From positions 14,942,001-15,006,000 of the forward strand of contig OZ059896.1 in the NCBI GenBank assembly GCA_964057225.1: DNA of 64,000 nucleotides, written 5' to 3'. Source of the DNA: Auanema rhodensis (taxonomy: Eukaryota > Animalia > Nematoda). The notes beneath the pieces are model-generated. The model was not told the DNA's origin, did no database searches, and saw only the letters and a list, made by a program, of their open reading frames with translations. How positions within the stretch are numbered: the stretch's first letter is position 1; each line of letters begins with the position of its first letter. Positions 1-64,000 of the stretch are shown here, piece after piece. The position numbers and the translations under genes were made by a program.

Positions 1-20
1 ATCAATATTTTAAATGAAAG

Positions 21-34
21 AAAAAGAAAAGAAA
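21..34 (-). terminator. Pol III oligo-T terminator (TTTCTTTTCTTTTT), repeated in A monomers
   Basis: T-runs of 4-5 just downstream of the tRNA 3' end on the minus strand. Confidence 0.85.
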
Positions 35-35
35 C

Positions 36-118
36 TCCGTCGAGCCGGATTCGAACCAGCGACCTAAGGATATCTACACTTCTACAGTCCTCCGCTCTAC
101 CAACTGAGCTATCGACGG
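36..118 (-). tRNA. tRNA-Tyr(GUA) with 10-nt intron (example of the 162-bp A monomer)
   Basis: Minus strand reads CCGTCGA TA GCTC AGTTGGTA GAGC G GAGGA CT GTA G [AAGTGTAGAT] A TCCTT AGGTC GCTGG TTCGAAT CCGGC TCGACGG A. Full cloverleaf, C1:G72 and A73 Tyr identity, anticodon 83-85, intron 72-81 at the canonical 37/38 site, intact A and B boxes. Resembles nematode tRNA-Tyr as I recall it. Confidence 0.98.
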
Positions 119-195
119 AACGAATCTGTTGTTTTCCAAAGTGATTGTCAATAACTACTATAATCTATATTGAAAATCGAAAAAAGAGAAGAAAC

Positions 196-249
196 TCCGT
201 CGAGCCTAACTTCTACAATCCTCCGCTCTACCAACTGAGTTATCGACGG
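196..249 (-). pseudogene. T-arm/B-box-deleted tRNA-Tyr copy (example of the 131-bp B monomer)
   Basis: 54 nt instead of 83. Keeps both acceptor strands, D arm and anticodon; lacks GTTCGAATC, most of the intron and the 3' anticodon stem; C32T. Has its own spacer variant (CTATATTGAAAATCG). Confidence 0.92.
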
Positions 250-2033
250 AACGAATCTGTTCTTTTCAGAGGTTATTGTCAATAACTGCTATAATCAATA
301 TTTTAAATGGGAGAAAAAGAAAAGAAACTCCGTCGAGCCGGATTCGAACCAGCGACCTAAGGATATCTACACTTCTACAGTCCTCCGCTCTACCAACTGA
401 GCTATCGACGGAACGATTCTGTTGTTTTCAGAGCTTATTGTCAATAACTGCTATAATCAATATTTTAAATGAAAGAAAAAGAAAAGAAACTCCGTCGAGC
501 CGGATTCGAACCAGCGACCTAAGGATATCTACTCTTCTACAGTCCTCCGCTCTACCAACTGAGCTATCGACGGAACGAATCTGTTGTTTTCCGAAGTGAT
601 TGTCAATAACTACTATAATCTATATTGAAAATCGGAAAAAGAGAAGAAACTCCGTCGAGCCTAACTTCTACAATCCTCCGCTCTACCAACTGAGTTATCG
701 ACGGAACGAATCTGTTCTTTTCAGAGGTTATTGTCAATAACTGCTATAATCAATATTTTAAATGGAAGAAAAAGAAAAGAAACTCCGTCGAGCCGGATTC
801 GAACCAGCGACCTAAGGATATCTACACTTCTACAGTCCTCCGCTCTACCAACTGAGCTATCGACGGAACGAATCTGTTGTTTTCAGAGGTTATTGTCAAT
901 AACTGATATCTACACTTCTACAGTCCTCCGCTCTACCAACCGAGCTATCGACAGAACGAATCTGTTGTTTTCCAAAGTGATTGTCAATAACTACTATAAT
1001 CTATATTGAAAATCGAAAAAAGAAAAGAAACTCCGTCGAGCCTAACTTCTACAATCCTCCGCTCTACCAACTGAGCTATCGACGGAACGAAGCTGTTGTT
1101 TTCAGAGGTTATTGTCAATAACTGCTATAATCAATATTTTAAATGGAAGAAAAAGAAAAGAAACTCCGTCGAGCCGGATTCGAACCAGCGACCTAAGGAT
1201 ATCTACACTTCTACAGTCCTCCGCTCTACCAACTGAGCTATCGACGGAACGAATCTGTTGTTTTCAGAGCTTATTGTCAATAACTGCTATAATCAATATT
1301 TTAAATGAAAGAAAAAGAAAAGAAACTCCGTCGAGCCGGATTCGAACCAGCGACCTAAGGATATCTACTCTTCTACAGTCCTCCGCTCTACCAACTGAGC
1401 TATCGACGGAACGAATCTGTTGTTTTCCGAAGTGATTGTCAATAACTACTATAATCTATATTGAAAATCGGAAAAAGAGAAGAAACTCCGTCGAGCCTAA
1501 CTTCTACAATCCTCCGCTCTACCAACTGAGTTATCGACGGAACGAATCTGTTCTTTTCAGAGGTTATTGTCAATAACTGCTATAATCAATATTTTAAATG
1601 GAAGAAAAAGAAAAGAAACTCCGTCGAGCCGGATTCGAACCAGCGACCTAAGGATATCTACACTTCTACAGTCCTCCGCTCTACCAACTGAGCTATCGAC
1701 GGAACGAATCTGTTGTTTTCCAAAGTGATTGTCAATAACTACTATAATCTATATTGAAAATCGAAAAAAGAGAAGAAACTCCGTCGAGCCTAACTTCTAC
1801 AATCCTCCGCTCTACCAACTGAGTTATCGACGGAACGAATCTGTTCTTTTCAGAGGTTATTGTCAATAACTGCTATAATCAATATTTTAAATGGGAGAAA
1901 AAGAAAAGAAACTCCGTCGAGCCGGATTCGAACCAGCGACCTAAGGATATCTACACTTCTACAGTCCTCCGCTCTACCAACTGAGCTATCGATGGAACGA
2001 ATCTGTTGTTTTCAGAGGTTATTGTCAATAACT

Positions 2034-2083
2034 GATATCTACACTTCTACAGTCCTCCGCTCTACCAACCGAGCTATCGACGG
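2034..2083 (-). pseudogene. 5'-half tRNA-Tyr copy (example of the 88-bp C monomer)
   Basis: 5' exon (37 nt) + intron (10 nt) + 3 nt, fused directly to the leader of the next gene. A 74-bp deletion removes the 3' exon and terminator. Confidence 0.92.
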
Positions 2084-3067
2084 AACGAATCTGTTGTTTT
2101 CCAAAGTGATTGTCAATAACTACTATAATCTATATTGAAAATCGAAAAAAGAAAAGAAACTCCGTCGAGCCTAACTTCTACAATCCTCCGCTCTACCAAC
2201 TGAGCTATCGACGGAACGAAGCTGTTGTTTTCAGAGGTTATTGTCAATAACTGCTATAATCAATATTTTAAATGGAAGAAAAAGAAAAGAAACTCCGTCG
2301 AGCCGGATTCGAACCAGCGACCTAAGGATATCTACACTTCTACAGTCCTCCGCTCTACCAACTGAGCTATCGACGGAACGAATCTGTTGTTTTCAGAGGT
2401 TATTGTCAATAACTGCTATAATCAATATTTTAAATGAAAGAAAAAGAAAAGAAACTCCGTCGAGCCGGATTCGAACCAGCGACCTAAGGATATCTACACT
2501 TCTACAGTCCTCCGCTCTACCAACTGAGCTATCGACGGAACGAATCTGTTGTTTTCAGAGGTTATTGTCAATAACTGCTATAATCAATATTTTAAATGAA
2601 AGAAAAAGAAAAGAAACTCCGTCGAGCCGGATTCGAACCAGCGACCTAAGGATATCTACACTTCTACAGTCCTCCGCTCTACCAACTGAGCTATCGACGG
2701 AACGAATCTGTTGTTTTCCAAAGTGATTGTCAATAACTACTATAATCTATATTGAAAATCGAAAAAAGAGAAGAAACTCCGTCGAGCCTAACTTCTACAA
2801 TCCTCCGCTCTACCAACTGAGTTATCGACGGAACGAATCTGTTCTTTTCAGAGGTTATTGTCAATAACTGCTATAATCAATATTTTAAATGGGAGAAAAA
2901 GAAAAGAAACTCCGTCGAGCCGGATTCGAACCAGCGACCTAAGGATATCTACACTTCTACAGTCCTCCGCTCTACCAACTGAGCTATCGACGGAACGAAT
3001 CTGTTGTTTTCAGAGCTTATTGTCAATAACTGCTATAATCAATATTTTAAATGAAAGAAAAAGAAAA

Positions 3068-3481
3068 CGTTCTATTTAGATCCTCGGTTCCAAGTTGAGA
3101 TATCCAAACAGACTATGAGACGATGAGTATGATTTTAAATATAAGTGTGTAATGTAAGGTGAAATAAGAAACAAAAGATGAAATGTATAAAGGTTTATTG
3201 TTCGCATTATAATATAATTATACAAAGATTAAAGCTAGAGTTAAGAAAGAGAATATAAAGAAGATAAAGAGAAAGTAAGATAATGAGATAATGAGATGCC
3301 TGAGTCTTGAGGACTCAGGTTTATATATCCATACAACTCCTACTCAGTTTACACAAATTGTTACAAAGTTTATAAAAAGTGCATCTAGAATATTCTCAGA
3401 ATTGCTTAAAAACTATCTGCATTAGTTTAATAATAGCAGCTGCCATGGTCAGCTGCTTTCCTTTGAGATATGTATGTAACA
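3068..3481 (-). repeat. 3' LTR of element 1
   Basis: Direct repeat of 13033-13449; the only difference I saw is a 3-bp indel (AAT). Sense ends TGTTAC...GAACG. TATATAAA at 3320-3327 and AATAAA at 3194-3199 on the minus strand. Confidence 0.97.
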
Positions 3482-3490
3482 TGCCCCAAC
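3482..3490 (-). other. Weak polypurine-tract position (…GGGGCA) before the 3' LTR
   Basis: Abuts the 3' LTR; same GGGCA ending as the PPT of element 2. Confidence 0.45.
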
Positions 3491-3661
3491 GGATACAAGT
3501 CAGCTGACCTCAGCTGTTATATGCAAATAATAAGAGAGAAAAATAAAAAAAATAAAATGGCATGAGATAAAGCAAATTTTTTTTTTTCAACAAACTATTG
3601 ATAAAGAGAAAAATTTTAAGAGATAGAATTTTATAAATGATTTAAACCTTTCCTCTCTTCT

Positions 3662-4014
3662 TTAATCCGCCAGTTGGTCAATTTCCTGGATCATTTCCGT
3701 CATTGATGCTAGTCCAAGCAGCTCCATTGTTCTGATGGTTTGGCTAACTGCTTTTGCCTTACTTTTTGATGCGGACGTGTTGGTAGTCCTTTTTGTCAGT
3801 AGTTTTTCGATTACTACTGATAGGTCTTGCCCTATCTCTATCCACGATGCTTCTTCTTCGGTTCCGCTATTTCCTACAGCTTGTTGTGTCATCTGTGTTG
3901 TCCACGTCGGCATTGCTTTGTAGATGTCAGCTGTGGTCTGCGTTCTGGCGGGTTGTCCCAGCATTATGTGTCGGATTCTGTTCTCTTTCTGGCTGAGAGA
4001 ACATCCTTCTTGAA
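3662..4014 (-). pseudogene. C-terminal remnant of a longer element ORF downstream of the integrase deletion
   Basis: The 100-aa ORF 3662-3964 stays open upstream (VQEGCSLSQKENRIRHI) through the point where integrase homology stops. No recognisable domain. Confidence 0.55.
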
Positions 4015-5718
4015 CATTGAAAGAACATATCTGTTTTCTTGTTCTGTCCTAGGTAATGGTCCGAGTATATCCATGTGTACTCTTTGCCATGGTTTTGTTG
4101 ATGTTGGAAAATTTTTCATTGGTTCCACCGTTGCTTCGTGAGGGTTGTTCTTTCTTTTCGCACAAGCAAGACATCTGTTGATGTAGTTTGTAATGTCTTC
4201 TTGCATTCCAGTCCATGTAAATCGTCTTGATATTGAGTCCATTGTTTTGTTTATTCCTAGATGAGCTCCGAGTGTCGGATCTTCATGAAATTTCTTCATA
4301 ATTGGATTAATTATGTGCTCTTCTCGTGGTAAAATTGTTCGTGGTACTTGTAGGCTTCTTTTTGGTTTTGAGTATAGTACATCGTTGTACACAATATATC
4401 TGTCCGTCAGTTGTCGTCCAGCTGTATTATTCTTTATTTTATCCATAGTTTCTTTTATCCAATTTGATTGATTCTGCACTGATCGAATATCTGCTATCGT
4501 GAAGGTGTTTATCTGATGAATAGTATCTTCCGTCGTTTTTCTTTCGTTTTTCTTCTTTGCTGGTGGTTTTGCTTCGTTGATTTCATCTTCAAAATATCGT
4601 GATAATGCGTCACATACACTGTTTAATTTTCCTGGTCTGTAGATAATTTCAATATCGTATTCTTGTAAAACAATTTGAAATTTTGCTAAACGACCTATTA
4701 AATCCTTTCTAGTCATTAAACTAGTGAGTGGTCTATGGTCCGTGATAATTTTGGTTGCTGTTCCTAGTATGTAGGTGCGAAATTGTTTGACGGCGAATGT
4801 AAGAGCTAATGCTTCTACTTCTATTGGTGGATAATTCCTTTCAGCTTTGTTGAGTTTCCGACTAGCAAAAGCTATTGGATGTAATGGTTCTTGATCGTCT
4901 TTCGCTTGAAGTAGTACAGCGCCAACTGCTATCATACTTCCATCACTTTCAATAACATATGGTCGCTTCGGGATTGGTGCTTGTAACACAGGTGCTTGAG
5001 TCAATGTTTTCTTCAAAGTATTAAAAGCAATTTCTTCTTCTTCTGTCCATTTGAACGGAGTGTCTTTCCGAGTGAGGTTGTAGAGTGGTGTTGCTATTCC
5101 TGCAGCATTCTTTATGAACCTTCTGAAGTAGTTTACTACTCCCATGAAAGCTCTTACTCCTGTCGTTGATTTTGGTTGGGGATAATCTTGTATTGCCTTA
5201 ATTTTATGTGGGTCCGGTTTAATTCCTTCTTGTCCAACTATGTATCCTAGAAATTTTACTTCCTTTCTTGCGAATGCGCATTTCTTCAGTTTTATTTTGA
5301 ATCCTATTTGAGTTACTGCTTCCAAAACTTCTTCAATATCTTTTAAATGTGCTGTCGTAGATTCAGAGATTAACAGTAAATCATCTAGATATACGAATAG
5401 CTTGCATTTAACCATTGATTGCAGGTATCGTACTGCGTTTTGAAAAGTATGGGGTGATCCACATAATCCCATCGGCATTCGACAATATTGATAAGTTCCA
5501 CTTGTTGTTGTGAAAGCTGTAAGATGACGATCTTCTTTCTTAAGAGGTATTTGGAAAAATCCAGATACTAAATCAAAGTTGCTGAAGATCCTTGCTCCAG
5601 CGGCCAAATCTAGGATGTCCTGTATGTTTGATATGACATATACTTGTTTCTGAGTGATTGCATTCAGAGCTCGAAAGTCCGTTACAAATCTATAAGTTTT
5701 GTCTTTCTTCTTCACCAA
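3964..5718 (-). CDS. pol: Pol: reverse transcriptase, RNase H and truncated integrase
   Basis: RT motifs FVTDFRALN, DLVSGFFQI, MPMGL, YLDD (5380-5391), FLGY. RNase H motifs ESDGS, YPPIEVEALA, TDHRPL, DALSR. Integrase HHCC and VHMDILGPLP are present, then homology ends near 4014, so the second D and the E are missing. Confidence 0.96.
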   Translation of the reverse strand: MVKKKDKTYRFVTDFRALNAITQKQVYVISNIQDILDLAAGARIFSNFDLVSGFFQIPLKKEDRHLTAFTTTSGTYQYCRMPMGLCGSPHTFQNAVRYLQSMVKCKLFVYLDDLLLISESTTAHLKDIEEVLEAVTQIGFKIKLKKCAFARKEVKFLGYIVGQEGIKPDPHKIKAIQDYPQPKSTTGVRAFMGVVNYFRRFIKNAAGIATPLYNLTRKDTPFKWTEEEEIAFNTLKKTLTQAPVLQAPIPKRPYVIESDGSMIAVGAVLLQAKDDQEPLHPIAFASRKLNKAERNYPPIEVEALALTFAVKQFRTYILGTATKIITDHRPLTSLMTRKDLIGRLAKFQIVLQEYDIEIIYRPGKLNSVCDALSRYFEDEINEAKPPAKKKNERKTTEDTIHQINTFTIADIRSVQNQSNWIKETMDKIKNNTAGRQLTDRYIVYNDVLYSKPKRSLQVPRTILPREEHIINPIMKKFHEDPTLGAHLGINKTMDSISRRFTWTGMQEDITNYINRCLACAKRKNNPHEATVEPMKNFPTSTKPWQRVHMDILGPLPRTEQENRYVLSMFKKDVLSARKRTESDT

Positions 5719-8700
5719 AATTACTGGAGTTTGTCATTGAGTTTGATGGTTCAATGATTCTTTGTTGTAGCATTTCTTCTATTTGTTTCTCCACTTCTTC
5801 TTGTTGGGAGAGTGGTATACGATAAGTAATTTTGAATGATGGTGTTTTTCCTGGCATGATTGGAATGGAGTGTTCAATTGGTCCTAGGAAGAGTCCGATA
5901 TTTCTATCTTCGTTGAGAAACGCTTGTTTATGTAGTAAAATTATTTCTTTCAGTTGCTGTTGTTCGATTTGCGAGAAGCAGGCTTCTGAAAGGTCAAGCT
6001 CATTGATGAAATTGTCTGGGAAATATGGCAGTTGTTCTTCCCATCGAGCTTCCGGAGGTATGTATTGTCCTTCGTATTTTTCTTGGTTGTCCTTTGGTAT
6101 CGCTTCTGCTATCCCTATTTCTTGATTCATTTGAATTTCGAGTGGCTGTTTGCATATATTCGTCGCGTAAATTTGTACTCCGTATCCAGTTGGCGTAAAT
6201 ATAGTAGGCGTGAAAGAGAGTTTGTTGCCTGGTTTCTTACAATCGAGAAACGCCTGTTCATAGCTTTCTGGATCGTGTACTTCTAGCGTGAGCGTTCTTG
6301 TTTCTCCTGGTCTTAGCGTTTTGTTTTCTAAGCTAACCACATATGCTTTCGTGGTCTGGTGTTCCCACGGAGATGTTTCTCGTGCTAGTGGAACATGTGT
6401 TGTGCCGATAACAATTGTTTTATCCAGCGGTCGAAGTGAGGTGTAAATTCCTTGTTGATGTAATGCTTCCATGAAGTCTATTCCAAGTAACACTGGTGCT
6501 GGACAGTAGTTATCTTCTGCTACATAAAATTTGTGTTCTGTTTCTGTTGTTCCTATTGTTATGAGGATCCTTGTGTATCCCATAAATGAGAATTTAGATT
6601 TATTCGCGACTATCGCTGTTGTTTGTTTTAGTACCATCGTTGCAGCGGGCAGTTGTTTGAAGGTGGATTCTCGCATGTATGATGCTGATGCTCCCGTGTC
6701 CCATAGTGCCTTAAAGATGTGATTGTGGATTGAAATTGGGACAAACGGTAATTGTGATCCTCCTATGTAGTTTATGTTTTCTTTCTTCATGCTTGTAGGG
6801 AAATAAGCTTCATAAATGTGTTCAGGAATTGGTGCTGAAGGATCATACAATGTGAGTTGACAGCTGTTGTGATGGTTGTCGACGTATGGAGCGGACGGAG
6901 AAGGATGAGATGTTTCTGTTCTTGTGTTCTCAGTTGATAGTGGTTGTAAGTATTCTGCTTCCCATTTGACATTGTTGATGGGTATCCTTGAACTACATGC
7001 GTATATTTTTATTATCCAGGTGGCGAGTGTGATTATGCCAATTGTTATGATGATTGATCCAATGATAGCAAGTACGCGTAGTGTCCAGGTTTGAATCTTT
7101 TCCCATATTGGTGACAGAAAGTCAAACATTTTCCAAGTTATAGCTTCTTTTGTATGTTCGTAGCTGAGTAGTAAGCTGCTGGCTGCTCCTGCTGTTAGGG
7201 TAACAGGGTTCATGTTAGGAATTAATCTTTGTTTGATTACAGGTTTTATTCTTCCTGGTAAAGTAGCCTGTAGCGTTGCTAAGCTGGATCCATATGATAT
7301 TGCTAGTGCCATAGGAAACGTTGATTCTGTTAGATTGTTGAAAATGTTGCTTCCATTAAACTTGATATGTTCTAGGTTGATTGATCCTAACTCGTCGATG
7401 TATGCTGGTGATGTTACATTTATTGATTGGTTATTATTAGTCCATTGATCGTTTTCTTTCCAGGGATCCTTGATTGTGAATCCGCATGGTATGGCATGTG
7501 CCATCGGTGTGAGGTCTCTTGTACCTGGTAGGATGAACAGTTGGCCGTGATGTTCCGTTTCGACTGGGGTTTCCAGAAAACACGTGCTGTTGACTTTGTG
7601 ATCACGGTATGTTTTTGTAATTTGAATTGGTGTGCATGGCATTACATAAATTAGTTTATCATTTATGAATCTTGCAGATATATCCTGTCGTCGTAGCATT
7701 GTACGCATCCCTATAGTAGGATTTATTTGAAGAATAGCCCACCAGGTAAGTAGTTGTTTATTTTGTACGTGGCAGATGTTGTTTCTGTTTGTTGTGAACG
7801 TACGTATGATATCATCTTCCAGATTGGTAGTGGCATATTGTAGATGAGATTGCGTTTCTTGTTGATGAAGATGTTCATTCCATTTTTGGACGATATCGTT
7901 CTTAGCTTTAAGGTAGTCTACGTGGGCTTTCTTACCAATATGTGATGATATTTCTTCAGGTGTGCTGCGAGTGGTAGTGATAGATCTTTTTGTAGTTCTT
8001 GGAGGCGGTGACTTGGTGAGTGATTCTTTCCTATTGTATTCCTGGCTTGAGGTGATCGTGATTGGGTTTGTAGTAATATTGAATGTAGATTGGGGGGTGG
8101 AGAATGATTGTTTTGGTCGATGAGTGGTGAATATAGTTGTGGTTGTTGTAGGTGTTGTGGTTGTTGTTGATCTGGGTCTAGCAGTAGTAGAAGTAGTAGT
8201 AGTAGTAGTGGTAGTAGTAGTAGTAGTTGATGAAGACGTGGGTATTGTTGGTTTGGGTCTAGTTGTTGTGGATATATGTGTTTTGGGTGTGATTGTCGAA
8301 GTGATGACGTTCCTTATGGTTGTAGGCTTAGGGGTCGTGGTAGTGGTTGTAGTAGTAGTTTGTAGGGGGGTCGAAGTGCTTCTAATTGTGGTTGCAAAAG
8401 GTCGTGTTCCGGGAGTACTGATAAGGGGTAGATAATGATTATAAAATTTTTCACTATCCTCTTGTGTAATGCTATAATTTGTAGGATTTCTTTTCCGGAA
8501 GCCGTAGAATATCTCGTCGCCATCGAAGATAACTGTGTAGTTTGGCAGTTGTAATGGTGGTAAGTTTAGTTCTTTTTCATATTTGATCCATTTCTTCATT
8601 TCTGCTTCGTATTCTTCTTTTGAATGTAGCTTCTTCGGATTATTTATTGCGTTCAGGATAATTTTTGCTTGTGCTAGTTGTTCGTACAGTTCTAAATCGT

Positions 8701-11700
8701 TTCGTGTCTTGGTGAGTCTTGGTTTTCTTGGTGGCATAAGTTGATATAAGTATTCTTCTAAAGATGGTGTTGTTTCTCCTGTAGCTAATGTAGTAGGTAT
8801 TTCCGCAAGTGAGTAAGCAATTTCTTTCGCGATTTCATAGTAGTCTCCTGTTTTGGTTGGTAGTATCTTCTTAAAATCCTTAATTGTGATCCGTTTGCTA
8901 AGTTTTTGCGTAAGTTCCTTATACGATAGATTATCGATCGCGATTTTTGTTGCTTCTCTTATTTCTGCTTCTCCTAGGGCGTGTAGAATGGCTATGTTGA
9001 CGTCTTCATATTTGTGCCATATAAGACGATTTTTGATAACATCAAAATTTATACCTAGGTATTTGAAGATTGCGATATACTTAGGTAACATATTTGTTAT
9101 GTTATTGAGATTGTAATGTATGTCAAGTCTTTTTCGTTGAATATAGGTTGTATATAGTAGAATCGTTCCAGTTTTGCTGGCTGAATATCTTAGCGAGGGG
9201 TATTGATGAACTGTCAAGAATCCTTTAGGGTATTCCGTGATTGCGTGTCTTCTTGATCGTCCTAAGCTTGAGGTTGAGTTGAAGGAGATTAGAGTTCCAC
9301 TATTTGTAGTAAATATATCTTTTTGTAAGCATGAGGAGGCTTCTTTTTCCGGTGTTTTATTGTTTAGAATAAAAGCACTTTGAATTCCGGGAATCAATAT
9401 GGTGTCTTCTGATATAAAAACTTCGTGAGAGCCTAATGAAGTGTACGAGCAACTATGTTTTTCTGATGGTGGGGTCCATATGATGAGAGCGTTGTTGGTT
9501 AGGCATTGTCCTTTGTCACTGGTGCATCCGTTGTCGTTTATGAATATATCTGAGAGTACTGTATTGTCTTGTAGGCTGGTCATGTGTCCTCGTTCAGCTA
9601 TGAATCTGGTACGTTGTTCGCATTCCTGTTTCCATATACCATTAGTAATAGTTGTATGTGGGAATGGAGTTCCATAGAGTCCTGGTGCTTCTCTTTGAAG
9701 GTTGTTACCGTTGAATATTCTTTCTTTAATAGCTGACGAACATTCTTGCAGTGTTGTTGGTGAAACTTTTGCTAGTGAGACATTAGTTTCTCTGATGAAG
9801 AAAACGTCGTGAATGCAGAGTTGGTAAGTTTCAATTGCACATTTCCATGCTTCCCATTCTTTTGGTTGTAGGTTTTGGATGAACAATTCTGCTGTAGTCT
9901 TCTGGATATGGTTATTAGTTGGTGCGATGAATCGGCAAGCTGTTGGAGATGGCGGCTCGACATATATTCCTCCTCTGTTTCCTGTGCATAACTGGTACGT
10001 TGTTTCTGCACTGCATGTGTTTATAATGAGTGCGATAATTGTGATAAAGAGGGGTAGAAATGGTGTTGATTTTCTTTTGTTGTTCGGTACTTCGTTTTCC
10101 GTGACGTTGTTGACTTGAAAACGTACTCCTGGGCTCTGTGTGCGTTCTCTATACCGTTCCGGTCCATTGGAGGTGCTGCGCGGGCGACTTCTATAATTGT
10201 TGTATTGGCTTCGATTGTATTGAGAGGGGTATTGTTCGTGATTATTTGATTGTCGCCGGTTGTTGTGTCCGCTATAGTTTTGGTCGCGGTTTCGATAGTA
10301 TGGTCTTTCTTGGCTTCTGTTCCGTGATCTGTCGAAGTAGTTTTGTCTTGATCCCTTATTTTGAGAGAATCGTGAGTTATGGTTCCTGTATTGGTGTTGA
10401 TGAGGCCGATATTGGTTGTTGTATCTGTCCGGATATCGGTTGTGTGGTTTGCCATTGCCATTATACATCGGTTTGGTTCCTTTGAAATCCTTAGATTCGT
10501 TTCTCTGGTATTGATTGTTGTCCTTTGAGTCTCGAATGTTGAGGTTGTTGAACGACTTCTCTATATTGTTGACAAACGATGTTGGTCTATTTTGTATAAA
10601 GAGTTCTTCTCGTAAGGCCATTTCGTAAGCTTCCTCAAAGTTTGGTGGGTCTAGACGGCTAACGTGTTCGCTTATTTCGGGTCTTAGTCCCCAGGTGAAG
10701 GTGGATCGGAGCATGTTAAGCTCACTTTCGTTGTTCATGTCCATAGCCGAGTAGGCTTCGTTAGAACATCTTGTTGCAAAGCTTTGTACCGATTCCGTTG
10801 GTAACTGTTTCAAGCCATGTAGGCGGTGCATTGCTCGTTCTCTCTGTTTTTTCGGTGTGATCATTTCTGAGAGTCGCTTCTTGACATGGTCCCATCCAAG
10901 TCGCTTATCTTCGGTTGTGAGTTTTCTGTACGCTTCTCTTGCTCGATCATCTTCTAGCAATAATTGTATGCTTTGAAGACGTTCGGGCATAGTTGTTCTT
11001 GTAGCGTTGAAGTGTTCATCTAGGTATAGTAGATAGCGGTTGAATGGTGTTTTTCCATCGTAGCGTGGAGCTTTTATATCGCGTATGGCGGACGGAATCG
11101 CTGCTGGTTGAGGGATGATTGTAGGTGTTGGAACAGGTGCCCTTCCCGAGGTTTGCGTAAGTGGTGCGCCTTCGTCCATTGGGTCCATTCTTGGGTTAAT
11201 TCTCTTGTTTTCTGCAACAAAAGTATTTGCTTGATTAGTTTGCGATGGAAGAGACGGAGATAGAGAATGCCCAGATGTAGAATGATCAATGGATGAAGGT
11301 GAGTTTCGTAGAGGTGGGGATGAGCTTACTGCGGGTGTGGTTGAAGAAAGTGCGGGCGTAGGTGATTTTTGTGTGGTTGGTGTATTGCTTCTTCTAGGGG
11401 TGGCTATTAAAGGATTGATTGGGTTGATTGTATTTGGTATGGTGTTGGTTGGGGGGTTTTGAGGGTTCCCTTTGCTTGCTATGTTTTTAGGAATAGGTTT
11501 AATGTTTGGGATAATTTTCTTTTCTAAGGTGTTTCTTTCGACTATGTCTGTTTTTTGTTTCTTCGTTTTTTCATGTGATTTGGGATTGGTGAATTGTTTT
11601 TGAATGCCGCGATGTCTTGGGGTATGTATTACCATTGACTTTGTTTTAATGCTTAACTTCGCTTGTTTTGCAGAGGGGGGAGAATATGTTGCGGGCGGTT

Positions 11701-11818
11701 GTCTTTTTCTTCTTATAATATTTGAAGTGGCAGCAGGGTCCAGCGGAGGTTTTGGACCAGTATTGGGCAGCATCGTTGGTATCCTGTAAGGAAATTTGTT
11801 ATATCCAACGTGTGCCAA
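5690..11818 (-). CDS. Gag-Env-protease-RT(N-terminus) polyprotein, 2042 aa (first ATG at 11773)
   Basis: Retrotransposon Gag core (PRYDG…LKQLPTESVQSF…FTWGLRPEI, ~10590-11070). Hydrophobic signal 10007-10060, Cys-rich ectodomain, TM 7010-7075. Protease LWDTGAS (6692-6700) and LLGIDF. RT N-terminus IEHSI…YRIP…IIEPSNS. No stop codon between these domains. Confidence 0.95.
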   Translation of the reverse strand: MAHVGYNKFPYRIPTMLPNTGPKPPLDPAATSNIIRRKRQPPATYSPPSAKQAKLSIKTKSMVIHTPRHRGIQKQFTNPKSHEKTKKQKTDIVERNTLEKKIIPNIKPIPKNIASKGNPQNPPTNTIPNTINPINPLIATPRRSNTPTTQKSPTPALSSTTPAVSSSPPLRNSPSSIDHSTSGHSLSPSLPSQTNQANTFVAENKRINPRMDPMDEGAPLTQTSGRAPVPTPTIIPQPAAIPSAIRDIKAPRYDGKTPFNRYLLYLDEHFNATRTTMPERLQSIQLLLEDDRAREAYRKLTTEDKRLGWDHVKKRLSEMITPKKQRERAMHRLHGLKQLPTESVQSFATRCSNEAYSAMDMNNESELNMLRSTFTWGLRPEISEHVSRLDPPNFEEAYEMALREELFIQNRPTSFVNNIEKSFNNLNIRDSKDNNQYQRNESKDFKGTKPMYNGNGKPHNRYPDRYNNQYRPHQHQYRNHNSRFSQNKGSRQNYFDRSRNRSQERPYYRNRDQNYSGHNNRRQSNNHEQYPSQYNRSQYNNYRSRPRSTSNGPERYRERTQSPGVRFQVNNVTENEVPNNKRKSTPFLPLFITIIALIINTCSAETTYQLCTGNRGGIYVEPPSPTACRFIAPTNNHIQKTTAELFIQNLQPKEWEAWKCAIETYQLCIHDVFFIRETNVSLAKVSPTTLQECSSAIKERIFNGNNLQREAPGLYGTPFPHTTITNGIWKQECEQRTRFIAERGHMTSLQDNTVLSDIFINDNGCTSDKGQCLTNNALIIWTPPSEKHSCSYTSLGSHEVFISEDTILIPGIQSAFILNNKTPEKEASSCLQKDIFTTNSGTLISFNSTSSLGRSRRHAITEYPKGFLTVHQYPSLRYSASKTGTILLYTTYIQRKRLDIHYNLNNITNMLPKYIAIFKYLGINFDVIKNRLIWHKYEDVNIAILHALGEAEIREATKIAIDNLSYKELTQKLSKRITIKDFKKILPTKTGDYYEIAKEIAYSLAEIPTTLATGETTPSLEEYLYQLMPPRKPRLTKTRNDLELYEQLAQAKIILNAINNPKKLHSKEEYEAEMKKWIKYEKELNLPPLQLPNYTVIFDGDEIFYGFRKRNPTNYSITQEDSEKFYNHYLPLISTPGTRPFATTIRSTSTPLQTTTTTTTTTPKPTTIRNVITSTITPKTHISTTTRPKPTIPTSSSTTTTTTTTTTTTSTTARPRSTTTTTPTTTTTIFTTHRPKQSFSTPQSTFNITTNPITITSSQEYNRKESLTKSPPPRTTKRSITTTRSTPEEISSHIGKKAHVDYLKAKNDIVQKWNEHLHQQETQSHLQYATTNLEDDIIRTFTTNRNNICHVQNKQLLTWWAILQINPTIGMRTMLRRQDISARFINDKLIYVMPCTPIQITKTYRDHKVNSTCFLETPVETEHHGQLFILPGTRDLTPMAHAIPCGFTIKDPWKENDQWTNNNQSINVTSPAYIDELGSINLEHIKFNGSNIFNNLTESTFPMALAISYGSSLATLQATLPGRIKPVIKQRLIPNMNPVTLTAGAASSLLLSYEHTKEAITWKMFDFLSPIWEKIQTWTLRVLAIIGSIIITIGIITLATWIIKIYACSSRIPINNVKWEAEYLQPLSTENTRTETSHPSPSAPYVDNHHNSCQLTLYDPSAPIPEHIYEAYFPTSMKKENINYIGGSQLPFVPISIHNHIFKALWDTGASASYMRESTFKQLPAATMVLKQTTAIVANKSKFSFMGYTRILITIGTTETEHKFYVAEDNYCPAPVLLGIDFMEALHQQGIYTSLRPLDKTIVIGTTHVPLARETSPWEHQTTKAYVVSLENKTLRPGETRTLTLEVHDPESYEQAFLDCKKPGNKLSFTPTIFTPTGYGVQIYATNICKQPLEIQMNQEIGIAEAIPKDNQEKYEGQYIPPEARWEEQLPYFPDNFINELDLSEACFSQIEQQQLKEIILLHKQAFLNEDRNIGLFLGPIEHSIPIMPGKTPSFKITYRIPLSQQEEVEKQIEEMLQQRIIEPSNSMTNSSNFGEEERQNL
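7010..10060 (-). other. env: Envelope glycoprotein region, herpesvirus gB-like class III fusogen
   Basis: Signal peptide, furin site RSRR (9248-9259), several N-x-S/T sequons and a TM anchor. The block LQY…ICHVQNKQLLTWW…INP…ISARFIND…PCTP…CFLETPV follows the gB domain III/IV pattern LQF…WC..QN…W…NP…SAR..GD…C.P…CY..P. Recognised by eye, not searched. Confidence 0.8.
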
Positions 11819-13014
11819 AATAATTTTATATATAGAAAAACGTAAAGAATAATGTTGGGTTTGTGTGCGCGATTCTTATGAAGGTAGCTAGTCTTGCAAG
11901 TAATCTCTTTACCAATATAGCTCGTCCGGGTCTAACACAGGTTTGAAACTAGTGTGCCTTTTCAAAGGGACAAGTTCTATATTGTGAAAAAGGCATGAAA
12001 TGAAAGTTAATAGTTCGCCAGTCTTTTGGGACAAGGATACAAAATAGAATTTTCGCAATCATTTCATTTTCCCAGACCTCATTAACCTATCTGAGTCACA
12101 GGTATGTCAGCTGCCTTCTGCATCCTGCTCCCTGACTCTATGATGGCGAGACCACTCTTATTATTTATATCAATGTGGGGCAGATTTCAATTCAAAAATT
12201 TTCTAATTATTTCATGGGGCGTACGTCTTATCCTGAGTGTCGGCCTCCGCTCGAGTCTCTTGAGTGTCTGGCATTATTCTTAACGAGGGGGGGATGGTTT
12301 TTGCGTATAAGTTAAAACTTATTGATTAATTTAATTATTTTTCGTTTTTTTTTTCAGGTGCTAAGGTAATCGGAATTTGGATACGCTGCGCCTAATAAAT
12401 ATTTTTACTGTCGTGTTTAACACGGGATTTCTTGCTTATGAAATTACGGGGGGGGGAAGGGGTGGGTTTATGAGAATACAGTGTAGTAGTATAAGAATAA
12501 TAGTTTTATAAACGAACATAAAGAAAATAATGAAAATATGGTATGATAGGATGATTAAATAGTATGATAAGATGAAGATTGAGGTAATATGATAAGATGA
12601 TTAAGATTGAGAGGTATAGAAGCAATATTCCTTTTTATTTCTTAATTCTAAATTAATTTTATAAAGAACTTAACTATTTTTGTTCAAAAAATGTGAAAAT
12701 AAACTTATAATTCTTAGAAAAGTTAATTATTGAATTTGAATAATTTTCGTATATAGGATTTTGGATAGAGAGAATGATAAATGATATAAGTACTCTTATG
12801 AATAATTGAAAATGATTTATGAGAATATAATGAATGGAAAACTGAGTTTTTGTAAAGAGTTTTTGGATATAATTTTTAATAGAAAAGTTTTAGAGTTTTT
12901 AAGAAAATATTATAAGCTAACTTTAAGAGAGAGATAAGATTTTTAATTTAATTGAATAAGAGATGTAGACGGTAGCGCTTGAGTTCCTTTACGAGATCCT
13001 GTCCAAAAGGAAGG

Positions 13015-13032
13015 ATCTCGGCGGAACCTCCA
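13015..13032 (-). promoter_or_regulatory. Primer-binding site, tRNA-Gln
   Basis: TGGAGGTTCCGCCGAGAT directly after the 5' LTR; complementary to the tRNA-Gln 3' end …ATCTCGGTGGAACCTCCA with one G:U pair. Confidence 0.85.
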
Positions 13033-13449
13033 CGTTCTATTTAGATCCTCAATGGTTCCAAGTTGAGATATCCAAACAGACTATGAGACGATGAGTATGA
13101 TTTTAAATATAAGTGTGTAATGTAAGGTGAAATAAGAAACAAAAGATGAAATGTATAAAGGTTTATTGTTCGCATTATAATATAATTATACAAAGATTAA
13201 AGCTAGAGTTAAGAAAGAGAATATAAAGAAGATAAAGAGAAAGTAAGATAATGAGATAATGAGATGCCTGAGTCTTGAGGACTCAGGTTTATATATCCAT
13301 ACAACTCCTACTCAGTTTACACAAATTGTTACAAAGTTTATAAAAAGTGCATCTAGAATATTCTCAGAATTGCTTAAAAACTATCTGCATTAGTTTAATA
13401 ATAGCAGCTGCCATGGTCAGCTGCTTTCCTTTGAGATATGTATGTAACA
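13033..13449 (-). repeat. 5' LTR of element 1
   Basis: 417 bp; direct repeat of 3068-3481; followed by the PBS in the sense direction. Confidence 0.97.
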
Positions 13450-16400
13450 AAAAGAAACTCCGTCGAGCCGGATTCGAACCAGCGACCTAAGGATATCTAC
13501 TCTTCTACAGTCCTCCGCTCTACCAACTGAGCTATCGACGGAACGAATCTGTTGTTTTCCGAAGTGATTGTCAATAACTACTATAATCTATATTGAAAAT
13601 CGGAAAAAGAGAAGAAACTCCGTCGAGCCTAACTTCTACAATCCTCCGCTCTACCAACTGAGTTATCGACGGAACGAATCTGTTCTTTTCAGAGGTTATT
13701 GTCAATAACTGCTATAATCAATATTTTAAATGGAAGAAAAAGAAAAGAAACTCCGTCGAGCCGGATTCGAACCAGCGACCTAAGGATATCTACACTTCTA
13801 CAGTCCTCCGCTCTACCAACTGAGCTATCGACGGAACGAATCTGTTGTTTTCAGAGGTTATTGTCAATAACTGATATCTACACTTCTACAGTCCTCCGCT
13901 CTACCAACCGAGCTATCGACGGAACGAATCTGTTGTTTTCCAAAGTGATTGTCAATAACTACTATAATCTATATTGAAAATCGAAAAAAGAAAAGAAACT
14001 CCGTCGAGCCGGATTCGAACCAGCGACCTAAGGATATCTACACTTCTACAGTCCTCCGCTCTACCAACTGAGCTATCCACGGAACGAATCTGTTGTTTTC
14101 CGAAGTGATTGTCAATAACTACTATAATCTATATTGAAAATCGAAAAAAGAAAAGAAACTCCGTCGAGCCTAACTTCTACAATCCTCCGCTCTACCAACT
14201 GAGTTATCGACGGAACGAATCTGTTCTTTTCAGAGGTTATTGTCAATAACTGCTATAATCAATATTTTAAATGGGAGAAAAAGAAAAGAAACTCCGTCGA
14301 GCCGGATTCGAACCAGCGACCTAAGGATATCTACACTTCTACAGTCCTCCGCTCTACCAACTGAGCTATCGACGGAACGAATCTGTTGTTTTCAGAGCTT
14401 ATTGTCAATAACTGATATCTACACTTCTACAGTCCTCCGCTCTACCAACCGAGCTATCGACGGAACGAATCTGTTGTTTTCCAAAGTGATTGTCAATAAC
14501 TACTATAATCTATATTGAAAATCGAAAAAAGAAAAGAAACTCCGTCGAGCCTAACTTCTACAATCCTCCGCTCTACCAACTGAGCTATCGACGGAACGAA
14601 GCTGTTGTTTTCAGAGGTTATTGTCAATAACTGCTATAATCAATATTTTAAATGGAAGAAAAAGAAAAGAAACTCCGTCGAGCCGGATTCGAACCAGCGA
14701 CCTAAGGATATCTACACTTCTACAGTCCTCCGCTCTACCAACTGAGCTATCGACGGAACGAATCTGTTGTTTTCAGAGGTTATTGTCAATAACTGCTATA
14801 ATCAATATTTTAAATGAAAGAAAAAGAAAAGAAACTCCGTCGAGCCGGATTCGAACCAGCGACCTAAGGATATCTACACTTCTACAGTCCTCCGCTCTAC
14901 CAACTGAGCTATCGACGGAACGAATCTGTTGTTTTCAGAGGTTATTGTCAATAACTGATATCTACACTTCTACAGTCCTCCGCTCTACCAACCGAGCTAT
15001 CGACGGAACGAATCTGTTGTTTTCCAAAGTGATTGTCAATAACTACTATAATCTATATTGAAAATCGAAAAAAGAAAAGAAACTCCGTCGAGCCTAACTT
15101 CTACAATCCTCCGCTCTACCAACGGAGCTATCGACGGAACGAATCTGTTCTTTTCAGAGGTTATTGTCAATAACTGCTATAATCAATATTTTAAATGGAA
15201 GAAAAAGAAAAGAAACTCCGTCGAGCCGGATTCGAACCAGCGACCTAAGGATATCTACACTTCTACAGTCCTCCGCTCTACCAACTGAGCTATCGACGGA
15301 ACGAATCTGTTGTTTTCAGAGCTTATTGTCAATAACTGCTATAATCAATATTTTAAATGAAAGAAAAAGAAAAGAAACTCCGTCGAGCCGGATTCGAACC
15401 AGCGACCTAAGGATATCTACTCTTCTACAGTCCTCCGCTCTACCAACTGAGCTATCGACGGAACGAATCTGTTGTTTTCCGAAGTGATTGTCAATAACTA
15501 CTATAATTTATATTGAAAATCGGAAAAAGAGAAGAAACTCCGTCGAGCCTAACTTCTACAATCCTCCGCTCTACCAACTGAGTTATCGACGGAACGAATC
15601 TGTTCTTTTCAGAGGTTATTGTAAATAACTGCTATAATCAATATTTTAAATGGAAGAAAAAGAAAAGAAACTCCGTCGAGCCGGATTCGAACCAGCGACC
15701 TAAGGATATCTACACTTCTACAGTCCTCCGCTCTACCAACTGAGCTATCGACGGAACGAATCTGTTGTTTTCCAAAGTGATTGTCAATAACTACTATAAT
15801 CTATATTGAAAATCGAAAAAAGAGAAGAAACTCCGTCGAGCCTAACTTCTACAATCCTCCGCTCTACCAACTGAGTTATCGACGGAACGAATCTGTTCTT
15901 TTCAGAGGTTATTGTCAATAACTGCTATAATCAATATTTTAAATGGGAGAAAAAGAAAAGAAACTCCGTCGAGCCGGATTCGAACCAGCGACCTAAGGAT
16001 ATCTACACTTCTACAGTCCTCCGCTCTACCAACTGAGCTATCGACGGAACGAATCTGTTGTTTTCAGAGCTTATTGTCAATAACTGATATCTACACTTCT
16101 ACAGTCCTCCGCTCTACCAACCGAGCTATCGACGGAACGAATCTGTTGTTTTCCAAAGTGATTGTCAATAACTACTATAATCTATATTGAAAATCGAAAA
16201 AAGAAAAGAAACTCCGTCGAGCCTAACTTCTACAATCCTCCGCTCTACCAACTGAGCTATCGACGGAACGAAGCTGTTGTTTTCAGAGGTTATTGTCAAT
16301 AACTGCTATAATCAATATTTTAAATGGAAGAAAAAGAAAAGAAACTCCGTCGAGCCGGATTCGAACCAGCGACCTAAGGATATCTACACTTCTACAGTCC

Positions 16401-19400
16401 TCCGCTCTACCAACTGAGCTATCGACGGAACGAATCTGTTGTTTTCAGAGGTTATTGTCAATAACTGCTATAATCAATATTTTAAATGAAAGAAAAAGAA
16501 AAGAAACTCCGTCGAGCCGGATTCGAACCAGCGACCTAAGGATATCTACACTTCTACAGTCCTCCGCTCTACCAACTGAGCTATCGACGGAACGAATCTG
16601 TTGTTTTCAGAGGTTATTGTCAATAACTGATATCTACACTTCTACAGTCCTCCGCTCTACCAACCGACCTATCGACGGAACGAATCTGTTGTTTTCCAAA
16701 GTGATTGTCAATAACTACTATAATCTATATTGAAAATCGAAAAAAGAGAAGAAACTCCGTCGAGCCTAACTTCTACAATCCTCCGCTCTACCAACTGAGT
16801 TATCGACGGAACGAATCTGTTCTTTTCAGAGGTTATTGTCAATAACTGCTATAATCAATATTTTAAATGGGAGAAAAAGAAAAGAAACTCCGTCGAGCCG
16901 GATTCGAACCAGCGACCTAAGGATATCTACACTTCTACAGTCCTCCGCTCTACCAACCGAGCTATCGACGGAACGAATCTGTTGTTTTCCAAAGTGATTG
17001 TCAATAACTACTATAATCTATATTGAAAATCGAAAAAAGAGAAGAACCTCCGTCGAGCCTAACTTCTACAATCCTCCGCTCTACCAACTGAGTTATCGAC
17101 GGAACGAATCTGTTCTTTTCAGAGGTTATTGTCAATAACTGCTATAATCAATATTTTAAATGGGAGAAAAAGAAAAGAAACTCCGTCGAGCCGGATTCGA
17201 ACCAGCGACCTAAGGATATCTACACTTCTACAGTCCTCCGCTCTACCAACCGAGCTATCGACGGAACGAATCTGTTGTTTTCCAAAGTGATTGTCAATAA
17301 CTACTATAATCTATATTGAAAATCGAAAAAAGAAAAGAAACTCCGTCGAGCCTAACTTCTACAATCCTCCGCTCTACCAACTGAGCTATCGACGGAACGA
17401 AGCTGTTGTTTTCAGAGGTTATTGTCAATAACTGCTATAATCAATATTTTAAATGGAAGAAAAAGAAAAGAAACTCCGTCGAGCCGGATTCGAACCAGCG
17501 ACCTAAGGATATCTACACTTCTACAGTCCTCCGCTCTACCAACTGAGCTATCGACGGAACGAATCTGTTGTTTTCAGAGGTTATTGTCAATAACTGCTAT
17601 AATCAATATTTTAAATGAAAGAAAAAGAAAAGAAACTCCGTCGAGCCGGATTCGAACCAGCGACCTAAGGATATCTACACTTCTACAGTCCTCCGCTCTA
17701 CCAACTGAGCTATCGACGGAACGAATCTGTTGTTTTCAGAGGTTATTGTCAATAACTGATATCTACACTTCTACAGTCCTCCGCTCTACCAACCGAGCTA
17801 TCGACGGAACGAATCTGTTGTTTTCCAAAGTGATTGTCAATAACTACTATAATCTATATTGAAAATCGAAAAAAGAGAAGAAACTCCGTCGAGCCTAACT
17901 TCTACAATCCTCCGCTCTACCAACTGAGTTATCGACGGAACGAATCTGTTCTTTTCAGAGGTTATTGTCAATAACTGCTATAATCAATATTTTAAATGGG
18001 AGAAAAAGAAAAGAAACTCCGTCGAGCCGGATTCGAACCAGCGACCTAAGGATATCTACACTTCTACAGTCCTCCGCTCTACCAACCGAGCTATCGACGG
18101 AACGAATCTGTTGTTTTCCAAAGTGATTGTCAATAACTACTATAATCTATATTGAAAATCGAAAAAAGAGAAGAACCTCCGTCGAGCCTAACTTCTACAA
18201 TCCTCCGCTCTACCAACTGAGTTATCGACGGAACGAATCTGTTCTTTTCAGAGGTTATTGTCAATAACTGATATCTACACTTCTACAGTCCTCCGCTCTA
18301 CCAACCGAGCTATCGACGGAACGAATCTGTTGTTTTCCAAAGTGATTGTCAATAACTACTATAATCTATATTGAAAATCGAAAAAAGAGAAGAAACTCCG
18401 TCGAGCCTAACTTCTACAATCCTCCGCTCTACCAACTGAGTTATCGACGGAACGAATCTGTTGTTTTCAGAGGTTATTGTCAATAACTGCTATAATCAAT
18501 ATTTTAAATGAAAGAAAAAGAAAAGAAACTCCGTCGAGCCGGATTCGAACCAGCGACCTAAGGATATCTACACTTCTACAGTCCTCCGCTCTACCAACTG
18601 AGCTATCGACGGAACGAATCTGTTGTTTTCCAAAGTGATTGTCAATAACTGCTATAATCAATATTTTAAATGAAAGAAAAAGAAAAGAAACTCCGTCGAG
18701 CCGGATTCGAACCAGCGACCTAAGGATATCTACACTTCTACAGTCCTCCGCTCTACCAACTGAGCTATCGACGGAACGAATCTGTTGTTTTCCAAAGTGA
18801 TTGTCAATAACTGCTATAATCAATATTTTAAATGAAAGAAAAAGAAAAGAAACTCCGTCGAGCCGGATTCGAACCAGCGACCTAAGGATATCTACACTTC
18901 TACAGTCCTCCGCTCTACCAACTGAGCTATCGACGGAACGAATCTGTTGTTTTCAGAGGTTATTGTCAATAACTGATATCTACACTTCTACAGTCCTCCG
19001 CTCTACCAACCGAGCTATCGACGGAACGAATCTGTTGTTTTCCAAAGTGATTGTCAATAACTACTATAATCTATATTGAAAATCGAAAAAAGAGAAGAAC
19101 CTCCGTCGAGCCTAACTTCTACAATCCTCCGCTCTACCAACTGAGTTATCGACGGAACGAATCTGTTCTTTTCAGAGGTTATTGTCAATAACTGCTATAA
19201 TCAATATTTTAAATGGAAGAAAAAGAAAAGAAACTCCGTCGAGCCGGATTCGAACCAGCGACCTAAGGATATCTACACTTCTACAGTCCTCCGCTCTACC
19301 AACTGAGCTATCGACGGAACGAATCTGTTGTTTTCGGAGGTTATTGTCAATAACTGATATCTACACTTCTACTGTCCTCCGCTCTACCAACCGAGCTATC

Positions 19401-22400
19401 GACGGAACGAATCTGTTGTTTTCCAAAGTGATTGTCAATAACTACTATAATCTATATTGAAAATCGAAAAAAGAAAAGAAACTCCGTCGAGCCTAACTTC
19501 TACAATCCTCCGCTCTACCAACTGAGCTATCGACGGAACGAAGCTGTTGTTTTCAGAGGTTATTGTCAATAACTGCTATAATCATTATTTTAAATGGAAG
19601 AAAAAGAAAAGAAACTCCGTCGAGCCGGATTCGAACCAGCGACCTAAGGATATCTACACTTCTACAGTCCTCCGCTCTACCAACTGAGCTATCAACGGAA
19701 CGAATCTGTTGTTTTCAGAGGTTATTGTCAATAACTGCTATAATCAATTTTTTAAATGAAAGAAAAAGAAAAGAAACTCCGTCGAGCCGGATTCGAACCA
19801 GCGACCTAAGGATATCTACACTTCTACAGTCCTCCGCTCTACCAACTGAGCTATCGACGGAACGAATCTGTTGTTTTCCGAAGTGATTGTCAATAACTGC
19901 TATAATCAATATTTTAAATGGGAGAAAAAGAAAAGAAACTCCGTCGAGCCGGATTCGAACCAGCGACCTAAGGATATCTACACTTCTACAGTCCTCCGCT
20001 CTACCAACTGAGCTATCGACGGAACGAATCTGTTGTTTTCAGAGGTTATTGTCAATAACTGATATCTACACTTCTACAGTCCTCCGCTCTACCAACCGAG
20101 CTATCGACGGAACGAATCTGTTGTTTTCCAAAGTGATTGTCAATAACTACTATAATCTATATTGAAAATCGAAAAAAGAAAAGAAACTCCGTCGAGCCTA
20201 ACTTCTACAATCCTCCGCTCTACCAACTGAGCTATCGACGGAACGAAGCTGTTGTTTTCAGAGGTTATTGTCAATAACTGCTATAATCAATATTTTAAAT
20301 GGAACAAAAAGAAAAGAAACTCCGTCGAGCCGGATTCGAACCAGCGACCTAAGGATATCTACACTTCTACAGTCCTCCGCTCTACCAACTGAGCTATCGG
20401 CGGAACGAATCTGTTGTTTTCAGAGGTTATTGTCAATAACTGCTATAATCAATATTTTAAATGAAAGAAAAAGAAAAGAAACTCCGTCGAGCCGGATTCG
20501 AACCAGCGACCTAAGGATATCTACACTTCTACAGTCCTCCGCTCTACCAACTGAGCTATCGACGGAACGAATCTGTTGTTTTCAGAGGTTATTGTCAATA
20601 ACTACTATAATCTATATTGAAAATCGGAAAAAGAGAAGAAACTCCGTCGAGCCTAACTTCTACAATCCTCCGCTCTACCAACTGAGTTATCGACGGAACG
20701 AATCTGTTCTTTTCAGAGGTTATTGTCAATAACTGCTATAATCAATATTTTAAATGGAAGAAAAAGAAAAGAAACTCCGTCGAGCCGGATTCGAACCAGC
20801 GACCTAAGGATATCTACACTTCTACAGTCCTCCGCTCTACCAACTGAGCTATCGACGGAACGAATCTGTTGTTTTCAGAGGTTATTGTCAATAACTGATA
20901 TCTACACTTCTACAGTCCTCCGCTCTACCAACCGAGCTATCGACGGAACGAATCTGTTGTTTTCCAAAGTGATTGTCAATAACTACTATAATCTATATTG
21001 AAAATCGAAAAAAGAAAAGAAACTCCGTCGAGCCTAACTTCTACAATCCTCCGCTCTACCAACTGAGCTATCAACGGAACGAATCTGTTGTTTTCAGAGG
21101 TTATTGTCAATAACTGCTATAATCAATTTTTTAAATGAAAGAAAAAGAAAAGAAACTCCGTCGAGCCGGATTCGAACCAGCGACCTAAGGATATCTACAC
21201 TTCTACAGTCCTCCGCTCTACCAACTGAGCTATCGACGGAACGAATCTGTTGTTTTCCGAAGTGATTGTCAATAACTGCTATAATCAATATTTTAAATGG
21301 GAGAAAAAGAAAAGAAACTCCGTCGAGCCGGATTCGAACCAGCGACCTAAGGATATCTACACTTCTACAGTCCTCCGCTCTACCAACTGAGCTATCGACG
21401 GAACGAATCTGTTGTTTTCAGAGGTTATTGTCAATAACTGATATCTACACTTCTACAGTCCTCCGCTCTACCAACCGAGCTATCGACGGAACGAATCTGT
21501 TGTTTTCCAAAGTGATTGTCAATAACTACTATAATCTATATTGAAAATCGAAAAAAGAAAAGAAACTCCGTCGAGCCTAACTTCTACAATCCTCCGCTCT
21601 ACCAACTGAGCTATCGACGGAACGAAGCTGTTGTTTTCAGAGGTTATTGTCAATAACTGCTATAATCAATATTTTAAATGGAACAAAAAGAAAAGAAACT
21701 CCGTCGAGCCGGATTCGAACCAGCGACCTAAGGATATCTACACTTCTACAGTCCTCCGCTCTACCAACTGAGCTATCGGCGGAACGAATCTGTTGTTTTC
21801 AGAGGTTATTGTCAATAACTGCTATAATCAATATTTTAAATGAAAGAAAAAGAAAAGAAACTCCGTCGAGCCGGATTCGAACCAGCGACCTAAGGATATC
21901 TACACTTCTACAGTCCTCCGCTCTACCAACTGAGCTATCGACGGAACGAATCTGTTGTTTTCAGAGGTTATTGTCAATAACTACTATAATCTATATTGAA
22001 AATCGGAAAAAGAGAAGAAACTCCGTCGAGCCTAACTTCTACAATCCTCCGCTCTACCAACTGAGTTATCGACGGAACGAATCTGTTCTTTTCAGAGGTT
22101 ATTGTCAATAACTGCTATAATCAATATTTTAAATGGAAGAAAAAGAAAAGAAACTCCGTCGAGCCGGATTCGAACCAGCGACCTAAGGATATCTACACTT
22201 CTACAGTCCTCCGCTCTACCAACTGAGCTATCGACGGAACGAATCTGTTGTTTTCAGAGGTTATTGTCAATAACTGATATCTACACTTCTACAGTCCTCC
22301 GCTCTACCAACCGAGCTATCGACGGAACGAATCTGTTGTTTTCCAAAGTGATTGTCAATAACTACTATAATCTATATTGAAAATCGAAAAAAGAAAAGAA

Positions 22401-25400
22401 ACTCCGTCGAGCCTAACTTCTACAATCCTCCGCTCTACCAACTGAGCTATCGACGGAACGAAGCTGTTGTTTTCAGAGGTTATTGTCAATAACTGCTATA
22501 ATCATTATTTTAAATGGAAGAAAAAGAAAAGAAACTCCGTCGAGCCGGATTCGAACCAGCGACCTAAGGATATCTACACTTCTACAGTCCTCCGCTCTAC
22601 CAACTGAGCTATCGACGGAACGAATCTGTTGTTTTCAGAGGTTATTGTCAATAACTGCTATAATCAATTTTTTAAATGAAAGAAAAAGAAAAGAAACTCC
22701 GTCGAGCCGGATTCGAACCAGCGACCTAAGGATATCTACACTTCTACAGTCCTCCGCTCTACCAACTGAGCTATCGACGGAACGAATCTGTTGTTTTCCG
22801 AAGTGATTGTCAATAACTGCTATAATCAATATTTTAAATGGGAGAAAAAGAAAAGAAACTCCGTCGAGCCGGATTCGAACCAGCGACCTAAGGATATCTA
22901 CACTTCTACAGTCCTCCGCTCTACCAACTGAGCTATCGACGGAACGAATCTGTTGTTTTCAGAGGTTATTGTCAATAACTGATATCTACACTTCTTCAGT
23001 CCTCCGCTCTACCAACCGAGCTATCGACGGAACGAATCTGTTGTTTTCCAAAGTGATTGTCAATAACTACTATAATCTATATTGAAAATCGAAAAAAGAA
23101 AAGAAACTCCGTCGAGCCTAACTTCTACAATCCTCCGCTCTACCAACTGAGCTATCGACGGAACGAAGCTGTTGTTTTCAGAGGTTATTGTCAATAACTG
23201 CTATAATCAATATTTTAAATGGAAGAAAAAGAAAAGAAACTCCGTCGAGCCGGATTCGAACCAGCGACCTAAGGATATCTACACTTCTACAGTCCTCCGC
23301 TCTACCAACTGAGCTATCGACGGAACGAATCTGTTGTTTTCAGAGGTTATTGTCAATAACTGCTATAATCAATATTTTAAATGAAAGAAAAAGAAAAGAA
23401 ACTCCGTCGAGCCGGATTCGAACCAGCGACCTAAGGATATCTACACTTCTACAGTCCTCCGCTCTACCAACTGAGCTATCGACGGAACGACTCTGTTGTT
23501 TTCAGAGGTTATTGTCAATAACTGATATCTACACTTCTACAGTCCTCCGCTCTACCAACTGAGCTATCGACGGAACGAATCTGTTGTTTTCAGAGGTTAT
23601 TGTCAATAACTGCTATAATCAATATTTTAAATGAAAGAAAAAGAAAAGAAACTCCGTCGAGCCGGATTCGAACCAGCGACCTAAGGATATCTACACTTCT
23701 ACAGTCCTCCGCTCTACCAACCGAGCTATCGACGGAACGAATCTGTTGTTTTCCAAAGTGATTGTCAATAACTACTATAATCTATATTGAAAATCGAAAA
23801 AAGAGAAGAAACTCCGTCGAGCCTAACTTCTACAATCCTCCGCTCTACCAACTGAGTTATCGACGGAACGAATCTGTTCTTTTCAGAGGTTATTGTCAAT
23901 AACTGCTATAATCATTATTTTAAATGAAAGAAAAAGAAAATAAACTCCGTCGAGCCGGATTCGAACCAGCGACCTAAGGATATCTACACTTCTACAGTCC
24001 TCCGCTCTACCAACTGAGCTATCGACGGAACGAATCTGTTGTTTTCAGAGGTTATTGTCAATAACTGCTATAATCAATTTTTTAAATGAAAGAAAAAGAA
24101 AAGAAACTCCGTCGAGCCGGATTCGAACCAGCGACCTAAGGATATCTACACTTCTACAGTCCTCCGCTCTACCAACTGAGCTATCGACGGAACGAATCTG
24201 TTGTTTTCAGAGGTTATTGTCAATAACTGCTATAATCAATATTTTAAATGGAAGAAAAAGAAAAGAAACTCCGTCGAGCCGGATTCGAACCAGCGACCTA
24301 AGGATATCTACACTTCTACAGTCCTCCGCTCTACCAACTGAGCTATCGACGGAACGAATCTGTTGTTTTCAGAGGTTATTGTCAATAACTGCTATAATCT
24401 ATATTGAAAATCGGAAAAAGAGAAGAAACTCCGTCGAGCCTAACTTCTACAATCCTCCGCTCTACCAACTGAGTTATCGACGGAACGAATCTGTTCTTTT
24501 CAGAGGTTATTGTCAATAACTGCTATAATCAATATTTTAAATGAAAGAAAAAGAAAAGAAACTCCGTCGAGCCGGATTCGAACCAGCGACCTAAGGATAT
24601 CTACACTTCTACAGTCCTCCGCTCTACCAACTGAGCTATCGACGGAACGAATCTGTTGTTTTCCGAAGTGATTGTCAATAACTACTATAATCTATATTGA
24701 AAATCGGAAAAAGAGAAGAAACTCCGTCGAGCCTAACTTCTACAATCCTCCGCTCTACCAACTGAGTTATCGACGGAACGAATCTGTTCTTTTCAGAGGT
24801 TATTGTCAATAACTGCTATAATCAATATTTTAAATGGAAGAAAAAGAAAAGAAACTCCGTCGAGCCGGATTCGAACCAGCGACCTAAGGATATCTACACT
24901 TCTACAGTCCTCCGCTCTACCAACTGAGCTATCGACGGAACGAATCTGTTGTTTTCAGAGGTTATTGTCAATAACTGATATCTACACTTCTACAGTCCTC
25001 CGCTCTACCAACCGAGCTATCGACGGAACGAATCTGTTGTTTTCCAAAGTGATTGTCAATAACTACTATAATCTATATTGAAAATCGAAAAAAGAAAAGA
25101 AACTCCGTCGAGCCTAACTTCTACAATCCTCCGCTCTACCAACTGAGCTATCGACGGAACGAAGCTGTTGTTTTCAGAGGTTATTGTCAATAACTGCTAT
25201 AATCATTATTTTAAATGAAAGAAAAAGAAAAGAAACTCCGTCGAGCCGGATTCGAACCAGCGACCTAAGGATATCTACACTTCTACAGTCCTCCGCTCTA
25301 CCAACTGAGCTATCGACGGAACGAATCTGTTGTTTTCAGAGGTTATTGTCAATAACTGCTATAATCAATATTTTAAATGAAAGAAAAAGAAAAGAAACTC

Positions 25401-28400
25401 CGTCGAGCCGGATTCGAACCAGCGACCTAAGGATATCTACACTTCTACAGTCCTCCGCTCTACCAACTGAGCTATCGACGGAACGAATCTGTTGTTTTCC
25501 GAAGTGATTGTCAATAACTACTATAATCTATATTGAAAATCGGAAAAAGAGAAGAAACTCCGTCGAGCCTAACTTCTACAATCCTCCGCTCTACCAACTG
25601 AGCTATCGACGGAACGAATCTGTTGTTTTCAGAGGTTATTGTCAATAACTGCTATAATCAATTTTTTAAATGAAAGAAAAAGAAAAGAAACTCCGTCGAG
25701 CCGGATTCGAACCAGCGACCTAAGGATATCTACACTTCTACAGTCCTCCGCTCTACCAACTGAGCTATCGACGGAACGAATCTGTTGTTTTCCAAAGTGA
25801 TTGTCAATAACTACTATAATCTATATTGAAAATCGAAAAAAGAAAAGAAACTCCGTCGAGCCTAACTTCTACAATCCTCCGCTCTACCAACTGAGCTATC
25901 GACGGAACGAAGCTGTTGTTTTCAGAGGTTATTGTCAATAACTGATATCTACACTTCTACAGTCCTCCGCTCTACCAACCGAGCTATCGACGGAACGAAT
26001 CTGTTGTTTTCCAAAGTGATTGTCAATAACTACTATAATCTATATTGAAAATCGAAAAAAGAAAAGAAACTCCGTCGAGCCTAACTTCTACAATCCTCCG
26101 CTCTACCAACTGAGCTATCGACGGAACGAAGCTGTTGTTTTCAGAGGTTATTGTCAATAACTGCTATAATCATTATTTTAAATGGAAGAAAAAGAAAAGA
26201 AACTCCGTCGAGCCGGATTCGAACCAGCGACCTAAGGATATCTACACTTCTACAGTCCTCCGCTCTACCAACTGAGCTATCGACGGAACGAATCTGTTGT
26301 TTTCAGAGGTTATTGTCAATAACTGCTATAATCATTATTTTAAATGGAAGAAAAAGAAAAGAAACTCCGTCGAGCCGGATACGAACCAGCGACCTAAGGA
26401 TATCTACACTTCTACAGTCCTCCGCTCTACCAACTGAGCTATCGACGGAACGAAGCTGTTGTTTTCAGAGGTTATTGTCAATAACTGCTATAATCATTAT
26501 TTTAAATGGAAGAAAAAGAAAAGAAACTCCGTCGAGCCGGATTCGAACAAGCGACCTAAGGATATCTACACTTCTACAGTCCTCCGCTCTACCAACCGAG
26601 CTATCGACGGAACGAATCTGTTGTTTTCCAAAGTGATTGTCAATAACTACTATAATCTATATTGAAAATCGAAAAAAGAGAAGAACCTCCGTCGAGCCTA
26701 ACTTCTACAATCCTCCGCTCTACCAACTGAGTTATCGACGGAACGAATCTGTTCTTTTCAGAGGTTATTGTCAATAACTGCTATAATCAATATTTTAAAT
26801 GGAAGAAAAAGAAAAGAAACTCCGTCGAGCCGGATTCGAACCAGCGACCTAAGGATATCTACACTTCTACAGTCCTCCGCTCTACCAACTGAGCTATCGA
26901 CGGAACGAATCTGTTGTTTTCGGAGGTTATTGTCAATAACTGATATCTACACTTCTACTGTCCTCCGCTCTACCAACCGAGCTATCGACGGAACGAATCT
27001 GTTGTTTTCCAAAGTGATTGTCAATAACTACTATAATCTATATTGAAAATCGAAAAAAGAAAAGAAACTCCGTCGAGCCTAACTTCTACAATCCTCCGCT
27101 CTACCAACTGAGCTATCGACGGAACGAAGCTGTTGTTTTCAGAGGTTATTGTCAATAACTGCTATAATCATTATTTTAAATGGAAGAAAAAGAAAAGAAA
27201 CTCCGTCGAGCCGGATTCGAACCAGCGACCTAAGGATATCTACACTTCTACAGTCCTCCGCTCTACCAACTGAGCTATCAACGGAACGAATCTGTTGTTT
27301 TCAGAGGTTATTGTCAATAACTGCTATAATCAATTTTTTAAATGAAAGAAAAAGAAAAGAAACTCCGTCGAGCCGGATTCGAACCAGCGACCTAAGGATA
27401 TCTACACTTCTACAGTCCTCCGCTCTACCAACTGAGCTATCGACGGAACGAATCTGTTGTTTTCCGAAGTGATTGTCAATAACTGCTATAATCAATATTT
27501 TAAATGGGAGAAAAAGAAAAGAAACTCCGTCGAGCCGGATTCGAACCAGCGACCTAAGGATATCTACACTTCTACAGTCCTCCGCTCTACCAACTGAGCT
27601 ATCGACGGAACGAATCTGTTGTTTTCAGAGGTTATTGTCAATAACTGATATCTACACTTCTACAGTCCTCCGCTCTACCAACCGAGCTATCGACGGAACG
27701 AATCTGTTGTTTTCCAAAGTGATTGTCAATAACTACTATAATCTATATTGAAAATCGAAAAAAGAAAAGAAACTCCGTCGAGCCTAACTTCTACAATCCT
27801 CCGCTCTACCAACTGAGCTATCGACGGAACGAAGCTGTTGTTTTCAGAGGTTATTGTCAATAACTGCTATAATCAATATTTTAAATGGAACAAAAAGAAA
27901 AGAAACTCCGTCGAGCCGGATTCGAACCAGCGACCTAAGGATATCTACACTTCTACAGTCCTCCGCTCTACCAACTGAGCTATCGACGGAACGAAGCTGT
28001 TGTTTTCAGAGGTTATTGTCAATAACTGCTATAATCAATATTTTAAATGGAAGAAAAAGAAAAGAAACTCCGTCGAGCCGGATTCGAACCAGCGACCTAA
28101 GGATATCTACACTTCTACAGTCCTCCGCTCTACCAACTGAGCTATCGACGGAACGAATCTGTTGTTTTCAGAGGTTATTGTCAATAACTGCTATAATCAA
28201 TATTTTAAATGAAAGAAAAAGAAAAGAAACTCCGTCGAGCCGGATTCGAACCAGCGACCTAAGGATATCTACACTTCTACAGTCCTCCGCTCTACCAACT
28301 GAGCTATCGACGGAACGAATCTGTTGTTTTCAGAGGTTATTGTCAATAACTGATATCTACACTTCTACAGTCCTCCGCTCTACCAACTGAGCTATCGACG

Positions 28401-31400
28401 GAACGAATCTGTTGTTTTCAGAGGTTATTGTCAATAACTGCTATAATCAATATTTTAAATGAAAGAAAAAGAAAAGAAACTCCGTCGAGCCGGATTCGAA
28501 CCAGCGACCTAAGGATATCTACACTTCTACAGTCCTCCGCTCTACCAACCGAGCTATCGACGGAACGAATCTGTTGTTTTCCAAAGTGATTGTCAATAAC
28601 TACTATAATCTATATTGAAAATCGAAAAAAGAGAAGAAACTCCGTCGAGCCTAACTTCTACAATCCTCCGCTCTACCAACTGAGTTATCGACGGAACGAA
28701 TCTGTTCTTTTCAGAGGTTATTGTCAATAACTGCTATAATCATTATTTTAAATGAAAGAAAAAGAAAATAAACTCCGTCGAGCCGGATTCGAACCAGCGA
28801 CCTAAGGATATCTACACTTCTACAGTCCTCCGCTCTACCAACTGAGCTATCGACGGAACGAATCTGTTGTTTTCAGAGGTTATTGTCAATAACTGCTATA
28901 ATCAATTTTTTAAATGAAAGAAAAAGAAAAGAAACTCCGTCGAGCCGGATTCGAACCAGCGACCTAAGGATATCTACACTTCTACAGTCCTCCGCTCTAC
29001 CAACTGAGCTATCGACGGAACGAATCTGTTGTTTTCAGAGGTTATTGTCAATAACTGCTATAATCAATATTTTAAATGGAAGAAAAAGAAAAGAAACTCC
29101 GTCGAGCCGGATTCGAACCAGCGACCTAAGGATATCTACACTTCTACAGTCCTCCGCTCTACCAACTGAGCTATCGACGGAACGAATCTGTTGTTTTCAG
29201 AGGTTATTGTCAATAACTGCTATAATCTATATTGAAAATCGGAAAAAGAGAAGAAACTCCGTCGAGCCTAACTTCTACAATCCTCCGCTCTACCAACTGA
29301 GTTATCGACGGAACGAATCTGTTCTTTTCAGAGGTTATTGTCAATAACTGCTATAATCAATATTTTAAATGAAAGAAAAAGAAAAGAAACTCCGTCGAGC
29401 CGGATTCGAACCAGCGACCTAAGGATATCTACACTTCTACAGTCCTCCGCTCTACCAACTGAGCTATCGACGGAACGAATCTGTTGTTTTCCGAAGTGAT
29501 TGTCAATAACTACTATAATCTATATTGAAAATCGGAAAAAGAGAAGAAACTCCGTCGAGCCTAACTTCTACAATCCTCCGCTCTACCAACTGAGTTATCG
29601 ACGGAACGAATCTGTTCTTTTCAGAGGTTATTGTCAATAACTGCTATAATCAATATTTTAAATGGAAGAAAAAGAAAAGAAACTCCGTCGAGCCGGATTC
29701 GAACCAGCGACCTAAGGATATCTACACTTCTACAGTCCTCCGCTCTACCAACTGAGCTATCGACGGAACGAATCTGTTGTTTTCAGAGGTTATTGTCAAT
29801 AACTGATATCTACACTTCTACAGTCCTCCGCTCTACCAACCGAGCTATCGACGGAACGAATCTGTTGTTTTCCAAAGTGATTGTCAATAACTACTATAAT
29901 CTATATTGAAAATCGAAAAAAGAAAAGAAACTCCGTCGAGCCTAACTTCTACAATCCTCCGCTCTACCAACTGAGCTATCGACGGAACGAAGCTGTTGTT
30001 TTCAGAGGTTATTGTCAATAACTGCTATAATCATTATTTTAAATGAAAGAAAAAGAAAAGAAACTCCGTCGAGCCGGATTCGAACCAGCGACCTAAGGAT
30101 ATCTACACTTCTACAGTCCTCCGCTCTACCAACTGAGCTATCGACGGAACGAATCTGTTGTTTTCAGAGGTTATTGTCAATAACTGCTATAATCAATATT
30201 TTAAATGAAAGAAAAAGAAAAGAAACTCCGTCGAGCCGGATTCGAACCAGCGACCTAAGGATATCTACACTTCTACAGTCCTCCGCTCTACCAACTGAGC
30301 TATCGACGGAACGAATCTGTTGTTTTCCGAAGTGATTGTCAATAACTACTATAATCTATATTGAAAATCGGAAAAAGAGAAGAAACTCCGTCGAGCCTAA
30401 CTTCTACAATCCTCCGCTCTACCAACTGAGCTATCGACGGAACGAATCTGTTGTTTTCAGAGGTTATTGTCAATAACTGCTATAATCAATTTTTTAAATG
30501 AAAGAAAAAGAAAAGAAACTCCGTCGAGCCGGATTCGAACCAGCGACCTAAGGATATCTACACTTCTACAGTCCTCCGCTCTACCAACTGAGCTATCGAC
30601 GGAACGAATCTGTTGTTTTCCAAAGTGATTGTCAATAACTACTATAATCTATATTGAAAATCGAAAAAAGAAAAGAAACTCCGTCGAGCCTAACTTCTAC
30701 AATCCTCCGCTCTACCAACTGAGCTATCGACGGAACGAAGCTGTTGTTTTCAGAGGTTATTGTCAATAACTGATATCTACACTTCTACAGTCCTCCGCTC
30801 TACCAACCGAGCTATCGACGGAACGAATCTGTTGTTTTCCAAAGTGATTGTCAATAACTACTATAATCTATATTGAAAATCGAAAAAAGAAAAGAAACTC
30901 CGTCGAGCCTAACTTCTACAATCCTCCGCTCTACCAACTGAGCTATCGACGGAACGAAGCTGTTGTTTTCAGAGGTTATTGTCAATAACTGCTATAATCA
31001 TTATTTTAAATGGAAGAAAAAGAAAAGAAACTCCGTCGAGCCGGATTCGAACCAGCGACCTAAGGATATCTACACTTCTACAGTCCTCCGCTCTACCAAC
31101 TGAGCTATCGACGGAACGAATCTGTTGTTTTCAGAGGTTATTGTCAATAACTGCTATAATCATTATTTTAAATGGAAGAAAAAGAAAAGAAACTCCGTCG
31201 AGCCGGATACGAACCAGCGACCTAAGGATATCTACACTTCTACAGTCCTCCGCTCTACCAACTGAGCTATCGACGGAACGAAGCTGTTGTTTTCAGAGGT
31301 TATTGTCAATAACTGCTATAATCATTATTTTAAATGGAAGAAAAAGAAAAGAAACTCCGTCGAGCCGGATTCGAACAAGCGACCTAAGGATATCTACACT

Positions 31401-34400
31401 TCTACAGTCCTCCGCTCTACCAACTGAGCTATCGACGGAACGAAGCTGTTGTTTTCAGAGGTTATTGTCAATAACTGCTATAATCATTATTTTAAATGGA
31501 AGAAAAAGAAAAGAAACTCCGTCGAGCCGGATTCGAACCAGCGACCTAAGGATATCTACACTTCTACAGTCCTCCGCTCTACCAACTGAGCTATCGACGG
31601 AACGAATCTGTTGTTTTCAGAGGTTATTGTCAATAACTGCTATAATCATTATTTTAAATGGAAGAAAAAGAAAAGAAACTCCGTCGAGCCGGATTCGAAC
31701 CAGCGACCTAAGGATATCTACACTTCTACAGTCCTCCGCTCTACCAACTGAGCTATCGACGGAACGAAGCTGTTGTTTTCAGAGGTTATTGTCAATAACT
31801 GCTATAATCAATTTTTTAAATGAAAGAAAAAGAAAAGAAACTCCGTCGAGCCGGATTCGAACCAGCGACCTAAGGATATCTACACTTCTACAGTCCTCCG
31901 CTCTACCAACTGAGCTATCGACGGAACGAATCTGTTGTTTTCAGAGGTTATTGTCAATAACTGCTATAATCATTATTTTAAATGGAAGAAAAAGAAAAGA
32001 AACTCCGTCGAGCCGGATTCGAACCAGCGACCTAAGGATATCTACACTTCTACAGTCCTCCGCTCTACCAACTGAGCTATCGACGGAACGAATCTGTTGT
32101 TTTCAGAGGTTATTGTCAATGACTGCTATAATCAATTTTTTAAATGGAAGAAAAAGAAAAGAAACTCCGTCGAGCCGGATTCGAACCAGCGACCTAAGGA
32201 TATCTACACTTCTACAGTCCTCCGCTCTACCAACTGAGCTATCGACGGAACGAATCTGTTGTTTTCAGAGGTTATTGTCAATAACTGATATCTACACTTC
32301 TACAGTCCTCCGCTCTACCAACCGAGCTATCGACGGAACGAATCTGTTGTTTTCCAAAGTGATTGTCAATAACTACTATAATCTATATTGAAAATCGAAA
32401 AAAGAAAAGAAACTCCGTCGAGCCTAACTTCTACAATCCTCCGCTCTACCAACTGAGCTATCGACGGAACGAAGCTGTTGTTTTCAGAGGTTATTGTCAA
32501 TAACTGCTATAATCATTATTTTAAATGGAAGAAAAAGAAAAGAAACTCCGTCGAGCCGGATTCGAACAAGCGACCTAAGGATATCTACACTTCTACAGTC
32601 CTCCGCTCTACCAACTGAGCTATCGACGGAACGAATCTGTTGTTTTCAGAGGTTATTGTCAATAACTGATATCTACACTTCTACAGTCCTCCGCTCTACC
32701 AACCGAGCTATCGACGGAACGAATCTGTTGTTTTCCAAAGTGATTGTCAATAACTACTATAATCTATATTGAAAATCGAAAAAAGAAAAGAAACTCCGTC
32801 GAGCCTAACTTCTACAATCCTCCGCTCTACCAACTGAGCTATCGACGGAACGAAGCTGTTGTTTTCAGAGGTTATTGTCAATAACTGCTATAATCAATAT
32901 TTTAAATGGAACAAAAAGAAAAGAAACTCCGTCGAGCCGGATTCGAACCAGCGACCTAAGGATATCTACACTTCTACAGTCCTCCGCTCTACCAACTGAG
33001 CTATCGACGGAACGAATCTGTTGTTTTCAGAGGTTATTGTCAATAACTGCTATAATCAATATTTTAAATGGAAGAAAAAGAAAAGAAACTCCGTCGAGCC
33101 GGATTCGAACCAGCGACCTAAGGATATCTACACTTCTACAGTCCTCCGCTCTACCAACTGAGTTATCGACGGAACGAATCTGTTCTTTTCAGAGGTTATT
33201 GTCAATAACTGCTATAATCATTATTTTAAATGGAAGAAAAAGAAAAGAAACTCCGTCGAGTCGGATTCGAACCAGCGACCTAAGGATATCTACACTTCTA
33301 CAGTCCTCCGCTCTACCAACTGAGCTATCGACGGAACGAATCTGTTGTTTTCAGAGGTTATTGTCAATAACTGCTATAATCAATTTTTTAAATGAAAGAA
33401 AAAGAAAAGAAACTCCGTCGAGCCGGATTCGAACCAGCGACCTAAGGATATCTACACTTCTACAGTCCTCCGCTCTACCAACTGAGCTATCGACGGAACG
33501 AATCTGTTGTTTTCCGAAGTGATTGTCAATAACTGCTATAATCAATATTTTAAATGGGAGAAAAAGAAAAGAAACTCCGTCGAGCCGGATTCGAACCAGC
33601 GACCTAAGGATATCTACACTTCTACAGTCCTCCGCTCTACCAACTGAGCTATCGACGGAACGAATCTGTTGTTTTCAGAGGTTATTGTCAATAACTGCTA
33701 TAATCAATATTTTAAATGGGAGAAAAAGAAAAGAAACTCCGTCGAGCCGGATTCGAACCAGCGACCTAAGGATATCTACACTTCTACAGTCCTCCGCTCT
33801 ACCAACTGAGCTATCGACGGAACGAATCTGTTGTTTTCCGAAGTGATTGTCAATAACTGCTATAATCAATATTTTAAATGGGAGAAAAAGAAAAGAAACT
33901 CCGTCGAGCCGGATTCGAACCAGCGACCTAAGGATATCTACACTTCTACAGTCCTCCGCTCTACCAACTGAGCTATCGACGGAACGAATCTGTTGTTTTC
34001 CGAAGTGATTGTCAATAACTGCTATAATCAATATTTTAAATGGGAGAAAAAGAAAAGAAACTCCGTCGAGCCGGATTCGAACCAGCGACCTAAGGATATC
34101 TACACTTCTACAGTCCTCCGCTCTACCAACTGAGCTATCGACGGAACGAATCTGTTGTTTTCAGAGGTTATTGTCAATAACTGCTATAATCAATATTTTA
34201 AATGAAAGAAAAAGAAAAGAAACTCCGTCGAGCCGGATTCGAACCAGCGACCTAAGGATATCTACACTTCTACAGTCCTCCGCTCTACCAACTGAGCTAT
34301 CGACGGAACGAATCTGTTGTTTTCAGAGGTTATTGTCAATAACTGCTATAATCAATATTTTAAATGGGAGAAAAAGAAAAGAAACTCCGTCGAGCCGGAT

Positions 34401-37400
34401 TCGAACCAGCGACCTAAGGATATCTACACTTCTACAGTCCTCCGCTCTACCAACTGAGCTATCGACGGAACGAATCTGTTGTTTTCCGAAGTGATTGTCA
34501 ATAACTGCTATAATCAATATTTTAAATGGGAGAAAAAGAAAAGAAACTCCGTCGAGCCAGATTCGAACCAGCGACCTAAGGATATCTACACTTCTACAGT
34601 CCTCCGCTCTACCAACTGAGCTATCGACGGAACGAATCTGTTGTTTTCCGAAGTGATTGTCAATAACTGCTATAATCAATATTTTAAATGGGAGAAAAAG
34701 AAAAGAAACTCCGTCGAGCCGGATTCGAACCAGCGACCTAAGGATATCTACACTTCTACAGTCCTCCGCTCTACCAACTGAGCTATCGACGGAACGAATC
34801 TGTTGTTTTCAGAGGTTATTGTCAATAACTGCTATAATCAATATTTTAAATGAAAGAAAAAGAAAAGAAACTCCGTCGAGCCGGATTCGAACCAGCGACC
34901 TAAGGATATCTACACTTCTACAGTCCTCCGCTCTACCAACTGAGCTATCGACGGAACGAATCTGTTGTTTTCCGAAGTGATTGTCAATAACTGCTATAAT
35001 CAATATTTTAAATGGGAGAAAAAGAAAAGAAACTCCGTCGAGCCGGATTCGAACCAGCGACCTAAGGATATCTACACTTCTACAGTCCTCCGCTCTACCA
35101 ACCGAGCTATCGACGGAACGAATCTGTTGTTTTCCAAAGTGATTGTCAATAACTACTATAATCTATATTGAAAATCGAAAAAAGAAAAGAAACTCCGTCG
35201 AGCCTAACTTCTACAATCCTCCGCTCTACCAACTGAGCTATCGACGGAACGAAGCTGTTGTTTTCAGAGGTTATTGTCAATAACTGCTATAATCATTATT
35301 TTAAATGGAAGAAAAAGAAAAGAAACTCCGTCGAGCCGGATTCGAACCAGCGACCTAAGGATATCTACACTTCTACAGTCCTCCGCTCTACCAACTGAGC
35401 TATCGACGGAACGAATCTGTTGTTTTCAGAGGTTATTGTCAATAACTGCTATAATCAATTTTTTAAATGAAAGAAAAAGAAAAGAAACTCCGTCGAGCCG
35501 GATTCGAACCAGCGACCTAAGGATATCTACACTTCTACAGTCCTCCGCTCTACCAACTGAGCTATCGACGGAACGAATCTGTTGTTTTCCGAAGTGATTG
35601 TCAATAACTGCTATAATCAATATTTTAAATGGGAGAAAAAGAAAAGAAACTCCGTCGAGCCGGATTCGAACCAGCGACCTAAGGATATCTACACTTCTAC
35701 AGTCCTCCGCTCTACCAACTGAGCTATCGACGGAACGAATCTGTTGTTTTCAAAGGTTATTGTCAATAACTGATATCTACACTTCTACAGTCCTCCGCTC
35801 TACCAACCGAGCTATCGACGGAACGAATCTGTTGTTTTCCAAAGTGATTGTCAATAACTACTATAATCTATATTGAAAATCGAAAAAAGAAAAGAAACTC
35901 CGTCGAGCCTAACTTCTACAATCCTCCGCTCTACCAACTGAGCTATCGACGGAACGAAGCTGTTGTTTTCAGAGGTTATTGTCAATAACTGCTATAATCA
36001 ATATTTTAAATGGAACAAAAAGAAAAGAAACTCCGTCGAGCCGGATTCGAACCAGCGACCTAAGGATATCTACACTTCTACAGTCCTCCGCTCTACCAAC
36101 TGAGCTATCGACGGAACGAATCTGTTGTTTTCAGAGGTTATTGTCAATAACTGCTATAATCAAAATTTTAAATGAAAGAAAAAGAAAAGAAACTCCGTCG
36201 AGCCGGATTCGAACCAGCGACCTAAGGATATCTACACTTCTACAGTCCTCCGCTCTACCAACTGAGCTATCGACGGAACGAATCTGTTGTTTTCCAAAGT
36301 GATTGTCAATAACTACTATAATCTATATTGAAAATCGAAAAAAGAAAAGAAACTCCGTCGAGCCTAACTTCTACAATCCTCCGCTCTACCAACTGAGCTA
36401 TCGACGGAACGAATCTGTTGTTTTCAGAGGTTATTGTCAATAACTGCTATAATCAATTTTTTAAATGAAAGAAAAAGAAAAGAAACTCCGTCGAGCCGGA
36501 TTCGAACCAGCGACCTAAGGATATCTACACTTCTACAGTCCTCCGCTCTACCAACTGAGCTATCGACGGAACGAATCTGTTGTTTTCAGAGGTTATTGTC
36601 AATAACTGCTATAATCAATATTTTAAATGGAAGAAAAAGAAAAGAAACTCCGTCGAGCCGGATTCGAACCAGCGACCTAAGGATATCTACACTTCTACAG
36701 TCCTCCGCTCTACCAACTGAGTTATCGACGGAACGAATCTGTTCTTTTCAGAGGTTATTGTCAATAACTGCTATAATCATTATTTTAAATGGAAGAAAAA
36801 GAAAAGAAACTCCGTCGAGTCGGATTCGAACCAGCGACCTAAGGATATCTACACTTCTACAGTCCTCCGCTCTACCAACTGAGCTATCGACGGAACGAAT
36901 CTGTTGTTTTCAGAGGTTATTGTCAATAACTGCTATAATCATTATTTTAAATGGAAGAAAAAGAAAAGAAACTCCGTCGAGTCGGATTCGAACCAGCGAC
37001 CTAAGGATATCTACACTTCTACAGTCCTCCGCTCTACCAACTGAGCTATCGACGGAACGAATCTGTTGTTTTCAGAGGTTATTGTCAATAACTGCTATAA
37101 TCAATTTTTTAAATGAAAGAAAAAGAAAAGAAACTCCGTCGAGCCGGATTCGAACCAGCGACCTAAGGATATCTACACTTCTACAGTCCTCCGCTCTACC
37201 AACTGAGCTATCGACGGAACGAATCTGTTGTTTTCCGAAGTGATTGTCAATAACTGCTATAATCAATATTTTAAATGGGAGAAAAAGAAAAGAAACTCCG
37301 TCGAGCCGGATTCGAACCAGCGACCTAAGGATATCTACACTTCTACAGTCCTCCGCTCTACCAACTGAGCTATCGACGGAACGAATCTGTTGTTTTCAGA

Positions 37401-38679
37401 GGTTATTGTCAATAACTGATATCTACACTTCTACAGTCCTCCGCTCTACCAACCGAGCTATCGACGGAACGAATCTGTTGTTTTCCAAAGTGATTGTCAA
37501 TAACTACTATAATCTATATTGAAAATCGAAAAAAGAAAAGAAACTCCGTCGAGCCTAACTTCTACAATCCTCCGCTCTACCAACTGAGCTATCGACGGAA
37601 CGAAGCTGTTGTTTTCAGAGGTTATTGTCAATAACTGCTATAATCAATATTTTAAATGGAACAAAAAGAAAAGAAACTCCGTCGAGCCGGATTCGAACCA
37701 GCGACCTAAGGATATCTACACTTCTACAGTCCTCCGCTCTACCAACTGAGCTATCGACGGAACGAATCTGTTGTTTTCAGAGGTTATTGTCAATAACTGC
37801 TATAATCAATATTTTAAATGGAAGAAAAAGAAAAGAAACTCCGTCGAGCCGGATTCGAACCAGCGACCTAAGGATATCTACACTTCTACAGTCCTCCGCT
37901 CTACCAACTGAGCTATCGACGGAACGAATCTGTTGTTTTCAGAGGTTATTGTCAATAACTGATATCTACACTTCTACAGTCCTCCGCTCTACCAACCGAG
38001 CTATCGACGGAACGAATCTGTTGTTTTCCAAAGTGATTGTCAATAACTACTATAATCTATATTGAAAATCGAAAAAAGAAAAGAAACTCCGTCGAGCCTA
38101 ACTTCTACAATCCTCCGCTCTACCAACTGAGCTATCGACGGAACGAAGCTGTTGTTTTCAGAGGTTATTGTCAATAACTGCTATAATCAATATTTTAAAT
38201 GGAAGAAAAAGAAAAGAAACTCCGTCGAGCCGGATTCGAACCAGCGACCTAAGGATATCTACACTTCTACAGTCCTCCGCTCTACCAACTGAGCTATCGA
38301 CGGAACGAATCTGTTGTTTTCAGAGGTTATTGTCAATAACTGCTATAATCAATATTTTAAATGAAAGAAAAAGAAAAAAAACTCCGTCGAGCCGGATTCG
38401 AACCAGCGACCTAAGGATATCTACACTTCTACCGTCCTCCGCTCTACCAACTGAGCTATCGACGGAACGAATCTGTTGTTTTCAGAGGTTATTGTCAATA
38501 ACTGCTATAATCAATTTTTTAAATGAAAGAAAAAGAAAAGAAACTCCGTCGAGCCGGATTCGAACCAGCGACCTAAGGATATCTACACTTCTACAGTCCT
38601 CCGCTCTACCAACTGAGCTATCGACGGAACGAATCTGTTGTTTTCAGAGGTTATTGTCAATAACTGCTATAATCAATAT
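13450..38679 (-). repeat. Tandem tRNA-Tyr(GUA) array, segment 2
   Basis: Continuous A/B/C monomers, with long A-only runs at ~31.0-32.3 kb and ~32.9-35.1 kb. Confidence 0.97.
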
Positions 38680-39024
38680 CGTTCCATTCGGACTCCACAT
38701 ATATGTAGCTGAAGGGTTAGAGCCAGACGACCAGAGGACCGAGGAATGGCTCCGCCTTCCCTCGTTCCCTTGGTCGGGAGTTCGCCTCTTAGCAAGCTCA
38801 TGGACGGCTTGTAGTTTAGTCTTTATACTTATATTTATCTTATTGTATTGTATCTTTATCTTTGTATATTATTGTTGTAGTTTCATGCCAATAAATCTTT
38901 CTCTCTTTTATCTTATGATTGACCTTATGCTCTTTATTCCTTACCGCTACACCAAGGAATACTATGCGCGTCATAGTATAAACTACAATGGTTTATATTA
39001 TCGACGCAGGAGCATAACGGAACG
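38680..39024 (+). repeat. 5' LTR of element 2
   Basis: Ends CGTTCC…GGAACG (6-bp terminal inverted repeat); AATAAA near 38890; no difference seen from 41796-42140. Confidence 0.96.
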
Positions 39025-39037
39025 TGGAGGTTCCACC
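39025..39037 (+). promoter_or_regulatory. Primer-binding site, tRNA-Gln
   Basis: TGGAGGTTCCACC abutting the LTR. Confidence 0.85.
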
Positions 39038-40681
39038 TCGAACTCATCTTTTGAAAAAAAAAAATTTTTTTATTGTAGAAGTCCATTTTTGCATTCTAAA
39101 TTATAAATTCCTCCACTTGAAACAACAAAATGAAGGCGCCAATTTGTTTTAAGGTACAGATACAAGGGATCTCGCTTAAATGCGAGATAGGACCAATAAA
39201 ATTTTTGCCCGCCGTCCTCAATTTAAAACCGTCTGAATGTCCACCCTTTTCTATATCGTATCTTGTACCGCTTCTCATGCCATTTTGAGGACGTTTGGAT
39301 TGAAATAGAGGACAATTTCGCCAAACGAGAAATTATAGTTGTTCACATTTTTTTTTGGGCATAGAGAAGTTTGATTACTGGAACAAAAATTCATAAGACG
39401 CGCGCAATTGATTATAGTTTGTATATTTTGTGGTCAGGACTAGAATTTTGAAAAATTGTTATATTCAGACGTAAAAGATCATTTTACATATTATTTTGCG
39501 GGAAACCAAAATAGGTTACATAAATTGAATATAAAAACAGACCACACTAGTCCGAAAAAGCCTGGTAAATCTGCAATAAGACTTCTCAGCTCTTAATTGA
39601 CAGTCAGGTCAAGTTGGCGGAAGCATAACTGCTACGGATTTTATCCCCGTAGATTATGTCACCTTCCTCAAATCATTTCGTTGTTTCAACTCATAAGATA
39701 CCCCTTATCTCCTACAGTAATCCTAAGTTAATGGGAAATGTTTAAAAATAGACGTATTTTTCTCATTTTCAAAAAGAAATTCGCTTAGGAAAACGCACTT
39801 TTGCTTATTTTGATCAAGAAAAAGGACAGCCTTTTCAATAACTCTCCTCAAACCTCATTAGCATGCACAATGTCGAAAACATTTTGAGCAAAACATGCTA
39901 TTTAAGGGAAAAGGAATGAGGAAAAGATTGAAAACATAAGTCCATTTTCTTGACGAAAACAGAGCAAAGTGCACAAAAAAAATAAAAACACAGAGTACAA
40001 ACTTTATTCAGTCAATACCCATATCCAAACCAAATAATGAGTCATCATAAACAATATAGATTTTAAACAATAATCTATATAATAAATAATAATAAAAATG
40101 ACTCTTTTCCTGGTACCAGGCCCAAGGACGTGCGGTTAATAAACCGGCCCTACCATTATATACATGAGCGCATAGATCAACTAAGCACCTTCGACCAACA
40201 AGCTCCACTTCGGGAGCTACATCTACGAAGGTGGCAAAGTTTATATGTCCCTGCCCCAAATAATACATTTGAAGATCTTCGATAAACTAAAGTAATCAAA
40301 TAATCAAACATAAAATGGAGATACACAAACCATTAAAATTATATCAGGGTTTGGCCTATAAGCCAAAACTCCTTCTCCATCGTATTCAACGATGGATTCG
40401 TATAATTTCCACAGGACTTAAGTCATGCCAGTGGGATTATAACGTTGGAAATCCATTTTTTTTCTTTCTTTCTTTTCTTTTCTTTTGTTTCTAACCTTAA
40501 AATAAATGTCCAAAGGCCGCAAAAGTACAAAGGGGACGACATGAATAAAGTTTTTTTTAAAGATTCTAGAGCAGTAAGAAAACAAAATTAGAGGAAAGTG
40601 CAAGAGCGGATAAAAATAGTTTTTGAGAAGAGATAAACATCATTAACTATAATAAGCTTACGGTAGATAGGCGGAGTCAGA

Positions 40682-41155
40682 TTGGTGGCCACGATTTGGA
40701 AAACTCCCTCTCATTTACCCTCCGCATCGCCCAGCGAAGCACGACTATCCTATTGCTCCCGAATCTCTCTCTCTCCCAACACACATCTAAAAGAATCTAA
40801 CGCACCTTGCGTCAACATCCCACACGTAGCTCACCATTCTCGGTTTTTCCAAACCAAAAGTCCTACAAAGGTGGCCAAAAGATTCTCATCGGCTTTCCGA
40901 GCCCTTTACCCGTCCGATATCAACAGTGACGCTACTGTCGCAAGTCGTACCGGAAGCCGTACCCGACTTCTCAGTGTTCAAATAGAAAAACCGCACCAAC
41001 CAGACGAGAAGCCGAAGCCGCAAGTCGACAAATTCTATACTCCCCGAGAAGGCACATATTCACCTTCTGACGACACCGACGAAGATCCGGACTTCATCAT
41101 AGCCGACGACAGAAAAAAATTTTATATACATTCTTTTCTTTTCTGTAAATTGTAA
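40682..41155 (+). CDS. Hypothetical 157-aa ORF inside the non-autonomous element
   Basis: Longest internal ORF, lying in a more GC-rich island; S/P-rich with an acidic tail. TTG start only, no known motif. Confidence 0.25.
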   Translation: MVATIWKTPSHLPSASPSEARLSYCSRISLSPNTHLKESNAPCVNIPHVAHHSRFFQTKSPTKVAKRFSSAFRALYPSDINSDATVASRTGSRTRLLSVQIEKPHQPDEKPKPQVDKFYTPREGTYSPSDDTDEDPDFIIADDRKKFYIHSFLFCKL

Positions 41156-41784
41156 AATGAAAGTAACGGTGAATTAGAAAATTTTTGATGAGAGATTAAG
41201 TGAGTAAACAACTAAAAACAAGGAATAAGCAAAAATATAATAAAAATAAATGACTACCGTAATCCTATACGACCGATAGAGATAATATTTTGCGCTAAAC
41301 TGAGCTCCATATGTATCTCCAAGAAGAGACGAACATTGGCAGGCGCCTAAGCCACACCCCATCTGAGTGGTAGCCTCCATTAGTACTCAAGGATTCATTC
41401 AGAGAGACATATGGAGACGAGTAAATTATTAAATAAAATTATCCCCATCATCATTAGGATACGAGTAACCATGTAACGGAAATGTTTAATAATTCCTTAT
41501 TGTCTCACATAAATCACACATTCATGAAACAAAGAAATTTTTTTTTATTACAGTACTACAATGACTAAATTTATTTTCTAATCCTCCGTTACAAAATAAC
41601 ATAAAACCTATTATTGTATTCAAATTCTATCTTAATACCATAAAGAAACCTATTAAAATTATTTATATATCTTTCTACATGTAGATTTTAAAACTTTTAA
41701 TTTTATTTGTAAACTCGTAGACTCTAAAACTCAGCTACATATACACTAAAAACACTTTATATCGCGCGGACGCGAAAAATCTTT

Positions 41785-41795
41785 GAAAAAGGGCA
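41785..41795 (+). other. Polypurine tract GAAAAAGGGCA
   Basis: Immediately precedes the 3' LTR. Confidence 0.75.
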
Positions 41796-42140
41796 CGTTC
41801 CATTCGGACTCCACATATATGTAGCTGAAGGGTTAGAGCCAGACGACCAGAGGACCGAGGAATGGCTCCGCCTTCCCTCGTTCCCTTGGTCGGGAGTTCG
41901 CCTCTTAGCAAGCTCATGGACGGCTTGTAGTTTAGTCTTTATACTTATATTTATCTTATTGTATTGTATCTTTATCTTTGTATATTATTGTTGTAGTTTC
42001 ATGCCAATAAATCTTTCTCTCTTTTATCTTATGATTGACCTTATGCTCTTTATTCCTTACCGCTACACCAAGGAATACTATGCGCGTCATAGTATAAACT
42101 ACAATGGTTTATATTATCGACGCAGGAGCATAACGGAACG
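41796..42140 (+). repeat. 3' LTR of element 2
   Basis: Direct repeat of 38680-39024. Confidence 0.96.
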
Positions 42141-45100
42141 ATATTTTAAATGGAAGAAAAAGAAAAGAAACTCCGTCGAGCCGGATTCGAACCAGCGACC
42201 TAATTATATCTACACTTCTACAGTCCTCCGCTCTACCAACTGAGTTATCGACGGAACGAATCTGTTCTTTTCAGAGGTTATTGTCAATAACTGCTATAAT
42301 CATTATTTTAAATGGAAGAAAAAGAAAAGAAACTCCGTCGAGCCGGATTCGAACCAGCGACCTAAGGATATCTACACTTCTACAGTCCTCCGCTCTACCA
42401 ACTGAGCTATCGACGGAACGAATCTGTTGTTTTCAGAGGTTATTGTCAATAACTGCTATAATCAATTTTTTAAATGAAAGAAAAAGAAAAGAAACTCCGT
42501 CGAGCCGGATTCGAACCAGCGACCTAAGGATATCTACACTTCTACAGTCCTCCGCTCTACCAACTGAGCTATCGACGGAACGAATCTGTTGTTTTCCGAA
42601 GTGATTGTCAATAACTGCTATAATCAATATTTTAAATGGGAGAAAAAGAAAAGAAACTCCGTCGAGCCGGATTCGAACCAGCGACCTAAGGATATCTACA
42701 CTTCTACAGTCCTCCGCTCTACCAACTGAGCTATCGACGGAACGAATCTGTTGTTTTCAGAGGTTATTGTCAATAACTGATATCTACACTTCTACAGTCC
42801 TCCGCTCTACCAACCGAGCTATCGACGGAACGAATCTGTTGTTTTCCAAAGTGATTGTCAATAACTACTATAATCTATATTGAAAATCGAAAAAAGAAAA
42901 GAAACTCCGTCGAGCCTAACTTCTACAATCCTCCGCTCTACCAACTGAGCTATCGACGGAACGAAGCTGTTGTTTTCAGAGGTTATTGTCAATAACTGCT
43001 ATAATCATTATTTTAAATGGAAGAAAAAGAAAAGAAACTCCGTCGAGCCGGATTCGAACCAGCGACCTAAGGATATCTACACTTCTACAGTCCTCCGCTC
43101 TACCAACTGAGCTATCGACGGAACGAATCTGTTGTTTTCAGAGGTTATTGTCAATAACTGCTATAATCAATTTTTTAAATGAAAGAAAAAGAAAAGAAAC
43201 TCCGTCGAGCCGGATTCGAACCAGCGACCTAAGGATATCTACACTTCTACAGTCCTCCGCTCTACCAACTGAGCTATCGACGGAACGAATCTGTTGTTTT
43301 CCGAAGTGATTGTCAATAACTGCTATAATCAATATTTTAAATGGGAGAAAAAGAAAAGAAACTCCGTCGAGCCGGATTCGAACCAGCGACCTAAGGATAT
43401 CTACACTTCTACAGTCCTCCGCTCTACCAACTGAGCTATCGACGGAACGAATCTGTTGTTTTCAGAGGTTATTGTCAATAACTGATATCTACACTTCTAC
43501 AGTCCTCCGCTCTACCAACCGAGCTATCGACGGAACGAATCTGTTGTTTTCCAAAGTGATTGTCAATAACTACTATAATCTATATTGAAAATCGAAAAAA
43601 GAAAAGAAACTCCGTCGAGCCTAACTTCTACAATCCTCCGCTCTACCAACTGAGCTATCGACGGAACGAATCTGTTCTTTTCAGAGGTTATTGTCAATAA
43701 CTGCTATAATCAATATTTTAAGTGGAGCAAAAAGAAAAGAAACTCCGTCGAGCCGGATTCGAACCAGCGACCTAAGGATATCTACACTTCTACAGTCCTC
43801 CGCTCTACCAACTGAGCTATCGACGGAACGAATCTGTTGTTTTCAGAGGTTATTGTCAATAACTGCTATAATCAATATTTTAAATGGAACAAAAAGAAAA
43901 GAAACTCCGTCGAGCCGGATTCGAACCAGCGACCTAAGGATATCTCCACTTCTACAGTCCTCCGCTCTATCCAACTGAGCTATCGACGGAACGAAGCTGT
44001 TGTTTTCAGAGGTTATTGTCAATAACTGCTATAATCAATATTTTAAATGGAACAAAACGAAAAGAAACTCCGTCGAGCCGGATTCGAACCAGCGACCTAA
44101 GGATATCTCCACTTCTACAGTCCTCCGCTCTACCAACTGAGCTATCGACGGAACGAATCTGTTGTTTTCAGAGGTTATTGTCAATAACTGCTATAATCAA
44201 TATTTTAAATGGGAGAAAAAGAAAAGAAACTCCGTCGAGCCGGATTCGAACCAGCGACCTAAGGATATCTACACTTCTACAGTCCTCCGCTCTACCAACT
44301 GAGCTATCGACGGAACGAATCTGTTGTTTTCAGAGGTTGTTGTCAATAACTGATATCTACACTTCTACAGTCCTCCGCTCTACCAACTGAGCTATCGACG
44401 GAACGAATCTGTTGTTTTCCAAAGTGATTGTCAATAACTACTATAATCTATATTGAAAATCGAAAAAAGAAAAGAAACTCCGTCGAGCCTAACTTCTACA
44501 ATCCTCCGCTCTACCAACTGAGCTATCGACGGAACGAAGCTGTTGTTTTCAGAGGTTATTGTCAATAACTGCTATAATCAATATTTTAAATGGAAGAAAA
44601 AGAAAAGAAACTCCGTTGAGCCGGATTCGAACCAGCGACCTAAGGATATCTACACTTCTACAGTCCTCCGCTCTACCAACTGAGCTATCGACGGAACGAA
44701 TCTGTTGTTTTCAGAGGTTATTGTCAATAACTGCTATAATCAATATTTTAAATGGAACAAAAAGAAAAGAAACTCCGTCGAGCCGGATTCGAACCAGCGA
44801 CCTAAGGATATCTCCACTTCTACAGTCCTCCGCTCTATCCAACTGAGCTATCGACGGAACGAAGCTGTTGTTTTCAGAGGTTATTGTCAATAACTGCTAT
44901 AATCAATATTTTAAATGGAACAAAACGAAAAGAAACTCCGTCGAGCCGGATTCGAACCAGCGACCTAAGGATATCTCCACTTCTACAGTCCTCCGCTCTA
45001 CCAACTGAGCTATCGACGGAACGAATCTGTTGTTTTCAGAGGTTATTGTCAATAACTGCTATAATCAATATTTTAAATGGGAGAAAAAGAAAAGAAACTC

Positions 45101-47336
45101 CGTCGAGCCGGATTCGAACCAGCGACCTAAGGATATCTACACTTCTACAGTCCTCCGCTCTACCAACTGAGCTATCGACGGAACGAATCTGTTGTTTTCA
45201 GAGGTTGTTGTCAATAACTGATATCTACACTTCTACAGTCCTCCGCTCTACCAACTGAGCTATCGACGGAACGAATCTGTTGTTTTCCAAAGTGATTGTC
45301 AATAACTACTATAATCTATATTGAAAATCGAAAAAAGAAAAGAAACTCCGTCGAGCCTAACTTCTACAATCCTCCGCTCTACCAACTGAGCTATCGACGG
45401 AACGAAGCTGTTGTTTTCAGAGGTTATTGTCAATAACTGCTATAATCAATATTTTAAATGGAAGAAAAAGAAAAGAAACTCCGTTGAGCCGGATTCGAAC
45501 CAGCGACCTAAGGATATCTACACTTCTACAGTCCTCCGCTCTAACAACTGAGCTATCGACGGAACGAATCTGTTGTTTTCAGAGGTTATTGTCAATAACT
45601 GCTATAATCAATATTTTAAATGGAAGAAAAAGAAAAGAAACTCCGTCGAGCCTAACTTCTACAATCCTCCGCTCTACCAACTGAGCTATCGACGGAACGA
45701 AGCTGTTGTTTTCAGAGGTTATTGTCAATAACTGCTATAATCAATATTTTAAATGGAAGAAAAAGAAAAGAAACTCCGTTGAGCCGGATTCGAACCAGCG
45801 ACCTAAGGATATCTACACTTCTACAGTCCTCCGCTCTAACAACTGAGCTATCGACGGAACGAATCTGTTGTTTTCAGAGGTTATTGTCAATAACTGCTAT
45901 AATCAATATTTTAAATGGAACAAAAAGAAAAGAAACTCCGTCGAGCCGGATTCGAACCAGCGACCTAAGGATATCTACACTTCTACAGTCCTCCGCTCTA
46001 ACAACTGAGCTATCGACGGAACGAATCTGTTGTTTTCAGAGGTTATTGTCAATAACTGCTATAATCCATATTTTAAATGGAAGAAAAAGAAAAGAAACTC
46101 CGTCGAGCCGGATTCGAACCAGCGACCTAAGGATATCTACACTTCTACAGTCCTCCGCTCTACCAACTGAGCTATCGACGGAACGAATCTGTTGTTTTCA
46201 GAGGTTATTGTCAATAACTGCTATAATCAATATTTTAAATGGAAGAAAAAGAAAAGAAACTCCGTCGAGCCGGATTCGAACCAGCGACCTAAGGATATCT
46301 ACAGTTCTACAGTCCTCCGCTCTACCAACTGAGCTATCGACGGAACGAATCTGTTGTTTTCAGAGGTTATTGTCAATAACTGCTATAGTCAATATTTTAA
46401 ATGGAAGAAAAAAAAAAGAAACTCCGTCGAGACGGATTGGAATCAGCGACCTAAGGATATCTACACTTCTACAGTCCTCCGCTCTACCAACTGAGCTATC
46501 GACGGAACGAATCTGTTGTTTTCAGAGGTTATTGTCAATAACTGCTATAGTCAATATTTTAAAGGGAAGAAAAAGAAAAGAAACTCCGTCGAGCCGGATT
46601 CGAACCAGCGACCTAAGGATATCTACACTTCTACAGTCCTCCGCTCTACCAACTGAGCTATCGACGGAACGAACCTGTTGTTTTCAGAGGTTATTGTCAA
46701 TAACTGACATCTACACTTCTTCAGTGCTCTGCTCTACCAACTGAGCTATCGACGGAACGAATCTGTTGTTTTCCAAAGTGAATGTCAGTAACTACTATAA
46801 TCTATATTGAAAATCGAAAAAAGAAAAGAAACTCCGTCGAGCCTAACTTCTACAATCCTCCGCTCTACCAACTGAGCTATCGACGGAACGAAGCTGTTGT
46901 TTTCAGAGGTTATTGTCAATAACTGCTATAATCAATATTTTAAATGGAACAAAAAGAAAAGAAACTCCGTCGAGCCGGATTCGAACCAGCGACCTAAGGA
47001 TATCTCCACTTCTACAGTCCTCCGCTCTACCAACTGAGCTATCGACGGAACGAATCTGTTGTTTTCAGAGGTTTTTGTCAATAACTGCTATAATCAATAT
47101 TTTAAATGGGAGAAAAAGAAAAGAAACTCCGTCGAGCCGGATTCGAACCAGCGACCTAAGGATATCTACACTTCTACAGTCCTCCGCTCTACCAACTGAG
47201 CTATCGACGGAACGAATCTGTTGTTTTCAGAGGTTATTGTCAATAACTGATATCTACACTTCTACAGTCCTCCGCTCTACCAACTGAGCTATCGACGGAA
47301 CGAATCTGTTGTTTTCCAAAGTGATTGTCAATAACT

Positions 47337-48085
47337 CACTAGATTATTCACTAGACGAAAAACGACAGATTTATGTCAATATTTCAAAATAGTTAAGAGC
47401 AACTCAAATTTCAGCAAATCATTGTTCAGACTGAAAGAACATGCATATTCTTTTCGTCAACACGACTTTTTGATTGTGGCTCCGAGATACCAGTCTAACG
47501 CGGCACTGTCTAGTTTCGAATATCGTAGAATCAAAGATTGGAACCAGCTTCACTCCATTTTGATTAATATTGAAAAAGTTTCTAATTTTCGTAGTTGTAT
47601 TATGAACCATAATTCTTCTTCATTGTGACTTTGTTTTTAACTTGTTTTTATTTTTCTTTTTTTCTTTTTTCTTCAATGAGATTGTTTTGTTAATCGTTTT
47701 GTGTTAAGCTGTTGCTCCTTCTTCTTTTGTTCTCTCAGTTTTCCTAGGCATCTGACCTATAGACATGAGTCGTACGGTCTGAGCACGGTAATCACTTATT
47801 TGATAGAACGGGTTTGACCTTACTCTTTGTGTCACCGTACCTAGACAAACCAAGAAGTGATTGGCTTCGAATTGTAATTTTCAAGCTGAAAACTCAAGAT
47901 CATAACTCTTATAATTGAGCACATTCTTAACTAAAAACCAATTCAAAGCTAACTCTGGAGTTAAAAGAAAAAAAAAAGCAGCTACCGAAAGGTTAATTTT
48001 AATGTTCTTATCTTAATTTAACCTCACACCTTCCTTGTAACCTGTGGTCAGTTGTGTTGAATAAACTTAAACTTAAACTTAAACT
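47337..48085 (+). mobile_element. 5'-truncated CR1-like non-LTR retrotransposon, copy 1
   Basis: Open frame 47338-47628 LFTRRKTTDLCQYFKIV…FRQH…FEYRRIKDWNQL fits the CR1-clade ORF2 C-terminus (L..RR...DL...YKI / F..R....WN.LP). Followed by a 3' UTR, AATAAA and a (TAAACT)4 tail; AACT at both junctions. Confidence 0.85.
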
Positions 48086-50443
48086 ACTATAATCTATATT
48101 GAAAATCGAAAAAAGAAAAGAAACTCCGTCGAGCCTAACTTCTACAATCCTCCGCTCTACCAACTGAGCTATCGACGGAACGAAACTGTTGTTTTCAGAG
48201 GTTATTGTCAATAACTGCTATAATCAATATTTTAAATGGAACAAAAAGAAAAGAAACTCCGTTGAGCCGGATTCGAACCAGCGACCTAAGGATATCTACA
48301 CTTCTACAGTCCTCCGCTCTACCAACTGAGCTATCGACGGAACGAATCTGTTGTTTTCCGAAGTGATTGTCAATAACTATTATAATCAATACTGAAAAAA
48401 AAAAAAGAAAAGAAACTCCGTCGAGCCGGATTCGAACCAGCGACCTAAGGATATCTACACTTCTACAGTCCTCCGCTCTACCAACTGAGCTATCGACGGA
48501 ACGAATCTGTTGTTTTCAGAGGTTATTGTCAATAACTGATATCTACACTTCTACAGTCCTCCGCTCTACCAACTGAGCTATCGACGGAACGAATCTGTTG
48601 TTTTCCAAAGTGATTGTCAATAACTACTATAATCTATATTGAAAATCGAAAAAAGAAAAGAAACTCCGTCGAGCCGGATTCGAACCAGCGACCTAAGGAT
48701 ATCTACACTTCTACAATCCTCCGCTCTACCAACTGAGCTATCGACGGAACGAAGCTGTTGTTTTCAGAGGTTATTGTCAATAACTGCTATAATCAATATT
48801 TTAAATGGAACAAAAAGAAAAGAAACTCCGTCGAGCCGGATTCGAACCAGCGACCTAAGGATATCTACACTTCTACAGTCCTCCGCTCTACCAACTGAGC
48901 TATCGACGGAACGAATCTGTTGTTTTCAGAGGTTATTGTCAATAACTGCTATAATCAATATTTTAAATGGAAGAAAAAGAAAAGAAATTCCGTCGAGCCG
49001 GATTCGAACCAGCGACCTAAGGATATCTACACTTCTACAGTCCTCCGCTCTACCAACTGAGCTATCGACGGAACGAATCTGTTGTTTTCCAAAGTGATTG
49101 TCAATAACTACTATAATCTATATTGAAAATCGAAAAAAGAGAAGAAACTCCGTCGAGCCTAACTTCTACAATCCTCCGCTCTACCAACTGAGCTATCGAC
49201 GGAACGAAGCTGTTGTTTTCAGAGGTTATTGTCAATAACTGCTATAATCAATATTTTAAATGGAACAAAAAGAAAAGAAACTCCGTCGAGCCGGATTCGA
49301 ACCAGCGACCTAAGGATATCTACACTTCTACAGTCCTCCGCTCTACCAACTGAGCTATCGACGGAACGAATCTGTTGTTTTCAGAGGTTATTGTCAATAA
49401 CTGCTATAATCAATATTTTAAATGGAAGAAAAAGAAAAGAAATTCCGTCGAGCCGGATTCGAACCAGCGACCTAAGGATATCTACACTTCTACAGTCCTC
49501 CGCTCTACCAACTGAGCTATCGACGGAACGAATCTGTTGTTTTCCAAAGTGATTGTCAATAACTACTATAATCTATATTGAAAATCTAAAAAAGAGAAGA
49601 AACTCCGTCGAGCCTAACTTCTACAATCCTCCGCTCTACCAACTGAGCTATCGACGGAACGAATCTGTTGTTTTCCAAAGTGATTGTCAATAACTACTAT
49701 AATCTATATTGAAAATCGAAAAAAGAGAAGAAACTCCGTCGAGCCTAACTTCTACAATCCTCCGCTCTACCAACTGAGCTATCGACGGAACGAAGCTGTT
49801 GTTTTCAGAGGTTATTGTCAATAACTGCTATAATCAATATTTTAAATGGAAGAAAAAGAAAAGAAATTCCGTCGAGCCGGATTCGAACCAGCGACCTAAG
49901 GATATCTACACTTCTACAGTCCTCCGCTCTACCAACTGAGCTATCGACGGAACGAATCTGTTGTTTTCCAAAGTGATTGTCAATAACTACTATAATCTAT
50001 ATTGAAAATCGAAAAAAGAGAAGAAACTCCGTCGAGCCTAACTTCTACAATCCTCCGCTCTACCAACGGAGCTATCGACGGAACGAATCTGTTCTTTTCA
50101 GAGGTTATTGTCAATAACTGCTATAATCAATATTTTAAGTGGAGCAAAAAGAAAAGAAACTCCGTCGAGCCGGATTCGAACCAGCGACCTAAGGATATCT
50201 ACACTTCTACAGTCCTCCGCTCTACCAACTGAGCTATCGACGGAACGAATCTGTTGTTTTCAGAGGTTATTGTCAATAACTGCTATAATCAATATTTTAA
50301 ATGGAACAAAAAGAAAAGAAACTCCGTCGAGCCGGATTCGAACCAGCGACCTAAGGATATCTCCACTTCTACAGTCCTCCGCTCTACCAACTGAGCTATC
50401 GACGGAACGAATCTGTTGTTTTCCAAAGTGATTGTCAATAACT

Positions 50444-51192
50444 CACTAGATTATTCACTAGACGAAAAACGACAGATTTATGTCAATATTTCAAAATAGT
50501 TAAGAGCAACTCAAATTTCAGCAAATCATTGTTCAGACTGAAAGAACATGCATATTCTTTTCGTCAACACGACTTTTTGATTGTGGCTCCGAGATACCAG
50601 TCTAACGCGGCACTGTCTAGTTTCGAATATCGTAGAATCAAAGATTGGAACCAGCTTCACTCCATTTTGATTAATATTGAAAAAGTTTCTAATTTTCGTA
50701 GTTGTATTATGAACCATAATTCTTCTTCATTGTGACTTTGTTTTTAACTTGTTTTTATTTTTCTTTTTTTCTTTTTTCTTCAATGAGATTGTTTTGTTAA
50801 TCGTTTTGTGTTAAGCTGTTGCTCCTTCTTCTTTTGTTCTCTCAGTTTTCCTAGGCATCTGACCTATAGACATGAGTCGTACGGTCTGAGCACGGTAATC
50901 ACTTATTTGATAGAACGGGTTTGACCTTACTCTTTGTGTCACCGTACCTAGACAAACCAAGAAGTGATTGGCTTCGAATTGCAATTTTCAAGCTGAAAAC
51001 TCAAGATCATAACTCTTATAATTGAGCACATTCTTAACTAAAAACCAATTCAAAGCTAACTCTGGAGTTAAAAGAAAAAAAAAAGCAGCTACCGAAAGGT
51101 TAATTTTAATGTTCTTATCTTAATTTAACCTCACACCTTCCTTGTAACCTGTGGTCAGTTGTGTTGAATAAACTTAAACTTAAACTTAAACT
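50444..51192 (+). mobile_element. 5'-truncated CR1-like non-LTR retrotransposon, copy 2
   Basis: Same 749 bp and same junctions as copy 1 (offset 3107); one substitution seen (47875 T vs 50982 C). Confidence 0.85.
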
Positions 51193-54100
51193 ACTATAAT
51201 CTATATTGAAAATCGAAAAAAGAAAAGAAACTCCGTCGAGCCTAACTTCTACAATCCTCCGCTCTACCAACTGAGCTATCGACGGAACGAAGCTGTTGTT
51301 TTCAGAGGTTATTGTCAATAACTGCTATAATCAATATTTTAAATGGAACAAAAAGAAAAGAAACTCCGTTGAGCCGGATTCGAACCAGCGACCTAAGGAT
51401 ATCTACACTTCTACAGTCCTCCGCTCTACCAACTGAGCTATCGACGGAACGAATCTGTTGTTTTCCGAAGTGATTGTCAATAACTATTATAATCAATACT
51501 GAAAAAAAAAAAGAAAAGAAACTCCGTCGAGCCGGATTCGAACCAGCGACCTAAGGATATCTACACTTCTACAGTCCTCCGCTCTACCAACTGAGCTATC
51601 GACGGAACGAATCTGTTGTCTTCAGAGGTTATTGTCAATAACTGATATCTACACTTCTACAGTCCTCCGCTCTACCAACTGAGCTATCGACGGAACGAAT
51701 CTGTTGTTTTCCAAAGTGATTGTCAATAACTACTATAATCTATATTGAAAATCGAAAAAAGAAAAGAAACTCCGTCGAGCCTAACTTCTACAATCCTCCG
51801 CTCTACCAACTGAGCTATCGACGGAACGAAGCTGTTGTTTTCAGAGGTTATTGTCAATAACTGCTATAATCAATATTTTAAATGGAACAAAAAGAAAAGA
51901 AACTCCGTCGAGCCGGATTCGAACCAGCGACCTAAGGATATCTTCACTTCTACAGTCCTCCGCTCTACCAACTGAGCTATCGACGGAACGAATCTGTTGT
52001 TTTCAGAGGTTATTGTCAATAACTGCTATAATCAATATTTTAAATGGAAGAAAAAGAAAATAAATTCCGTCGAGCCGGATTCGAACCAGCGACCTAAGGA
52101 TATCTACACTTCTACAGTCCTCCGCTCTACCAACTGAGCTATCGACGGAACGAATCTGTTGTTTTCCAAAGTGATTGTCAATAACTACTATAATCTATAT
52201 TGAAAATCGAAAAAAGAGAAGAAACTCCGTCGAGCCTAACTTCTACAATCCTCCGCTCTACCAACTGAGCTATCGACGGAACGAAGCTGTTGTTTTCAGA
52301 GGTTATTGTCAATAACTGCTATAATCAATATTTTAAATGGAAGAAAAAGAAAAGAAATTCCGTCGAGCCGGATTCGAACCAGCGACCTAAGGATATCTAC
52401 ACTTCTACAGTCCTCCGCTCTACCAACTGAGCTATCGACGGAACGAATCTGTTGTTTTCCAAAGTGATTGTCAATAACTACTATAATCTATATTGAAAAT
52501 CGAAAAAAGAGAAGAAACTCCGTCGAGCCTAACTTCTACAATCCTCCGCTCTACCAACGGAGCTATCGACGGAACGAATCTGTTCTTTTCAGAGGTTATT
52601 GTCAATAACTGCTATAATCAATATTTTAAGTGGAGCAAAAAGAAAAGAAACTCCGTCGAGCCGGATTCGAACCAGCGACCTAAGGATATCTACACTTCTA
52701 CAGTCCTCCGCTCTACCAACTGAGCTATCGACGGAACGAATCTGTTGTTTTCAGAGGTTATTGTCAATAACTGCTATAATCAATATTTTAAATGGAACAA
52801 AACGAAAAGAAACTCCGTCGAGCCGGATTCGAACCAGCGACCTAAGGATATCTCCACTTCTACAGTCCTCCGCTCTACCAACTGAGCTATCGACGGAACG
52901 AATCTGTTGTTTTCAGAGGTTATTGTCAATAACTGCTATAATCAATATTTTAAATGGGAGAAAAAGAAAAGAAACTCCGTCGAGCCGGATTCGAACCAGC
53001 GACCTAAGGATATCTACACTTCTACAGTCCTCCGCTCTACCAACTGAGCTATTGACGGAACGAATCTGTTGTTTTCAGAGGTTGTTGTCAATAACTGATA
53101 TCTACACTTCTAAAGTCCTCCGCTCTACCAACTGAGCTATCGACGGAACGAATCTGTTGTTTTCCAAAGTGATTGTCAATAACTACTATAATCTATATTG
53201 AAAATCGAAAAAAGAAAAGAAACTCCGTCGAGCCTAACTTCTACAATCCTCCGCTCTACCAACTGAGCTATCGACGGAACGAAGCTGTTGTTTTCAGAGG
53301 TTATTGTCAATAACTGCTATAATCAATATTTTAAATGGAAGAAAAAGAAAAGAAACTCCGTCGAGCCGGATTCGAACCAGCGACCTAAGGATATCTACAC
53401 TTCTACAGTCCTCCGCTCTAACAACTGAGCTATCGACGGAACGAATCTGTTGTTTTCAGAGGTTATTGTCAATAACTGATATCTACACTTCTACAGTCCT
53501 CCGCTCTACCAACTGAGCTATCGACGGAACGAATCTGTTGTTTTCCAAAGTGATTGTCAATAACTACTATAATCTATATTGAAAATCGAAAAAAGAAAAG
53601 AAACTCCGTCGAGCCTAACTTCTACAATCCTCCGCTCTACCAACTGATCTATCGACGGAACGAAGCTGTTGTTTTCAGAGGTTATTGTCAATAACTGCTA
53701 TAATCAATATTTTAAATGGAACAAAAAGAAAAGAAACTCCGTTGAGCCGGATTCGAACCAGCGACCTAAGGATATCTACACTTCTACAGTCCTCCGCTCT
53801 ACCAACTGAGCTATCGACGGAACGAATCTGTTGTTTTCAGAGGTTATTGTCAATAACTGCTATAATCAATATTTTAAATGGAAGAAAAAGAAAAGAAACT
53901 CCGTCGAGCCGGATTCGAACCAGCGACCTAAGGATATCTACACTTCTACAGTCCTCCGCTCTACCAACTGAGCTATCGACGGAACGAATCTGTTGTTTTC
54001 CGAAGTGATTGTCAATAACTACTATAATCTATATTGAAAATCGAAAAAAGAGAAGAAACTCCGTCGATCCTAACTTCTACAATCCTCCGCTCTACCAACT

Positions 54101-57100
54101 GAGCTATCGACGGAACGAATCTGTTGTTTTCAGAGGTTATTGTCAATAACTGATATCTACACTTCTACAGTCCTCCGCTCTACCAACTGAGCTATCGACG
54201 GAACGAATCTGTTGTTTTCCGAAGTGATTGTCAATAACTACTATAATCTATATTGAAAATCGAAAAAAGAGAAGAAACTCCGTCGAGCCTAACTTCTACA
54301 ATCCTCCGCTCTACCAACTGAGCTATCGACGGAACGAATCTGTTATTTTCAGAGGTTATTGTCAATAACTGCTATAGTCAATATTTTAAATGGGAGAAAA
54401 AGAAAAGAAACTCCGTCGAGCCGGATTCGAACCAGCGACCTAAGGATATCTACACTTCTACAGTCCTCCGCTCTACCAACTGAGCTATCGACGGAACGAA
54501 TCTGTTGTTTTCAGAGGTTATTGTCAATAACTACTATAATCTATATTGAAAATCGAAAAAAGAAAAGAAACTCCGTCGAGCCTAACTTCTACAATCCTCC
54601 GCTCTACCAACTGAGCTATCGACGGAACGAATCTGTTATTTTCAGAGGTTATTGTCAATAACTGCTATAGTCAATATTTTAAATGGGAGAAAAAGAAAAG
54701 AAATTCCGTCGAGCCGGATTCGAACCAGCGACCTAAGGATATCTACACTTCTACAGTCCTCCGCTCTACCAACTGAGCTATCGACGGAACGAATCTGTTG
54801 TTTTCCAAAGTGATTGTCAATAACTACTATAATCTATATTGAAAATCGAAAAAAGAAAAGAAACTCCGTCGAGCCTAACTTCTACAATCCTCCGCTCTAC
54901 CAACTGAGCTATCGACGGAACGAAGCTGTTGTTTTCAGAGGTTATTGTCAATAACTGCTATAATCAATATTTTAAATGGAAGAAAAAGAAAAGAAACTCC
55001 GTTGAGCCGGATTCGAACCAGCGACCTAAGGATATCTACACTTCTACAGTCCTCCGCTCTACCAACTGAGCTATCGACGGAACGAATCTGTTGTTTTCAG
55101 AGGTTATTGTCAATAACTGCTATAATCAATATTTTAAATGGAAGAAAAAGAAAAGAAACTCCGTTGAGCCGGATTCGAACCAGCGACCTAAGGATATCTA
55201 CACTTCTACAGTCCTCCGCTCTACCAACTGAGCTATCGACGGAACGAATCTGTTGTTTTCCAAAGTGATTGTCAATAACTACTATAATCTATATTGAAAA
55301 TCGAAAAAAGAAAAGAAACTCCGTCGAGCCTAACTTCTACAATCCTCCGCTCTACCAACTGATCTATCGACGGAACGAAGCTGTTGTTTTCAGAGGTTAT
55401 TGTCAATAACTGCTATAATCAATATTTTAAATGGAACAAAAAGAAAAGAAACTCCGTTGAGCCGGATTCGAACCAGCGACCTAAGGATATCTACACTTCT
55501 ACAGTCCTCCGCTCTACCAACTGAGCTATCGACGGAACGAATCTGTTGTTTTCAGAGGTTATTGTCAATAACTGCTATAATCAATATTTTAAATGGAAGA
55601 AAAAGAAAAGAAACTCCGTCGAGCCGGATTCGAACAAGCGACCTAAGGATATCTACACTTCTACAGTCCTCCGCTCTACCAACTGAGCTATCGACGGAAC
55701 GAATCTGTTGTTTTCCGAAGTGATTGTCAATAACTACTATAATCTATATTGAAAATCGAAAAAAAAAGAAGAAACTCCGTCGATCCTAACTTCTACAATC
55801 CTCCGCTCTACCAACTGAGCTATCGACGGAACGAATCTGTTGTTTTCAGAGGTTATTGTCAATAACTGATATCTACACTTCTACAGTCCTCCGCTCTACC
55901 AACTGAGCTATCGACGGAACGAATCTGTTGTTTTCCGAAGTGATTGTCAATAACTACTATAATCTATATTGAAAATCGAAAAAAGAGAAGAAACTCCGTC
56001 GAGCCTAACTTCTACAATCCTCCGCTCTACCAACTGAGCTATCGACGGAACGAATCTGTTATTTTCAGAGGTTATTGTCAATAACTGCTATAGTCAATAT
56101 TTTAAATGGGAGAAAAAGAAAAGAAACTCCGTCGAGCCGGATTCGAACCAGCGACCTAAGGATATCTACACTTCTACAGTCCTCCGCTCTACCAACTGAG
56201 CTATCGACGGAACGAATCTGTTGTTTTCAGAGGTTATTGTCAATAACTGATATCTACACTTCTACAGTCCTCCGCTCTACCAACTGAGCTATCGACGGAA
56301 CGAATCTGTTGTTTTCCAAAGTGATTGTCAATAACTACTATAATCTATATTGAAAATCGAAAAAAGAAAAGAAACTCCGTCGAGCCTAACTTCTACAATC
56401 CTCCGCTCTACCAACTGAGCTATCGACGGAACGAAGCTGTTGTTTTCAGAGGTTATTGTCAATAACTGCTATAATCAATATTTTAAATGGAAGAAAAAGA
56501 AAAGAAACTCCGTTGAGCCGGATTCGAACCAGCGACCTAAGGATATCTACACTTCTACAGTCCTCCGCTCTACCAACTGAGCTATCGACGGAACGAATCT
56601 GTTGTTTTCAGAGGTTATTGTCAATAACTGCTATAATCAATATTTTAAATGGAAGAAAAAGAAAAGAAACTCCGTTGAGCCGGATTCGAACCAGCGACCT
56701 AAGGATATCTACACTTCTACAGTCCTCCGCTCTAACAACTGAGCTATCGACGGAACGAATCTGTTGTTTTCAGAGGTTATTGTCAATAACTGCTATAATC
56801 AATATTTTAAATGGAAGAAAAAGAAAAGAAACTCCGTCGAGCCGGATTCGAACCAGCGACCTAAGGATATCTACACTTCTACAGTCCTCCGCTCTACCAA
56901 CTGAGCTATCGACGGAACGAATCTGTTGTTTTCAGAGGTTATTGTCAATAACTGATATCTACACTTCTACAGTCCTCCGCTCTACCAACTGAGCTATCGA
57001 CGGAACGAATCTGTTGTTTTCCAAAGTGATTGTCAATAACTACTATAATCTATATTGAAAATCGAAAAAAGAAAAGAAACTCCGTCGAGCCTAACTTCTA

Positions 57101-60100
57101 CAATCCTCCGCTCTACCAACTGATCTATCGACGGAACGAAGCTGTTGTTTTCAGAGGTTATTGTCAATAACTGCTATAATCAATATTTTAAATGGAACAA
57201 AAAGAAAAGAAACTCCGTTGAGCCGGATTCGAACCAGCGACCTAAGGATATCTACACTTCTACAGTCCTCCGCTCTACCAACTGAGCTATCGACGGAACG
57301 AATCTGTTGTTTTCAGAGGTTATTGTCAATAACTGCTATAATCAATATTTTAAATGGAAGAAAAAGAAAAGAAACTCCGTCGAGCCGGATTCGAACCAGC
57401 GACCTAAGGATATCTACACTTCTACAGTCCTCCGCTCTACCAACTGAGCTATCGACGGAACGAATCTGTTGTTTTCCGAAGTGATTGTCAATAACTACTA
57501 TAATCTATATTGAAAATCGAAAAAAGAGAAGAAACTCCGTCGATCCTAACTTCTACAATCCTCCGCTCTACCAACTGAGCTATCGACGGAACGAATCTGT
57601 TGTTTTCAGAGGTTATTGTCAATAACTGATATCTACACTTCTACAGTCCTCCGCTCTACCAACTGAGCTATCGACGGAACGAATCTGTTGTTTTCCGAAG
57701 TGATTGTCAATAACTACTATAATCTATATTGAAAATCGAAAAAAGAGAAGAAACTCCGTCGAGCCTAACTTCTACAATCCTCCGCTCTACCAACTGAGCT
57801 ATCGACGGAACGAATCTGTTATTTTCAGAGGTTATTGTCAATAACTGCTATAGTCAATATTTTAAATGGGAGAAAAAGAAAAGAAACTCCGTCGAGCCGG
57901 ATTCGAACCAGCGACCTAAGGATATCTACACTTCTACAGTCCTCCGCTCTACCAACTGAGCTATCGACGGAACGAATCTGTTGTTTTCAGAGGTTATTGT
58001 CAATAACTACTATAATCTATATTGAAAATCGAAAAAAGAAAAGAAACTCCGTCGAGCCTAACTTCTACAATCCTCCGCTCTACCAACTGAGCTATCGACG
58101 GAACGAATCTGTTATTTTCAGAGGTTATTGTCAATAACTGCTATAGTCAATATTTTAAATGGGAGAAAAAGAAAAGAAATTCCGTCGAGCCGGATTCGAA
58201 CCAGCGACCTAAGGATATCTACACTTCTACAGTCCTCCGCTCTACCAACTGAGCTATCGACGGAACGAATCTGTTGTTTTCCAAAGTGATTGTCAATAAC
58301 TACTATAATCTATATTGAAAATCGAAAAAAGAAAAGAAACTCCGTCGAGCCTAACTTCTACAATCCTCCGCTCTACCAACTGAGCTATCGACGGAACGAA
58401 GCTGTTGTTTTCAGAGGTTATTGTCAATAACTGCTATAATCAATATTTTAAATGGAAGAAAAAGAAAAGAAACTCCGTTGAGCCGGATTCGAACCAGCGA
58501 CCTAAGGATATCTACACTTCTACAGTCCTCCGCTCTACCAACTGAGCTATCGACGGAACGAATCTGTTGTTTTCAGAGGTTATTGTCAATAACTGCTATA
58601 ATCAATATTTTAAATGGAAGAAAAAGAAAAGAAACTCCGTTGAGCCGGATTCGAACCAGCGACCTAAGGATATCTACACTTCTACAGTCCTCCGCTCTAC
58701 CAACTGAGCTATCGACGGAACGAATCTGTTGTTTTCCAAAGTGATTGTCAATAACTACTATAATCTATATTGAAAATCGAAAAAAGAAAAGAAACTCCGT
58801 CGAGCCTAACTTCTACAATCCTCCGCTCTACCAACTGATCTATCGACGGAACGAAGCTGTTGTTTTCAGAGGTTATTGTCAATAACTGCTATAATCAATA
58901 TTTTAAATGGAACAAAAAGAAAAGAAACTCCGTTGAGCCGGATTCGAACCAGCGACCTAAGGATATCTACACTTCTACAGTCCTCCGCTCTACCAACTGA
59001 GCTATCGACGGAACGAATCTGTTGTTTTCAGAGGTTATTGTCAATAACTGCTATAATCAATATTTTAAATGGAAGAAAAAGAAAAGAAACTCCGTCGAGC
59101 CGGATTCGAACAAGCGACCTAAGGATATCTACACTTCTACAGTCCTCCGCTCTACCAACTGAGCTATCGACGGAACGAATCTGTTGTTTTCCGAAGTGAT
59201 TGTCAATAACTACTATAATCTATATTGAAAATCGAAAAAAAAAGAAGAAACTCCGTCGATCCTAACTTCTACAATCCTCCGCTCTACCAACTGAGCTATC
59301 GACGGAACGAATCTGTTGTTTTCAGAGGTTATTGTCAATAACTGATATCTACACTTCTACAGTCCTCCGCTCTACCAACTGAGCTATCGACGGAACGAAT
59401 CTGTTGTTTTCCGAAGTGATTGTCAATAACTACTATAATCTATATTGAAAATCGAAAAAAGAGAAGAAACTCCGTCGAGCCTAACTTCTACAATCCTCCG
59501 CTCTACCAACTGAGCTATCGACGGAACGAATCTGTTATTTTCAGAGGTTATTGTCAATAACTGCTATAGTCAATATTTTAAATGGGAGAAAAAGAAAAGA
59601 AACTCCGTCGAGCCGGATTCGAACCAGCGACCTAAGGATATCTACACTTCTACAGTCCTCCGCTCTACCAACTGAGCTATCGACGGAACGAATCTGTTGT
59701 TTTCAGAGGTTATTGTCAATAACTGATATCTACACTTCTACAGTCCTCCGCTCTACCAACTGAGCTATCGACGGAACGAATCTGTTGTTTTCCAAAGTGA
59801 TTGTCAATAACTACTATAATCTATATTGAAAATCGAAAAAAGAAAAGAAACTCCGTCGAGCCTAACTTCTACAATCCTCCGCTCTACCAACTGAGCTATC
59901 GACGGAACGAAGCTGTTGTTTTCAGAGGTTATTGTCAATAACTGCTATAATCAATATTTTAAATGGAAGAAAAAGAAAAGAAACTCCGTTGAGCCGGATT
60001 CGAACCAGCGACCTAAGGATATCTACACTTCTACAGTCCTCCGCTCTACCAACTGAGCTATCGACGGAACGAATCTGTTGTTTTCAGAGGTTATTGTCAA

Positions 60101-63100
60101 TAACTGCTATAATCAATATTTTAAATGGAAGAAAAAGAAAAGAAACTCCGTTGAGCCGGATTCGAACCAGCGACCTAAGGATATCTACACTTCTACAGTC
60201 CTCCGCTCTAACAACTGAGCTATCGACGGAACGAATCTGTTGTTTTCAGAGGTTATTGTCAATAACTGCTATAATCAATATTTTAAATGGAAGAAAAAGA
60301 AAAGAAACTCCGTCGAGCCGGATTCGAACCAGCGACCTAAGGATATCTACACTTCTACAGTCCTCCGCTCTACCAACTGAGCTATCGACGGAACGAATCT
60401 GTTGTTTTCAGAGGTTATTGTCAATAACTGATATCTACACTTCTACAGTCCTCCGCTCTACCAACTGAGCTATCGACGGAACGAATCTGTTGTTTTCCAA
60501 AGTGATTGTCAATAACTACTATAATCTATATTGAAAATCGAAAAAAAAGAAGAAACTCCGTCGAGCCTAACTTCTACAATCCTCCGCTCTACCAACTGAG
60601 CTATCGACGGAACGAAGCTGTTGTTTTCAGAGGTTATTGTCAATAACTGCTATAATCAATATTTTAAATGGAAGAAAAAGAAAAGAAACTCCGTTGAGCC
60701 GGATTCGAACCAGCGACCTAAGGATATCTACACTTCTACAGTCCTCCGCTCTACCAACTGAGCTATCGACGGAACGAATCTGTGGTTTTCCGAAGTGATT
60801 GTCAATAACTACTATAATCTATATTGAAAATCGAAAAAAGAGAAGAAACTCCGTCGAGCCTAACTTCTACAATCCTCCGCTCTACCAACTGAGCTATCCA
60901 CGGAACGAATCTGTTATTTTCAGAGGTTATTGTCAATAACTGCTATAGTCAATATTTTAAATGGGAGAAAAAGAAAAGAAACTCCGTCGAGCCGGATTCG
61001 AACCAGCGACCTAAGGATATCTACACTTCTACAGTCCTCCGCTCTACCAACTGAGCTATCGACGGAACGAATCTGTTGTTTTCAGAGGTTATTGTCAATA
61101 ACTGCTATAGTCAATATTTTAAATGGAAGAAAAAGAAAAGAAATTCCGTCGAGCCGGATTCGAACCAGCGACCTAAGGATATCTACACTTCTACAGTCCT
61201 CCGCTCTACCAACTGAGCTATCGACGGAACGAATCTGTTGTTTTCCAAAGTGATTGTCAATAACTACTATAATCTATATTGAAAATCGAAAAAAGAAAAG
61301 AAACTCCGTCGAGCCTAACTTCTACAATCCTCCGCTCTACCAACTGAGCTATCGACGGAACGAAGCTGTTGTTTTCAGAGGTTATTGTCAATAACTGCTA
61401 TAGTCAATATTTTAAATGGAAGAAAAAGAAAAGAAATTCCGTCGAGCCGGATTCGAACCAGCGACCTAAGGATATCTACACTTCTACAGTCCTCCGCTCT
61501 ACCAACTGAGCTATCGACGGAACGAATCTGTTGTTTTCCAAAGTGATTGTCAATAACTACTATAATCTATATTGAAAATCGAAAAAAGAAAAGAAACTCC
61601 GTCGAGCCTAACTTCTACAATCCTCCGCTCTACCAACTGAGCTATCGACGGAACGAAGCTGTTGTTTTCAGAGGTTATTGTCAATAACTGCTATAATCAA
61701 TATTTTAAATGGAACAAAAAGAAAATAAACTCAGTCGAGCCAGATTCGAACCAGCGACCTAAGGATATCTACACTTCTACAGTCCTCCGCTCTACCAAAT
61801 GAGCTATCGACGGAACGAATCTGTTGTTTTCAGAGGTTATTGTCAATAACTGCTATAATCAATATTTTAAATGGAAGAAAAAGAAAAGAAACTCCGTCGA
61901 GCCGGATTCGAACCAGCGACCTAAGGATATCTACACTTCTACAGTCCTCCGCTCTACCAACTGAGCTATCGACGGAACGAATCTGTTGTTTTCCGAAGTG
62001 ATTGTCAATAACTATTATAATCAATATTGAAAAAAAAAAAAGAAAAGAAACTCCGTCGAGCCGGATTCGAACCAGCGACCTAAGGATATCTACACTTCTA
62101 CAGTCCTCCGCTCTACCAACTGAGCTATCGACGGAACGAATCTGTTGTTTTCAGAGGTTATTGTCAATAACTGATATCTACACTTCTACAGTCCTCCGCT
62201 CTACCAACTGAGCTATCGACGGAACGAATCTGTTGTTTTCCAAAGTGATTGTCAATAACTACTATAATCTATATTGAAAATCGAAAAAAGAAAAGAAACT
62301 CCGTCGAGCCTAACTTCTACAATCCTCCGCTCTACCAACTGAGCTATCGACGGAACGAAGCTGTTGTTTTCAGAGGTTATTGTCAATAACTGCTATAATC
62401 AATATTTTAAATGGAACAAAAAGAAAATAAACTCAGTCGAGCCAGATTCGAACCAGCGACCTAAGGATATCTACACTTCTACAGTCCTCCGCTCTACCAA
62501 ATGAGCTATCGACGGAACGAATCTGTTGTTTTCAGAGGTTATTGTCAATAACTGCTATAATCAATATTTTAAATGGAAGAAAAAGAAAAGAAACTCCGTC
62601 GAGCCGGATTCGAACCAGCGACCTAAGGATATCTACACTTCTACAGTCCTCCGCTCTACCAACTGAGCTATCGACGGAACGAATCTGTTGTTTTCCGAAG
62701 TGATTGTCAATAACTATTAGAATCAATATTGAAAAAAAAAAAAGAAAAGAAACTCCGTCGAGCCGGATTCGAACCAGCGACCTAAGGATATCTACACTTC
62801 TACAGTCCTCCGCTCTACCAACTGAGCTATCGACGGAACGAATCTGTTGTTTTCAGAGGTTATTGTCAATAACTGATATCTACACTTCTACAGTCCTCCG
62901 CTCTACCAACTGAGCTATCGACGGAACGAAGCTGTTGTTTTCAGAGGTTATTGTCAATAACTGCTATAATCAATATTTTAAATGGAACAAAAAGAAAAGA
63001 AACTCCGTCGAGCCGGATTCGAACCAGCGACCTAAGGATATCTACACTTCTACAGTCCTCCGCTCTACCAACTGAGCTATCGACGGAAAGAATCTGTTGT

Positions 63101-64000
63101 TTTCAGAGGTTATTGTCAATAACTGCTATAATCAATATTTTAAATGGAAGAAAAAGAAAAGAAATTCCGTCGAGCCGGATTCGAACCAGCGACCTAAGGA
63201 TATCTACACTTCTACAGTCCTCCGCTCTACCAACTGAGCTATCGACGGAACGAATCTGTTGTTTTCCGAAGTGATTGTCAATAACTACTATAATCTATAT
63301 TGAAAATCGAAAAAAGAGAAGAAACTCCGTCGAGCCTAACTTCTACAATCCTCCGCTCTACCAACTGAGCTATCGACGGAACGAATCTGTTCTTTTCAGA
63401 GGTTATTGTCAATAACTGCTATAATCAATATTTTAAGTAGAGCAAAAAGAAAAGAAACTCCGTCGAGCCGGATTCGAACCAGCGACCTAAGGATATCTAC
63501 ACTTCTACAGTCCTCCGCTCTACCAACTGAGCTATCGACGGAACGAATCTGTTGTTTTCAGAGGTTATTGTCAATAACTGCTATAATCAATATTTTAAAT
63601 GGAACAAAAAGAAAAGAAACTCCGTCGAGCCGGATTCGAACCAGCGACCTAAGGATATCTACACTTCTACAGTCCTCCGCTCTACCAACTGAGCTATCGA
63701 CGGAACGAATCTGTTGTTTTCCGAAGTGATTGTCAATAACTACTATAATCTATATTGAAAATCGAAAAAAAAGAAGAAACTCCGTCGAGCCTAACTTCTA
63801 CAATCCTCCGCTCTACCAACTGAGCTATCGACGGAACGAATCTGTTGTTTTGCGAAGTGATTGTCAATAACTACTATAATCTATATTGAAAATCGAAAAA
63901 AGAGAAGAAACTCCGTCGAGCCTAACTTCTACAATCCTCCGCTCTACCAACTGAGCTATCGACGGAACGAATCTGTTCTTTTCAGAGGTTATTGTCAATA

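Follow-up and report, generated by a model that had tools for sequence, protein, structure and literature searches.

The 64,000-nucleotide stretch of DNA analysed here (the window) very probably contains a Ty3/gypsy LTR element, present as a copy that is young but defective and likely of nematode origin, which is of the known gag-env-pro-pol kind and encodes a polyprotein that would cross the ER membrane twice. The gene order, the single frame as far as the start of RT, the class III character of the C-terminal half of Env and conservation in two relatives are directly established.

Gene order and reading frame

A single stop-free frame of 2061 codons carries, in order, Gag, a signal-like helix, a 977-aa ectodomain, a TM helix, a protease (PR) and the start of RT (Table 1), bearing out the first-pass annotation, which had read these same parts, with an ectodomain of ~980 aa, from one frame. 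When the same bases were shuffled (n = 200), the longest frame averaged 113 aa and reached 200 aa at most. Three Pfam families score above cut-off along the frame, in the order PF03732, PF24664 and PF13975, and only two segments are strongly hydrophobic (aa 605–623 and aa 1601–1623). The Gag match to PF03732 stands at 27.1 bits against a cut-off of 24.1, and the N/R/Q/Y-rich region of Gag is without a CCHC knuckle.

Table 1. Features of the element and of its antisense strand (window coordinates).
Feature	Coordinates	Strand	Basis or remark
5' LTR, 417 nt, ends TG...CG	13033..13449	-	414/414 aligned bases identical to 3' LTR, one 3-nt gap
Primer-binding site, tRNA-Gln type	13015..13032	-	11/12 bases match nematode Gln primer end (PMC13524379 supplement)
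Gag-signal-Env-TM-PR-RT start, stop-free	5690..11875	-	first ATG 11773, 2061 codons
Gag	10064..11773	-	P/S/T/K-rich N-terminus, capsid domain, N/R/Q/Y-rich region
Gag capsid domain	10682..10951	-	PF03732
Internal signal-like helix, aa 605–623	10007..10063	-	hydrophobic, ends C-S-A; P0002 has a hydrophobic segment at the matching place
Env N-terminal half, 10 Cys, furin-type RSRR at end	9248..10006	-	P0002: 33% identity, 10/10 Cys, RTKR at the matching place
Inserted 289-aa domain, probably helical	8381..9247	-	34% to P0001, 25% to P0002
Thr/Ser/Pro-rich mucin-like stretch, aa 1166–1310, 42% Thr	7946..8380	-	comparable stretches in both relatives
Env C-terminal half, class III fusogen core helix and crown region	7076..7945	-	PF24664, PF00606; 4/4 Cys in both relatives
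Env transmembrane helix, aa 1601–1623	7007..7075	-	hydropathy
Aspartic protease, DTG at 6700 (aa 1726)	6458..6751	-	PF13975
Frame break near RT start	5725..5745	-	length at this place differs between the window and contigs of 7/7 runs
RT (YLDD), RNase H, integrase zinc finger, core start	3964..5733	-	second frame
Internal deletion, ~1.9 kb, most of integrase gone	4010..4016	.	X11 contig: 1940 further letters; loose ends in X1, X2, X6
3' LTR, 414 nt	3068..3481	-	LTR comparison
Span of 15 GT-AG introns, antisense	5547..9871	+	RNA-like runs only; no ORF

The Pol order PR-RT-RH-IN is spread over two frames in the window, whereas P0001, one of the relatives, holds it in one; the first frame ends at a break near 5730–5740 and the integrase core is truncated at the 4010–4016 deletion, neither of which the first-pass annotation had mentioned. 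No full Pol can come from the window copy. Of 20 PDB matches to RT-RH-IN, the best is Ty3 Gag-Pol (E 3.4e-85) and the best retroviral match stands at E 5.9e-33, a similarity ranking rather than a tree, in agreement with the earlier assignment to Ty3/gypsy. A 128-codon frame (3662–4048) adjoining the ~1.9-kb deletion has no Pfam match; some members of the nematode GAG-ENV-POL elements carry an accessory 3' ORF.

Ty3/gypsy hallmarks are present in the form of LTRs, a primer-binding site and a short target duplication, which measures 4 nt and lies inside a T run; the LTR terminus is CG rather than CA. The window element is a young, defective LTR element copy belonging to a multi-copy family.

The surrounding sequence is a tRNA-Tyr array, with 171 of 173 tRNA calls being tRNA-Tyr(GTA) when ARAGORN was run with its intron option; Leu and Ser tRNAs called without this option were miscalls. 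The array fills most of the window and holds two insertions, which cannot show tRNA-targeted integration, and a literature search on the array returned unrelated papers only.

Relatives and integrity of the assembly

Homologue searches yielded one match from 7969 candidates and two from 7997, with none among 4142 longer candidates, and scans of viral and metagenome contigs, with 125 and 593 pattern matches respectively, turned up no relative. The only relatives found, P0001 and P0002, both come from Auanema sp. JU1783 (NCBI). P0001 (46% identity) encodes Env-TM-PR-RT-RH-IN in a single frame, unbroken from RT into integrase, while P0002 (32% identity) runs in a single frame from the Gag tail through signal, Env, TM helix and PR to the start of RT and keeps 14 of the 14 ectodomain Cys. 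In the window element and its relatives alike, env sits between gag and pro-pol; the window is in frame from Gag until the RT start and then broken, and P0001 and P0002 jointly span all junctions in frame. Sibling copies and related nematode genomes had been proposed earlier as a test of the order, and both relatives keep it. At these identities the two represent families separate from that of the window element, with which they have in common the order, the single frame, the Cys, the insert and the Thr/Ser-rich stretch.

The in-frame order might be suspected of being peculiar to one copy, the accidental outcome of misassembly or of a viral glycoprotein nested in an ordinary gag-pol element, since this copy lies in a hard-to-assemble tandem array and carries two lesions, and one low-depth DNA contig of run X6 does skip 6365–11403. 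However, four runs supply contigs that bridge the Gag-Env or the Env-PR junction, with single contigs crossing Gag-Env in X1 and X11 and Env-PR in X1 and X6 (two studies per junction), and in X1 and X6 the depth stays flat across env and pol. The skipping joint of X6 takes out most of gag too and is thus a deletion derivative, no joint listed removes env alone, and the order recurs in frame in two diverged relatives. Since the junctions are bridged and the relatives have the same order, misassembly, which the first-pass annotation had named as a possible fault, does not explain the arrangement; an accident of this copy is refuted by the same evidence and has next to no probability left.

A probable class III envelope protein

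The ectodomain spans aa 624–1600 and contains 14 Cys, 14 N-glycosylation sequons and RSRR at 873, with cleavage of the preceding signal-like helix predicted after A623. Judged from its sequence it is a class III (gB-like) fusogen, homology being established for the C-terminal half. This half scores 47.3 bits against PF24664 (cut-off 27) and E 2.7e-6 against PF00606, which is below the cut-off of that family, and gB chains match Env at E 6.3e-5 and weaker. ESM Atlas leads under 0.9 for the whole of Env point to Monjiviricetes, rhabdovirus and gB clusters. The PF24664 match, the gB chains and these leads together support the earlier suggestion that the middle region of the polyprotein is a fusogen homologue. 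A single-sequence PDB search with Env found gB at E 0.9 only. Class III fusogens are five-domain trimers with fusion loops in domain I; two structure models of low confidence (mean pLDDT 34.6 and 31.7) do not confirm such a fold, and an uninformative fold search with one of them returned nothing at E <= 0.001.

About 540 of the 977 residues are fusogen-core-like, and about 435 belong to the inserted domain and the Thr-rich stretch; the conserved insert as a whole, domain plus Thr-rich stalk, measures ~470 aa. The N-terminal half has no Pfam family of its own; the 289-aa inserted domain has no Pfam match and no usable ESM Atlas match, the latter result showing neither absence nor novelty. Differences between copies fall mainly at third codon positions (32 of 39 overall, 17 of 19 in Env); Env is evidently under purifying selection, which acts on the sense codons.

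Membrane topology and processing

The two-pass ER topology put forward in the first-pass annotation fits both hydropathy and the candidate protease sites; the positive-inside bias at the Env TM helix is weak (K+R = 3 before, 2 after). The motif [VI][NH]x[VILF], which we take to be a gypsy-like protease site motif, occurs at the protease start in three of three proteins, before the signal in two of two and after the TM helix in two of three; it is short and is found within Env too (one of eight matches in the window protein, four of eight in P0002). The candidate sites would flank both membrane helices on the cytosolic side.

We posit that Gag is made in the cytosol, that the helix at aa 605–623 would open translocation and be cut by signal peptidase, and that Env would fold in the lumen and receive its glycans there. 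Transfer would then be stopped by the helix at aa 1601–1623, leaving PR-RT-RH-IN cytosolic and tethered to the Env tail. Cuts by the element's own protease at [V/I]N-x-[V/I]-like sites before the signal and after the TM helix could free Gag and Pol, and furin could cut Env at RSRR. By analogy with Drosophila gypsy, unbroken copies may form enveloped particles that pass between cells of one animal, likely from soma to germ line.

Herpes gB needs gH/gL-type partners, and flavivirus proteases cut on the cytosolic side of membrane helices. A tentative extension, which we consider possible if unlikely, is that the 289-aa domain and the mucin stalk behind the furin site form a built-in attachment module, such that one class III protein would both bind the receptor and fuse without partners of the gH/gL type, and that the protease would free Gag and Pol on the cytosolic side of both helices in a flavivirus-like manner.

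Env may instead have no part in cell-to-cell spread and act as an ER-membrane assembly anchor, or in germ-line re-entry from an internal compartment, the element being an intracellular retrotransposon. The ~470-aa insert that breaks up the ectodomain speaks for this reading; moreover, the text of PMC13524379 yielded no instance of such an element being infectious, and it gives the transmission mechanism as unknown outside Drosophila. We nevertheless regard this as improbable, as across 68% divergence the full ectodomain has retained its furin site and every Cys, and Env is under purifying selection, none of which an anchor alone would need.

Spliced antisense RNA

Fifteen GT-AG introns, every one seen antisense in contigs without strand information, raise the question of whether the locus is host-adopted or host-silencing, with a spliced antisense RNA rather than the polyprotein as the used product. 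Twelve of the 15 measure 41–78 nt and 13 of the 14 listed recur in two or more runs; the RNA-like runs number four and come from one study, their RNA nature being a guess, as none is on record as RNA. No sense joint is listed, and an env-skipping sense splice is absent from the joints listed (15 of 17 and 15 of 18) in contigs, which drop rare forms. However, no antisense ORF exceeds 123 aa across 12288 intron subsets, and an antisense protein gene was rejected on this ground. Selection for antisense splice sites is not supported either: against synonymous shuffles the motifs show no enrichment (donor 28 vs 22.0 +/- 4.1; acceptor 10 vs 9.8). With selection apparent on the sense codons and all four runs drawn from a single study, we consider use of the antisense RNA highly improbable. 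Among the literature matches listed there is no spliced antisense transcript.

Comparison with known systems

The window element resembles Drosophila gypsy and the BEL/Pao elements Cer and Tas in being an LTR element with a captured fusogen, but in these env lies 3' of pol, and the gypsy Env is F-type. With the class III fusogens, namely gB of herpesviruses and the glycoproteins of Monjiviricetes (PF00606, PF24664), the window Env shares homology of the C-terminal half, a furin-type site that precedes the central helix and one C-terminal TM helix; it differs in being made within a polyprotein and in the ~470 aa that separate furin site and central helix. The NERV elements (non-canonical nematode endogenous retroviruses) of Sacco 2022 reportedly have a continuous gag-env-pro-pol ORF, a metavirus-type RT and a glycoprotein like those of negative-strand RNA viruses, and this glycoprotein type fits PF24664 in the window Env.

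Chary and Hayashi (eLife 2026; PMC13524379) describe 36 nematode GAG-ENV-POL elements of gB type; according to the text of that article, gB-type Env in this order is the only form found in nematodes, and the flipped ENV/POL order is credited to Sacco et al. 2022 (J Gen Virol 103:1739, PMID 35550022). As the layout is already described there, the suggestion in the first-pass annotation of a possibly undescribed lineage does not hold: the gag-env-pro-pol layout is genuine, yet it was on record for nematodes before. As presented in that text, these elements share with the window element the order gag-env-pol, a gB-type Env bounded on one side by a signal or first TM helix and on the other by a TM helix, LTRs and a tRNA-Gln-type primer site, the last in eight of the 36 nematode entries and eight of the 16 with a primer call. 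They differ in that the window copy is not intact and that no Auanema is among the 36 entries. Nematode elements of this kind have chromadorean hosts; bearing on the host of the window copy are its relatives, found in Auanema only, and the intron sizes (12 of 15 at 41–78 nt). The article's text contains no statement on one frame for gag, env and pol and no match for 'mucin', 'antisense' or 'extra domain'; the Env insert, the candidate protease sites and the many-intron antisense RNA were not found in it. Set beside these systems, the window element adds a family, not a principle, and its conserved candidate cleavage sites and large unexplained Env insert, occurring in a young multi-copy family, offer concrete test points.

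Structure and conservation of the polyprotein

The first-pass annotation had described a single frame running from Gag through Env and protease to the start of RT, and this layout is correct. The frame belongs to an LTR element whose LTRs (417 and 414 nt) are identical over 414 of 414 aligned bases with one 3-nt gap. Its primer site is of tRNA-Gln type, and a target duplication of 4 nt accompanies the insertion. The frame is far longer than expected by chance, as the longest in 200 shuffles was 200 aa, and encodes in order Gag, a hydrophobic segment, a 977-aa region, a TM helix, an aspartic protease and the RT start. Gag matches PF03732 above cut-off and has an N/R/Q/Y-rich region in place of a CCHC knuckle. 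Ahead of the first ATG, an A/T-rich leader of ~1.25 kb (11774-13014, minus strand) follows the primer site, and contigs from RNA-like runs extend into it to about 12150-12400.

Features of the two LTR elements in window coordinates, with amino acid positions for parts of the polyprotein
Feature	Position	Strand	Description
LTR element	3068-13449	-	LTRs, target duplication, primer site
Stop-free frame	5690-11875	-	2061 codons, single uninterrupted frame
First hydrophobic segment	aa 605-623		between Gag and ectodomain
Ectodomain			977 aa; 14 Cys; furin-type RSRR at 873
TM helix	aa 1601-1623		upstream of aspartic protease
Second LTR element	38680-42140	+	3461 nt; 345-nt LTRs, 100% identical

The only relatives found in homologue searches were two NCBI proteins from Auanema sp. 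JU1783, both of which keep this layout in frame: P0002 (32% identity) comprises the Gag tail, signal, Env, TM helix, protease and RT start, and P0001 (46% identity) comprises Env, TM helix, protease, RT, RNase H and integrase. Single contigs from public sequencing runs, one of which may be the source of the window assembly itself, span both junctions: Gag-Env in X1 (8525-10930) and X11 (8484-11765), and Env-protease in X1 (4967-8130) and X6 (6246-8130). Together with the flat depth across env and pol in X1 and X6, this argues against misassembly.

The frame stops near 5730-5740, with RT, RNase H and the integrase zinc finger continuing in another frame (3964-5733, minus strand), and ~1.9 kb present in other copies is missing at 4010-4016, a loss that takes most of the integrase with it. 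At the frame break, contigs from all seven runs compared are longer or shorter than the window, and P0001 is unbroken across the equivalent position. The window therefore holds a young, defective, twice-broken copy, and other copies of its family differ at both lesions. In X6, a low-depth DNA contig joins across 6365-11403 (5 kb) and represents a family member derived by deletion.

At least 39 differences between copies fall in the two frames, these being all in-frame places among those listed (40 of 66 and 40 of 64) once non-coding places, places beyond the deletion and one place beside the frame break are left out, and 32 are at third codon positions (p 5e-10). The excess extends to Env (17 of 19 listed differences), indicating that Env is under purifying selection among recent copies.

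Env as a probable class III fusogen

In the C-terminal half of Env (aa 1310-1598), PF24664 (Monjiviricetes fusion glycoprotein) scores 47.3 bits, above its cut-off of 27; a match to herpes gB (PF00606) stays below cut-off (E 2.7e-6). A three-sequence profile recovered gB chains from PDB (best E 6.3e-5), and the whole Env led to class III clusters in ESM Atlas, all below 0.9. The N-terminal half has no Pfam family match of its own; all ten of its cysteines are kept in P0002. Homology of the C-terminal half thus suggests a class III (gB-like) fusogen with a putative fold of that class.

Furin site and central helix are 471 aa apart in the window protein and 479 in P0002. The insert here consists of a 289-aa domain with no match in Pfam or ESM Atlas, sharing 34% and 25% identity with its counterparts in the two relatives, followed by a Thr-rich stretch (42% Thr). 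Nine of ten listed between-copy differences in its coding region are at third positions. Our guess is that the domain serves in attachment and is carried by a mucin stalk; the insert may already be visible in supplementary alignments of PMC13524379.

Proposed topology and processing

Part order and the two hydrophobic helices are the observed basis for a proposed topology. The first helix would start translocation, with cleavage after A623, and the second would halt transfer, leaving Env luminal and Gag and Pol cytosolic. Gag, Env and Pol would then be made in equal amounts, provided that the sense strand is expressed and that no RNA skips env; there is no env-skipping joint among the joints listed, and contigs cannot prove absence.

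A motif, [VI][NH]x[VILF], which we take to resemble gypsy protease sites, occurs at the protease start in all three proteins, before the signal in 2/2, just past the TM helix in 2/3, and at the capsid domain end and the RNase H-integrase boundary in 2/2 each. Cuts at such positions would be needed to release Gag and Pol from the membrane. Because the motif is short and also found inside Env (one of eight matches in the window protein, four of eight in P0002), these candidate protease sites are a lead.

Antisense RNA

Fifteen distinct GT-AG joints (5547-9871, plus strand) lie in the env and protease region, all antisense to the element. They come from four runs guessed to be RNA, all of one study, and none is among the rows listed for three DNA runs; 13 of 14 in one listed set recur in at least two runs. 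Acceptors end in YAG in 14 of 15 introns, and 12 of 15 are 41-78 nt long. No intron subset gives a frame above 123 aa, and the splice motifs are not commoner than in synonymous shuffles. Most likely, some copy is transcribed in antisense and its T-rich strand spliced at cryptic sites.

Genomic setting

Nearly the whole window is a tandem tRNA-Tyr(GTA) array with four inserted stretches, the element being the largest; intron-bearing tRNA-Tyr(GTA) makes up 171 of 173 tRNA genes called by ARAGORN (1-64000, minus strand). Partial units lie between genes, with spacings of 162, 219 and 293 nt. The second LTR element has CG...CG ends, a target duplication of 4 nt and again a primer site of tRNA-Gln type, with neither a P0001/P0002 match nor a long ORF of its own; it is likely non-autonomous and may borrow the machinery of the larger element. 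LTR ends at 3068, 13033 and 39024, 42140 have CG instead of the usual CA, with the primer site directly after. A 740-nt insert, perhaps a truncated non-LTR element copied along with the array, occurs twice (47342-48081 and 50449-51188; 99.9% identical), both copies having a short TTAAAC repeat at the end and an identical position within the array unit.

Relation to known nematode elements

Sacco et al. 2022 reportedly described one continuous gag-env-pro-pol ORF. The first-pass suggestion of a possibly undescribed lineage gives way to Chary and Hayashi (eLife 2026; PMC13524379), in which the layout is already published for nematodes and the first report of the flipped order is credited to Sacco et al. 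2022. The feature is real, its layout already known and the window copy defective; what keeps it of interest is the processing model, the Env insert and the antisense RNA. In PMC13524379, nematode, bryozoan and flatworm elements have only gB-type Env in GAG-ENV-POL order, ectodomains lie between a TM helix and either a signal or another TM helix, and its authors did not find the usual order in any nematode element. Its table holds 36 nematode elements, all gB-type and eight with a Gln primer, and the window element matches these nematode elements in both order and gB-type Env.

What the first reader, a model, noticed from the sequence alone, without database searches (positions are those of the whole stretch)
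7010..10060. Env looks like a herpesvirus gB-type class III fusogen in a Gypsy element
The segment at ~7480-7850 reproduces the gB central-helix/domain IV residue pattern. The N-terminal Cys-rich part has two short hydrophobic stretches (DVFFI, NGIW) that could be bipartite fusion loops (inference). Classical Gypsy envs are baculovirus F-like. gB-like env is established for the Ascaris BEL/Pao element Tas, so this suggests an independent capture or transfer between superfamilies.
Basis: partly seen in the sequence, partly recalled or inferred. Interest (0 to 1): 0.8.

Follow-up and report, generated by a model that had tools for sequence, protein, structure and literature searches.

The report
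Nematode gag-env-pol retroelement, gB-like envelope
This is a damaged copy of a retrovirus-like jumping gene, likely from a roundworm, whose envelope protein resembles the herpesvirus-gB class of membrane-fusion proteins; that combination is already published, and the main extra is a large inserted region of no recognised fold that may help it attach to cells.

Summary
The class III call holds; the independent-capture claim does not. The Env (7010-10060, minus strand) sits in one ORF between Gag and protease of a Ty3/Gypsy element (3068-13449; near-identical LTRs, tRNA-Gln-type PBS) inserted in a tRNA-Tyr tandem array. A profile of its homologues hits herpesvirus gB (E 2e-14) and rabies G; its model matches gB and mononegaviral/chuviral G. 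DVFFI lies at a hairpin tip, NGIW in the next loop. The GAG-ENV-POL, gB-type layout is published for nematodes (Chary and Hayashi, PMC13524379; 36 nematode entries). Env and RT both group with rhabditid Gypsy elements, and an AU test rejects grouping this Env with BEL/Pao Envs (p 6e-8). Extra here: a 464-residue insert after the furin motif (helical domain without a clear fold match, plus a Thr-rich stretch), against a median of 36.5 in 56 homologues; I did not find it discussed. This copy has a frameshift at the start of RT and lacks most of the integrase. The scan reported the same kind of element four times on other DNA. New member of a known kind.

The parts
13033..13449 (-). 5' LTR (417 bp), starts TG, ends CG
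   Evidence: 0 mismatches and 3 gap columns against the 3' LTR
13015..13032 (-). primer-binding site, tRNA-Gln type, directly after the 5' LTR
   Evidence: 11 of 12 bases equal the Gln_UUG_CUG PBS listed for Clat_errantivirus_4
5690..11875 (-). ORF1, Gag-Env-protease plus the first residues of the RT region in one frame (2061 aa stop to stop; first Met at 11773)
10682..10951 (-). Gag capsid domain (Retrotrans_gag, E 8e-5, just under the cut-off)
10007..10063 (-). first hydrophobic segment, likely internal signal anchor / signal peptide of Env
   Evidence: hydropathy; role inferred
9260..10006 (-). Env N-terminal half, beta-rich, 10 conserved Cys (class III domains I-II)
   Evidence: (rabies G E 4e-6)
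9794..9808 (-). DVFFI, candidate fusion loop 1 at a predicted hairpin tip
9632..9643 (-). NGIW, candidate fusion loop 2
9248..9259 (-). RSRR, furin-type cleavage motif at the end of the N-terminal half
   Evidence: R-x-K/R-R motifs at the matching place in many homologues
8495..9235 (-). inserted, Cys-free, mainly helical domain (about 245 aa) without a clear fold match
   Evidence: 36-38% identical to Auanema P0001
7961..8398 (-). Thr/Ser-rich, mucin-like stretch, predicted disordered
   Evidence: up to 29 of 40 residues S/T; pLDDT under 50
7724..7933 (-). long central helix (class III domain III)
   Evidence: helix 692-761 of the model
7436..7720 (-). beta-rich crown (class III domain IV) with conserved Cys
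7019..7075 (-). second hydrophobic segment, likely membrane anchor of Env
6467..6739 (-). aspartic protease (DTGA at 6689-6700)
3964..5733 (-). ORF2: RT, RNase H, integrase zinc finger and first residues of the core; out of frame with ORF1 near 5730; homology to relatives stops near 4020
3068..3481 (-). 3' LTR (414 bp); 4-bp target-site duplication AAAA on both flanks of the element
2911..2993 (-). nearest tRNA gene of the host tandem array (intron-containing, GTA anticodon, read as tRNA-Tyr from the sequence); not part of the element

Best explanation
This is a Ty3/Gypsy LTR retroelement with the gene order Gag-Env-protease-RT-RNase H-integrase, likely from a rhabditid nematode, whose Env is predicted to be a class III membrane-fusion protein likely inherited together with its pol from related nematode elements; this copy's pol is broken, so it likely cannot move by itself. 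Shown: gene order, LTRs, PBS, target-site duplication, sequence and predicted-structure similarity to gB/G, tree placement, the frameshift near 5730 and the missing integrase core. Inferred: one polyprotein threads the ER membrane twice, leaving Gag and Pol in the cytosol and Env in the lumen; signal peptidase frees the Env N-terminus, a furin-like protease cuts at RSRR while disulfides hold the halves together; Env trimers coat budding particles, insert the two loops into a target membrane and refold to fuse it, letting particles pass between cells (e.g. soma to germline). The inserted helical domain and mucin-like stalk would then sit at the N-terminus of the anchored fragment as an accessory attachment or shielding module.
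For: Pfam order Gag, gB, protease, then RT, RH, IN zinc finger. Profile hits to gB E 1.8e-14 and rabies G E 4e-6. All 34 PDB Foldseek rows shown are herpesvirus gB, best E 1.7e-10; BFVD best E 2.5e-15, a rhabdo-like virus G. Of 150 homologues listed (253 found), 29 carry a pol marker: 20 Gypsy-type, 19 of these with Env before pol and 1 unresolved; 9 BEL-type, all pol before Env. The nearest named homologues are from Auanema, Caenorhabditis and Pristionchus. RT is sister to C. japonica P0005 (100/98), and the Env of P0005 is in the same 98/98 clade as this Env. The paper describes GAG-ENV-POL with gB-type Env in Nematoda and ectodomains flanked by two TM segments; 36 of 36 nematode entries are ENV_HSV, 8 of 36 labelled Gln PBS.
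Against: Fusion, trimer formation, cleavage and expression are untested. The direct Pfam gB hit is under the curated cut-off. The model has pTM 0.49 with 332 of 970 residues under pLDDT 50, and Foldseek TM-scores are low (about 0.16 by query, 0.26 by target, rmsd mostly 24-28 A), so the match is local and not a whole-chain superposition. A 23-sequence profile of the N-terminal half reached rabies G only at E 0.04. Trees used LG+G4 without a mixture model at 25-32% identity, and gene models of homologues may be mis-spliced. The host is inferred from homologues only.
Confidence: 0.9

Rival explanations
1. This Env was captured independently from a virus, or transferred from a BEL/Pao element such as Tas, into this Gypsy lineage.
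For: Related gB-like Envs occur in BEL/Pao proteins among the homologues (9 of 29 with a pol marker). Gypsy and BEL labels need 3 changes on the Env tree, and BEL Env monophyly is rejected (p 0.008), so exchange has probably happened somewhere in the family. Tas Env is described as weakly gB-like (PMC9094657).
Against: This Env is nested among rhabditid Gypsy Envs (98/98) and tracks its RT; the AU test rejects a clade with BEL Envs (p 6e-8). Tas itself and viral G proteins were not in the tree, so a very old capture at the base of the nematode clade is not excluded.
Confidence: 0.07
2. The Env is a non-functional or non-fusogenic relic: the fold is class III, but the large insert has disabled fusion or the protein now serves only as a membrane tether for Gag and Pol.
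For: The 464-residue linker is the second longest when set beside 56 complete homologues; this copy's pol is broken.
Against: The Env frame is open over 1017 codons, all 14 Cys and the hydrophobic loop tips are kept, the insert is shared with other elements at 24-38% identity, and it lies next to the furin motif, where 16 of 56 homologues have linkers over 100 residues.
Confidence: 0.15
3. The pol breaks are assembly errors, or the frameshift near 5730 is programmed, and the element is autonomous.
For: The LTRs have no mismatch, so the insertion is young; frameshifts between ORFs are common in Gypsy elements (own knowledge).
Against: The shift falls inside the RT start where homologues read straight on, and about 300 residues of integrase present in P0005 have no match in any frame of 3001-6200.
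Confidence: 0.1

Closest known systems
GAG-ENV-POL, HSV/gB-type Ty3/gypsy 'errantiviruses' of nematodes (Chary and Hayashi, eLife, PMC13524379), in particular Nematoda_Chromadorea_Clat_errantivirus_4 (category Nematoda_C1)
   Same: Gene order, gB-type Env, two hydrophobic segments around the ectodomain, Gln-type PBS. The domain I-II sequence of Clat_4 is, by eye and not computed, very close to P0003, which is in this Env's supported clade.
   Different: 464-residue post-furin insert; insertion in a tRNA-Tyr array; LTR ending CG; broken pol. The nematode rows I saw in supplement 2 (15 rows) cover domains I-II only, so they say nothing on the insert; figures could not be seen.
Non-canonical nematode endogenous retroviruses (Sacco et al. 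2022, J Gen Virol, PMID 35550022; seen only as title and citation in PMC13524379; not held)
   Same: Metavirus with a glycoprotein gene placed before pol in nematodes.
   Different: Could not be compared; whether it mentions Env inserts is unknown to me.
Herpesvirus gB and mononegaviral/chuviral G (class III fusogens; Pfam Glycoprotein_B, Monjiviricetes_fusion, BDV_G)
   Same: Central helix, Cys-stapled crown, beta-rich fusion domain with loop tips, C-terminal anchor.
   Different: About 10-15% identity; embedded in a retroelement polyprotein; large helical plus mucin-like insert; no gH/gL/gD partners encoded in the element.
BEL/Pao elements with gB-like Env (Ascaris Tas, PMC9094657 passage; mosquito chuvirus-like elements as cited in PMC13524379)
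   Same: Same fusogen class in an LTR retroelement; homologous Envs found.
   Different: Different RT superfamily, pol-env order (9 of 9), short linkers (11-37 residues, 5 of 5), and not the source of this Env.

Membership tests
Ty3/Gypsy (Metaviridae) LTR retroelement | LTRs, PBS, target-site duplication | tested here: met
   LTR ends TG...CG, not the usual TG...CA
Ty3/Gypsy (Metaviridae) LTR retroelement | pol order PR-RT-RH-IN and Gypsy-type RT, not BEL/Pao | tested here: met
   (17 Gypsy against 6 BEL RTs, 100/100); no Peptidase_A17 or DUF1759 hit
Ty3/Gypsy (Metaviridae) LTR retroelement | intact pol (autonomous copy) | tested here: not met
   frameshift near 5730 and integrase homology ending near 4020; bears on autonomy of this copy, not on family membership
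GAG-ENV-POL gB-type errantiviruses | env between gag and pol | tested here: met
GAG-ENV-POL gB-type errantiviruses | Env related to published nematode members | tested here: met
   clade with Caenorhabditis proteins; link to Clat_errantivirus_4 by eye only
class III fusogens | central helix (domain III) and beta crown (domain IV) with conserved Cys | tested here: met
class III fusogens | beta-rich fusion domain with two hydrophobic loops | tested here: met
   model topology, conservation, profile hit to rabies G 52-183; 3D adjacency of the two loops not measured
class III fusogens | whole-chain structural superposition with gB | tested here: inconclusive
class III fusogens | trimer | not tested
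   three full ectodomains exceed the 1000-residue limit; no sub-domain trimer was run
class III fusogens | membrane fusion activity | not testable with these tools
   needs an assay
BEL/Pao-derived Env | Env groups with BEL/Pao Envs | tested here: not met
   AU test p 6e-8; Tas not included
F-type (baculovirus F-like) errantivirus Env | F-type fold or Pfam Gypsy/Baculo_F match | tested here: not met
   no such Pfam hit at E up to 0.1; positive matches are to class III proteins

The most novel reading that the evidence does not exclude
The post-furin linker of nematode gB-type Envs is a slot for interchangeable accessory modules, and the helical domain plus mucin-like stalk found here is a built-in receptor-binding and shielding unit that lets a stand-alone gB-like fusogen pick and enter target cells without gD/gH/gL-type partners. 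Several unrelated insert families of 100-500 residues occupy this slot, and this one has no clear fold match.
Probability: 0.25. Interest if true: 0.6.

Novelty: new member of a known kind. Interest (0 to 1): 0.25.

Why it matters
The main claim adds one more example to a published group. What could matter is the insert. Chary and Hayashi state that the entry mechanism of gB-type errantiviruses is unknown because gB normally needs gD and gH/gL. A variable accessory domain carried inside Env is a testable candidate for how these fusogens attach and are triggered, and the isolated domain folds in prediction (pTM 0.71), so it can be expressed alone. The CG-ending LTRs and the repeated insertions into a tRNA array are small leads on integrase specificity.

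Full report
Setting. The window is mostly a tandem array of an intron-containing tRNA gene with a GTA anticodon (143 copies match the exact pattern; Rfam tRNA; I read it as tRNA-Tyr from the sequence). Four non-array segments interrupt it. The first, 3068-13449 on the minus strand, is the element holding the finding: LTRs of 417 and 414 bp with no mismatch and 3 gap columns, a 4-bp AAAA target-site duplication, and a PBS directly after the 5' LTR that matches 11 of 12 bases of a published tRNA-Gln PBS.

Anatomy. One 2061-aa ORF (5690-11875) carries Gag, then Env, then protease; a second frame (3964-5733) carries RT, RNase H and the integrase zinc finger. The order is GAG-ENV-POL. Env lies between two hydrophobic segments (10007-10063 and 7019-7075), has 14 Cys, an RSRR motif at 9248-9259 and a Thr-rich stretch. 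Against relatives, the frame changes near 5730 inside the start of RT, and homology stops near 4020, leaving about 300 residues of the integrase of P0005 unmatched in any frame. This copy is therefore likely non-autonomous. Whether those breaks are real or assembly errors was not established.

Is Env class III? The single sequence gives weak signals: Pfam Glycoprotein_B at E 3.7e-5, under the cut-off, and pseudorabies gB at E 0.9 with three Cys in register. A search of 1.84 billion representatives found 253 homologues, 150 listed. A profile of 91 sequences (the window and 90 of these) hits herpesvirus gB chains from E 1.8e-14 and rabies G at E 4e-6 over the N-terminal half. Of 20 long homologues scanned, most match Monjiviricetes_fusion and many Glycoprotein_B. 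The AlphaFold model of the 970-aa ectodomain (mean pLDDT 69, pTM 0.49) shows a beta-rich N-terminal half, a 70-residue central helix and a beta crown, mostly at pLDDT 75-98. DVFFI is at the turn between two long strands and NGIW closes the loop before the next long strand; Cys687 and Cys752 flank them, which fits the paper's remark on a bridge near the fusion loops, though I could not measure distances. All 34 PDB Foldseek rows shown are herpesvirus gB (best E 1.7e-10); in BFVD the best are rhabdo-like and nyamivirus glycoproteins (E 2.5e-15 and 6e-13), with gB and chu-like G behind. TM-scores are low (0.16 by query), as expected with a third of the model at low confidence; the match is local. 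A smaller profile of the N-terminal half reached rabies G only at E 0.04. Verdict: class III, with gB as a fold label and not a donor.

Origin. Of the 150 homologues, 29 carry a pol marker on the same protein: 20 Gypsy-type (19 env before pol, 1 unresolved) and 9 BEL-type (all pol before env). Nine of ten top homologues looked up have names, all nematode: Auanema, Caenorhabditis, Pristionchus, Aphelenchus. RT groups with Gypsy RTs and is sister to C. japonica P0005 (100/98). In the 33-row Env tree this Env pairs with Auanema P0004 (99/93) inside a 98/98 clade that includes P0005; the 70-row tree agrees. Forcing this Env together with 8 BEL Envs is rejected (p-AU 6e-8). Forcing the BEL Envs alone together is also rejected (p 0.008): one BEL Env sits among Gypsy Envs, so exchange between superfamilies probably occurred elsewhere. 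These trees use LG+G4 at low identity, are unrooted for Env, and lack Tas and viral G, so they exclude a recent transfer, not an ancient one.

What is known. Chary and Hayashi (PMC13524379; I saw the abstract, passages, section 5 part 1, section 6, section 9 part 1, and search results in supplementary files 1, 2 and 4; figures not available) report gB-type Env as widespread in Ty3/gypsy and state that nematode, bryozoan and flatworm elements carry only gB-type Env in GAG-ENV-POL order. Their table lists 36 nematode elements, all ENV_HSV, 8 labelled with Gln PBS. The domain I-II sequence of Clat_errantivirus_4 is by eye very close to P0003 of this Env's clade. They cite Sacco et al. 2022 for the flipped order in nematodes (seen as citation only). 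The Tas statement is confirmed in passages of PMC9094657. After I had fixed this reading, the scan's own index showed four earlier findings of the same kind on other genomes.

What is extra. Between the N-terminal half and the central helix this Env has 464 residues, against a median of 36.5 (range 9-500) in 56 homologues with both halves; 16 of 56 exceed 100 residues and only one is longer than this. The long linkers fall into several groups that are similar within but mostly not between groups. Here the linker is a Cys-free helical domain of about 245 aa (36-38% identical to Auanema P0001, 23% to P0004, with a shorter version in Caenorhabditis P0002, P0003, P0005) followed by a mucin-like stretch. 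Folded alone it reaches pTM 0.71 but has no clear match. I found no mention of such inserts in the paper's text (search for 'linker', 'mucin', 'insertion') and the nematode alignments I saw cover domains I-II only; the figures and Sacco 2022 may bear on this. Linker lengths of homologues come from predicted gene models and may contain splice errors.

Mechanism (inferred). A single polyprotein crosses the ER membrane twice; Gag and Pol stay cytosolic, Env is lumenal, is freed by signal peptidase and cut at RSRR, and forms trimers on budding particles that fuse with a neighbouring cell through the two loops. The insert would hang from the N-terminus of the anchored fragment as an attachment or shielding module. 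None of these steps was tested.

Verdict. Observation confirmed; interpretation half right. New member of a known kind, interest 0.25; the insert as a built-in receptor-binding module is the boldest reading left (probability 0.25, interest 0.6).

Noticed in passing
window 1-64000: Tandem array of an intron-containing tRNA gene with GTA anticodon (tRNA-Tyr); 143 copies fit the exact pattern, interleaved with partial copies, in units of 162, 219 and 293 bp.
   Followed up: partly
window 38680-42140 (+): Second LTR element of 3461 bp with identical 345-bp LTRs, the same tRNA-Gln-type PBS start, an ATAT target-site duplication and no match to any gag, env or pol protein at hand; likely a non-autonomous element moved by relatives of the first.
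   Followed up: partly
window 3068, 13033, 38680, 39024, 41796, 42140: Both LTR elements end in CG and not CA: TG...CG for the first, CG...CG for the second. This departs from the usual TG...CA rule (own knowledge); one literature search found nothing.
   Followed up: partly
window 3064-3067 and 38676-38679: Both LTR elements inserted just 3' of a tRNA gene of the array, in the T-rich spacer on the gene's strand, at different offsets; two cases cannot separate targeting from chance in an array.
   Followed up: no
window 47337-48081 and 50444-51188: A 745-bp insert present twice, nearly identical, at the same place in the array unit, ending in short TTAAAC repeats; possibly a truncated non-LTR retroposon duplicated with the array. 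No match to the proteins at hand.
   Followed up: partly
homologue P0028: A BEL/Pao polyprotein whose gB-like Env groups with Gypsy Envs (96/83), a candidate real case of Env exchange between superfamilies.
   Followed up: partly
window 11776-13014 and 10950-11773: About 1.2 kb of leader between PBS and first Met, and a long Pro/Ser/Lys-rich N-terminal extension of Gag before the capsid domain.
   Followed up: no
window 3662-4048 (-): A 128-aa stop-to-stop frame after the integrase break with no Pfam hit; could be a remnant of the pol tail.
   Followed up: partly
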